Source: Trichoplax adhaerens (Eukaryota > Animalia > Placozoa). From it: a DNA stretch of 64,000 bases. The stretch covers positions 1,105,902-1,169,901 of the forward strand of contig NW_002060959.1 of the NCBI RefSeq assembly GCF_000150275.1, written 5' to 3'. Under the pieces are notes generated by a model, which saw only the letters and a list, made by a program, of their open reading frames with translations, made no database searches and had not been told where the DNA came from. How positions within the stretch are numbered: the stretch's first letter is position 1; each line of letters starts with the position of its first letter. Below are positions 1 through 64,000 of the stretch, piece by piece. The translations under genes and the position numbers were made by a program.

Positions 1-2509
1 GACTTGGAGCAATAAAGTCCTCTTCTCCGAGAAACAGCTCTCTCGTCTCAGTCTATAAGTAGAAAGACATATTATTACACGTTGTAGAATATCAATGTCT
101 GCAGTATTGATTCGTACTACATAGTGTACATTATTGCACTTAGAACTTTTAGTACTATAATATATCTGGAAATACTGTACAGTGTACAGGATTCCCCAGA
201 TAAAACCCCCGATAACTAAACGCAAATGTAATATAGCGAAAACAAAATTGGCTTTATGAAAGCTAGTTCTTCATGGAAGAGTTATTCAAGGCAATGCCTT
301 GAATAGTAAATATGTACTGTAACGGGTTGAATTGCTAGTGCTAAATGTACAATTGTTGGAGAGGAGTTGTACGAGAGGCAAATGTCGAAGGGAACTGTCC
401 GGATAGCGTGATTTATGCGGCAAGGCTATAAAGAGACGTGCGGGTCCAAGTCTTCTTTTCGTAGCAGATCCTAAGTTTATGTCGTACGTAGCAAGAGTCT
501 CAATTTTGAATTGATCGGATCATTATATGCCCGTTAATTTATTCGATTTTCGTACATCTTAGTATTAGTCTTTATACGACTTAACATCACTTGTCTACAA
601 TAGTGAATATCGACGTCATTAATGCGTATTTAAGTAACAACATGGACATGTAGATCTCCGGGATCTACAAGTCTATGGTAACAAGAAAGACTATAAAATA
701 CTTATAAGTAAAGGCTTGTAGGTTTTCTTCTAGTAATATGGAGGCTCATCAATTCCCCGGTCAATCTACTATAAGCGTACACTACCAATGAAATTGTATA
801 CCATGCTGCGCCAACCAAGGAAGCAGCATGTTAGTAACTGGATATCCATCGTAGACAATATAGTGTTACCGTTGTAGACATGCGAAACAGTTGGAATGAC
901 CGGTAAAACAAGTAGCCTCTAGATTATTCAATTGTGAAGGACCATTTCCTGTCCTCGTCTTTCTTTTTAGTAATCTCTGATGTGCATCTTAACAAGTACA
1001 GTACAGCAAAGGAAAAGGGATTTGAACTATCATATTTATGATTATAGGCGTAACTAAACTAGTGCATGAATCGTCTACTAATGACTATGAGGAGTAAAGA
1101 TGTGAGAGATCGAGATGAAGTTAAAGTAAGCGTAAAAGATACGCTGTAAATAAGTACAATATTTTTCTCTTATTGATAGACGATGAATTGTCTGTAATCA
1201 AGCAGTATTTTTAATCAACTGTGAAATAGACGTTGTGATACCGTAGAATGAGCTAAAATAATGCGACATTTTTCATCACCATTAAATTGATTCATTATTT
1301 CAGTTGCAGCGACTAAACAATATACGTAACCTATCAACTTGTTGAAATATGAATATTGGTAGATTATACAATCGATGATTAGTAATGTTAAATATGTAAG
1401 ATGATTTTTAAGAATTTGCGATAAAGTAAAATAGAAAGGGTAAAATCATTTTCCATACATACGAGTCCTAAGTAAGTTTTTATCATCTATTTATAGATAA
1501 TTAGTAGTGAAAAATAGCGCAACTACTATAAAATACTAGTAAAGCTAATTGAATTCTTAAGTCTAACCATCGTTGCGCACATCAGTTTTAGCGTATGATT
1601 ATCAGTGGAAATTATTTAACTTTTCGTCACTTTGGTAGTTAATCAACAAATAGAATGAATACAATCCAGGCAAGAAAGTGATGCTGCATGAGTATTAGTT
1701 TGGGTCACATTCTAGCAAATTAGGAAGTGACCGATACCGAAGGCTAGACTACATAGAATAGTCAAGACATCTCTCCTCGAGAAAAAGATGAACTCATCTT
1801 ATTGCACAAAATGAGTGTTTAATATCCGTAAATCAGGCTCCATTAGAATTATCTATAAAATATCATAATACTTCGTAATCGATTTCATAAATTTATATTG
1901 AAACTTTGACTAAATCATTGCCATCAATAGGACAAAATGGAAGCTATTATTAACGACTATACTACTTGTTATACTCTATGATTAAACCACTAACGTTACA
2001 AAAGTTTAGTATTTAGAATAAAAAGTTTTAGTTCTATCTCTAGCTAGTAAATGTCCTTATATTATGAAAATAGAAATTGAATTAATCAATCAATTACCAA
2101 TTCAAAAAGAGAAAGTTTGGTTACTTGTTCTATTGCATCTACTGTACAGTATCATTTGATAATATAATAAAAACAGCAACAATCGTCAATATTGTAAGAT
2201 ATAGCTACTGGAGGATATTACTTCCACGATAGAGTGCATAAAAACCTGACGAACAAGATATTATGCATGATATGAGAAAGGCGAGCTAATAGCTACAATT
2301 AACATTGCAGCTGAATTGGTTATGCCATCAAAAGTTAATTTACTACCCTATGGGTAGAAGATGGTTCGGTGAACATCATTATATTACTATAGAAAAGTCA
2401 GTCAATCATTGATTGGTTTTAATGACCATCATCGAATAGGAATAAGGTTAATAAAGCGGTTGATAGACCACACGCAAATTGTATTTTGCGTTCATTGGAT
2501 TAGATAAGG

Positions 2510-4123
2510 TTACAATTCGTCGCGATCAAGGTGGTTCATAACGACATTGTATTCCGCTTGGCAGAAACTATATCCGTTAATGGGTTGCGCTCGTAGTCCT
2601 CGTCGAATTAGTTGATAGCAACGGTGATGATCAATGCGTGGTAGTGCTGCATCGACGTTGGTTACTTTAGCGGAGCTCCATAAGCGTTCAGAGACAGCAC
2701 TAGCGCGAGGCCAGAAACGCTCCATTAAATTGGTTGAATCGACGTATTCTCCCCATATGCAAGCTTCGCCGCCAATAACCAAATTTTTTTGTTGTTGTGT
2801 ACCTTTAAAATCTTGAGGATCGCAACGATAAAATCGTTCCCAATCACGACCATAACCGATATAATTCAGATACCAACAAGAAGAGAGAATAGTTTGTAAA
2901 TTCATCTTGGTTACTTTGGCTAATTCTGCTTTATAGCTAGGACTTGTTTTCCATACTTGTACAACGGTGTTGGGATCGACTTTGACGTTGTTGTCGACCA
3001 CATCTTGCCATATAATATAGCGTAAGCCAATTTTTTCCATAATAGTTACTAAATTGTGCTCATAATATTGCTCCAATAATTCATAATGATCACCGAAACC
3101 ATGTTGTGTCATAAAATTTTGAATATCAGGATTACTTTGCCAACAGCTGAAATTGACTTCATCGCCGCCTAAATGAACGTATTGATCAGGAAAGCGTTTC
3201 TTAATTTCACGAAAAAAGTCCTCTAGTATGGTATAGGTTGAATTCAAGATTGGATTGATTGGGCCAAATTGTCCATTGGGGACACCATTTTTACTATAAC
3301 AAGGGGTAAGAAAGTTGGGAATACTACGCCATGACGATGAATGGCCGGGAGTATCGAATTCGACGATAACCCGTATACCGCGATCTCGTGCATATTCAAT
3401 GACCATTTGGACATCGTCAGGTGTGTAAACATGGCGTGGTGTATAAGAGCCATGTTGGCTTAATTGTGGATAAGTTAATGAGACAAATGGAAATGACTGA
3501 TCATCGACAATATGCCAATGAAAGACGTTGAATTTATTATAGGACATGGCATCTAAATTTTGTAGAATAACATCCAAAGTAAGGTAGTGTCGAGCAGAGT
3601 CGAGCATGACACCGCGATATTTAAATCGTGGATAATCGACAATCTTGGTCTCCTGGATGAAAAATCCATCATAGGTTGCATCAATTAATTGGCTAAAGCT
3701 TTCTAAGCCACGTAGCGCTCCCCAAGTTTGTTTCGCGTGGAGAAAGGCAACCGGTTGAGGATGAGCGTGAATGGATAGCGAATAGCTTTCATCGGAATTT
3801 AAAGTCAAGTTGGCACTTACATCATCAATTTGAACGAATAATTTGGTCAAATTGCCCACAGCTTTGATGGCATCTTGGTTGGGATTGACCGCCGCGCCTG
3901 GTTCATGAGGAGGTAAAGGTCCTAAAAAGATCAACTTTCGATAGCGCTGAAACGCTTGATTGAGAATGTCGGTGGGCACATCGGTTTCGAATTGAAACTC
4001 TTGCGTTATTTTCAACATGGACTCGGATGTCGACATGATTTGAGGCATGGGCCAAACGCTACCAGCATCACACCACCGTTGGCATAGCAGCGTTATCAAG
4101 ATGATGATTTGGATGGAAGCCAT
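2510..4123 (-). CDS. HEXB: Beta-hexosaminidase (GH20, HexA/HexB family), intronless, with signal peptide and C-terminal RDEL
   Basis: 537-aa ORF with a hydrophobic N-terminus. GH20 motifs present: VWPMPQ, DYPRFKYRGVMLDSARHY, NKFNVFHWHIVDDQSFP, EFDTPGH, catalytic HLGGDE, GGEACIWGEYVD, WPRASAVSERLWS. Ends in ...LDRDEL*. The symbol denotes the family; alpha/beta orthology is not established. Confidence 0.93.
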   Translation of the reverse strand: MASIQIIILITLLCQRWCDAGSVWPMPQIMSTSESMLKITQEFQFETDVPTDILNQAFQRYRKLIFLGPLPPHEPGAAVNPNQDAIKAVGNLTKLFVQIDDVSANLTLNSDESYSLSIHAHPQPVAFLHAKQTWGALRGLESFSQLIDATYDGFFIQETKIVDYPRFKYRGVMLDSARHYLTLDVILQNLDAMSYNKFNVFHWHIVDDQSFPFVSLTYPQLSQHGSYTPRHVYTPDDVQMVIEYARDRGIRVIVEFDTPGHSSSWRSIPNFLTPCYSKNGVPNGQFGPINPILNSTYTILEDFFREIKKRFPDQYVHLGGDEVNFSCWQSNPDIQNFMTQHGFGDHYELLEQYYEHNLVTIMEKIGLRYIIWQDVVDNNVKVDPNTVVQVWKTSPSYKAELAKVTKMNLQTILSSCWYLNYIGYGRDWERFYRCDPQDFKGTQQQKNLVIGGEACIWGEYVDSTNLMERFWPRASAVSERLWSSAKVTNVDAALPRIDHHRCYQLIRRGLRAQPINGYSFCQAEYNVVMNHLDRDEL

Positions 4124-5125
4124 TTTAAAGGGTTTTAAATACTTTTACTTTTAATCAATCGCTTGGATTGGTGTACAAACTGGCTATCAGGGAGGGCGTC
4201 GTTGATGAATAGATAATCCACGTTCTTGAAGAATCAATGGAGGTGTGTGTGTGTGTGTGTACTTCCTTCTTGACAGTCAGTATCAATCAGTCGATGATTA
4301 CTTTTCCACTCCAGTAATCCTATATTGAGTATCCATAAGTCGAAAATGAGATTTAAAGAAGAATTTTGCAAGTGGAAATCGATCTGATGATTAGATTGCG
4401 ATTTTCCAAGATTGTGTTATTGTAACGTGATGACTGCGAGCGTTGGTGAGGGATGACGTTTCATAAACGTTGAAGTGGATTTAGCGTCAGTTGTCGTTGT
4501 CGTTGTCACGGTATGTTGGTGTCAGTCGTTTGTCATCGTCGTCGTGGGTGACAGTCAATCCACACAGATCGTGCCCATTGCTCAACCATCGATGGATGAA
4601 GTCACATGATGTCCGTGTGGTCATGCTACAGTACAGTTCTACCCACTCGTGTCCACTTCTGCTGAGAAAATGACACTACCCACAGTACCCAGTGTTGTGA
4701 TCGATGACGTCAACGATGTGTTGTGACCGTGGAGTTGTTTTTCTCAAGTCTAGTTGCTGCTGTTTCGATACCTACCCACAGACACTTTGATCAAGTCCGG
4801 TCCGGTACGGTACCAGCGATCGTGTAGCAGCGACGTCAACCCTATCGTCATTCCTGTGCTGTACTGTATACTGTACATCATAAAGGGATTGAACCGAACC
4901 GAACCGAACCTTAGCTTTACTGTACCCATATTACAGTGTACAGTACTGTACACTGTACACTATATGTACTGTACTGTACTGTACTGTACATCGTTTCCTC
5001 AATTCATCAAACCATTCTGAACAACGAAAGGATTCATCTTAGCCATCACTCAAGTCGATTAAACTTCCTTTACCAGCTAAAATACTGCAAGAGTTCTTTG
5101 TAGACGACGAAGTTAGTCCATTGCG
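4124..5125. promoter_or_regulatory. Putative bidirectional promoter region of the hexosaminidase pair
   Basis: 1002 bp between two divergent ATGs. Contains a (GT)n microsatellite at ~4243-4260, the palindrome TGACGTCA (CRE-like) at 4705-4712, (GAACC)4 at ~4891-4910 and a TACTG/CAGTA-rich tract at ~4855-4990. Confidence 0.55.
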
Positions 5126-6769
5126 ATGAGAATGGAATCCAAATGGAGATGGAAAATTCTACTCGTGGTTAGCGTAGTGGCATTCTATTGCAGTTATGCT
5201 GTTGAAGGCTATGTTGCTGTATGGCCTATGCCGCAAACGATGTCGACAACAAGCTCTTATTTACGAATTCGTCCTCAACAGTTTCAATTTGAGAGCGATA
5301 GTCAATCCAGTCTACTCCGTCGAGCTTTCCAAAGGTACATGAAAATTGCTTTCTTACAACCGTTGCCTCCAAATGAGCCTGCTGCTGCTGTAGACCCTAG
5401 TGCACCAAAGCCTCATGTCATCGGTAATTTAACATCATTATTCTTTCAAATCGATAATCCCAATACGGATCTGCGCTTAGGAATGGACGAAAGTTATTCA
5501 CTCTCGATACGTGCCACTCCTCAACCGGTTGCATTTGTACATACCAAAGAGATATGGGGTGCTTTACGCGCTCTCGAAACTTTCAGCCAACTGATTGATG
5601 CTCGAGCGGATGGCTTTTTCATTAGTGAAGCCAAAATCATCGATTTCCCTCGCTTTAGTCATCGTGGGATATTGGTTGATACTGCAAGACATTACTTAAC
5701 CATGGATACTTTATTACAACATTTAGATGCAATGGCTTACAACAAATTTAACGTTCTCCATTGGCATATTGTCGATGATCAGTCCTTTCCCTTTGTTTCC
5801 TTAACTTTTCCCAACATGAGTTTGTTCGGCGCTTATACACAGCGTCATATTTATACCCCGGAGGATGTCAGTAAAGTTATTGAGTACGCTCGCGATCGCG
5901 GCATCCGTGTTATACCCGAATTTGATACACCTGGCCATGCATCATCTTGGAAAAGTATTCCCAATCTATTAACGCCTTGTTATGGCCCCAATAACATACC
6001 CAATGGAAATTTTGGACCCATTAATCCTATTGTTGATTCCAATTACGAATTTCTAGCCGTTTTTTTCTCCGAGATTAAGAAAAGATTCCCTGATGCTTAT
6101 GTCCATTTAGGTGGTGACGAAGTCAGTTTCAGTTGTTGGGCTAGCAATCCAGATATTCAAGATTTTATGGTTCAAAAGGGCTTTGGTAAAAATTTTGCTC
6201 TACTGGAACAATACTACGAAACTCGTTTATTACAACTAGTTGAAAAGGTTGGCTTGCGCTATATTATATGGCAAGATGTCATTGATAATAAAGTCAAGGT
6301 CAATCCAAATACTGTGGTACAAGTTTGGAGATCATCGCCTAGTTATAAGAGTGAACTGAAACGTGTAACCTCGCTCAACTTGAAAACAATCTTGTCGTCT
6401 TGTTGGTATCTTGATTTAATTGGCTATGGTCGCGATTGGGAAGGCTATTATCGTTGCGATCCACAAAATTTCAAAGGTACCACGGCTGAGAAGAATTTAG
6501 TTTTTGGCGGTGAAGCTTGTCTATGGGGAGAGTACGTCGATTCCACCAACTTTCTGGAAAGGATGTGGCCGCGTGCTAGCGCTATTGGCGAAAGATTATG
6601 GAGCTCTGCCAAAGTCAACAATGTCGATGCCGCTTTACCTCGTATCGACTATCATCGCTGTCAACACCATATTCGTCGCGGTATACGTGCTCAACCTGTT
6701 AACGGCTACAGTTTTTGTCAAGCGGAATATAATACCGTGATGAGATATATGAAGAAGGATGAGCTATGA
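5126..6769 (+). CDS. HEXB: Beta-hexosaminidase (GH20, HexA/HexB family), intronless paralog, with signal peptide and C-terminal KDEL
   Basis: 547-aa ORF with the same GH20 motifs (RGILVDTARHY, HWHIVDDQSFP, PEFDTPGH, HLGGDE, WYLDLIGYGRDW, GGEACLWGEYVD). Colinear with the 2510-4123 protein. Ends in ...MKKDEL*. Confidence 0.93.
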   Translation: MRMESKWRWKILLVVSVVAFYCSYAVEGYVAVWPMPQTMSTTSSYLRIRPQQFQFESDSQSSLLRRAFQRYMKIAFLQPLPPNEPAAAVDPSAPKPHVIGNLTSLFFQIDNPNTDLRLGMDESYSLSIRATPQPVAFVHTKEIWGALRALETFSQLIDARADGFFISEAKIIDFPRFSHRGILVDTARHYLTMDTLLQHLDAMAYNKFNVLHWHIVDDQSFPFVSLTFPNMSLFGAYTQRHIYTPEDVSKVIEYARDRGIRVIPEFDTPGHASSWKSIPNLLTPCYGPNNIPNGNFGPINPIVDSNYEFLAVFFSEIKKRFPDAYVHLGGDEVSFSCWASNPDIQDFMVQKGFGKNFALLEQYYETRLLQLVEKVGLRYIIWQDVIDNKVKVNPNTVVQVWRSSPSYKSELKRVTSLNLKTILSSCWYLDLIGYGRDWEGYYRCDPQNFKGTTAEKNLVFGGEACLWGEYVDSTNFLERMWPRASAIGERLWSSAKVNNVDAALPRIDYHRCQHHIRRGIRAQPVNGYSFCQAEYNTVMRYMKKDEL

Positions 6770-8489
6770 TTTCATCTACAACAACCAAGACACGACCCTT
6801 GCCAAGTAGAAATGGCTTAAAACGAAATAGCCTATCCATCAAAGTGTAATTCGAAATGATGATACGGTATAGTCAAGCGAGACGCTTTCCTGCTACCATG
6901 GCTAAATTCAGTAGGAAAATTGCCTTTATGATTATCATTTCTAGCAGAATAGAAACTCGATTCGTATGACTCTATTGGATGGTAGTGTCCACAACAGTGA
7001 ATCAATTTAGCTTTTGTATAGTCCAAAATTTGACTTCATATTCTAATTTTTATATACTGTATACATATAAACATCAATAGATTGATATCTCTATTTGTCT
7101 ATTACCTGGATAATTTTCAATGCTGCACTGCTAATAGATCGATTTGAATCTACTGCATAAGGTGACACAGAAAATGGACAGTTGATTTTGAATGTATGAA
7201 ATAAAGCAATCAAATGAGCAACCTAGTTGCTGCTGGTACTTGATACTCGTGTATGCCTGTTGGAAGAAATGATGCCGTTGTTTACAAGTTGCAATCATTG
7301 AATGGCATGACTAGGATACTCGATCATCCTGAATTATATAGTCATTGCAATACAGAATTGAGGCTGCTTTCTGGCATTTCAATGGTAGCATGTCGGCAAA
7401 GTGATTGTCCATTTAGGTGATATTGAGTTTTAATTGATAGTCATGCGCTTGGAGAACATGTTGCTTTTCTATATACGTACTGCATATACTCTAAACTACT
7501 GCTACTGCATGGAAGGATTGTAAAATGACTTCACCAATGGAGTATAAAAACACACACTGTAGTAGAGTAGAATACTAGATTGTGAAGATCGATACCTTTG
7601 AACTTGATATACAGTACTATTGATGAGCATGTCATGAATATTCTGACTCGTACAGTAAGTTGCAGTTCCTTCATGCTATTACAGTGCTATACTTGTAAAA
7701 TACATAGCAACTGTCGTTTGTCGAATTGGCTACAACAGTGGCGATGACTTTAATCGATATACTCTACTGTAGAAAAGAGGCTGATTTTGAATGGTGTTGA
7801 TTTCGTACTATTCAGTTGATGAGATGGTAAAATGTTGAAAAAGAATCCCAGAGATAAACAAGATAGACTCAGGACTCTCCATACTCGTACATAGAATACT
7901 GCAATTGGTGCTAGGAGTGCTGCTAGGTTGGAAAGATGAAAAGTACATGGCCCACTAAGTAGAATGCAATCCGTTGTGTTCTATTGATTAGAATGGATTT
8001 GATCCGAGTATAATACATTACTGCACTCCATGGGCTTACTTTTCCTGTTGTCAATCTTCCAACACACTGCAGCAGAGAAAGGGATTTTGACAAAATGGAC
8101 AGTCCAACCCCATTTTAGCTTACAGTACAGTAGTATCCTTACAGTATAGTCTAGCTACGGCTACTGATGGGCTCCTCAATGGCATTTTAGGAGTGGATAA
8201 TTGACTGCAGTTTGTAAATGGATTTATTTGCAGCTTTTGGAAACAGCGCTGAGGGCAGTGCATTTCCCTCAAACCAAGCCTTGAAGTAATGGACAGACGG
8301 ATGATAGGCGACGGACGTGTGGCTGACACTGACGTCAAGCGGAAAGTCGGCGATCCGTTCCGCGACCTGCTGTGGTTGACTGTTGAACAGTGTCGAGTGT
8401 ACTTTCGAATGATTTTTCTTTTCCATATTGAATCTATTGACTTTATGTACTGAATGGTGCTATAGGTCACTTCATGACTGGAAAGAGCG

Positions 8490-9612
8490 TTTTCTTTTAC
8501 TGCGCATGTTACAGTCGTGTGCAGTAATCTACAGTACTAATTTACACTTTTACAGTACAAAAGGTTTTCTTTCACAGTACACGGTACTGTACTGTGGTCG
8601 TTGCTTGAGAGTTGAGACAACGGAAAACTCGATGATACAAAGCCCTCGGGCAAGGCACTCCCAAACTGTACTCTTAAGGGTCTCTATTATACACGTACAG
8701 TACTGTATATTCAATATAGAAAGCGCTCCAGCCATCAGCTCATTTACTGCGCATGTTCCATTAGTCTCATCTGAATCATACTGTACTGTACTATGCTGTA
8801 GACTACAGTACATGTAGTACAGTACTAACGGTTTTCTTTCACAGAACTGCACTGTGGACTGTAGTTGGAGTTTTACGGTTCGGTCCGGTACCGTCGACAG
8901 TATCAGTCAGTACAGACTGTACTGTACAGTACACCCTTTACAAACCCAATTGTCAGTACAGTACTACAGTACTGTAGTGCACGACCATTTACTGCTCATT
9001 TACTGCGCATGTTCCATTCGTCTCATCTGAGTCATACTGTGCTGTAGACTACTGTACAGTGTACAGTACTGTAGTACGGTACTAAAGGTTTTCTTTCACA
9101 GTACCGCACTGTAGACTGCAGTTGGAGTTTTACGGTCCGTTCCGGTCCAGGCTACAGTATGCGTAAATACAGTACGACAGTACGATCAACCGGTCGCACT
9201 GTACACTGTACACTGTACTGTCGTCGTGGGTTGTCGATGACACAAAGCCCTCGACAGCCGGTCAATAGACTCAATATACAAAGCGACGACGGTCGGACTC
9301 GCTCCAGCCATCAGCTCATTTACTGCGCATGTTCCACTCGTGTCATCGGAGTCATCTGAGTCATACTGTACTGTGCTGTCGACTACAGTGTACAGTATAC
9401 AGTACTAAACATTTTCTTTCACAGTACTGCACTGTAGACTGCCGTTGGAGTTTTCCGGTCCAAGCTACAGTATGCCTGAGTACAGTACGACCAACCGGCC
9501 GTACTGTACACTGTACACTGTACTGTCGTCGTCTTGTCGATGACACAAAGCCCCTGGACAGCCAGTCAACAGACTCAATATAGAAAGCGACGACAAATAT
9601 CAGCCATCAGCA
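8490..9612. repeat. Degenerate tandem array, about 4 units of 250-320 bp, ending ~40 bp before the PSMD4 ATG
   Basis: TTTACTGCGCATGTT recurs at ~8496, 8743, 8999 and 9319. AGCCATCAGC recurs at ~8730, 9307 and 9602. TTTTCTTTCACAG and GTTGGAGTTTT blocks also recur. Confidence 0.85.
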
Positions 9613-9650
9613 ATTTTTTTCCTCGATTAATCCCTTCCAATCGATTCAAA

Positions 9651-12600
9651 ATGGTGTTAGAATCGACTATGATTTGGTAAGTCTAGCGGATAACCAGCGT
9701 CTGTTGATAGTGTTGTGATAGTTGACGATGGAATGCGATGGTCATGCAGTGGTACACGATCATGACCAGTGAGAAAAATAGACTAATGCTTTTCATTTCT
9801 TTTTGCCATACAGCGTTGATGATAGCGAGTGGATGCGAAATGGCGATTTTTTACCCACTCGAATTCAGGCCCAACAAGATGCTGTCAATCTTCTTTGTCA
9901 AGCTAAAACACGCCAAAATGCAGAAAATAATGTGGGCTTACTCACGTTAGCCAGGTATGTCAATTGTCAGGCAAAGGATAGCTTTGCAACGCCTGCATCC
10001 ATTCCATACAGTCTGTACTGGACTGGACAGTTTGTAGCACAAGTCAAACTGACCACTTGTCGTCGACATGATCCATGGCAGACATTGCATCATTCAACAT
10101 TAAGTCTTACTATTGAGTACAATCTACTACAACCGTACAGACTGGATTTCTATCTGTGAATTGATTTTGCTTACAACTGATTGAATGATGATCAAGGACA
10201 TCAAAGTAGAGAGTGAAGAAAGTCACTTTACCATCACGCTCAACGGTTGAATTTCAATGATAAAAGCAATAGAAAATATCCAATTTTCCACTTCATCTTC
10301 AGCTATTCCATATCACAATTGAGCGACAATCAAAATGGATTCATCAAAGTTATTTCATTAGAAGCTGCGTCATCTTTACCAATGGCAATAATACTCAACT
10401 TGGATGGACACTTTGACTTGTTGGTCATATCAAAGAGTCTGAAAATAGATACAATAGTAACAGCTTGAACCCAGGACCAGTCTACTGGCCATTCCATCCA
10501 CTCGATGGGCTGGGAATAACTTTTCTATTCCTTCTGCTACGTCATGATCCATTTATATGGAAGTAAAAGTACAAGTGATGCAAAATCAGATAGTAAACTA
10601 ATTAAGATACTGTACTGTAAGAAATGCGGCCTAAGTTGTTTTAGTCTTCCTACGAGGCCTCAACCCAGTCGTATGGAAGCACAAGTGACGCAAACGCATT
10701 TAGTAAACTACCTACATTACATACTGTACTGTGCTGTAAGAAATTCGCCTGAAGTTTTCCTTTCCTTCTGCTACGCCATAATCCATTTTTATGGAAATAG
10801 AAGTACAAGTGACACAAAATCAGATAGTATACTCAATAGCAACTGTGCTGGAAGAATTGGACTAAGGCTATCATTGGTTGTATTAGGATGGAGTTTAGAT
10901 CAGTTAGATGGACGCATCTTGCCTTATTTCTACTATAAAGGAGTTCAAAAATTGCTCATGGGTATAGGCTGAACTAAACTAGTTTACTTGCTATAATCAC
11001 TAGAGTAATGATGATTCTGCTAGTTGGATGGGTTCCATACCAGTGTTCCATTACTGTTACTACTCCATGGCCCAATCGTATGGAAATAATAGAATTGTAG
11101 ACTGGGCATGATAAGGCAGAGAAATACAATCTTACACCCATTGACTTCCATAATTAGATGGATAGTTTAGCATAAACGGAGGATAACACCTGGATTGATC
11201 CAAGCTCAATTTTGAGATCAATACTGTCACTCATCTCAATAGGTGTATCACTGTATTAGCAGTATCATATCGTAGACTACTAAAAATAAATGCACCATGA
11301 TTTATAGCAGGATGATTGTATCTGCAGGTTTAAAAAGATTTGAAAGGGTTAATAAAACTACATTCGCCTCAATTTTACTGGATAATAATCGATAAAAATG
11401 CAATCTCTAGAACTCTGATACGTAGGCCATTCGATAAAGGCAGAATGATTGTAATCTTTTCAATAATTCATCTCTTATGTTGATACATCTTTAATCTGCT
11501 TGACATTTACAGCTTAAGAGTATTAACAACGTTGACCACTGATGTTGGCAAAATTCTCAAGAACCTTCATGCTGTCTCACCAAAAGGAAAAATTGATATG
11601 GCCATTGGTGCAAGTACTGCTATTGTAAGTCAATTTTTTTCTACATATCTACATTACAATAGCGTTGTGATGAGATTCTCAAGTTAAACGTGAAACACAC
11701 ACTTAAGAGATAGTAGAACTGTAGTATAAGTAGCATTATCTTCAAGATTGTTGTATGTAATTTTGGCATTATCAAAAGCAATTACTCTATCTACGGTAAT
11801 CCATAGCACGGTACTGATATGGTAGTATTGCTCGCTCCATGTAATATTCATAATTTCCATACTTTTTTAACATATTATTAATAATTTCTTAATAGTTGGC
11901 CTTAAAGCATCGAATGAGCAAAAATCATAAAATGAGACTCATAATATTTATTGGTAGCCCTATTGAAACAGAAGAAAAAGATGTAATTTCAATCAATTTA
12001 TCATAAAATTATTGGCTTTCCATTTAATTTTATTTTATACGATAAAAGTATACATTTTAAATGAAATTCGTTCACATCTTTAGTTAACGAAACTTGCCAA
12101 GAAATTAAAAAAGAATAAAGTCAGCGTCGATGTCGTTAACTTTGGAGAAGACGTATGATAATTATCAGCTACTATCTTGATTGAACATGATTAACTACAG
12201 TTATTTTTGAACCTGTAACCATTGTTTTTTAGACTTCTAATACAGAAAAACTAACAGCTTTTATCAATACTGTAAATGATAAACAAGGTTCAAGGTAAAA
12301 AATGAAGAAAGTTTATCTATATCGCACAGTGTTGATCATTTTCGTAGAAGTAGAATTGTTTATCAGTCAACAAACTCAACTTGCTATCCTTAAACCATCA
12401 TAGTTTATATAGACAGTATTGCTTTCAATTGAAAAGTCTATTCGTTGTTTAATCCAATTATTAAATAATCATGCGCTAATCTAGACTAAATAGCTGCTAC
12501 ATGATTTTTTGATATATAGTCATTTAGTTACTGTACCACCTGGACCACTACTTTCGGATGCGTTAATGTCCTCTCCTATTATGGCGAATGAAGACGGCTC

Positions 12601-13552
12601 AATGCCAAATACCGTTAGCGGTTTCGGCGGCAATGTTGATTTTGTAGATGCTGATGTTGATCCAGAATTAGCTATGGTACAAATGAGATAGATAGTTTGT
12701 ATCATCCAATAGCTGAACACCGTAAATGCCATTGATAATTTTTATAAATTATTGTTTCATCAGGCTCTTCGCGTTTCTCTTGAAGAATCGCGGCAAAGAC
12801 AAGAAGAAGAAAGTAAGAAAGCAAATTCTGTTGCGGCTCAGGATGGCAGTGCATTTACACCCAATCCAAGTCAGTTACAGTGTAAATTATATTCGTTGCT
12901 GTTAATGTACATTGTTTCATAGTTACCAGACTAATTAGTTTACTATTGGTTTATAGGTTCTATTGAAGAATCATTACTTGAACAAGCATTGGCCATTTCT
13001 CTAGATTCTAGAATGGAGACAACTACTCCAAATACGGATAGGCCAGATACAACGCCGAGGGTAAGATAGTCAAAAATTGATCCGTTACTGTCATTATCCA
13101 ATTCTATAGGTTAGAATCAGCTAAAAAGGATGTCCAGTGTTATGAAGAGCAACTGATATTAATCGATGATTTTATTCACTATGGAATTATTGCATTCAGG
13201 AGGTCTCAAGTTTAACTGAAGAGGAACAAATGGAACTTGCTATGCAGATGTCATTACAAGGTAGGCCTATAACTGTAATAGATATGTAATGATTGCTTGT
13301 TGAATTTTATATTGATTTTGGATAGACTTTAAAGATATACGAGAAGGCAATGATGGAAATAAAGAAATGGACGAGGAAATGGATGCTACGGATTTAATTT
13401 CCGATCCATCAGTGTTACAAACGGTATTGGGTAGTTTAGAAGGAATCGATCCGAATAGCGATATGGTAAGAAATTTAATGGGATCTCTACAAGAAGAGGA
13501 AGAGGCTATGGATGTAGATGATGGTAAAAAGGAGAATAAAGATGCAAAATGA
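9651..13552 (+). CDS. PSMD4: 26S proteasome non-ATPase regulatory subunit 4 (Rpn10/S5a), about 11 exons
   Basis: Exon 1 (9651-9676, MVLESTMI) splices GT-AG to 9814-9954 ([27 protein letters not shown]...[10 protein letters not shown]). Later exons give [56 protein letters not shown] and [20 protein letters not shown], then UIMs ([14 protein letters not shown]; [16 protein letters not shown]). Stop at 13552. Confidence 0.95.
10522..10837. repeat. ~80-bp imperfect direct repeat inside PSMD4 intron 2
   Basis: TTCCTTCTGCTACG..AT.ATCCATTT.TATGGAA.TA.AAGTACAAGTGA..CAAAATCAGATAGTA occurs at ~10527 and ~10762. Confidence 0.7.
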
Positions 13553-14777
13553 AGTACCGTCAGCGTACAACGATTAGGGTGCATTTACTGTATATCTCTA
13601 CCTGTAGTTGCGCTGTCATTGCTTACCTAAGATTGTTAATACAGTGTTTGAAGTGACCGAAATTATTGCCATTGGTTGCGCGAGTGTAGTCAATTCAACT
13701 TTTTATACCAACATTAAGATTACCGAGTAACCATCGTTATAGGTTGTATACAAAATATTTAATGACTGTGCTATTCATTGTCATTACATATCTTTATATT
13801 GATTTAAGTTCGATATAACGTTATTGGAAGAAATCGTTGATATTCACGTCTGTATTTGATATGGTATTACTGCCATACATAATAAAATCCTAGAATATTG
13901 CACTTTCAAGGGTTTCAGACCTTACTAATCGAATTACTAACAACTAACATTTCTGCTCGGATGGATTAACATTTAGACATCAATTCTATCGCTAGTGTAT
14001 CGTCTCAAACGTTTCACCTACATACAGAGCATAATATCTGCAATAAATGCATTGCCTTAAAATTTCAGGATGAATTACGAATCATTGTCGTTAGTCAAGG
14101 CTGAAATAGTTACGTAAAAATAGAATACATACACTACGTGACAATTAGATTCTCAACGGCATGAAAAACGATTGATGCTTTCTGTTTGTGTACATCATTC
14201 CGAATTTTAGATGTATGTGTGAAATGCTACGACTAATAAAACGATTTATGTACCAATAGTTATAGACAAACAGTTACGATAATAGTGAAGTCAATTGTAT
14301 TTTCTACCAATAGCCAGTAGGCGATTTTAAATGATACTGTTCTATATACAAATACAGGTAAATATAACTTTGAAAACATTTTAGTATAGCACCACATTCA
14401 ATTCAAGTCCTGAAATACATGCACCAATTTCGAAAAAATAAGTGCCATGTCATTGATAAAGATCGTACGGGGTAAAGCCTTTGTACAAAGATAGTGAGTT
14501 TTAAAATGGGAGATATTACATGAAAGATTAATTTATGATATAGCTATCAATTTTAATTAAAAATGTCTTGTTATGGTAAATTCCATACTGCATGACTACC
14601 TTAAATAACAGGTACTGGTAAATATTAGAAAGATACCAGCAATTATTACATACAAATATAGCACATGTACAATCAGGAACAATGATAAATCAGTAGCAGG
14701 TCATTTGCGTCCATATATGAGCGCTTCATACTTTTAACAAATTTTCGTGATGCTTATGATGATATGGTATGCCACCA

Positions 14778-17700
14778 TTAGTTGGACTTGTTAATATCTT
14801 GGTCATCGTCGATACACTGGTGGCAAAGCAAAACCATCTCTCCACAGCTATTCTTAGACTGAATTCTACCGTTAGCGTGCGTTTTACAAAATGAATTCGG
14901 ACAACGGCTACATAACTGATTAGCAGCTTTACCACAAATATCACAATGATGCCACGGGCAATCCCATTTTCCTCGAGGGATACCATCAATTGTTAGACAT
15001 TCCAAGTGATAGCATTTATAGCAACTTTTACGACTGCACATTATTAGCTGTCCGCCATCACCACACACATAGCATTCATCTTCGTGTTTGATTGCTCTTT
15101 TTCGCTTTTTTCGTTTTTTGCGCTTACCTTGACCATTATTATTCTTGTTACTTTTATTATTGCCGCCATCCTTCCCTTTAGTAGTGGTCGTACTTTTAAT
15201 TTTAGCTCCTAGATACTTTCTGCAGAGTTTCGAGCCGCAATGGCATTCCGCTTGATCGTTTCCAACAGCATGTAGTCGGTAATCAAAAGTCAATTCTTCT
15301 CCTTGTTTGATATCGTCAATTGCAAACAAACCTATACAGGTGAGACCATTTACAGTCCATTTGTGGGTTTCACAGTTTGGCTGGCAACTATGGTTCATGA
15401 AACGAGCCAAGTTGCCTTTCTGACCTGCATCGATAATGACATCTTTGTCAATATTTAACATATAAAAATTCTTTTCCCCTTTCGATTGTGCCATTTTTAT
15501 CCTTTGATAGCAAGTTTTCTCATTGAGTAATTCTCCTACGTACTCTACCACCAAAGTACCCGCATAAATATCTTCGGCTGATTTTAAGCCCCAACCACAC
15601 TGGTTTGATTTAAATATTTCACTTTTTGCGTACTCTAACTTTTGAAAACGCTGGTTTTGGCATTTATCACCAGCCGGACACATACTTGAGTTGCATTCAC
15701 ACATTAACATACGATTTATACAATTAGAACTACTACCACAAGGAGCTTCGTCAGTCGGTTTACAACTACAAGGTGTGTACTCGGTTAAATTTGGCCTTAT
15801 TAAAGCATCCACCAATTTATTCATCTATGTGATGAAAGAGAGCAATTACTATTCGATTTGCTTATTAAATTTTACAACGCACATTACAACATAAATAGAA
15901 ATAGAGAATGTAAAGATACCACGGTGAATTTGATAATGGTGATATACTGAAGCAGTTGTTACCTTGATATGCTTGTAACTCGGAGGCTTTTGAGATCTCC
16001 TTTCTTGACTTTTTGCTTCCTTTTTTTCTCTGCTTATTTTCCGTTGCGTAAATTTTTCTTCTGCTTCTTTCAATGCTGTGACGTAGATATATATATATAT
16101 ATATATATATGAGGTGATGTTTAACATTCACATAACTTGCAGTAAAGACCGTAGATTGAGTAAAACGCTTCGATAGACTCACCTTTACCAAATGATTTGA
16201 CAATTCCTTTACGACCTAATTTGCTTGCTCTACCATCAATATCTTCCTCTTCGTAACCAAAAATACGCGATATTGATGTCCAGCTATAATCATGTGATCC
16301 CAAAAATTGCACCGAAAATTCTCCCGGACCATGCTTTAGTGCTAAGATATTATCCGGCACATACTTACGATTACAGACTTCAGCTGGCCACCAACTAGCA
16401 TCAATTTTGAGGTAAAGCATCATTAAAATTTCTTTATTGACATATTTTATTATTACCATTTATCAACCGAGAAATACTGGTCACACTACTTATAACAGCA
16501 CTTAAATAACGTAAATCTCACCGGTAGGCTCCAATTTTAACCCAAACAATATCTCCAATGACAGGAAATTTGCCATCAATACATCCTCTACAGAACCATT
16601 TATCTTCGTTAGGCTTTGGACGACATTTCTCATCCAAGCAATTTTCATGATAAGATGCAGGACATAACTCGCAACAAATTAAATTTCCTCCTTGAGAGCA
16701 GGCAAAGCACCAACCGACATTAACATGTTTGACTTTTGCATCTAAATGCTATAAAGGTAATTGAGTGATAGAAAATATTATAAGAATTTCATTACACATA
16801 AACATTTGATCAATAGGTAAATTTTTCTACTATAAAGAAAATGGAGCTTTCTTTTCACTGTACCTTGTTGCAAATAATTGCGGATGAATTTAATACCTTA
16901 CACCCTGCCGGCAAGCAAGCTTCACTGGCATGATATGAGACTGGGCAATAAATACATCGTGCTAATTTCTTCTGGATAACAACATCAAAATTTTCGTCAT
17001 TTTTCGATATTGCGAATGCAGTACATGTAGTACAGACATGCCGTGGACACCTAATGCATCCTTCTTCACTAACTTGACCACATGTAAACTGCGATATACA
17101 TGTGTCATGATAACATTTTCCGCACCCGGCTACTTTGCATGGCAGTACAGGCGGCTCGCTACTTCCACACACGAAACATTTCCTAGTACCACTTGTACAT
17201 TCCTGACACTTGAATCCTTTAACTGGCCATTCAGTTATACCGAGACATTCCAGATGAAACTTTGAAAAACAACCACCCTGACATGTAACTAATTTCTCGC
17301 CAATTCCTTCGCACAACATACAAACGCCTTTACTTCCAGGTGATTCACGAGCTCGACTTCTAGGCTTAGAGAGCTTGCGTTTTTCAACTTTATTAGATGT
17401 TGCCTTATTTCCTCTTCCTTTCACTTTTTTTGGAGATATCATCCGGGTTCGTTGATTCTTTAAGATTCGTTTGTCATTTACTAGCGACACCATAATGTCT
17501 TCTGGAAGGGTCACTTTATTATCACTAATTGTTTTATTCATCAGTTTTTTAGTCATAGGTTTAACAACGATTTTACATTTTCTGGAATTTCTGACAATGT
17601 CTATATCAGTAGTGGTCTTTTTTTGGTTTTCCTGATTACGCTTTTTCTTGTTAGGGGTAAGGCCTTCAACTACGTGGCCTTGTAATTTACTCGATAACTT

Positions 17701-18657
17701 TCTTTTTCGTGGTGATCTTTTAAGGTGACACTCAGACTCTTCTGGATACGGAGAATTATGCACAAGCTCTTGATGTATCTGCTCTTCATTATCATTATTA
17801 CTACTGCTATCTTGAAATGTGTTGTTTATTACAGTACTGTCTTTTTTATTGTAGCATTTATGATTTTTAATATCGATAGGATCATCGATTTTTGTTCTCT
17901 TGGTCCCTCTAAGACCATTGACGGAATTTATCCTTTTGGCTCTCGTTGACGTATTTGAAGTATGATTGGTGTCCTTTGACAGTATATCTTTTGTTGGACT
18001 CAGATTAGTCGTTGCTTTGATAATTTGTACCAATCTTTCCTTCCTCGGTAACTGTAATGCTACTTTTGCTTCATCAATTGCTAGAGTTATTAATTCCTCT
18101 CCACAGTTTGATAGGGAATTACTATGGTTAACCGGAAATTGAGGGAGCTGATTGTCACTTGTAAACGAGATTAATAGCTTTTCAGGTATCCAACTATAAC
18201 TAACTTTACTACCGAAGTAGCGAACATGATAAAAAATAATCTTATGGCGGCCACGAATTGAAGTGAATAAGCCAGTTTTCGGTTCATAAACTATCATTGC
18301 TGGCCACCAAGGATGGCCGCTAATTTTACTCCATACAATGTCACCAACAATCCTATTTTTAAGCTGCATTGCTTGACATTCGTGATTTTGAGCATCGGAT
18401 ATTGATTGTTTAATAAGGCTTAACTCTAATTGGTTATTTATGGTATTAGGTAATTCTAATATTTTAACATTATGATCATTTTTTATACTAGCATCCATTA
18501 CGGCAACTTTTGCATCAACAGTAGCTTCCCCATTATTTTGAACATTTATAGCATCAGGCATCTTTGGCATTTCAGTTTCTCTTAAAGCTGATTGGCAAAT
18601 ATCAGGATTGTCCTTATGAATAATTTCTTGCTTGGTTTCTAGTACGACGGATGGCAT
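14778..18657 (-). CDS. NSD1: NSD-family histone H3K36 methyltransferase (PWWP-PHDx4-PWWP-AWS-SET-postSET-PHD-C5HCH), 5 coding exons
   Basis: Exons approx. 18657-16864, 16748-16522, 16394-16183, 16075-15963 and 15824-14778. PWWP1: GDIVWSKISGHPWWPAMI. PHD Cys/His arrays. PWWP2: GDIVWVKIGAYR|WWPAEV. SET: GWGL, EYVGE, KGNLARFMNHSCQPN, GEELTFDY. Post-SET: CHCGSKLCRKYLG. C-terminal KWDCPWHHCDIC. Probably co-orthologous to NSD1/2/3. Confidence 0.93.
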
Positions 18658-18924
18658 TTTTATTGGTTATTTCTACAGATTAACAAAGATGTCGGCATTT
18701 AGCCCCTCAAAGCATACAGAAACTACACACGCAGTATGATAGTTAATCAAACTAGTTCAAATTCTAATCCTATTCTACTGTATCTATATGTATTATTATG
18801 AGTGCCCCAAAATTTGGAACTAAAAGCACAAATTAGAATTGTTATTTGAGCTAAATTTTTGAATATAATGTGTACTGTATTAATAACCATAGGTGCATGC
18901 TACACACAATAATTATATATATAT

Positions 18925-19740
18925 ATATAATTGGGTCAACTTTTATATAACAGTCTATTTTATTGTACATTCTATAATCTAGTTACTACACATTAGTTGG
19001 GTAGACTTTTACAGTATATAACCATCTATTCTAGTGTAAATTGTACTGTATAATCTGGTTAGTACACATGAGTTGGGTAGATTTTCATATGACAGTCTAT
19101 TCTGTAATCGAGTTACTACACATTGGTTGAGTAGACATTTGTATGACAATTTATTCTAGTGTATATCCTATAATCTGGTTAGTGCACATTAGTTGGGTAG
19201 ACTTTTATAAACCATTTATTCTAGCATCTCTTGTACTGTATAACTAGGTTACTACACATTAGTTGGGTAGATATTTATATGACAGTCTATTCTAGTGTAC
19301 AGTTTATTGCATAATCTGGTTACTACACTTTTAGTTGGGTAGCTATTTGAGCGTATATGACAAGCTATTCTTGTGTATATTCTATAATCTAGTAACTATA
19401 CATTAATTGGGTAGACTGATATATGACAAACTAATTTAGTTACTCCACCTTAGTTGGGTAGACTTTTGTATGACAATCTATTGTATAATCTGGTTACTAC
19501 ACATTAGTTGGGTAGACTTTTATATGACAATCTAATCTAGCGTATATTGCATAATCTAGTACTATACATTAGTTGGGTAGATATTTATAGGACAGTCTAT
19601 TTTATCTATAATTAGGCTATTACACATTAATCGGATAGACGTTTATATGATAATCTATTCTTGCGTTTACGTATTCTATAATCTAGTTGCTACACATTCG
19701 TTGGACAGACTTTTGTATGACAATCTATAGTATTCTTGCG
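18925..19740. repeat. Minisatellite, ~13 degenerate copies of a ~50-75-bp unit, upstream of the NSD ATG (probably in a 5'-UTR intron)
   Basis: Recurring core TATAATCTGGTTACTACACATTAGTTGGGTAGACTTTTATATGACAGTCTATT. Confidence 0.9.
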
Positions 19741-21539
19741 TATCATCGAGTTACTTCATTTTGGACGGTTACTGCTCAATATGATCAACTGAGCCAAATA
19801 TACAGTATGACTATAGATATTGCAGCATTTGAGTGTCCAATTTCTGTGCGATTATTACTCAAACGCTTATCAAGTACGTCCAACTTTCTACTACAGTAAT
19901 ATGCCCCTTAATTTTGGAATGGGAGGTGAACATTACTAGTAGGAATTGACATTCCATGTCAAGATTGATCCATTTCAGTGGATTGATAGCACGTCTTGGA
20001 TAGTGTTAGCAAACGATAAACTTTACCGGTGATATCATAACATCCTATGATGATATACAATAGGCTATCCTACAAGAGTTGGATCAATCAGCTATCCATC
20101 TTGAGTATTTGTGTACACTTGCATCAGCACGTGCCATCTTCCTTGAGCATGGAGATTGTTAGGAAATGGAGATCATGTTGGTCGATTGATGATCATTGTT
20201 CAATGCACAGTATGGAAATGACAGATTTACAAGATCGATATTGCTTTCACCTCTTTACTGCTACTGTCCCATTTCATGCAAGATACTAAAGCTCTAGAGC
20301 TGACTCGAATGATTTTACAGTATTTGATGCAAGAGAATAATTCAGCGTAGGGGCACTGCGTGTACGACTTTGGTTGCACATAGATCATAGGAATCATGGT
20401 GAACATTGCATTGGGTAATACAAGTTCACTGTTTATTCCTTCAAGTCGACTACATGAAAATGAAAAACAAGGTAAAATGTAGCTTACATCCACTCTTGAC
20501 ACCGATGAAAGTCTTACTGCAATGCTTGATTGAATAATGTCAATTTGATCAATCTTCATCCAGCAATGGCAGGAGACAAGGAAGAAAGAAATGGCAAGAA
20601 CAGGCAACGTCGATCCCCTTCGTCGATTCCCTTGCATATCAAATCGGTACAAATTAAGAGTGAAATGGAATGACAAGAGTTACATAGTCTAATGATTCTA
20701 CACCATACCAATTCTCGTATGTCTCTTATATCAACGGAAGAAAGCTATCATCCATCAGCAATTTGGATCAACTTAAGTAAACTATGGCAATTCCGAGGTG
20801 GAGAATGACGCTTGGCTAGCTGTTGAATGCAACTCCTTCTCTCACTGCTGCCAACTTGTATCGATTGGAGAACTTTTTTTGCAGATTGATTTCTGACTAC
20901 AGCGTCTTAATACCAACCATCCATTGAAGTAGACCAGTTCGATTACAAGTTCCAACCGATTGGATAGGCTAAAAAAGAGTAAAATAGACGATAAAAAGGG
21001 GTAAAATGCAGCCTAAAAGGAATAATTGAGCAAAGAGTGCCTGGATGGTATCTAGGTTGCGCGATCGAGGTTGAGTCGCGAGCCGTTTCACTTGACCAAG
21101 TGATGTGACCTGTACTATGGGTCGTGTCGATCGAGGTGGGTGATGTAGTGGTCTGAAGATGGACTTGGTATACTACTGCTCTAACAGGAGTAGAATACTA
21201 GAACAACAGTATGCATTAATAGTACGATATGGCTGATCTATACTAGATCGTCCGATCCCTGCGGGTGAAGTGTCGTACCGTACTGGTCTACACCACCGGA
21301 TGATGGCCATAACACCGTATAGGAAGTGAAGGATGATGTTGCTTACTAGATCCTACTCAATGATGCATCAATTAGCAATTGTACGCAACATTACGCCTGT
21401 CTCAGTAGGTATACTACTCTCCAGAACTATCCAATGCAACACTTTCTCTTCACCCTTGACTACACACTCAGTCACTACCTAGCCCATGACTACCTGGCCA
21501 ACATCGCCACTGGTGTTACCCACGCACCAGCTTCAAAAA

Positions 21540-21581
21540 CCCGCCAAAAAATGAGGAGGTTCACACACACCAGTGACGTCA
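21540..21581. promoter_or_regulatory. Candidate promoter elements (E2F-like site and CRE-like palindrome), possibly for the NSD gene
   Basis: CCCGCCAAAA (reverse complement TTTTGGCGGG) at ~21540-21549 and TGACGTCA at 21574-21581, in a locally GC-richer patch between the divergent NSD and BBS10 genes. Motif matches only. Confidence 0.3.
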
Positions 21582-21664
21582 GGACGAGCAGGTGAAGTCA
21601 GCTGGGGTGCTAAAACTAGCCCAAGTGGCTTGAGAGGGTTAGCTGTATAAACTCTTTGCCATGG

Positions 21665-22626
21665 AGGGAAATATGGCTGAAATCTCAGTTATTTTACTGT
21701 AAACTACTCTAAGATAGGATGATGTCGATCCTTTGCAAATCAAGAAATGAACAATGACCTTGTAGCAGAGTAGATTTTTGAATTGCATTCACAACTGCAG
21801 TGCAAGGCAAACTGTTTACTGGTCAAGGGACCCAATCCGTTGGCGACATGCTTATTTTACTGTAAGCTACTCTAAGATAGGATGATGTCGATCCTTTGCA
21901 AATCAAGAAATGAACAATGATCTTGTAGCAGAGTAGATTTTTGAATTGCGAGAAATATGGCTGAAACCTCAGTTATTTTACTGTTCACTACTCTAAGATA
22001 GGATAATGTCGATCATTTGCACATCAAGAAATGAACAATGATCTTGTAGCAGAGTAGATTTTTGAATTGCATCCACAACTGGAGTGCAAGGCAAACCGTT
22101 TACTGGTCAAGGGACCCAATCCGTTGGCGAGATGTTTATTTTACTGTAAGCTGCTCTAAGATAGGATGATGTCGATCCTTTGCAAATCAAGAAATGAACA
22201 ATGATCTTGTAGCAGAGTAGATTTTTGAATTGCGAGAAATATGGCTGAAACCTCAGTTATTTTACTGTTCACTACTCTAAGATAGGATAATGTCGATCCT
22301 TTGCAAATCAAGAAATGAACGATGACCTTGTAGCAGTGTAGATTTTTGAATTGCATCCACAACTGGAGTGCAAGACAAACTGTTTATTGGCCAAGGGCAT
22401 TCACAACTGGAGTGCAAGGCAAACTGTTTACTGGCCAAGGGACCCAATCCGTTGGCGACATGCTTATTTTACTGTAAGCTGCTCTAAGATAGGATGATGT
22501 CGATCCTTTGCAAATCAAGAAATGAACAATGATCTTGTAACAGAGTAGATTTTGGAATTGCATTCACAACTATAGTACAAGGCAAACTATTTACCGGCCA
22601 AGGGACCCAATCCGCTGGCGACATGC
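21665..22626. repeat. Composite tandem array with a 284-bp higher-order unit
   Basis: Core CTCTAAGATAGGATGATGTCGATCCTTTGCAAATCAAGAAATGAACAATGA at ~21706, 21869, 21990, 22153, 22274 and 22481 (spacings 163, 121, 163, 121, 207). Confidence 0.92.
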
Positions 22627-23282
22627 CTAGTCTGTTTATGCATTAGATCTGTTCCGTGATGCAATGCAACCGATAGACACCGATGTAGATTAAGAATGGG
22701 TTGAGTTTGTTCGTTAACTCCTACAGTTGAAACCATAACTAAATCCATGGAGGTAAAAGAAAACCTCCACCACCACTAACTCATTGCTTATATAAAATAA
22801 GTCCAACGGATCGTAAGGTAACGATAGCAACGAGTCCAGTACCAGTAATCAGTCAAGCCAAGTACATGTCTCGTGCTTCATAGTATACACACAGCGCTTG
22901 AGTTAGGTTCGAGTAGTATACCATACTCATGCCAAGCGACAGGATCAGTGTTCCGTACCGAACCATTCCGTACCGACTCGTTCCGTTGCACTAGCAGCTT
23001 CCAGTACGCAAGTCCGTTCGAGCCATCATTAAGTCAAGTCAAATGAATGAAAAATGGCGAAAATCGTCGTCTAGTGGATATTTTTCCATCGTTAGACTAG
23101 GTGGAGTAGAGCAGAGAGGATTAATTTTACTTATAAAATCAGCCTATAATCCATATTGTAAAAATTAGACCGTGAAATATCACCAAGCTTTGATATTAAC
23201 CAGCTTATCTTGAGACCAAATCCCCAACATTTCGATCAAGGCATCTTCGATTCGCCCAAAACCTCGTATGAGAATACTGGCG

Positions 23283-23296
23283 ATCTCATTGGCAAC
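23283..23296. promoter_or_regulatory. X-box-like (RFX) motif ~105 bp upstream of the BBS10-like ATG
   Basis: ATCTCATTGGCAAC has a perfect GGCAAC half-site and one mismatch to RTHNYYWTRRNRAC. BBS genes are commonly RFX targets. Confidence 0.4.
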
Positions 23297-23399
23297 GAAG
23301 CCTTAATCAACTCTTCTAATGGTTGTAGCCTATACTGACTTACTACACGAATTTCTTACCTGAAAGGAAAGAGAAACGCCAAATAGAACAGATAATATC

Positions 23400-26300
23400 A
23401 TGTCTGTGGCGATGATCAGGTTGCCATGATCAAAATGAAATCTTCATCTTCCATTATGACGATAATAAATAAGAATAACAATAATCGAAAATAAATAATT
23501 GTCTGTCAATCTTGCAAGGCCTTGTGCCACTGGCCTACTGTAGATTCTCCATTCTGACGTTAATAGTGTATCGACGATAAATTGTGTATCGCCACTTAAT
23601 TGATGGATTCACTTTGTTTATGTATATATATAACTCTTTATCCTTGATTGATAGAACTGCTAGCCAGATTTGCAATTCACTAGAAGATATCTTAGCTAAA
23701 ACCTATGGTCCTGTAGGAATGGACGTCTTAATTGATGTCATGTCAACCAATGTTGTCGCTACCAATCATGGAAGTACCATTATCAATTCATTGCAGATAT
23801 CACACCCGGTAAGGGCACTATGCTATGCAATGGAATCGTCTTGTACTGTAGATTATTAAACAGCGTATACATTAAAGTGGATACTTGAAGGATATCATAC
23901 CGCCATACGCGTACATTAATATTACCACGTAATTATTAATGTGCTTCAAATTAATGTGGATACTTAAAGGAGATCATATCGGAATACAGTAATGTTAATT
24001 TTTATGTTACCTTATATATAGTTTAAATTAACGCGGATTCTGGAAGGAAATCATATCGGAATATATTGATGTAGTGATCTTTTATTTGTATGTGTTTTAA
24101 ATTAAGACAGATACTTGAAGGAGATCGTATCGCGGGATACATTATTATGATATGGTTATCTTTTAATTTCCCCTTTTATCATCTTTTATGTATTGTAAAT
24201 TATAGTAGATACTCGAAGGAGATCATATTGAGATACATAAATATTATTACCCATGTTATTATGTAGTTGTCATTCATGTATTTTAAATGGACGTGGATAC
24301 TTGACGGGGTTCATATCGGCATGCATTAATATTGTCATGTAGTTATTATTTATGTGTTTTAAATTAACGTGGATATTTACAGCAGATCATATCGGGCATA
24401 CATTAATAATGTTCTATAATTATCATTTATTTATATATTTTAAGTTAACGCGGATACTTGAAGGACATCGTATCGGGATACAATAATATTTATTATGTTT
24501 TCATCTTATATCTCGATGTTATAAATTAATGGGGACACTTAACTATTTTAAATTAATGGGAATACTTGAAGGAGATCATATCGGGGTGTATTAACATTAT
24601 TATGTAGTTATCTGATGTGTTTTAAATCAACGTAGATATTTGAAAGACACCATATCTGGATATATTAATATTATTATGCAGTTATCTTTTACGTATTTCA
24701 AATGAAAACAGATAGTCGTAAGTAATCATATAAGGATATACTAATACGGGAATATTATTATTTTAATCTTTTACCTGTTTAAGTTAACAGGGATGCCAAT
24801 AGGAAATCATATCGGGATACATTTATAATATTATTATGCTATCTTCTACGCGTTTCAAATTAATTGTGACACTTCAAGGGGGATCACATCAAGATCATTA
24901 ATATGTATTCTACAGTATAATCTTAACACGAATACTTGAAAGAGATCATGCTGTGGTAAAATAATACGTTACATATCATCTTTGCTTTTAAATTAGCACT
25001 AGCACTTCAAGGAGGTCATATCAAGATACCCAAATACATATACGTATTATATTCGTCCAGTATTATCACCCATTTAAAATCAATACTCATCGTGAAACAG
25101 TTCTTATCGAGATTTGTTACTATATATAGTCTATGATTATAAATTAATCCGAATACTTCAAAGAGACTATCCTAAGGTATATTAATATCATTTTCGATTC
25201 TTTTATCGTTTTATAAATAGGTAGGACAATTAATTACCAACTCGGTTAAGAAATTTTACGATAAAACAGGTAGAAGAGGAAAAATGCCCATTTGTAACTT
25301 GTCTAGTTATCCCTGTGCTATTGAGCGTCATGTATTGTTAAACTCAGTATTTTACTTATCTACTATTTTAATAGCAGGGTAAATTAAATTATATTTGTAA
25401 TTCTTAACCTAAACATTGTCACAGTATACGCAATTGATAGAATAATGTATAAGGAAGATGATAAAAGCATTTTGATAAATGATACATTTATTAGGTGATG
25501 GCTCAACCTCATTTGTATTGATAATGGCATCGATGATGAGACAGGTATGCTTGAATTAATGGTGGGAATAAATGCAAAAATTCATAATTTTTACCAAACC
25601 AAGTAATCAGATGTTATATATATAATATGCTACGCATGATACGCTAATTATTACTGGTTAAATCTATAAATCAAGGGTATATAGTGCACATTTTCTGCCT
25701 ATAAATTGTAAAGGTGATATGTATAGTAAGAGAATACTCGATCTATCTACTGCTCCTATTACGTAGATTTTGCGTCATGCGGAAAGTGAAGATACAAATA
25801 ATAAATGGCGTAGCGATCATAAGGAAACAATTATTAAATGTAAAACTATTTACTACTTATAAACCTTTCGATTACTACATTTCTAATCCCTCGATATATC
25901 CAATTTCTAAATGTATAATTATTGTCACATTGAATAAATTCTATTAGTATCTAGAGCTTTTAGGAAAGTCAATATTGATCTTGACCAGTATTTTACTCCC
26001 ATCTTACACAAAATGGTAAAAACATTAATCGCTTTGCTAAATATCGATTAGAAACGATAAAAATGTAAGTACTGAGTAGCATGATAAAACTTTTTTTTAT
26101 AAATATCTGATTATGTAGGCGACTTGTCTAACTGACTTCAATAAAAACTCTGTCATTGAGTCCCTTAATGGCATTATTACCACAGGTAAGATATTTGATA
26201 GTATTGCATGCTTGGCTTTTTCCGTATAATTATGCTTTAGTAATACGTATATTTTTAGCTTATTTCTTTATACAAATCGAAAGCATTTAAGGTGATTGTA

Positions 26301-28964
26301 GAGATGCAGAGTAGAATTTTAGTTTTTATCCTATTTATATTGGATTCTATTAAATGCCTCGATGATCATTTTAGTAATTTATAAGTTTGCAATTGCTATG
26401 ATTTTATCAACTCTTCTAGCTATGAATGGAAAGTTTGGATCCTTAGCTGTAGAAAAACTGACGAAAATTACCGTCGAGTTAATTCTGCGACATGCATGTA
26501 ATTTATCTACTTGTGAAGCTTTAAATAAGGTCATTATAAATTGGCCATCACCTGTCTTGCATCTTTTGTATACGAAGTTAAAATAGGATTAGAATATGAT
26601 ATCATTAATAATAAGAGCACACTCTAATTCTTAGACAATCAACAAACTTGTTGATGAATTTTATCTTATTGTTACTGAAATTCCTCAAATCCCGTTAAGT
26701 GAATCTTGCATATTAAATGGGTAATTTGAATTATTTTAAAGCTGTTATACGGTGTAAAATTACTGTCAGCTAAGATGATACATCCCTCTTTTATAGTATT
26801 TTACTTAGGTATAACTCCAAAGGAGTAAACGATAAACTTATTGCTGCTCTGTCAAATCAGAAATATCCTTCACTAATCCGAAAGTTTAGTTAAGAGGCTG
26901 AAATTTAAGCATTGGTCAAAAGCGAATTAAAAGCATTGAGATATTTTATCAATGATATTTTAAAATTAATAATTTTAATATCCTTAACTAATTGTTACCT
27001 TCAAGTTTACTTGCATAGCATTTAAATTAGACCAAAGTATAAGACAAGGAGAACATACATCTCTTAGGTACTTTCGAGATATTACAGTAAACAAGTATTA
27101 ACATGGATATTTATAAAAAATATTATATCTTATAATGGATGTTTCTTCCCGTGTTAGCTTCAGTAGATCTTCACAAGTAGATGGTGCTGTTGAATATCAG
27201 CAGAGCCGAATTAAGCGGTTTCTTAGCAAACTGCAAGATGAAAATGTCAAGTAAGATTAGAAAATCAACGGAAAAACTAACTTAGGCGGATAGCGATAAG
27301 AAACTTTATGTATTATAAATTTTCTTGAATCTGTTTATAATTGTCTCTGATAGTATAAACTTTTACATTAATAGATTAATTATTAGTACAGAGAGTGTAA
27401 CTGATGTTGCTGTATATCTTTGCAATCGAGCTGGAATTATTATCTTAGCAGTAAGTGAGGCCATTAATATATGTAGTAGTTAATGATTTATTATGTATAT
27501 GTAGGTATCGCTAAAATTTATCATATATTTCTGGTATAAACTATTTACTATTGCTTTCTGTATTATCAGAATGTAGCTGAGGAAGAAGCCAATCGAATAG
27601 GATATTACTGTAACCTTGGCATCATTTATGAAGTCGACATGGTTAGCAAATAAAATATGAAATCTATTTATAATCTACAATTGATTAAATTTGAATGAGT
27701 ATATTAAAAAATACCTATTTTTCATGCAAGGAGGAAACGCTAATATCGAAATTCACTGGTATTACCTCTTGCCAATTTATTACCAAGAGCACGCAACGGT
27801 AATAGTAGTAGTTAAATTTATAATAATAATTTTGACTTGTAGTCAAAATTGAATGATTTAAGTGAAATTAATTAGCGCATATATACTCTTACTTTACTTT
27901 CCAGGTATATTCAATTTATTCCACAACTTGCGGAATCAAACAGGTAATGATTACGGAAAAACTGCGTTCTACCACTCAATAATTTGCTAATATTAATTTA
28001 TTTTTATAATATCTTTTAAAAGGATGTATCATCTTTTGCTTTGCGGACTAGCCAAAGAACTATGCCATCAGTATCGAGCTGCAATCCATAATAGTCTAAA
28101 ATGTGTACTGATGTGGCTAGATCCACCGTATTGCTTGCGCACGTACCAACCATGTACCGTACCTGGTGGAGGTGCTACAGAATTTGCTCTCGCTAGAGCT
28201 CTGAAGGTGTTGCCGTCTAACGATAGCAATGATCCAGTTTATCGAAGTGCTTGTCAAATTCTTAGCGAGGTATGACGAATAATGATGCTTTACAACATAA
28301 AACTACGAATTCAACACCATAGCATTGCGCAACATTTCATATTAGCACTTTGATTTTATTTTTAAGAGTCTTCTAGCTATACCACGAACTCTTTATAACA
28401 ACTCAACTAACAGTACAGCGGGAGGCTTTATCCGGATTTTAAAGGTAGGGATATTATTATTGGGTTGTTTACGAGAGAATTTTTATGTAAATATGGCAAA
28501 GAATAATTCGGCTTTAACTGATATTAGGAAATAGATTCCGAATCAAGTGCACTAGGCAGTCATAATTGGAAAGGTATTAATCCATATACAGGTACATAAT
28601 TATTCCAGTTGTATTACTGTTCAGTGAATGTATTGGCTCTTTCTTGAGTTATTAACACTAAGATCTATTACTAACTTGGGTAGGCCATTTTGGCAGTAGC
28701 CACAATGTTATTGAACCAATGTATATTAGGTAATAAAATACTTGTTAATTTGGATATCATAAACATCATAAGAACGCATTTTCAGCATTACATGCTTACA
28801 AAATACATCGAAAGTTTATTACTTTTTTTGACTTGCTTATTTTTAGATACTACAGTGTCCGACAATGCTTACAAGTTATCACTCAGATTCTAAAAATAGA
28901 TAAAGTGATTTCTGCCATAGGCTGCGGAAATGGACGAAATAAGGCAGACGAACAAGATAATTAA
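23400..28964 (+). CDS. BBS10: BBS10-like chaperonin-like protein, many short exons
   Basis: Proposed first exon MSVAMIR (ATG 23400) splices to TASQICNSLEDILAKTYGPVGMDVLI...NHGSTIINSLQISHP|VGQLITNSVKKFYDKTG|DGSTSFVLI, which has the BBS10-type KTGDG ATP motif. Later segments: LLLCGLAKELCHQYRAAIHNSLK, VPGGGATEFAL, LLAIPRTLY, and last exon QCLQVITQILKIDKVI...EQDN* (stop 28962-28964). The start codon is inferred. Confidence 0.8.
23868..25190. repeat. Intronic degenerate minisatellite, ~16 copies at mostly 75-100-bp spacing, in BBS10 intron 2
   Basis: Recurring core TTAAATTAACGTGGATACTTGAAGGAGATCATATCGGGATACATTAATATT, separated by related AT-rich linkers. Confidence 0.9.
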
Positions 28965-29528
28965 GCTGCTATAATTGACAAAATTAAAAGCAATGATTAT
29001 TTTGCAAAGTAGGTCCACTTGTTCCTACTCATAGGGATATATCGGAATTTAAGTATATTAGAAAAGCAATACCAGATTGCAGAATACCGAACATTCTATC
29101 ATTTATCTTCGAATAACAATGATAATTAATATGCAGATAGAAATGAGAGTACTTTATAAAATGCGGAAAAAATGATTTTTTATGAAAGTGTAGGAACACG
29201 TACGACATCAAAATTTTAAAGGTGGAAGAACAATATACTGCATCAGTACGCATTGGATTGGAATTGTTGTTCAACATTCATCGTAACAGCGGTTAAATAT
29301 TAGCACCTAGAAGGTTGTTACTTTATAAAGACTTGCTCACTGTAAAAAAAATATTATTAACTTACACCGGAATTGATATTTTTATAAAAAATGCTTATGT
29401 ATGGTACTTCGCATACATAGGGCATACATACATACATAAATACATACATACTTACATACTTATAGGAAAATACATACAATAAAAAAATAAAGATTTGAAA
29501 TCCTATCGAGACCAAAGAAAATAAGAAA

Positions 29529-32500
29529 TCATTGCGTTAGCGGCAACGTCGATGCCGTAGATAAAGGGGATTGGTGATTGGGATAATCTTCGTTTCTGTA
29601 ATCTCCCAAACTATTCCCGTTCAGTAAACAGTTGATGATATTAAGTACGGCTACTCCAATGTCATCTACTGTAGCCAATCTGTCAGCAAGGGTCTCCCAA
29701 TCATCAAGGCAGACGTTTCGTGGAAGCTGAAGTATAAAAAATGAGTGCAATAGGGATTACATGAAATATTTTTATTACATCTGATAAATTGCATATTATA
29801 GACTAAGGTTAATTACTTCAAATATTTGCTGAGGAACATTAAATTTTCCTCCAGCAGCGCCACCAGTAACTTTAATTGGAATAACAGTATGATCATTCCA
29901 GCAAAATTGTTCCGCTTCATGTGCTGCACCAGGTCCTCCTTCAATTAATATACAAATACTAATTGCCTTGGATACAATAATCTCACGCTCTCGAACATTA
30001 TCTCCTGCAAATATTGTAGAACCAAATGGGACATCCATGAAGGTCTTGTCACTATTTTGCCTAGCTTGTAATGATCGATCCTAGAAGTTATAATACGTGA
30101 ACAATGGTCAATTTTATACGCTATATCTGTTAACATTGTGTTTAAACCAGGTGATATCGTAAGTATTACTGACCTGTTCGTCGCGTACTGGCAGCACATG
30201 GTAAACTAAAGGTTCCTTTTTGGACGTTATACGTTTATTATAAAAACTACGACCTAAGGGACAAAATATTAGCTTTAAGCTTATGTATTATTCGACATTA
30301 TCGTACGTATTTTCTTTAATTATAGTCAATCCTAACATGAAAGCTTTCCTTTACACACAACTTTACGAGAATTATTCTATGCATCTCTAAATATAATTGA
30401 ATATACTTTACCTAAAACATCACCAACTCCATAGAATCCTCCAGTTATAAGGCTTAAATTATCGAAATCAGCCAAGCATGCACCAATGGACCTTTTTTTT
30501 AAGACGATAGCATATCAATGAGTAAATGTAATGTCCAGTTCATGCTAACTTTCTTGTCATACTTGCAAATCGCCTCTGTGTTCTTGCTATAAAATTTTGT
30601 GCCGCCAGAGATGTATACACAGGGATCGCTTCGTGGTAAAGTTTCCCTTAAAAGATAGCTCTACAAAGCCGTTGGTTAATTAAAATTTTAGGTAAAAACA
30701 ATCTCTTTACTTTAAATACAAAAGCATTGACTAGTAAAATATTGTAATTGAAGATATTAATACCTTAAGAGAGATGTCAGCATCATTTAACAGATTATCT
30801 TCCCGATTAAACGTCTGTCGTACGCGAGCTACTAGTGTCTGTTTATAGTCTTTTCGTTGAACGTCCTAATGGCAATTGGTCATTAGAGTATAAAGGCTAA
30901 GCTACGGTTTGAAGACTTTTAAAAATCCGATATTGTATGCAAAAGTAATGTTAACTAAACAACCTCGAGAGGAGCAGTTCCAATTAGCATCGACAGCCAA
31001 CCTGGCATGGCAAATTCTTCAGCTTTTAAAGGAATAAATCTTTTCCTATGTTCACAATAGTATACCTGATGTAGCAATTTGAGAATGGTGATTAAATACC
31101 AAATTGGATACCAAATAAACCCTTCAAATTTAGATTAACTGCAAAAGAATATACAAGATCTACGCACCTGCTGTTGACATAAACGTGAAGTAGCAAATGC
31201 TTGCGACAACAAAAAGATGACCATACAAGCTTCATCAGTAATTCTCTGAAATTCAATTCTCATTCGTTTTGTTGCTTTTTCGGTTAATTCTAGTTGTATG
31301 TTGATAATAAATATATATAAATATGAATTATTGCAATGATCTAAGCACTGAAACTTTAGACAGTATTACAGATTGCTCTAAATGGACTGTTTTTAATATT
31401 TGTCGATGAAGGGTAACGATTTTATTTCTATATCATTGTATAACATATTTCTATTGCTAGCATCAGACCAGTCTTTTGGCTTATTTTCGCCCTTTTGTTA
31501 CTGCGGAGCTTTTTCTTGGCGGGTTCATTGACAGTCTTGTATAAATCCGCCATGAGTTCACTGGTCAATACTATTTCGTAACCTTCTTCTTCTAAACAAT
31601 TTTTGATTTCATTAGCCTGCAAATTGAAGAAGCGAATTAATTTACGCTTTTTCTTATGGTATGATTTTGTAGTGCTATAGTTACATGCAGTTAAACATGC
31701 TTAGATTATACAGGTTAAAATACCTATTACATTCAATAGCAAAAATAGAGATCTATCCTTACAATATTGTCCTGAGTAGGGTGACAGCTAAGAATGATAA
31801 GTGGTTTTCCATCACGAGGCTCCTGGGATGCCATAGGGGATGATGCATTTCCAAACAATTGTAAAGGGCAACTGCGTATCATCGAAATTCTCTTCTGTAG
31901 TTGCGTATCTGAACTTTCGTCATCGAACGTTTCTGTACTATCGGATAGCGATATAGATCGACGGCATAATTCGCCTATTTGTTGAGCAACTCCAACTACA
32001 TACACTTTATCCCAATATGAAATGTCATCTTTATTACCATCTAGTAATCAATCGGAATTCATCATTTTGTTGTCAATTAATTCATGCTACAAGAAAAACA
32101 TAATGGAAGATTTGAAAAGAAACCTTTTAAAATATTTTCCGTAGTTTTCCATGGAACAAACTGTGTTGTTGCAAATTGAATAGCTAGACACCTATAGTTT
32201 AGAAATGAAGTGTAAAGCGAGGAAACAAATAATGTATTAGACGATTATGTGGCATAACTTACAGATAGCTGTTAGTTATAATGCTGCATGCAATTTAATT
32301 TTATTTCACAGAGTGTATGAATTTTTCAAACTTACGCGGGAGGCCAATCACTTAGAAAATTAACAGGCACGACATATTTTCCTAAAACATCCGCTAGCTT
32401 GATCTAATTTATCCAAACACCAAAATAATTTGTGAAGTTGGTTTGTTATCTCAATATTTTTATGTTACGTTTCACAGTAGCATGATAAACGTAAAAGAAA

Positions 32501-35348
32501 TTAGTATTATATTCCTAGAATTGAATTTGCTTACTTCTCTATTTGTCCATTGCGTTTTACCATACCTTGGTGTGACAAGTGGTACAAATACCTCACATGA
32601 ACTAACAGCATCGTTAAGGGAATCTTGCCAATCAACACCGCACTTTATTTCATGAACATCCTGTGAAATAGGATAGTTAAAAGTAGTAATGGTTAAGTAA
32701 GAAAATTAATTTAGCGAAGCTAGGAGTGAACTGTAAATTAGTACCAACATCAAACAGTAACATACAGGCACTATAACCTACATCATTACACGTACTAGGA
32801 TAGGTGATCACTACATACGTATGCGTATTAACAATCTTTCACACGTATTTACCAGATAAACGCTAAAACCAAGCTTTTCAAACTCTTCTTTCAAACTTAA
32901 AGCATGCAGTGCGGCTTCAGCTCTAACATAACTAATAAGTATTTCCTTTTCACTGTTGTCTTTTACGGCAATTGCTTTAGATCTATTTTGTAAATTTGCT
33001 ACTGCCGGATGGAACAGTCTATGAGATCTAATACTATCTGCTGCTGATGTAAGGGCATTGAAATCTTTATTTTTAATCCTATGATATTGAAAAAGAATGA
33101 AGAAATTTATCGGTAAGCCGTAGAGCTGGCCTCTATCTAGCCTTCGTGATCAAATATATTGTGCTACTGTACTGTACTAATAGTATACTGATAGCTTACG
33201 GTGTATCATTTGAGTGAGGAATGGCGACTGCAACAGAGCCTGTGAAACGAAATAGTTAACGTTATTTAGATTTATTTATCTCGTCGTCATCTAAATAGTT
33301 GATATAAGAGCTCTACCGAGAGTACTAAGTGTAAAAAATATAGACTTGCTAAAGATGAAACCTTTGCGTTCGAGAACTAGCATGATACCATAAATAAAAA
33401 ATAAAATAAGGAAAATTTGCAGTATCCTCAATGACTTTTACTATTAAAGGTATAACTATCTCATCCTCAATGATTTTTAATTTCGTATAAAATTAACGTT
33501 AATAAATCACTATCTGATAAGTTAAAAATTGATTGCCCTATCGAATTGATCACAGCAAATGCCATATCCATTACGTCTTATATATTCTAGGTCTATATAA
33601 AAAATGCCTATCATATCCATGAGAATGCTACTATTCTTATTATCGTGATTATTTAAGTAGAGTATTCATTGCCTAGCTTTCTCTGTATTTTTACCCAGCT
33701 TACTATTATCGGGCGCTTGAAATTGGATATAAATTATTTGCTGCGTTATAATATCAGCAATAGTTAGTCTTTCTTCTTGAAAGGTGAAAACAGGCCAGCA
33801 ATTATGATCCAAGAAAGTAAACGCTGCCAGCTTGGCACCTTTTAGCTATTATAAAGTATGTGATAATAGGCTAAGTGAGATATCATATACTGGCAATGGT
33901 TATCAAATTATTATCATTAAGGTTGTCTACGGTGATGATTGAAATTAAGTTACGGTGTATTAACAACTTTAACCTGTTGGTTAATTTCACGTCGAGTTTC
34001 AGACAATAGCAGCGTAATTTTAGCAAAGATGAAACCAAGCGGTTTTTTATCGGTTGACATAATTCCAATTCTGCATTCATCAACTATAAAAAAGGATGAA
34101 AATACCGATGGGTAATTGATTCATATTCTATACGCGTATATTGACTATCTTACTGTACAGTATAGGGCTGAAATTGATGGCATTAGGGTACTATAACAGA
34201 TGACACGCGAGCTAAAGATTCACTGTTTGAGAACTTTTGTATCTTTTGCTTACCTGCAGTTTGAATAGTAACTAGGTTATCATGATCTACCACATGGCTA
34301 GCTCGAATGCACATTTCTTGATTTGAATTCACAGGCCAACTATAGCATTGCAATTAATTATTGGATAATAATTGAAATATCTTAGTGATAGGTGACTAGT
34401 CCATATTTTTAGCTGCAATTTCATCCTTATAATTTATATAATAAATGTGGTTTTAAGTTAATCATGGCATCATCAAATCAGGTATAAGCAGTTGCATTCG
34501 TCAAAATTTTTAATAATATCATTAATCAACAATCACTACTATAATAAACTTCTTCTACTTCTAGTTACGAATAAACATACTGTACTGTAGATACACTACG
34601 TATCCTGCGTTGCATGTATCAACAAAGTAGATAGGCATACTACGTCTAACCAATACAGTATAAGATATCAAGGGAGTGTCAGAAGATGGAATAGTAGGCA
34701 TCGAAAAGGAAAATTGAAAAGAATATTTCTTTTCAGCCTACTCTACATCAGCGATTGCTGCTACTCCTTTCAATGGGCTGGCCATGATGTCGGTTGTTAT
34801 TGGTACACTTGGAAAAGAGTGTCTATTGCAAGTTTGCAAAGTATTACAATGCGCCATGTCATCTGGACGCGATTAAGACACCAGTGAGCACGACACAAAG
34901 CTCAACTTGCATTTATCAACATGGTTTGATGAGCTTGTGTAATATGGCACTTGTGCTAACTCATCATCATAACCATATTATGATGCATTTAAATGCTAAT
35001 ACAGTATTCATTACACCATCAATGCATCCATTTCATTCTCCACTGATGCGTGTACCGTATGAACAATTAACGACTAGTGGTGATCCTTCCCACTTACCCC
35101 TTCCGAGTGAGAAAACGAAAAGATTGAGGTAAATTATCCAATTGATTGGCTATGCATAGGCGAAGTTGCTGAATGCTTGCATCCGATATATTATCGCATA
35201 CCACCACTCCTAGAACATGATAAACCGTGGAAGTATCTCGATGATCCAGCTGATGATGGAATGGCTTATTGGCAATAAAGCGAATTCCGATGACATTACT
35301 CGATTGTCGTGGATTAAGATAATTCGGGCTGCTTCGTATACTTTGCAT
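29529..35348 (-). CDS. Uncharacterised ~865-aa protein: two ubiquitin-like/SPATA1-like repeats, two TIR domains and a C-terminal SLOG domain; 19 exons
   Basis: Hand-built exons, all with GT-AG introns and consistent phases, total 2598 nt: 35348-35098, 34339-34254, 34083-33974, 33845-33695, 33239-33200, 33078-32853, 32660-32535, 32403-32336, 32191-32124, 32040-31763, 31616-31469, 31289-31168, 31065-30964, 30865-30764, 30660-30563, 30491-30412, 30253-30174, 30080-29817, 29726-29529. TIR1: EILISYVRAEAALHALSLKEEFEKLGFSVYLDVHEIKCGVDWQDSLNDAVSSCEVFVPLVTPRYGKTQWTNREIKLADVLGKYVVPV. TIR2: LIILSCHPTQDNIANEIKNCLEEEGYEIV...EACMVIFLLSQAFATSRLCQQQVYYCEHRKRFIPL. SLOG: CVYISGG...IGACLA...LITGGFYGVG...REREII...ILIEGGPGAAHEA...TVIPIKVTGGAA. 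Confidence 0.85.
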
Positions 35349-36602
35349 TACTGTATTCAATTAGCTAGGGCTACAAGCTGAAGAGAGATTATTCAATAGA
35401 GATGAGAATGTCGGCCAAGTTGTTCAACTAGAAAGAAGAGCTGGACAGGTAGAGCAAGTTGCAAATTTTATTAAGTCAACAAGCGCAGCCGAACTTGGGC
35501 ATGTCTGCAAGTATTTGCTCAGGTCTTGCTCGATGTCTACAGTACTGACCACTGTAATAAAATACGGTAGGGTTAGGATGGCCCGGTCAAAAGCCGCTGG
35601 CTACAGTACGATCCTACGGTGCATACTACTGTAACGCGGGCGATGCAACTCATACTGAACGAGCCAATGGCGAGGCTGGCCACTGGCCATGGCTGTACTG
35701 ACTGACTGACTGACTGACAGGCCAATCCACAGCCAGCAAATTGCTAAATGAATACGACTGGAGGCTGACGATGGCCGACTGTCTATTTGGATAGGAGATT
35801 ATGGCAACTAGCCAAGGATGCCTAAGATACTCCACATACCAGTAATTCTATTTCTTTGTGAAACTATTGCTAGAGCTCTTTTAGGCAGAGGGGGAAAAAA
35901 CATAGCGATAGGATATAGGAAGTCCCTTTTTGCCTGGAGAAATCCTGTACAGTAGTCCATGACGATCTGCACTGTTTACGTCGATCCTTTTCCATTCCAC
36001 TGCTTGACTTATACAGTACTTGAAAATAGAAGGTACAGTAATATACACGTCAGTACTAGTATTACTGTCCTACAGCATCATGCCATCGGTGAATTTACTG
36101 TAGGGAAGGCACTATTGAATCTACTGTAGGAGTCTATCATGCATGGGACGAAAATGGAGAACTTTGCTAATTCCCCCAAATTCCAACTTACTCAAGTCTG
36201 TCTGTACCATACATCGCGCATGTGCACTGGACAGTACTTGCAACAGAGTCAATCTTGTACTTTCCTTTACTGCCAGGACTCGACTGTCGATGATTGCTGG
36301 CGATTAGTTGCTAGTCAAATCCCAAATATCCAAATATCAATCTAAAATTGCCAATTCACTACTTGGAAGAGTATTAGTAGGGGCCAATTTTTGCATCGTC
36401 GTCTTCTTGTGCTATATTGTACTGTGTATCAACGGACTTGTAAGAAACCCCTGACTAGATCGACGCGTAGATTCAACTCGGTATTAGCAAGCTGTCTAGA
36501 TCGCAGGTCCAACTGCAATTGTGCAACGTTAAGACCAAATTAATCCATGATTGCATCACTCCAAATTAAATTCCTCTTCCTCGCGCTCTTCAATTCCCCA
36601 AG

Positions 36603-38145
36603 ATGGCAGATATCACATTCTCAGCTGTAGCCAAATTACAAATACAAGAAATTATTCGACTTGAATTTGAAATTCAATCTATTATTCAACAAATTAAAGA
36701 TAGCCAAGGACCTTTTGAAATACTCAATAGATTGCATAGCCAGGTGAAAGATTGCATGAAGATCCTAGAGGAAGACGTCAATGTAAGGGGATAATGGATA
36801 AAACTGGAATGTCAGTCTTTCGATATCGGTCTTGACAGTGAAATGATAGTATTTTTACTTGACTATTTGAAGCATAATAATGTATGTTATGATGATGAAA
36901 ATTGGCTTGCTTGCATGATTAACCAATTGATTATACAAATGTGTTCTAGTAAACAGCTTGATCATCATACTTTTCACTGCATTTTAGAAATTAAAGATAT
37001 TGGCCCATGAAGAGGATAAAGACAGCCAAACACAAGAAATCTTGCAAGTAGCAGGCCGCCACCAGCAACAACTGGAAAGGTAACAATACGTATACTGTAC
37101 ATCATTCCTTACTACTAAACTGTAGATTTTACAACACGGTCGTAGCCAAATCATACACGCGTAGACGGACAGTACTTCTCGTCTATAATAATCTCCTGTT
37201 TCACTCTGTGTCTATAATACTGGCCAAAGCTCTCAAAAATCTCTCAGGCGTGCCTTGCTCACCGCTAAAACTAACATCGAAAATACCGATAGACAAGTAC
37301 TTATCGAAGGCGGTTCTTCCCAGTTAAGACAAAGGTAATACAGTACTCTACTTTCGTAGTCATACTACAATAAGATTGACACTAGTCATGAATATGGTAT
37401 AAATTAGATTGTATAATATGGTATAAAATGATTTCATATTGCTTGAAGTATCAACCTTTCGATAGCTCATGTGTATACGCTTCACAGATATAGCTATACA
37501 ATGTTCCTATACTTGAAATGATTGATTTATTAATTTACAGTCAATATCAAAAATTGTAGTAATGTAAAGAGTGGATAAATTCAAAAATACTTTAAAAATC
37601 TTCTCCCTATTTTTAATTAATGCTGTGCACATAAATATGAAATATGTCTGGTATCGAATAACTAGGGTACAAACTAAAAAAGAAGCAGTCAAATTAGCTA
37701 GCGAAGTAACGAATGAACTAATACACATCAATCAAATGATGGCGGAACAAGTTAAACAGAGCGAACAGAATATGCAGCTTTTAGGTATAATGACATCATT
37801 CAGTTACTTACCGTACGAAGCTACGGGCAATTTTTACCCCATTGGCTTTGCTAGAACATAGTTTTGTATTTCCAACAAATAGCAGTGTCGATTGGGTTTG
37901 ATCGATAAACAGTTGTGAGTTAACGTAAGCTTGATATGTTTATGTACTCGTATACAGCAACTTCATCCATGGCCCTCACCGATACTGGAGAAGAGTTGAA
38001 AAATCAGTCTGGAGTTATTACATCTAGTAATAAGCTGCTGACAAAATATGGCCGACGTGAATTAACAGACACTGTCGTTATTTTTTTTGGTGTCTTGGTC
38101 TTTCTCGCCACAGTCTTATATATACTCAAAAAGAGAATGTTTTAA
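36603..38145 (+). CDS. BNIP1: Vesicle transport protein SEC20/BNIP1 (ER SNARE), 5 exons
   Basis: Exons approx. 36603-36782, 36988-37079, 37230-37334, 37666-37784 and 37959-38145. Segments QEIIRLEFEIQSIIQQI, SLRRALLTAK and the SNARE helix ASEVTNELIHINQMMAEQVKQSEQNMQLL. C-terminus KLLTKYGRRELTDTVVIFFGVLVFLATVLYILKKRMF matches the Sec20 signature plus TM anchor. Confidence 0.92.
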
Positions 38146-41100
38146 TTGATCATTATTCGAGCTTATATCAACATTTTATTATACTGTATCCAAGATACTA
38201 ATGAATTATTTTTCAAAATCTCTATATAAGAAATAGCAATGGTAGTCTATACATTGTTCAATTCTGTGAAGTGATTATTCAAATAAATACTATGAAATTT
38301 TTTGTTTTTCCATCTCGGTGACGTTGCCAATTGCAAATAATTCATCTCCATATATATCATATTCCTATTCACAAATTATCTAGCATTGCACATTGATTCA
38401 TAAAAAAATTACTTTACCATAAACCATGCTAGTATGGCTGATATGTAAAATCTGAAACTTATAAAGTAGATGACACTGAGGTACAAAATTTATAGTGATG
38501 TCTTTTCGTACCGAACACGTGTAATACAATGTGGAACAAGTTTTATTCTATTACATTAATATCTTTATAGTAATAAATTGTGAATTTTAACTTTTGCTTA
38601 CATACTCGCATATATCAATTTAATTCAAACTTTTTTGGGGAATTAAATCACTGTATGATACTGTAGATAGAATAATGTTGTCATTGTATTTGTAATACAC
38701 TTGATTTGCTTCTCGGCAATAATTTGGCTTCATGGCAAACTTGAATAAAATAGTTTCTTCCTTCGTGGAATCGGTAATCGATATAAATATATATATATTC
38801 CTATACTTTGAATGCTTAAAAGTATTTAATAGCGTTATACAGTAAGTACAACAAGTGATAGACGCCATTTATGAATTTAATTAACAGGTATCGGTTATAA
38901 ATGAGTGAAAGGATTTGCAGTCCTAATTACTATCTGTTGCTGTATAGCAACCTTCATTCGATTTTACTTTACACTATGCAATTAATTCAGCTAATCATTT
39001 ATGCCTCAGCAAGCTCACGAGCCCATCTAGTACCAAATTTCGTTTTGATTTTAAGTCTAAGGTACTCCGATCTATTGCACGCCATATGATACAACAACTG
39101 ATTGAAGGTAAATTAAAGATTTTATATTTTTAAGTTGATAAGAACGTTCTCTTTTCACGAATAGAATAAAAATCCAAATGAGCCATGAAGCATTAGCTCT
39201 ATTTTCGTCGATATGTCATTCGCTAGAATGAGGTAGCTTACTAGGGGCTAGAGTCGCCAGCATAACTTCTTTGCAAGTGATCGTTAAATTTTATTATTTA
39301 TAATTAAAGGGTAAATACAAATAAAGCCTCATGTACACATTATACAGAACTATAACGTACATTGTCTAGACAAGAAACATTTATAGTAATAAGATATGCT
39401 TTCATTGGTGTCATATTACGATTAAGCTTACAACAAAAGAAGACCAAATCCACCTCGTAGTTTGTTATTAATTAGAATTACTCATCTAATATTGATTTCT
39501 GTACTTTTATGTATTATTGTACACTTTTCGTTTTGCTTTTGGACCAAGGTGTAAAACTTTGCCTGTTAGAGCTAGACTTCGGCTACTTTTTATTTCATAA
39601 GGGAAATCCTTAGACATGGTGATCTTCCTTGATTGGTTAATGATAAGTCGATTAGTTTTTTTCAGTAACATGATGGAATTTTTAGCGGTAAGGTACAGTA
39701 GTGAATGGAATATGTATAAAATGGATAGAGTAAGAAGAAATTGATGGTGTTCACCAATACTGGTATACTCGATACAGAGCATTTACAACGATTGGTTGAG
39801 AGACTCTATCACTAAAGTACTCCTTTGCTTGATGTATATCAGTAATGATGAAATATTGGATATCGGATGGATGGGTAACTTTAATCGTATCGACTCTACC
39901 TATTGATTTTAATTTTCAGTTAACTGAAAAAAAATTAATTTGTAAAGGAGAGTGTTATGGCAATATTGCGCTGTGGTGTAGATACTGTGTAATGCCATAC
40001 ACGCGTATACCAGCGTTTTTGGGTATTCTTATTATCAATAATAGCTAAAAGCGTATGGAAAATAATCAAGTCTTAATTTGATCACTGTGTGATGTGGTAA
40101 TAGATGGAAGTTATTCGATTATTTTAGCGTCAAGGTGGTAAACATCAACTAGGATCACTTTTGAATGTGTTTATTGAATTATATGTTGTGATAATAATGC
40201 AGTATAAATATTGCATCCATTTATCATAGTACGCCATGGTGGTACCATCGAATTTGAATAATCAGCATGAACCTCTGTTAAATGAGCACATTATCGTAAA
40301 CCGTCAGTAAAGCGACGGGAGTTTGCACTAGTAAATATTTAAGCACATCGATGATTCCTTTGCAAGAGCGCTATAAAAAGTTTTAGTTATCCTTAGAGAG
40401 GGCTGGGAAAAAGCTGCAATTTGCTTTAGTTCAATACGTGACACAGTCCTTTTTTTAGGCATCAACTGCTCACCTTGACATACGCGTATGCAGAAGTATT
40501 GCACGAATTGATATTTGGTCTTTAACAACAAGTAGAGTATAGTCAAATTCAGCTATTCGATGTTTGAACAGTAGTTTATGGCGATATCATCTGGTAGTGG
40601 CCTTAGCAGTATCATATTTTTTGAATATATTTCATCAAGTTGTACCTTGTAGTTATGTTCATTTTAAGATTTGCTCTATTTTTAATGAACTCCAATTTGG
40701 GATTTGTGGATTGAGAACCTTGGCAGTTCAGAAATTTCTTCATGACATTCGTGAATTCAATCAAATGAAAGAGAGGCAGTCACTGTAGCTCAATATTGAC
40801 ATAGTCAGGCTAGCGGATTGACTATTTGAAATCTTTCTCCGAGTATGTAAGTAAAATAAATAACGTTTGCATGGTATGCGAATTTCTACAATTATACCAG
40901 TGATGGATGATTTCGTTTCAACTGTGCAAACGTGTATTGAAAAATTGGTCAGTTACTACGATACATTGGTCGTGATGGTAGTAACATTTCCTTGAGCTTT
41001 TATTATGATAGTATTGCGCTTGTAGATAATAAATAAAACCTAGTGATCATCATTGTGATTTAGGCACATTGCTTTACCATGCATATTCATGGGCAAGTAA

Positions 41101-41964
41101 GTTATGGTATCAATACTGCATATATACTGTACAAATGAATATGTACTCGGATACCCTTATAAAGCAATAACAGGATAATAAAGTTTATGGCTTATTATAA
41201 ATTGAAATTGAAATGGTATAGTAACAACGATTGGGGTATGTTGATCATAGGGGATTACTATATTCAATTTTTGCTCTGGCACGCATTTTACTCTAGCGTG
41301 TGTGTTTGTGCTATTTACCTTGAAGTGATTTGAGCTTACAGATGCAATAAAAATGGATCACCTATCTCCATTTTTTTATAATAAAGTTCAAGGCCTATTC
41401 TAATTGCAAGTAGTACAGTAGCATCAACACGGTTAGGTTGGTGATTGCTGTATTTGATTTTTCTTCTGGCAACATTTGTCTGTAGTGTGTGTGTGTTTGT
41501 GCTGTTTCTCTTCAAGCAATGTAAGCCTGCAAAGCCGATGGATAGCGATTGCTTTCCTCCGTTATTTTATCTTTTGTTTATTTGCATCATCTGACAGTAT
41601 TCTATTCAGCAAGGCCATCATCTGATAGTACTGTCTTCTTGTCAGCAAGGTCATCATCATGACAGTACTAGTTGGATTTTAAATGGTGCAACTGTGTCTG
41701 CAAGAACTGTAAGATCTCATCGGCTCGATACAGTCTATGGATTAGCAAGTCGATAGTAACTCGCACACTCTACTGTGGCAAGAGAATTTCTGATACAAGG
41801 AGATGGATTAATACGCGTATCATTGATTGATTGATATTGTACAGTACTGAGAAGAGAGTTGTATCTTTCTTGACGTATATCATCAAGTCCAGTTGAAGAA
41901 GAAGCCAAAGTCTTGGCCTTGTTATTGTAAGATCGTTGATGACAACACTGCATATCGTCTAGTT

Positions 41965-42362
41965 GTTAACAAGGGATCCAATGTTGACATTGATTGAACA
42001 TTTCAAGCGGTGGTATACTCTACTGTACTGCACTATTTGTACTTTGGAATCTATGAATACCGTCCAAGTGGAAAATGTTGCTTTACAAATGGCAGTCAAA
42101 AGAGACAACTACAGCTGCATTATCCAATTTTTAGCATGTCATGACTGCCAACATGATGGCAAGAAGTCGTTAACAAGGGATCCAATGTTGACATTGATTG
42201 AACATTTCAAGCAGTGGCAAACTCTACTGTACTGCACTATTTGTACTTTGCAATCCATGAATACCGTCCAAGTGGAAAATGTTGCTTTACAAACGGCAGT
42301 CAAAAGAGAGACAACTACAGCAGCATTATCCAATTTTTAGCATGTCATGACTGCCAACATCA
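41965..42362. repeat. Near-perfect 204-bp tandem duplication (2 copies)
   Basis: GTTAACAAGGGATCCAATGTTGACATTGATTGAACATTTCAAGC begins at 41965 and again at 42169. Both copies run to CATGTCATGACTGCCAACAT. Confidence 0.92.
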
Positions 42363-43427
42363 ATGTCGGCAAGATGGAGATGGCCACCTCGCAAGTTGAA
42401 AAGGCTAACTGAACAAGATGGCCACTTGGTCACGCATGCAATTGAGCAAGTGGTTTTCCATCATAATATCGTGTCTCCCATGATCGCCTTACCAGACTGT
42501 CAATCAAAGGGCAGCACGCGCAAAGCACGAACGTACAACCGTGCAAGATTGAGTCGTTTTGCGTCGATCGTTCTCCGTGGAATAGACAGCAGCTGCAGCA
42601 CTGGAGGACTACGCATGGTCAATAAAAGTGGATGGTTTGGAAAGTCAAGCATGGATGGTTGTGTGTTGGAAAAGATGGCTGCTACCGATTGAAAGTCATG
42701 CCTGTGCCTTGCCTTCATGAACAACAATCCGAGTGATGGCGTATTGAGTAGTCCAAGCTTCCGCCTAGCGTTGAGGAGTTTCTTTTGGCTTACGTTATTG
42801 TTGTACCTACTGTATGTAGGTCAAGTTGGTGTATGCCAGTGAATTGTGGTAACAATCACTGCGTGGTGAATTTCTCCAAGCAGCACCCGTACACCAGTCT
42901 TGCTGATGTAAGAAACAAGGGCACCATTGCTGACTGAGTGTTGACAGTATGGCATGGAGATGACAACGCCAAGTGTACAGTCAATAACAAATGGCAAAAC
43001 TATTTTGGGCTTGCGGTACAACAATAAATAAACATCCACAGTCACGCAGTTTGCATGTCCACAAGAGTTAGCGTGGACTTTTGGAAATACCGTACTGTCG
43101 AGGACAGTATACTGTACTGGATTTCCACCAGTTAATGATACTGTAGACAGTGTTGTGTTGTATAGGACGATCTAGGGTTAGTGGAATACTAACAAGTTGT
43201 GTTGAAGGTGGGTACTAATGTCCTCTCAATCAGCATGGAAGACAAGAGATTGGACAGGTAGTTCAAGTTCTTGTAAAGTGAGCAACTAACTCTTCTTCTC
43301 TTTTTATTGCATTGAAAAGCGCCGGCTTGTATACGTACAGTACGTTGTTGACACTTGCAACGCATTCTAATTGCAAGTTTGTACAGTACAACCGTGAATT
43401 GGCTATCGAACAAGTACAGTACAGTAG

Positions 43428-44588
43428 AGCGTCCAGTCCAGTAGTGTCACTAGACTACAGTCCAGAAGACTACAGTGTACAGTACAACGAGCTGGATACT
43501 GTACAGTGTACAGTACTGTACTGGAAGGAAACGTCGGTGACAACGAGTGACGACCTTCCAGGTTCAGCCCATCGGCCAGCCGTGGGTGTCTCTGGTGTTG
43601 TCAAATACTCTACAGTATAGCGTCCAGTAGACTACAGTGTACAGTACAACGAACTGGATACAGTACTGTACAGTACTGGAACTGGAAAGAAACGTCGGTG
43701 ACGACGAGTGACCACCATCGAGGTTCAGCCCATCGCCAGCCGTGGGTATGGCGTCTCTGGTGTTGTCAAATACTCTACAGTATAGCGTCCAGTAGACTAC
43801 AGTGTACAGTACAACGAACTGGATACAGTACTGTACAGTACTGTCAAGAAACGTCAGTGACGACGAGTGACCACCATCGAGGTTCAGCCCATCGCCAGCC
43901 GTGGGTATGGCGTCTCTGGTGTTGTCAAATACTCTACAGTATAGCGTCCAGTAGACTACAGTGTACAGTACAACGAACTGGATACAGTACTGTACAGTAC
44001 TGTCAAGAAACGTCAGTGACGACGAGTGACCACCATCGAGGTTCAGCCCATCGCCAGCCGTGGGTATGGCGTCTCTGGTGTTGTCAAATACTCTACAGTA
44101 TAGCGTCCAGTAGACTACAGTGTACAGTACAACGAACTGGATACAGTACTGTACTGTCAAGAAACGTCAGTGACGATGAGTGACCACCATCGAGGTTCAA
44201 CCCATCGCCAGCCGTGGGTAGGGCCGTGGGTGTCTCTGGACTGTTATCAAATACTGTATAGCGTCCAGTAGACTACAGTACAGTGTACAGTGTACAGTAC
44301 AACGAAGTGGATACTGTACTGCACTGGAAAGAAACGTCAGTGACGACGAGTGACCACCATCGAGGTTCAACCCATCGCCAGCCGTGGGTAGGGCCGTGGG
44401 TGTCTCTGGACTGTTGTCAAATACTGTATAGCGTCCAGTAGACTACAGTACAGTGTACAGTGTACAGTACAACGAAGTGGATACTGTACTGCACTGGAAA
44501 GAAACGTCAGTGACGACGAGTGACCACCATCGAGGTTCAACCCATCGCCAGCCGTGGGTAGGGCCGTGGGTGTCTCTGGTGTTGTCCA
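43428..44588. repeat. Tandem array of ~7 units (154-170 bp) immediately upstream of the hexokinase gene
   Basis: AGGTTCA(G/A)CCCATCG anchor at 43560, 43721, 43880, 44039, 44193, 44363 and 44533 (spacings 161, 159, 159, 154, 170, 170). Confidence 0.95.
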
Positions 44589-44615
44589 AGTTTAAAAGCT
44601 TCAAACTCGCCCCCA

Positions 44616-44624
44616 GGCCAATCA
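44616..44624 (+). promoter_or_regulatory. CCAAT box (NF-Y-type) ~80 bp upstream of the hexokinase ATG
   Basis: GGCCAATCA lies between the end of the array and the ATG at 44705. Motif match plus position only. Confidence 0.4.
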
Positions 44625-44704
44625 CTCTCGCTCGCCCTCTTGCAGTACACTTGCAATATTGTCAGTGACTTTGGTGGAAAATTGCAACAAACTCCAAGAA
44701 AAAA

Positions 44705-47700
44705 ATGTCTGCCATCCAAACAGTAAGTCTTAGCGTGTAGATAGAATGCATTGAGGCATGTTTTGTTGTTCCTTTGGGTGTTTGTGCACTTATTTGAAGT
44801 GGACCAACCCCCTAAAACGCTGCAAGAAAACAGTTGAAAACAACCAATGGCGTCGTTGACGCGCATTGGACGCTTTCCACCTTCGATACAATCCATGCAA
44901 GCCTGTGGGCTGCAATGCCTACGATCAAGTAGATGGCAGCAGCCTTGGCTAAGCAATGACAGCTCGAAAGAGACTTGCTCCATCAGTTTCAATGCTTGGT
45001 TAGGTTTTACCAAGCAATTTTTTCCTTTTTTTTGGTTTTTTCCCTTTTTCAAGTCATCACTTTGTCTTGATGATAATGTTCGTTACAACCAGGGATGGTC
45101 ATGACAAGGATCGATATTGTTGATACTAGAATTAATAAGCTATACTTTTCAAATGATGCAGGTGTTGGACAAGTTTACCGTTTCCACGGAAACTTTACGT
45201 GCTATGATTGAACAATTCCATAGCGAAATGGCTGATGGATTATCCAAGGATAAAAAAAGCAGTTTAAAAATGTTGCCCAGTTTTGTTCGATCAACACCCA
45301 CTGGAAAAGAATCGGGCGACTATTTAGCACTGGATATTGGTGGAACCAATTTTCGCGTTTTGCGTTGCAGCTTAAATGATGGCCAAATTCAAACCAATGC
45401 CGAGGTTTATCCTATGAGCTCTGAAGTGATGACAGGGACAGGTCGTGACCTCTTTGCTTTTATTGCTGATTGTATCAAAAGCTTTTTGCAAAAATATGAT
45501 ATCAAAGGAAGCAACATACCACTAGGTAAGAATAGCTAGCGTCCAGTCAATACCACACGTTGATATTGCTATCCAAAGGGATGGCTAGGATAGGATAGGA
45601 TTTCCATGTTGTAAGTACAATAGTCCTGTGAAATGAGAGAATTTCATCAGCTCGTTATTACTACCCATGCTACTTTTGTTGATGATAGCAAATTCCTTCA
45701 ATGTGGTCAGACACAATCTCGACAATCAGTCACTTCATCGCCGTTTCCTTTTTTTACACATCTTAAGGGCCTAATGGCTCGTTCTACAATAAGCCAGTAG
45801 GATTAGTAATAATAATAGTCAGACAGCTGGTTAGCCATTGTTAGAGTTCAAACTATTTCTCATGCGGATATTGGCCTTAGAAACTCTTCCATGCTATTCC
45901 TTTTATTCCACATGCTAACATCAAATTGAGGAGAAAGAAGATCAATCAATTTAAATTACTTTGTTGCATGCTATTGAAACAGCATTGATTGTAATCGATT
46001 GATGCACTACAAGTATGCATCTACTGCACAATCGACAACGCCATCAAACGATATACTACTAGAAGAAAAATCTGTTGTTGAAGTTTGAGTACGGAAAATG
46101 GATTGCTTTCCTTTTATTTTTGCATCGAATGCAATTGTTTTGAGGTAAGCTAGCGTTGATCGAGTGAGCATGAACTGCACTCCTCCAAGGTACGAGTATT
46201 GTAATCATGTAGTACTGAAGAAGAAAAAATGGGCTGAATCATTTTCCTACTTTTGCCAAGACAGCCTATCCAAATTACAACTCTTAATGTCCATATTGAG
46301 TATAGAGAAGGACAGTTTATGCATTACTGTCTGGTAAATAATGAATTTTTCGACTTTCTTGCCAAGACAAACACGGCTGTCTCTATACAGAGTATGTGTA
46401 GTACTGTAAAAGAAGAGTTTATGCATTACTATCCGCTAGAAGAGATCGAAAGACTAGCTATACCCTATTCATATCAATACACATAAAAATAGAAACAGTT
46501 TTTCGGACTTCTATATCATGATTTACAAGCCAGAAAAACTGTTTGGTTTACATTATGATTTCGATAGAGAACGCGAAAACTTGTTTCACTCTCCGGCCTA
46601 CTCTACTCAGTGTATAGTGCATACTATACGATGTGATCCGATATTACAATTTTTGCACATCAGTTTGTGCAAAATGGATCGCTAATACACGGTATTAATA
46701 TGTCCAGATAGCTCTTGACTTGAAGATTCTATATCCGTAATTCAAGTTTACATTGAAGCAGTAAATTTAGCGCTACAACCCATGCAAAACCAATATTTTC
46801 TACCGAAGCCATTTCTAACTAAGCTAATTTTCATCGGGATAAAGATTCATCAATGAGTAATTAACTTTCTATGATAAGAGACCTATCTGTACATATACGA
46901 AAGTTGATAACGGTTGGTCTTTTTCAAGCGTTTTACCGATAGTTTTTACTATTCAAATATATCGGAGAAAAGGGATCACATTGTAACTACTATACTATAC
47001 CTGACAGTATCATATTGCACACTGTACTGTACACTAACAGTAATGAAGGGAAAATATTTTGCCAAATCTCATACAATACGCTCCAGGATATGAACCACTC
47101 TAACCCTAACTTTGTGGTCTTTCGTCTATCTTTGCAGTTTAGAATCATACTCTTGCTTCTGTATCCAAATTCGTCGACACCTTTACTATGAACGACCGTA
47201 CCAAGTTATTTGCCAGTATGGTGTCCCTAACAAATGATGATGACATCATATGCTTGAAATGTTGTTATTTTACCATCCGTATCTAACGATAGGACCACTT
47301 GTTTTTCCCTAACGGAGTTAATGAATGAATATTGCAATCTTATCTACAGTTTATCTAGCATTGAAACAATTGGCGATCAACACATACAGTACAGTACTGT
47401 ACAATACATCGCACACTCTACTGTACAGTATCAGACTTCTAAATTATAGTAAACATATTGCAATACCAAAAAAATGCGATAAAAGCTTATAGATAGACAT
47501 TGGCATATCAATGATGTAGGTCAAATCGACATCATCAAGTCATTGTGATAATACCTGTATGAATTAATTAAAATACTTTTGCAATCTTGCAGGCTTTACG
47601 TTTTCATTCCCATGCACCCAACATAGCTTGAACAGAGCTACCTTAATCACTTGGACTAAAGGCTTTACTGCAAGTGGCGTAGAGGGTGAAGAAGTTGTTC

Positions 47701-49007
47701 AACTCTTGCAAAATGCTTTAGCTGAGAGATGTCCGGTAAGACATTAGTCAATGATGGTCAACTACAGTGCTCATGTAGCAATTAATTGAACTCTAGGATA
47801 CTAATCAGTTATTGAAAGTGACAAAGTTACTATTGTACACTAGTGTGATTTCAGACCATCTTAGTAGGAAAGGAATAGTTTTTTTAGCAATGGTCATCAA
47901 CCTATTGCACACTAAAAATTCGTCAAAAATGTGACTCGTACTAACATCAATCTTAAAATATCTCTTCATGATACATTTCCAACATCAGGACTTTAAAGTC
48001 AACGTTGCCGCCATTGTCAACGATACTGTAGGCACATTAATGGCTAGCGCCTACGAAAATCCAAAGTCTGTCATTGGCTTAATCATCGGTACTGGCACTA
48101 ATGCGTGCTATATGGAGCAGTTAGATGCTGTAGAAAAATGGACTGGCGACCGTGATGACCCAAAACAGGTGATCATAAATATTGAATGGGGATCTTTCGG
48201 AGATCATGGACATTTGGATAATATCCGAACTGGCTTCGACAGAGAAATCGATGAACATTCTCTAAATCGTGGCAAAAATACGTAAGTTCTTCAGAAATTT
48301 TGAATTTCTCTCGTCTAGTCTCTTCTCGAATTGATTGGATACGCTCTCACTTACTGCAATTTTACGCTATCAAGTGACTTATAATGAGGCCTGATTCACC
48401 TTCTTCTCATAGCTTTGAAAAGATGATATCTGGTATGTACTTAGGTGAAGTTGTCCGCTTGGCTGCATTACTCCTTGTTAAAGATGGTGCCCTCTTTAAT
48501 GGCAATGCCGGTGATAAATTTAATATTCGTGAAAGCTTTGAAACTCGTTATGTATCCGAGATCGTAGGGTAAGTGATGCCTATTGAAATTGATCACCAAC
48601 TGATTGATTGACGTAGTTCAATTTATCGATGAATAATAACAGTTATTATACACTTTGTTAATAGGGAAAATGGTGCAGCTAATGCTCGCGAAATTTTAAA
48701 GGATAAATTTGGTATTGACGCTAGTGAAAGTGATGTCGATACAATAGTCAAATTATGTAACGCAGCATCGGTACGCGCTGGTCGTTTAGCAGCAACTGGA
48801 ATAGCCGCTATTTTGTTAAAGATCAATGAAACCAAGGATCGTATTGTGGCCGTTGATGGTTCTGTATACAAGAAACATCCAACTTTTGCCAAAATCATGT
48901 CTGATACTCTAAGCGAGCTCATTCCAGGTAACACAATATCATGGGTACTTGCAGACGATGGCTCTGGTGTTGGAGCAGCTATGGTTGCTGCTGTTACTAA
49001 AGTCTAA
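44705..49007 (+). CDS. HK: Single-domain (~50 kDa) hexokinase, 6 exons
   Basis: Proposed 18-nt first coding exon 44705-44722 (MSAIQT|GTAAGT) joins CAG|VLDKF at ~45162. Motifs: [23 protein letters not shown]|[72 protein letters not shown]. Stop at 49007. Confidence 0.93.
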
Positions 49008-49555
49008 TGCCATAAATTGCCCAATTCAATTTGTCTATCTCATTCACTTACGAGTATAATAGTTCATAAGCTACTACCGTAATTAAACATTTTTAATTCG
49101 TTATGTTATTGTAGGCTGACGCCGCTATGGTGTATGCAATAAAAATGTAATCTTAAGTGGCTCGATTTTTCCAGTTTCATGCTATTCGATATTTTAAAAT
49201 TTTGTACACCTTTAGTGGGTAACTTTAAAATTGATCTTTATTAGCAAGCAATTGGCACCAAAAATTGTATTGTCGTTAATATTGATGAAAAACCTTATCA
49301 AAAATAATAAAAAAATTTACAGTACTTTTACAGGCTTATACGTATGTGAATGTATGTATCTACGAGTATATATACAATACTGGTCACAAGAATAAGATTA
49401 GTTCATTAGCGGTTGCTATTTTAAAATTCAAGATTTAGCATGACCTATGCGTACCACTGAATAACATTCTTAACTTGAATTCCTGCTAAACAAGTATAAT
49501 ACTATAAAATGAGATTACACCATCAGATAGAAATGAAACATAGCATCATTTGTCG

Positions 49556-52500
49556 CTAGTTTATAATCAAGTTGGGTAAGCCATAAATAACAGTATTATA
49601 CCAGTCATATGATAGCTGCACTGAATTTGTGTTCTCTTCTTCTTCACGGCGACGAGCCTCAACAGCAGCAGCTATATCAAGACTACCTTTATGACTTGAT
49701 GCAAGATCTTGTTCCAATAGTTTTTGTTCCTTGACAGGATCTAGCAAAGCGTATACCATTTGACCAACAGTTTTATTTCCCCGTTTGGTTACCTAAAACA
49801 ACAGCGGTTATGAATTAATATATAATTGTAGAATGCAATTTTCTAAGGAGATACTGTGCCCTACAAATATACAGCATTTTGGATAGTAAGTGAAATATGA
49901 TTGCCGACACATTTGTACAAGCATCAATCTAATGCTTAATTGGTAAATTTACCTCCAATAAATTGGCGTATTCTTTCCTTATTCTGTTGTAATTTCGTTC
50001 CCCATTGGTTAATTACGACTGAACCCACTCCGGACAAAGTAAAGAGTGCAGCTGTTTCTAATGGTTCTTCTAGTTGTAATTCTTCCACACTATGCGATAA
50101 AATTTTAAGAATATTAAATTTCGATTTTAAGCAATTACAAAATCTGTTTGCAAGAACTGAGTATCTCATTCTCTTCCTCTTCGACACAACAGGTATCCGT
50201 GCGATGTAGTATGACACGAATACTTATGTCAGAGTATTAACCTTTTCTGAGCGTCAATTTTGGCTTGATTATGAAAGCTTTGATACGAATGGGCTTGATC
50301 TAGTATGACAACTAATCGGCAATCTGGAATATATTACAACGGCAGAAGGTTCAGAATTGAATCAAAATATTTTTTCGCAATTGTATCAACATATAAAATT
50401 TTGTCCATCTTTCACCAATGAATCTAAATTTTATAAATATAGAATTATACCTGGCAAATTTAAAGGCGCTAAATATTTAGGTGAAAAATCAGCTAAACAG
50501 CGCTCATAGGCGTAGTATATAAAAGCAGAACTTTGCAACAGGATTCGTTGCCATTCACCCAAGCTAGGAGCATGGTCATTGCCCATTAAACCATACCATC
50601 GATTTGTCACTGCTGGTCTACTTTTCAAGATTGAGGTCATAACTTGGGATGGAGAAAACTCGCCTAATATATTAATAGTAAAATATGAGTAACACAGTAA
50701 TTTAAAGATGGATACTCAATTACATGATCATCTTGGGTTTAGATAAAATAACTGATCATAGTTGTATTTTGACTCTTACCCATATCAGATCCAAAGTTTT
50801 TAGTATCGACAACATCTTCAACTTGCGTTAAGGGCAAATATATTTATATATTTCACAGAACAATTTCAAAGGGTAAATATAGTTTTAACGTATACTTCAT
50901 TTTAACTAGTTATCGCTCTAACTAAGCTATTAGCTATCGCTATCAAAAAATTGGATGTTTTTGGATACATCGAACGTAAGATGAGTTGATATTAAGCCCA
51001 TTAGCGGGAGGAGCTCTTTCTGTTAAATTCTATAACAAAACCATAGGTACAAGTTACGACCAATGGTATAGATTATCTAGTTACGTTGAAATGTATAAGC
51101 AATTATTACCTGCTGCTTTCCTTTTTTGTCACTTCTTTTGCTCGTGGTTGTCGGTTTTATTTGATCACTTACTTTCGGTTTTCGCTTTTCTCGTTTTTCC
51201 CTCCCTTCATCTAAATAAGAAGAAATGATTAATGTTAAGATCAATATACTGTATATGAGCACAAGTAGTTTACCTTCATTAAAGATTACGTCACTTGCTG
51301 ATAAAGTAAACTAAATAATTCTATAGCAATCTATTTCTACAGTTAGTTAACCAACTATTATGAACCTACCGTCAATCAAGCGATGACGAAGTATCTGTAA
51401 GGAGAAATCTCGAGAAATAGACGAGACACTAGCCGAGCGAAAGAAGGAAGTCGCTTCCAAAGGTAACCGAAGTAGCTCTTTATCAGCTAATATAACAAGA
51501 AAATCACCCGTTGTGTGGCTTGAGCCAGGTGGACCACTCATATTTGAAGTACCAGTGCGGCCAGTGCCAGGTCTATGAATGGAGTAAAAAAATTTAAGGC
51601 CTGAAATTTAATTTGATAAAAAAAAAATACGAAATGCATAGAAAGGTATCTGTATCTAGGCTAAAATGATTTATTACGATTTCTAACCTTCCAATAAAGT
51701 CAAATTTGTCCAAAATAGGGCTTAAATATTCATCAAGATCAGTAATTAAATCATTAAAATTTGCCTGAAATCATAGAAGATGCTACTTTTAAATTAAAAT
51801 GGTTTAACCAAGTTACGTTTAAGAATATCAGTACTAACTACCGAAAGTACATAGGTCATTCCGCTATTTATTTGCATTTAATACGATCCAAAAGATGAGT
51901 GGGTAATACCTGCAATGATTCTTCTTCCGCTGTAAATTTTTGTTGCTCTTTAGCTTCCTGTGTATAGATAAATTAACAATTTAGCAACGATGTTCATGCA
52001 GTAAGACAACTAGTAATTACGCTATATATACTGTAATCAATTATAAAGTTAAGAAATTTATTATCCTACTTTAATGTCACTTTCCCCATCAAATGAAGAT
52101 ATTAATTTCTCTTGTTGTTGTTGTATATGTTCTAAACGATTCCACCTAACCAAGGCCGCTGAAAGATCTTTTTTATATTGATCGAATTTTTCCAATAAGT
52201 TATCTAATTGTATTGGAGAAACATCAGCTCTGGCTACTGACGCATTAATAGGTAGGTCTATAAAGAAAATAAGTCAATAATTTAGCGCAGGAAAGAATTT
52301 TTAACTACCAATAACCTCGCCTTTGATTGATTACAAACAATATTTTAACAACTGCTAAATTTTGATCTTTGCAGTTAATTGTATATTTAAATGGATGTAG
52401 AGTTACTTTGGCTGGATAATTTGGTTGCTTTAATAGTTGCAGTCTTTGATTTTTCCAGCATAGCTCCATATAAAACCGATCTATTAAATCCAAAAGAAAA

Positions 52501-55500
52501 TCTAAATATTACCATTTTTCGAAAATATAAGATACGAATATACTGTAATAGGCTCTCAAAGTTCTAATAAGAATTCAGTAAAATATGAATCAGCCCATAT
52601 AGTAGTCCTGTAATGACTGAAAATGGCTCTAATTCTAAAAGATATTATTAATACGGTACTAACTTATCCGGTGAATGCTGCAGTATTATGCAAGAGATAC
52701 CCGCCGGGAGATCTTTCATTAAATCTAAATGATTTGGGCTAATAGATATGAATTTCCATGCCTACAATTTAAGCAGTAATATAATTAACCTTTAATTATT
52801 GGATCCATTTAAGTATATAATACTTTTAAAATTAAATTGTTAAATCAGTATAGATGATTAGTTGAAATAATTAATACAAGCTTAAAACTTTTTCCATTAT
52901 ATTATAAAAATAAGTTACGGTAATTTGTGTATAAATTATAATAGAATTAATACCATACCTCACTAGTTACTTCCAGTAGATCCAAATTACTCTGTAATGT
53001 AGTAGATATGGCTTCGTTGATATCACATGATGCAATTTTAATATGTCGTCGTTGTTGTAGTAAGGCTGCTTGGCGAGATGCTGTTGGATCTCGCTGAGCT
53101 CCCATTAATGTTTCGTATAAAAATTGACTAGCTGCACAGCTCTACGTCAATAGTAAGCTTAATGTTACAATGGCGAAATCAAGCTAATTTTAAGCATTAT
53201 ATATCTCTGAGTTAATAATTTTAGATATATTGCTATTTAATAGGACAAAATATACTCCTTATACTGCTAGATTCATTATAACTACGCATAAAGCTACCTG
53301 ATGCAAAGCTAAATATTGGGCTGTTGTCAAGGGATCATATCTACCACAGCATTCCACCATTTCAAGCGCTGCCAACGATAATATATCCTAAGAGAGCGTA
53401 TTAATTAACATTGTTCCATTAGATTTGAAAACTTGGAATTAAATTATTTGTGAAGAATTTGCAAAAATCGCCGTAATTTATGCCAAAAATGCATTCAACG
53501 ATATTGTTTAAGTATAGCAGAACAACTAACTAATTTTCTGTACTTACATGATGACGATGTGACAGACAGAGATGCACACACTGAGATACGCAATCATTCG
53601 CTTGCGCTAGGTAATTTTGACTTAAACCATAATTAAACTACAGAAGCAAAGATATAAAATAGATCAAGATACCATAAATTAGCAAAATATTTCTTCAATC
53701 CAAGTAAAATCTAACACAGTTGACATAGGGCTGAGTAATCATATTGGAAGATTACTAGCGAGGCGTACTTACATATACGAGAGAATGCTTAGTAAACTCA
53801 ATATAAAGTCATTATTTAAAACAGCAAGGCTAATTTATATTGCTAACACAAACCAAACTTAATATCTCTATCATACTTCGCTGGTTAATACGATCAAAAT
53901 ATAGTACAAATACAGGAAATTTGAAAAGTAGTAATTACTATGCAGAACTGTTCAATTATAGGGCTATGGAACAAAAAGCTATTTTTAAGTGTAAAACCAA
54001 TAAAAATTTCTTTATTACCAGATATCGAATTGCACGATATTTTCTATTGCCGAATTCCAACTCGAGTTCACTTTTATCATCTCTTGCCTCATCTTGATCA
54101 GAAATGCTACCGTCGGATAATTCGTATAAATCTTTGTCATTCTTTTGGTCAGGCACCTCATTATTTAGTAAGTTTTTCTGATTATTCTGAGTCAGAAAGA
54201 TTACCGAGATAGCAATTAAATTTCGATAGAAAGTCACTTTAATTAAATGTCCTGATCTGCTATTTACGCAGATTTCTATCTATATTAAAATCTAATCTAG
54301 CATCGTGCCCTTTTTTTAATAGCTGCATATCCATATCAGTTTCAAATAATCAATGGTACTTAAGTAGTATACAATTAATATGTTTATAAACAAAGTTGAT
54401 GTGGCATACATTAATTAAAGATGATCAAATAATGCAATAGATGTATTAATGGCACTAATTAATAGGTGCTTGCTTCTTGAAATATATATAAAGCAGTTAT
54501 TCTCTATCAGACCTAATTTGCTTGTAGACGATCGATTAATTTACTTGTATTAGAAATTATTAGTTAATATCACTATTCATTATCACTATATTAGCCGACT
54601 TTGTAGACCGACAAGGCAACGTAAGTATACAGTATAATAGCATATTTGGCGCAGTTTTTACACCAATTATTGAAGCAATAAACAACTTGATTGACTATTG
54701 TACTATAAAGGTAATATTACGGAGAAAATTGCTCGGCTAAGCTGTATTTTACCGTTAAAAGTAAATCGTTCCATGGTAAAACTTCACTGGGATTAGCTTG
54801 GAAAGCTTTTAATCTTAAACTCTTACCAGCTGCATACAACACCTAACAAGAAACGATCATTAAAAATGTAGTACTAATGGGAAAACAATACAGATCAATT
54901 ACAGTAGTACCTCAGCTTTTAGCTTGATAGATGATCCAGCTAAATGATGAGCTATCGATAAATGTGTTAGTGCTTTTCCTGTGAATGTACTAATAGAAAA
55001 ATATATAGACAAGTATTGCTTTTAGTCGTAATTCATTATGAAAACTGGCAAATAGTCGTTTGATATAGATTTATTAATCCAACAGTAATTCAAGCTAGCT
55101 AATGGAAAAATGGCATTAAAATTTCGAGTTCATAAAAGGAAAAGCATTTTTACTTTATTGCTGTTTTCCAAATGGTATCAATGGAATTAGGAATAGGCGT
55201 TGGTCTGACATATTCATCGAATACCTACCAAGATTGATTAATCTTTACTGTGAATTATTAGATACATTTATGTGTAATAAAGTATAAAGCTTTACCCGCT
55301 GTACACTATCTTTCCTTGCATCAAGCTTCCGCTTTTGCTGGTCTTCTGCATCAGCTGTAATCATGATTACAATAACATGATTGGCAAACGCTAACCGAGC
55401 TTGAATACTCTCTCTTTGAACCGGCAGATTAGCTTCTCTTGGCTTTAATACAGGCTTTAACGTTGTACTATCAACATAGACATCATTTGATAACTGTACT

Positions 55501-58500
55501 GCTTCTTCGTAAGATTGCAAGGCCTAAAGATATAGAACCATAAAATATCATAGATATTGTCATTTCTTTATTGAGGTATAGAAACTCTATCAACAACTAC
55601 TATAATGAAAACATTAAGGTTACCTCAAGTAGGTACTGATGTTGATCATCTGTTGTTGACGCTACATTTGCTAACAAGCTGCCATGATGATTAAAAAAAG
55701 ATGGGTTTAACGGATTTTAAATTCAAAGATAAGAGAGTAAGAAATCATGAAATGCAATAAAAGAGTCAAAAATCTAGCCTACTTTTTCAATTTTCCTTGC
55801 TCAATTAACACTTTCGATGCTTCTCTTTTAAAACCTTCATTTTTCAAATCTTCGATAGATGTATTGTAATGCTAAGCAAAACAAGATAAAAAATAAACAC
55901 ATAATACGCCTATAACTTTTAATAGACTATTACAGCTTGTTTTCAAATGATTTATTTTGTGTCCTTGTTCTAAGTTAGTGTAGCCTTTAATTATCAAGGT
56001 GGCGAAATAATACCTCTAAAGCGGTTATTAATGTTGCATGTAATTGACTATAATTTTCCATTTCCTTCGATTCTTCCATTTCTAGTGCTGCCAATCTAAA
56101 ATCAATAGATCAGAAGCGAGAAAACAGATTTATACTTTTAGCTATTTAGATTTAGATTCTAACTCTTAGAAGTTGAAAGACCTTTCCTATTAAAATAAAC
56201 AAATACTATTTATGTTCCAATATGTATTTATATAAAATCTCGATTTAAATTACTCTATCTAAATGCTATAACATTTCATAAAAATCTTAGCCAATTTCTA
56301 ATAACCGTCTAATCTATTGAGTAAAGTCCTAAGTGAACTATATATTCTAACCCTGAGCAATGTTACCTAGCTGTTAGCAGTGCTTTGACATATGTAATAT
56401 AGTTAACTTCATTCTTCCGCTCTTCTGCTAGTTCGACTAGACAACCAATAGAATGAAGTAGTACAGTCTTTGCCTATTTTGACGTATAACGGATGAAAAG
56501 AAAGACATAAGTGAAATTTAGAATATTTTTATTTCATTGATATTCAATCATTACTAGACTCCATAATTACGCATAAAATAACTGTAATGAATGTTATACT
56601 TTGTTTCGCTTTATAAAGAAAATTAAGTAGTTTCAATGGGTTAAATTACCTGAGACTTTCGATAACTATCTTGTAACAACACATCAACTAGACATAAAAT
56701 TGTTTTTAGCCACATTCCTTTATCAACGGCATTCTTTTGAGCATCAATTAGTTTAGCTAAAGCATGCGGTATATTAGCTTCTCGATACAATATCACAGCG
56801 AGATTGTAATAAATTCTCGTCATTAGTTCCTTGTCATCGAAGACCTAGTAATAAAATTAATAAATTCTATCAGTTATTCTGCAATACGAAGAAAAAGGTA
56901 AGCTATCAAATAATCTGTAGATTTTCATAAATAATATCAATTAAAACGATTGCAAATGTATATATATATATATATATGCACAGAATTCTAAATAAGTGCA
57001 TTTCAGCCAGCTCTTAGAATAGATAAATATTTATTACCTCAGCTGAAAACTGTGCCTCAGTTAAATATTGTCGAGCGGACTGATAACGTCCCTAAATATT
57101 ATGGAGAAAGAATTAATAAATAGGTCTCTTAGGATAGAAAACTATATCAATAAATTAAGTAATTTTTACCTGCTTAATTAATAATTCCGCTGTATCTGTC
57201 CATAAATGGCGTAATGATACATTGCCAATAACAATCTTTAACGATTTGATTGCAACGGTACTATTAAACTCGAAATTTCTTATATCAATTGAATTTTTAA
57301 CAGATTTAATCGTAGTTTCTGGCTTGTCGTCGTAATCGTCTTCAAATCGAACAGTTGCTTTCTTTTTAGCTGCAATCTTTTCGCCTTCGAGTTCGACACG
57401 ATTTTGTATTTCTTGCCACTCGTGAATCTCTTCTCTCGATCTATCATTTCATGGAAATCAAGCCAAGTTAATATCTTTTATTTAAAATATAGCTCCATTT
57501 TACTTCACTACACTAGTATTTATATATATATATATATCATGAGCTTTCCATTACTAATCGTATAATCGTGTGATCACAAAGATGAAATAAGTCGCAGGAA
57601 AGCAATATTCAATTAAAAACAGCGTAGAGAATTACAGAATAAGTAATGAATAATGCCCAATTTCGAATAATATAATGAACATTTATCTTTGTTAAATTGA
57701 TATACAAAAAAATTGGCTACTATTCCGCTACAGTTCAGTTAAACTGCTAAAATAAGCTGGCATACTTTGCTTGTTCGCTCTCGTCTATAACGACATCACC
57801 GGCAATTTGTTCATGATGTTTAACACCCGATACCAAATTTAAATCTTGATATAGTTGAATGGATAGTAGACGGCTATAACTGATCAAAGTTTTATGTTCA
57901 ATCACATCCTGAGCGAGCAAAGTCATCATAGACACCAACGGTGGGCATAATTGATGATAACCAGATTGTTGACATAATTCCAAAAAATCTTTCATTATTT
58001 GAAATGTTAACATCTATTTTATAAGGAAGCAAAAGTCATTAGTGCTGTATCTATATTCAAAACTAAAAATTTTTAATCAGTAAGTAGAGAAAATAACAAG
58101 TTAGTTAATTCATGCACCTACCGGCTTATTAATTGAGATTTTGTTGAAACCACAACCAGTAGTATCGTTCTTTATAGCATTACGAAACTAGAATCCAATC
58201 AATAGCAAATGCATATAGACATAAGAGCTACTTTTACATACTATATCTTAATAATCGAACTATATTGATATTATGCAGGAAATAAGCATTAATATTTATA
58301 CGTTATTATATGCTTGTCATAGATTACATTCTTAAATAAGATATGGCGATGTACAGTAGTATATTTAGAAACTCACGACTGTACAGTGTTTTACATTTCT
58401 TGAAGATTATATCTCATTAGAACGAAATAGTTTGCATTTTATTCCTGCAAATTTTTAAATACAAAAAGTAACGATTTTTATAATGAAAATTCACTAACAT

Positions 58501-61500
58501 CATCCGGCAATTCGTAAGTGCTCCAAGCATCAATGGTGGTAGGCAGAGCCGCTGAAGGATGTATGGTGTTACTTTTTCGTTTCGGTAGTTTCAAGACCTG
58601 TAGCTGTCGGGATAGATTTTAAAAATTTGTGTTAATTAACTTATGAATGTATAAATATGGCAGCGTGGTAATCACGCCATCAAGAAATTGAAATAATTAG
58701 CCTAAATTATTTTTAAGCGTGCGCATCTACTTATAATTTAGTTCTAATATTTCTTATCCTATCGAGCTACAATCCACTTATATCAGATTTTACTTTTAAC
58801 CTCTTTTGTTGAATCTTTGTTAGCATTTTTATCTTTTGCTTTCTTTGCTTCAGCTTGTCGTTCTTGAATTAATGCTAGTTCATGCAATGTTTTACTAGCA
58901 GTTATTTGATTTAACTGCAGATGCGATAATTATAATAAATATTTCAATTAGTCGAAATTTTTAAATCATGATTATCATTACGATACAAATATAATTATTA
59001 CTAAACTTTAGACTATGATATAGGGAAACTGATATTTGGATTTATTTGGTTATTTTATCATTGCTATAGTAATAATTAAAAATTTATAAAGCCTAGTATA
59101 TATTTTGAGCATTAACGTCAGCGATATGAATATTATTAGCGCTTTAGCAAAAATACTAATAAGTCGAAGTCAGGGATATTTTACACCGAACTCTAATATA
59201 TTATTAACTTTTCAATCTGAATGATGGATATTTAAATGAATGCTTCCGTTATTGCTACTACAGTATTTAACAGAAACTATAGCTAGAAGTAGCTATTTAA
59301 AGCAGAAGCTCAATGTTAAACAAGCGTATTACCCTCCAAATCCTCATTAAGTAAGTCCAAGCAAAATGAATATATTTGCGATATTTAGGCGATGAGCGGT
59401 TGCAGGTTAACGCCATTATAACATGAATGCGTAATAAGGCTTCTAACTGTTTAACTTGTAGGATATCTTTAGCCGTAATAGGAATTTCACTTGGAATGAT
59501 ACCAATAGTTTCTTCACTTTTTATTGGAATATAGTCGGCAGGATTAATACCAAATAGTTCGTCGTCATCATCATCATCATCATCATCATCATCTTCATCA
59601 TCTTCAGTATTAATACCATTTTCCAATTTGGCCATGCCAATTTTTCTTTTCTGTTGCTTAGCATCCGCTAAATTACATAAATATATCATTAAGCTTTCAG
59701 CAGTCTTTAAATATACGTATTTGGTGCGTTAGATAAAATAAATAATTCGACAGGATCATGCTGTATTACCAAGTTTCAATTGACATACCGATTTGAAGGC
59801 GCTCCGATCGTGCCATTGATAAAATAATATCTGCCGCCCATTCAAACTGTTTAAAAAAATTACGGGTATGCCATATTCGTTAAAACAAATATGATAGAAC
59901 TGATTAGAGAATATTATCTCTGTAATATTAATAGATATGGTTACAGACTACTTGTCAGAGGCTAACATAAGTCATCTTGAAAACTACCTGATCAATAGCA
60001 TCTTGTAACGGGAATAAATGACGATGCAGCCAACAACCAAATTCAAGTAAGTAATCAAACTTTTGCCACTGACTTTCTGAATTCTATTATAAATTAAAAT
60101 AAAATTTTTCCAAACGTTTAATATCTAGTACGAGCCAAATTTGATTAATATCAATCAATACAGGATACAGTTTAGAGACTGCTATTGGATAGCGAGTTAA
60201 AAATAAATAATTTAAAGCTTACTTTAAGAACTTCAATTGAATTCTGATAGGATGATAACTGTTCCAGGCGGTCATCAGAACATTCGGCTACGTATCGCCA
60301 CATTTCTGCAACCACCCTTTCATTTTCATCCTGCAGAAACAAAATATTATATATAATTGAAGAAATTTATTAAAGTTATGCCATTAAATGGTAATACAGT
60401 CCATAACAGTGTTCATTCCAGCATATTAATCGGTTTTTACAGATTATCGAAACATAAGAAAGTTATATTACACAATTAAAGTACAATTCTGGACTATTCG
60501 AGAACAGGATTGCACTTGCATTAGACTCTACTAATTACTTACCCTGAATTTAGCAATATCAGGCAAGACATTTTTACCCAATTTAGCTTTGAATATGACA
60601 CGATGTTTAAATATTAACCTAAATAGTAAAATAAATTTGCTATCATTACTAGATATTCTCCAAAATTATGATATCAATTTTTCCACTTACAATCGATGAT
60701 GTGTTCGAGGCATGTGGCTAATTGCTTTATCCATGGCTTGGAGACCTTCCTTGTATTGATCCTATTATAACAAACCATAAATAGCAAGTTTTATTATGGG
60801 ATCTAGTTTCGCTAAATATTTATTAGGCAAAAGTTAAATAAAAAAAATGCATCAGTCCGATAGAATATACCTTGTCAGCGTAGCCTAAGAATAAAACACC
60901 ATACATAGCAGCCCGTATAGTTAAATCATCGATATATTCTTCAGCGGTTTGGTTGGAATCTTGTAAACTTTGCTTGAGTTTTGGATCCCCTTGATCAAAC
61001 GTTAATTTTGATTTTACTTCATCTGCCTACAAGATGATTTAAATTCAAACCCCAAAAATGTTTAAAGATTATTTTTATATTTCTATAACACTACCATAAT
61101 TACCTTCCATTTTAAAAAATGTTTCATAAAAAAAATACTATAATACCATAGAAATTCGCTATGATGTTAGTATATATTATAAAAAATTTTCCATACCTTT
61201 GATTTATTATGAATTCGATATAAGTCAGATATACTTTCAAGTAGAAACGTTAACGGCTCAATGAGTAGTTTCCGCTCTAATGGCGGTTTGACAAGAGGTA
61301 AGCAGGTATTCCAATAATGACGTATCGCAGACATTGCTAAAGTATAACTTCTAGCTTCTATGGCACATCTAGAAAAACGGTTGCAAGTAGTAAAAATGTA
61401 TTCTATACCTTAATTCTTTGTGAAAGTTTCAAGAAAAATATTTCGATATTATATATCATTGCTTTCATGAATAAGCAGATTTTACAATAACTACCTGACA

Positions 61501-64000
61501 CTATCAACAAATGCTTGCATGGCTAATCGGCGCTGTTCAATTCTACCACCCATGGTCTCAACATAAGCCTGACCGAGAAGAGAATTCAGCAAGCTCAACA
61601 TTTCATGGGCATAGACGTAACTAAACTGGCTGCCATTCACCATGATGCCATTATTGATTCATAAACAGATATAAGAAACATTTAATATCAGAATTACTGT
61701 TCTGTCACTAAATAGGATAGTAGCCTAGTCTTGCATATAGGTCAAAAATGAAATACTGATATTTATGCAGGAATTAGATACTATTAATGCATGTAAAAAA
61801 TTGCTATCGATATTTATGTTATTACCATTCTTGTATCTTTTGACTCTTTAATGATGTTATCTCAGTACGTGTTCCAAATTTCAGACCTTTCTCAGAGCAA
61901 CTAATGACATTATTGAAATTTTTAACTTGTAACGAGACAAGTGCTAACTTTGACCACAAATATAATTCTACGATGCAATCATTCCATGATATATTAGCTG
62001 ATTCTACCCATTTAATGGCCTATTAAAATTAATTTCAAGAAATGTTATTCAATTGGTATTAAATTTTGACTTCATTAATGCTGTTAAACATTTTTACTTG
62101 ATGTAATCGTTGAATTTTAATTATTTTATAATAATCTATCAGTCGGATGGAGTATCTCTTTAAAGCGAATAATTTAAAGTAAATTTAATCTATTTTGGTG
62201 CATTCTACATATATTATAATGGGTCATTACTTTAGAAATCTTACATCATTTAACGTTGGACAATTCACAAATTCTCCAAGTCCATTACGACTTGATGAAA
62301 TCATTTCAACAGCGGTGATTGCCTTTGATGCAGATAGTACCGGAGTTTTATTTTCATCATGTTCATGGGATAAGTTGCGTGGAATGTTTATATTTAATAA
62401 TTGGCGTAAATAAACCCATAAAGTTAACATTTTATGTCGTAACGATAAAGGTATCTTATTGTTGTCATTCGACCCATTCGTTAATGTTAATGCATTTTCA
62501 ATGATGTCCATTGCTTGTTTTAATTCAGGTGTTGCATCCGGATCAATGTTAATTATTCTAGGTACTTTCATACCTGCTGTAACTATGCTATTATCAGAGC
62601 CAGTCATACTAGATTGTACAGTACGATTACTAATAGCAGTATTCGAATGAGCGATTCCAGCAGTAGTATTGCCTCCACCTCCACCTCCACCTTTACCTTT
62701 TTCTACCTCTAAAGGTAAAACGATACGAGTAGGTAATTCGGGCAGCCATGGTTGAATAATTCCTTTAGCGAGAACATAGCTTATTTCGCTGTATAAGACA
62801 GATTCCCTACGAATACAATTTTCAAGGATTAAATGAACTGCTAAAATTGATAACTCGATATAAGCAATGGCAAACAGAATGATATTTTATGCGATATAAT
62901 GCTGCATGTCTCAAGATCTAATAGTCACATATAAGATATATATCGATTATTCGTCACTAAATAGTCGTACCCGTTGATTCCAATAGTCTTCATTGCAGTT
63001 AAGACTGGCTGAAAAACTGGTACGAATTCTCGGAAAGAGGCCTGATCAAATTTATGTTTGCAATAGTTCCATAAATAAGCTGCTGCGCTATAAACTAGCC
63101 ATGATTCACTTAATTCGCAACCAAGTTGTAATGCACGCTTAAAGTCGTTAATCGCTGTTTGCCACAATGATTTCACCCAATCACTAGTCAAAAATAAGTT
63201 AATAGATGTTAAGAGCAATATAATAATGTGCTAAAGATTAAAGCCCCTCATGCATAGCAACACTTTTCATAATATCATATCTTGTAATATGATGCATACC
63301 AATAAGTCTTCCAGTCTGGATCGTCCAGGGTATTTGTCACTTGATTTTTTTGTTTTAGTTTGGGATCCTGAGGAGGTGAAGGGCTATCTCCTAATAAAGT
63401 ACCTTCATCTCTAGACTTACAAAGATATGCCTGGACGGTAAGGTGTATTACATCAATCAGTATGCTGATAATTTATTAGCTTTTAATTAATTTTACCAAT
63501 CAAATTTCAAATTAGGTCGGAGATTAATTACATAATAATTCTATAGCTGACCTCTCCATGGATGCAATATACTTCAGCAAGTATCCTCATTAATTCAGTA
63601 TTGTTATGAGCCGTGATTTCTTCATTCGTGGCAACTAAATTTTGGACTTTTGGTAATGTTGTTTCTAATGAGCTATCATTAGCTCTGATAATATTCCAAC
63701 GACCATCATCATATAACAGACAGAATGTAGAAGCGACCCGAGCGACATCCCATACTTCTTGCTTACGTGCCAACTTTGCTAAATCGCTCCAAAGGCGTAC
63801 CCTAAGTGAGAAGTAGAGTTATAAATAATCCCTTTAATAATTTGATTCTTTAATGCTTATTTTTGCCTTTTTTCTTAGTTTTACTAATTAATTATGGAGG
63901 AGATTTTTTAATTCAATTATAATACTATGCTTTCAGACAGAGCACAGCCGATTATGCAGTCATACTATTCATGGTATGGTAGTATGCGCCGTAAATTGCA
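49556..64000 (-). CDS. CFAP46: Cilia- and flagella-associated protein 46 (TTC40); many exons; 5' part lies beyond the window
   Basis: TPR-like helical exons (ARKQEVWDVARVASTFCLLYDDGRW, WLVYSAAAYLWNY, RHYWNTCLPL, WQKFDYLLEFGCWLHRHLFP). C-terminal CHAT/separase-like region: LVILADKELLRLPLEA...SISRDFSLQIL, PSLGEWQRIL, LEEPLETAALFTLSGVGSVVINQW, YNTVIYGLPNL*. Family recognised from memory. Confidence 0.8.
59558..59606 (-). repeat. Coding (GAT)n microsatellite giving a poly-Asp tract in CFAP46
   Basis: (TCA)n run on the + strand that translates on - as EDDEDDDDDDDDDDDE. Confidence 0.85.

Follow-up and report, generated by a model that had tools for sequence, protein, structure and literature searches.

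The minus strand of this window (the whole 64,000-nucleotide stretch of Trichoplax adhaerens DNA analysed) raises the question of whether one intron-rich animal gene joins TIR domains to a SLOG domain, and whether its product is a counterpart of the bacterial Thoeris systems, as the original prediction proposed. Exon-by-exon translation gives a gene running 35348..29529, with 19 exons in frame (Table 1). The summed exon length of 2598 nt corresponds to 865 codons and a stop, with no internal stops and each exon in phase, and a stop codon lies in frame immediately 5' of the exon 1 ATG. The gene is TRIADDRAFT_60787 (UniProt B3S8Y4), present as one copy in the genome and neighboured by housekeeping genes. 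The positions, the strand, the number of exons and the length first put forward all hold, and the motifs quoted then (ISY, GFSVYLD, GVDWQD, WTNRE, YISGG, LITGG, RERE, EGGPGA and VIPI..TGGAA) are all present.

This 19-exon gene is real and expressed. Spliced joints for 15 introns were found in contigs from X14 (RNA-seq) and/or X9, and 15 of the 15 are GT..AG on the minus strand. For introns 4/5, 5/6 and 17/18, placement relied on binned depth, arithmetic on the contigs and a loose end of 17 nt, which matches the exon 17 terminus; the exon 4 donor (CTGG/GTAAAA) was picked by frame and by mapping of P0151, the Trichoplax sp. H2 orthologue. Overlapping spliced contigs connect exons 1-2, 3-4, 4/5 to 10, 10-12 and 12-15, with joints onward to exon 19, and the TIR and SLOG exons therefore belong to a single transcript. 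The public T. adhaerens model, which is truncated at 734 aa and terminates within an intron, could be taken to mean that the gene model is an artefact, with separate transcripts for the TIR and SLOG exons or a pseudogene locus. However, spliced contigs from both runs overlap to link up the full set of exons, the 865 codons are all open, the independent H2 model is likewise 865 aa and collinear with all 19 exons, and homologues from other phyla are collinear as well. The artefact or pseudogene reading is thus rejected on the chained RNA contigs, and is extremely improbable.

Table 1. Exons of TRIADDRAFT_60787 in transcript order, with positions in the window
Exon	Position	Strand	Encoded region	Evidence and remarks
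1	35098..35348	-	ATG at 35348, aa 1-83 + 2 nt; most of UBL1 (FRFLTRKGWP)	Splice to exon 2 in X14, X9
2	34254..34339	-	UBL1 end	Joints 34339 to 35098 and 34083 to 34254, both GT..AG
3	33974..34083	-	UBL2 start	Joints in X14, X9
4	33695..33845	-	UBL2 (FTFLDHNCWPV..QEE)	Joint 33845 to 33974
5	33200..33239	-	40-nt linker micro-exon	Inferred: X9 binned depth, contig arithmetic, AG/GT sites, frame; 100% match to P0151 residues 200-213
6	32853..33078	-	Linker + TIR1 start (ILISYV..GFSVYL)	X9 contig 32852-33077, joint 32659 to 32852
7	32535..32660	-	TIR1 core (GVDWQD...TQWTNRE)	Pfam TIR_2; Glu330 codon 32537-32535, final codon
8	32336..32403	-	TIR1 (KLADVLGKYVVPVNF..WPP)	X9 joints; K, P, WPP columns invariant
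9	32124..32191	-	TIR1 end (CLAIQFATTQF)	X9 joints; conserved columns
10	31763..32040	-	Low-complexity linker + TIR2 first strand (KPLIILSCHP)	X14, X9 contigs; alignment
11	31469..31616	-	TIR2 helix A + variable insert	X14 contig across exons 10-11-12
12	31168..31289	-	TIR2 core (ACMVIFLLSQAFATSRLCQQQ)	TIR_2 match; Gln558 codon 31170-31168, final codon
13	30964..31065	-	TIR2 (VYYCEHRKRFIPLK), with Tyr561 and Arg565	X9 contig across exons 12-13-14-15
14	30764..30865	-	Linker helix before SLOG	X9 contig; helix 2-19 of SLOG model
15	30563..30660	-	SLOG strand 1 + Gly loop (CVYISGGT)	Gly645 invariant
16	30412..30491	-	SLOG strand 2 + Gly-rich loop (LITGGFYGVG)	Joints in X14, X9
17	30174..30253	-	SLOG strand 3 (VYHVLP)	Joint 30251 to 30410; loose end at 30082 matches exon end
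18	29817..30080	-	SLOG core (RQN, VPFG, NVRERE, LIEGGPGAAHEAE, VIPIKVTGGAAGG)	Pfam LDcluster4; codons of Arg744 29987-29985, Glu767 29918-29916
19	29529..29726	-	C-terminal SLOG helices, disordered tail, stop (ends 29529)	X9 joint 29726 to 29817; model helix 206-226

The protein starts with two ubiquitin-like domains (UBL1 and UBL2) that were absent from its first description; the AF2 model of the N-terminus has a beta-grasp fold (pLDDT 87). The first TIR domain, TIR1, scores as Pfam TIR_2 at residues 259-363 of P0151 (E 3e-20), and exon 7 alone passes the cut-off for this family (E 2.8e-7). TIR1 also matches the PADLOC ThsB profile (E 2e-12) and the NCBIfam profile for ThcB4 of type III Thoeris (E 3e-18). 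Its nearest solved relative is the SARM1 TIR (E 1.4e-9), whose W-x-x-x-E catalytic glutamate is also kept in TIR1 as Glu330, a residue that is near-invariant among 37 homologues. The orthologue from the sea star Patiria miniata (P0178) has 43% identity to P0151 and is collinear across all domains. In a 2026 preprint, the TIR of Patiria miniata A0A914B4U3 (residues 254-417, Glu327), isolated and over-expressed in E. coli, was active and made cADPR (Hurieva et al. 2026, Table S4, row 129), and mutation of the catalytic glutamate ended production in every active TIR. Given this report, a core identity of about 75% and the conserved glutamate, TIR1 of Trichoplax would be an enzyme that cleaves NAD+ in a Glu330-dependent manner to yield cyclic ADP-ribose. 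The predicted NAD-cleaving TIR is thereby borne out in its catalytic residue, with canonical cADPR as the product reported for the orthologue and not the 2'/3'-gcADPR of Thoeris.

The second domain, TIR2, also scores as TIR_2 (residues 400-600, E 2.6e-5), and its profile matches TLR and MyD88 TIR domains in the PDB. Two TIR_2-scoring domains are therefore present, as predicted, but the TIR motifs quoted came only from TIR1, and TIR2 is degenerate. Its catalytic position is Gln558, a glutamine in most homologues in the alignment and tabulated as such for TRIADDRAFT_60787 (Hurieva et al. 2026, Table S3). Because glutamine replaces the catalytic glutamate, TIR2 is probably a non-catalytic pseudo-TIR. 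Tyr561 and Arg565 are invariant among homologues. A phase-0 intron directly follows the codon of the catalytic position in TIR1 and TIR2 alike, and this shared position points to an internal TIR duplication. TIR2 would thus be an old duplicate that lost its glutamate and kept an invariant YYCE-x-RK surface.

The confident model of the C-terminal domain shows a SLOG fold akin to those of ThsA-SLOG, TRPM MHR1/2 and LOG, as had been expected. The AF2 model (pLDDT 92.5) matches TM1055 (Z 17), TRPM2/4/5/8 and BcThsA-SLOG with 3'cADPR (Z 17.1), all with a Foldseek probability of 1.0; with VIA, Z is 17.1-17.2 to 1rcu, 7uxs and 8bto, 16.7 to PpnN and 14.2 to TRPM2, and type I/II LOG proteins give 14-15.7. 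At the sequence level, P0151 reaches Pfam LDcluster4 marginally (27.0 bits, cut-off 26.3); exon 18 alone matches LDcluster4 at E 0.0075 and, as a phmmer query, retrieved the protein family. STALD stays under its cut-off, PADLOC ThsA-STALD matches at E 4e-4 and TIGR00725 very weakly (E 0.014), and a PDB search with the SLOG sequence profile did not bring up ThsA. LDcluster4 is a broad TIGR00725/LOG-like grouping with members in 13 of 14 control prokaryote genomes, and belonging to it therefore reveals little about the ligand. Gly645 is invariant, Gly677 and Gly680 occur in >90% of homologues and His704 in 92%; Arg744 is kept in 35 of 36, and Glu767 in 27 of 36, with leucine instead in six. The glycine loops, Arg744 and Glu767 may line a pocket, whose putative equivalence to ThsA Ser288, Arg371 and Glu403 was drawn from motif order and aligned ranges.

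The UBL-TIR-TIR-SLOG protein is an old, conserved invertebrate family. The metazoan survey that had been suggested recovered full-length homologues from sponges, placozoans, echinoderms, hemichordates, molluscs, annelids, nemerteans, priapulids and chelicerates; they span about nine phyla, and most show about 32-45% identity. The family and its TIR enzyme activity are not unrecognised, since TIR-TIR-SLOG relatives, TRIADDRAFT_60787 included, are listed by Hurieva et al. (bioRxiv, April 2026); the original prediction had named no protein with this architecture, while allowing for earlier mention.

At about even confidence, the most likely gene product is a cytosolic, SLOG-regulated TIR NAD+ cyclase of five modules. 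It is Thoeris-like in logic, but it is not a Thoeris member. Type I and type III Thoeris have TIR and SLOG halves, whereas one chain here has both. The Thoeris product is 2'/3'-gcADPR, in contrast to the canonical cADPR reported for the sea-star TIR1; ThsA-SLOG belongs to the STALD family, whereas the placozoan SLOG scores higher with LDcluster4; and ThsA carries an effector such as SIR2, whereas neither SIR2 nor another ThsA-type effector domain was detected in the P0151 domain scan. TIR effectors occur fused to nucleotide sensors, as in TIR-STING and TIR-SAVED, and bacterial single-chain TIR+LDcluster4 fusions (an 81-member cluster in the ESM Atlas) fit this pattern.

The original idea of a complete Thoeris-like module, with TIR1 as the writer of a cyclic ADPR signal and the SLOG of the same protein (or of a neighbouring copy) as its dedicated reader, is conceivable but doubtful. 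Output would then pass through TIR2 and UBL scaffolding or cooperative self-activation. The two-part make-up of Thoeris, the ThsB and ThcB4 matches of TIR1, the ThsA-like scores of the SLOG and cADPR production by the orthologue TIR are all consistent with such a loop. However, fusion of writer and reader abolishes the separation of sensing and response that Thoeris uses, no pathogen-sensing or effector domain was found in the P0151 domain scan, the reported product is canonical cADPR whereas ThsA-type SLOG is known to read 3'cADPR, and the SLOG is nearer to LDcluster4 than to STALD.

It is rather unlikely that the SLOG has enzymatic activity of its own, as a nucleotide N-glycosidase of the LOG/PpnN kind within a two-step metabolic or signal-processing protein, which might trim the TIR1 product or form a ribose-phosphate derivative. 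LOG enzymes have the motif PGGxGTxxE and a catalytic arginine; the spacing of EGGPGAAHE (x-G-G-x-G-x-x-x-E) fits this motif, near-invariant Arg744 lies at the position of that arginine, and PpnN and LOG are among the structural neighbours. Leucine at position 767 in some homologues nevertheless argues against a catalytic residue, which is expected to be invariant, as do the poor TIGR00725 match and the equal closeness of non-enzymatic binders (ThsA-SLOG, Moco carrier protein and TRPM). Slightly less probable again is an older view of conserved invertebrate TIR proteins, in which both TIRs are protein-protein adaptors in a TLR/IL-1R-like pathway, the SLOG is an oligomerisation module only and cADPR in E. 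coli is a by-product. In Trichoplax sp. H2, Kamm et al. (2019) catalogued 16 TIR proteins, of which they suggested that the conserved class acts as adaptors or regulators, and UBLs and a pseudo-TIR are typical interaction modules. This view is at odds with a W-x-x-x-E motif and glutamate that are near-invariant in 37 homologues of a family ranging from sponges to echinoderms, the activity of the orthologue TIR and the conserved motifs of the putative ligand pocket.

In the preferred reading, that of a SLOG-regulated cyclase, the two UBLs probably dock the protein onto partners, and TIR2 would probably serve as the inactive partner required by TIR enzymes, whose active site is built from two TIR domains. 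The SLOG would, in analogy to ThsA, TRPM2 and PpnN, be a regulatory or oligomerising module that binds a nucleotide (ADP-ribose-type or other), and ligand binding would turn the assembly and activity of the TIRs on or off. The ligand could be the product of TIR1 itself, giving feedback, or a signal from elsewhere. cADPR, local consumption of NAD+ or both would form the output; several TRPM-type channel genes occur in the same genome, and such channels are plausible, if speculative, downstream readers. Between P0151 and the T. adhaerens gene, 12 of 2598 nt differ, giving nine synonymous and three amino-acid changes, which, together with the spread of homologues across phyla, indicates purifying selection. 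Single-copy, slowly evolving and placed among housekeeping genes, this gene looks less like an immune gene in an arms race than like a core enzyme of signalling.

TRIADDRAFT_60787 is a single expressed gene encoding five modules recognisable by sequence or by fold, in the order UBL1-UBL2-TIR1-TIR2-SLOG. Stop-to-stop fragments on the minus strand between 29.5 and 35.4 kb contain recognisable coding pieces, and exons read in running phase form a chain of 19, totalling 2598 nt and 865 codons, with a stop at 29529 and no internal stops. The exon count and length of the original prediction are exactly reproduced. Of four public sequencing runs compared with the gene, X14 (RNA-seq) and X9 provide spliced contigs over 29529-35348, and X4 and X1 are unspliced and DNA-like. 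The exon chain proposed from sequence is confirmed by the spliced X14 and X9 contigs, with 15 listed joints, all of them (15/15) GT..AG on the minus strand after the recorded shifts of the cut, and with three introns placed by other means. For intron 17/18 the guide was a loose end of 17 nt at 30082, whose sequence is the end of exon 17. Introns 4/5 and 5/6 were deduced from length arithmetic on a 618-nt X9 contig, from the AG/GT sites and from two bins of X9 depth, which are compatible with a 40-nt micro-exon at 33239-33200.

Every adjacent exon pair is bridged by overlapping contigs. X9 contigs connect exons 4/5 to 10 (UBL2, TIR1 and the start of TIR2) and exons 12-15 (TIR2 to SLOG), and an X14 contig connects exons 10-12. 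Since these contigs bridge TIR and SLOG exons, both lie on one common transcript, not on the separate transcripts that the original prediction had named as one refuting outcome, and the spliced contigs rule out a pseudogene or a split transcript. Further exons inside the 758-nt first intron were considered and rejected, as the RNA joint 34339->35098 skips the ORF fragments at 34564-34872. One X14 contig also connects position 34291 on one strand with 35348 on the other, which is most likely an assembly fold-back rather than a feature of the transcript.

With the largest of the SLOG exons as query, phmmer returned 244 proteins, the best being XP_002116792.1 (TRIADDRAFT_60787, B3S8Y4), a 734-aa 'TIR domain-containing protein' whose 90% cluster includes an 865-aa protein from Trichoplax sp. 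H2. The public 734-aa model is mis-built: it lacks exons 1 and 19, runs past the exon 18 donor into intron 18 and ends ...VINLSL at 29799, and a length of 865 aa is backed by RNA contigs as well as by the model from sp. H2. The sp. H2 orthologue (P0151, RDD43502.1, 865 aa) is collinear with all 19 exons, from which it differs by 12 nucleotides in 2598, 9 of them synonymous changes and 3 non-synonymous, and the 22-kb stretch around the gene is 97.7% identical between the two lineages. Family scans of the full product used P0151 as a proxy that differs from the window's product by three residues; residue numbers below are those of the 865-aa protein. The Trichoplax genome contains one copy of the gene.

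TIR1 (about residues 259-375) reaches 73 bits for Pfam TIR_2 in P0151 (PF13676; cut-off 28 bits; E 3e-20), and exon 7 alone 31.5 bits. It also matches PADLOC ThsB (E 2e-12), and its best NCBIfam match is the Thoeris type III TIR ThcB4 (E 3e-18), at 65.8 bits versus an equivalog cut-off of 220. Among PDB sequences the SARM1 TIR comes closest (E 1.4e-9), followed by bacterial AbTir, and the spacing of W-T-N-R-E in TIR1 equals that of W-V-H-K-E in SARM1. The catalytic Glu330 (W-x-x-x-E, helix C) is near-invariant across 37 homologues. TIR2 (about residues 455-590) matches TIR_2 with E 2.6e-5, slightly below the cut-off. A TIR2 profile picks out the TIR domains of TLRs and MyD88 among PDB entries. 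TIR2 lacks the catalytic Glu and has Gln558 in its place, within C-x-Q-Q in the majority of homologues and just ahead of an invariant Y-Y-C-E-x-R-K. The codon at the catalytic position is directly followed by a phase-0 intron in TIR1 and TIR2 alike, exon 7 ending ...WTNRE and exon 12 ending ...LCQQQ. This equal intron position points to an old internal tandem duplication of the TIR unit. A complex prediction for TIR1 with TIR2 scored 0.00, which counts neither for nor against their pairing.

The N-terminal region (residues 1-215) has no match in Pfam, NCBIfam or PADLOC, and a profile of it found nothing among PDB sequences; only fold comparison revealed its ubiquitin-like (UBL) domains. In the family alignment an internal repeat, F-x-F-L-x-x-x-G-W-P...Q-E, is present twice, and the AF2 model (pLDDT 87) contains two beta-grasp (beta-beta-alpha-beta-beta) units. 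Foldseek matches this model with probability 1.0 to USP7 UBL1-2, ISG15, FAT10 and di-ubiquitin (E 1e-5 to 1e-4), at low TM values (0.25-0.39) owing to differing domain orientations. Shape matches in the ESM Atlas agree with the UBL identity. As modelled, residues 1-215 are tandem ubiquitin-like domains at the level of fold.

The C-terminal domain (about residues 637-840) belongs by its predicted structure unambiguously to the SLOG fold. The SLOG, STALD and LDcluster4 groupings were reportedly defined by Burroughs and colleagues in 2015. LDcluster4 (PF18306) passes marginally on residues 590-865 of P0151 (27.0 bits versus a gathering threshold of 26.3); the full-length protein scores 24.2 bits and homologues reach 32.6 bits. 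LDcluster4 is a broad family, present in 13 of 14 control prokaryote genomes. STALD (PF18185), the ThsA-type SLOG, stays below its cut-off (22.0 bits versus 24; E 1.2e-4; positions 18-209 of 211 aligned), and the PADLOC ThsA-STALD profile matches with E 4e-4. The AF2 model of the domain, built on a 36-sequence alignment, has pLDDT 92.5 and pTM 0.87. Its Foldseek matches include TM1055 (1rcu), the N-termini of TRPM8/2/5/4 and BcThsA-SLOG with 3'cADPR (7uxs), at E about 1e-6. VIA-align Z values are 17.2 for 1rcu, 17.1 for 7uxs and 8bto, 16.9 for the Moco carrier, 16.7 for PpnN, 14-15.7 for LOG, 14.2 for TRPM2 and 13-14 for DprA. The fold near ThsA, TRPM-N and LOG that had been anticipated is therefore recovered (Z 14-17), and because the best VIA-align rows are tied, fold alone selects no SLOG subfamily. 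A profile of the SLOG alignment did not find ThsA among PDB sequences; it returned designed repeat proteins on the C-terminal helix, and TRPM2 and 1rcu at E 0.4-0.7. A homologue search with the same alignment returned animal fragments only.

The SLOG motifs ISGG, TGGFYGVG and EGGPGAAHE are conserved, as are the Gly-rich loops after strands 1 and 2. Among the candidate pocket residues, Gly645 is present in 100% of homologues, Gly677 and Gly680 in more than 90%, His704 in 92% and Arg744 in 97% (35/36); Glu767 occurs in 27/36 (75%), with Leu in 6/36. Gln720 and Gly760 are also conserved.

The family is wide but patchy. In all, 159 full-length homologues were found at E <= 1e-10, and the best 120 of these are mostly 32-45% identical. 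They come from homoscleromorph sponges (Corticium, Oscarella), placozoans, hemichordates, nemerteans, molluscs, annelids, all echinoderm classes sampled, one priapulid and many chelicerates, with no vertebrate, insect, nematode or cnidarian among the best 120 of 159. P0151 and the Patiria miniata homologue (P0178) are 43% identical over 846 residues and collinear through UBL-UBL-TIR-TIR-SLOG. Remoter SLOG relatives occur in transcripts of dinoflagellates and other protists, in EF-hand, Macro and tandem-SLOG contexts. An ESM Atlas shape search yielded an own-family cluster of 244 members, mostly molluscs; an 81-member cluster of bacterial TIR+LDcluster4 fusions of about 392 aa, mainly cyanobacterial; and bacterial LDcluster4, Cap17-like_N+LDcluster4 and SIR2+STALD (ThsA) proteins. 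Two Tegillarca granosa members (P0204 and P0255; KUTeg_005650 and 005651) lie on one contig under consecutive locus tags. Precomputed Pfam annotation of one of the two gives no family but SLOG; the pair may represent a local duplication with TIR divergence.

The family has been recorded previously. The original prediction recognised no named protein of this architecture but allowed for earlier mention; a survey of about 71,000 eukaryotic TIR proteins (Hurieva et al., bioRxiv, 22 April 2026; 10.64898/2026.04.20.719644) lists both the family and this protein in its tables, and adds flatworm and tardigrade members. Its Table S3 gives B3S8Y4_2, the second TIR of TRIADDRAFT_60787, as GLN at the catalytic position, and in its Table S2 Macrostomum is entered as TIR(Glu)-TIR(His)-SLOG, and two tardigrades as TIR(Glu)...SLOG. 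As tabulated, with examples from Patiria miniata (A0A914B4U3), Macrostomum (A0A267GNU3) and a tardigrade (A0A1D1V4B3), TIR1 of the family carries Glu, TIR2 carries a residue other than Glu, and the SLOG domain is C-terminal; the legend to its Figure 3A names SLOG among the domains of proteins with a cADPR-making TIR. In Table S4, row 129 is Patiria A0A914B4U3_1 (857 aa, TIR 254-417, Glu327), active after 4 h and scored 'yes' for cADPR, and activity is reported as dependent on the catalytic Glu in all cases. That Patiria TIR carries the family motifs WTNRE and CLAIQFATTQF, and by sequence TRIADDRAFT_60787 is assigned to the same animal UBL-UBL-TIR-TIR-SLOG family. The available parts of the preprint treat isolated TIR domains only, and leave the SLOG fusion, pseudo-TIR and N-terminal domains undiscussed. 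Relative to what they record, namely the family and its TIR activity, the SLOG coupling, the role of the pseudo-TIR and the di-UBL N-terminus are new subjects; new here are the RNA-backed 865-aa model, the di-UBL N-terminus and the common intron position.

By synteny with sp. H2, the gene lies near genes for Sec20, a TCP-1 chaperonin subunit and a hexokinase, so that the flanks are housekeeping genes and not an immune gene cluster. Several tandem repeats also lie in the window. The sp. H2 locus aligns to the 159-bp array, which adjoins the hexokinase-syntenic region, at several offsets, and its copy number may therefore differ between the two Trichoplax lineages.

Coordinates of features in the window and of other SLOG-type loci in the Trichoplax genome (assembly G000, with C-numbers for its contigs)
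Feature	Coordinates	Basis or description
Catalytic-position codon, TIR1	32535-32537 (minus strand)	phase-0 intron follows directly
Catalytic-position codon, TIR2	31168-31170 (minus strand)	phase-0 intron follows directly
Sec20-family gene	~36600-38150	synteny with L009 (sp. H2 locus), sp. H2 annotation
TCP-1/Cpn60 subunit	~23400-29000	synteny with L009, sp. H2 annotation
Hexokinase	~44.5 kb onward	synteny with L009, sp. H2 annotation
Tandem array	43460-44564	159-bp unit, 6.8 copies, 91% matches
Tandem repeat	21668-22397	284-bp unit, 2.6 copies, 95% matches; inner 121-bp sub-repeat
Weaker arrays	19112-19728 and 24260-24490	65-76-bp
LSDAT_euk locus	G000:C1399:924577-926271	
LSDAT_euk locus	G000:C1409:2333754-2335683	
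LSDAT_euk locus	G000:C1407:1884243-1886413	
Further LSDAT_euk loci	also on C1414, C1406, C1411	
LDcluster4 exon	G000:C1387:137772-137915 (-)	31.3 bits, above cut-off

Among known systems, type I Thoeris (ThsB plus the SIR2-SLOG protein ThsA) offers a close analogy in combining a TIR that makes a cyclic ADPR with a SLOG fold that binds one. TIR1 matches the ThsB profile, the SLOG domain matches the STALD part of ThsA, and superposition of the SLOG model on 3'cADPR-bound BcThsA-SLOG gives Z 17.1, with rmsd 2.9 over 172 residues. However, Thoeris is a prokaryotic two-gene anti-phage operon, whereas the Trichoplax protein is one eukaryotic polypeptide with an added pseudo-TIR and two UBL domains, and Pfam detected neither SIR2 nor a transmembrane or Macro family in P0151, and hence no ThsA-type effector. 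The product also differs, being canonical cADPR for the Patiria orthologue, according to the preprint's table, and 3'cADPR for Thoeris. Type III Thoeris, with several TIR proteins and a SLOG effector, is comparable through ThcB4, a match far below its cut-off. The bacterial TIR+LDcluster4 fusions likewise place a TIR and an LDcluster4-type SLOG in a single chain (TM 0.66 to the SLOG model), but are about 390 aa long, have one TIR and lack UBL domains.

SARM1 (ARM-SAM-SAM-TIR) has the nearest solved TIR by sequence, with W-x-x-x-E in common, and is similar in concept as a TIR NADase under an attached metabolite-sensing, oligomerising region. Its regulatory modules are unrelated (ARM and SAM versus SLOG, pseudo-TIR and UBL), and it mainly depletes NAD+, whereas the preprint's table scores the Patiria orthologue for cADPR without NAD+ depletion. 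The MHR1/2 region of TRPM channels shares the SLOG fold (Foldseek E 1e-6, Z about 14), but is classed by Pfam as LSDAT_euk rather than LDcluster4, and the Trichoplax TIR-TIR-SLOG protein has no channel. In TRPM2 this domain binds ADP-ribose. Exons for a TRPM-type SLOG (LSDAT_euk) score above the Pfam cut-off at no fewer than eight Trichoplax loci; these are several TRPM-like genes, which could read ADPR-type signals. The other LDcluster4 exon above cut-off marks a second, unrelated SLOG-type gene.

The SLOG domains of ThsA, TRPM2 and PpnN are ligand-controlled switches, and where a TIR is fused to a nucleotide sensor such as STING or SAVED, the TIR is normally the effector. On these precedents the protein is best read as a SLOG-regulated TIR NAD+ cyclase, a reading given about an even chance, in which the SLOG ligand could be either TIR1's own product or a different molecule. 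Two TIRs are required to form one active site in TIR enzymes, and the Gln-bearing TIR2 is therefore a plausible fixed partner for the active site of TIR1. A strict writer-reader loop, in which that product would be the ligand, draws on the Thoeris likeness and is judged unlikely. The sub-threshold STALD score, the breadth of LDcluster4, the absence of SIR2 and the canonical cADPR product all count against over-reading the Thoeris parallel. So does the locus itself: slowly evolving, single-copy and flanked by housekeeping genes, it is more suggestive of a core signalling enzyme than of an arms-race gene. Of the original Thoeris-like interpretation, what stands is a protein that works like a fused TIR-SLOG nucleotide-signalling module; membership of Thoeris does not.

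The SLOG domain might instead be enzymatic, as in LOG proteins, whose motif is PGGxGTxxE with an invariant catalytic Arg and Glu. By motif order the conserved SLOG residues would align both with this motif and with the ThsA pocket residues Ser288, Phe357, Arg371 and Glu403 (Ka et al. 2020); Pfam LOG (PF03641) has no match in P0151, and LOG-like catalysis is considered quite improbable. A pure adaptor would follow the roles proposed for a conserved invertebrate class in a study that put the TIR proteins of Trichoplax sp. H2 at 16 (Kamm et al. 2019); TIR1 of the Patiria orthologue makes cADPR, as tabulated by Hurieva et al., and the adaptor reading is held to be very unlikely.

Bacterial Thoeris immunity is built around TIR enzymes producing ADP-ribose-derived signals and the SLOG domains that serve as their readers. 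What reads TIR-made cADPR in animals is a question raised in the preprint of Hurieva et al., and a TIR of a proven cADPR-making type adjoining a SLOG fold is an obvious place to seek such a reader. The natural pair of catalytic TIR and pseudo-TIR offers a model for TIR active-site assembly, and experiments are eased by having an 865-aa model with domain boundaries and a set of candidate pocket residues (Gly645, Gly677, Gly680, His704, Arg744, Glu767). The patchy distribution from sponges to echinoderms among the best 120 hits bears on the inheritance and loss of animal immune and NAD+ signalling. A bolder and rather doubtful proposal is that the family forms a self-contained, switch-like cADPR node older than the sponge-placozoan-bilaterian split, in which TIR1 would write the signal, its own or a neighbouring SLOG would read it and drive assembly, the pseudo-TIR would be an obligatory partner, and the output would be Ca2+/TRPM-type channels or innate immunity. 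If true, this node would be the first complete animal writer-reader circuit of the Thoeris type, apparently lost in vertebrates and insects.
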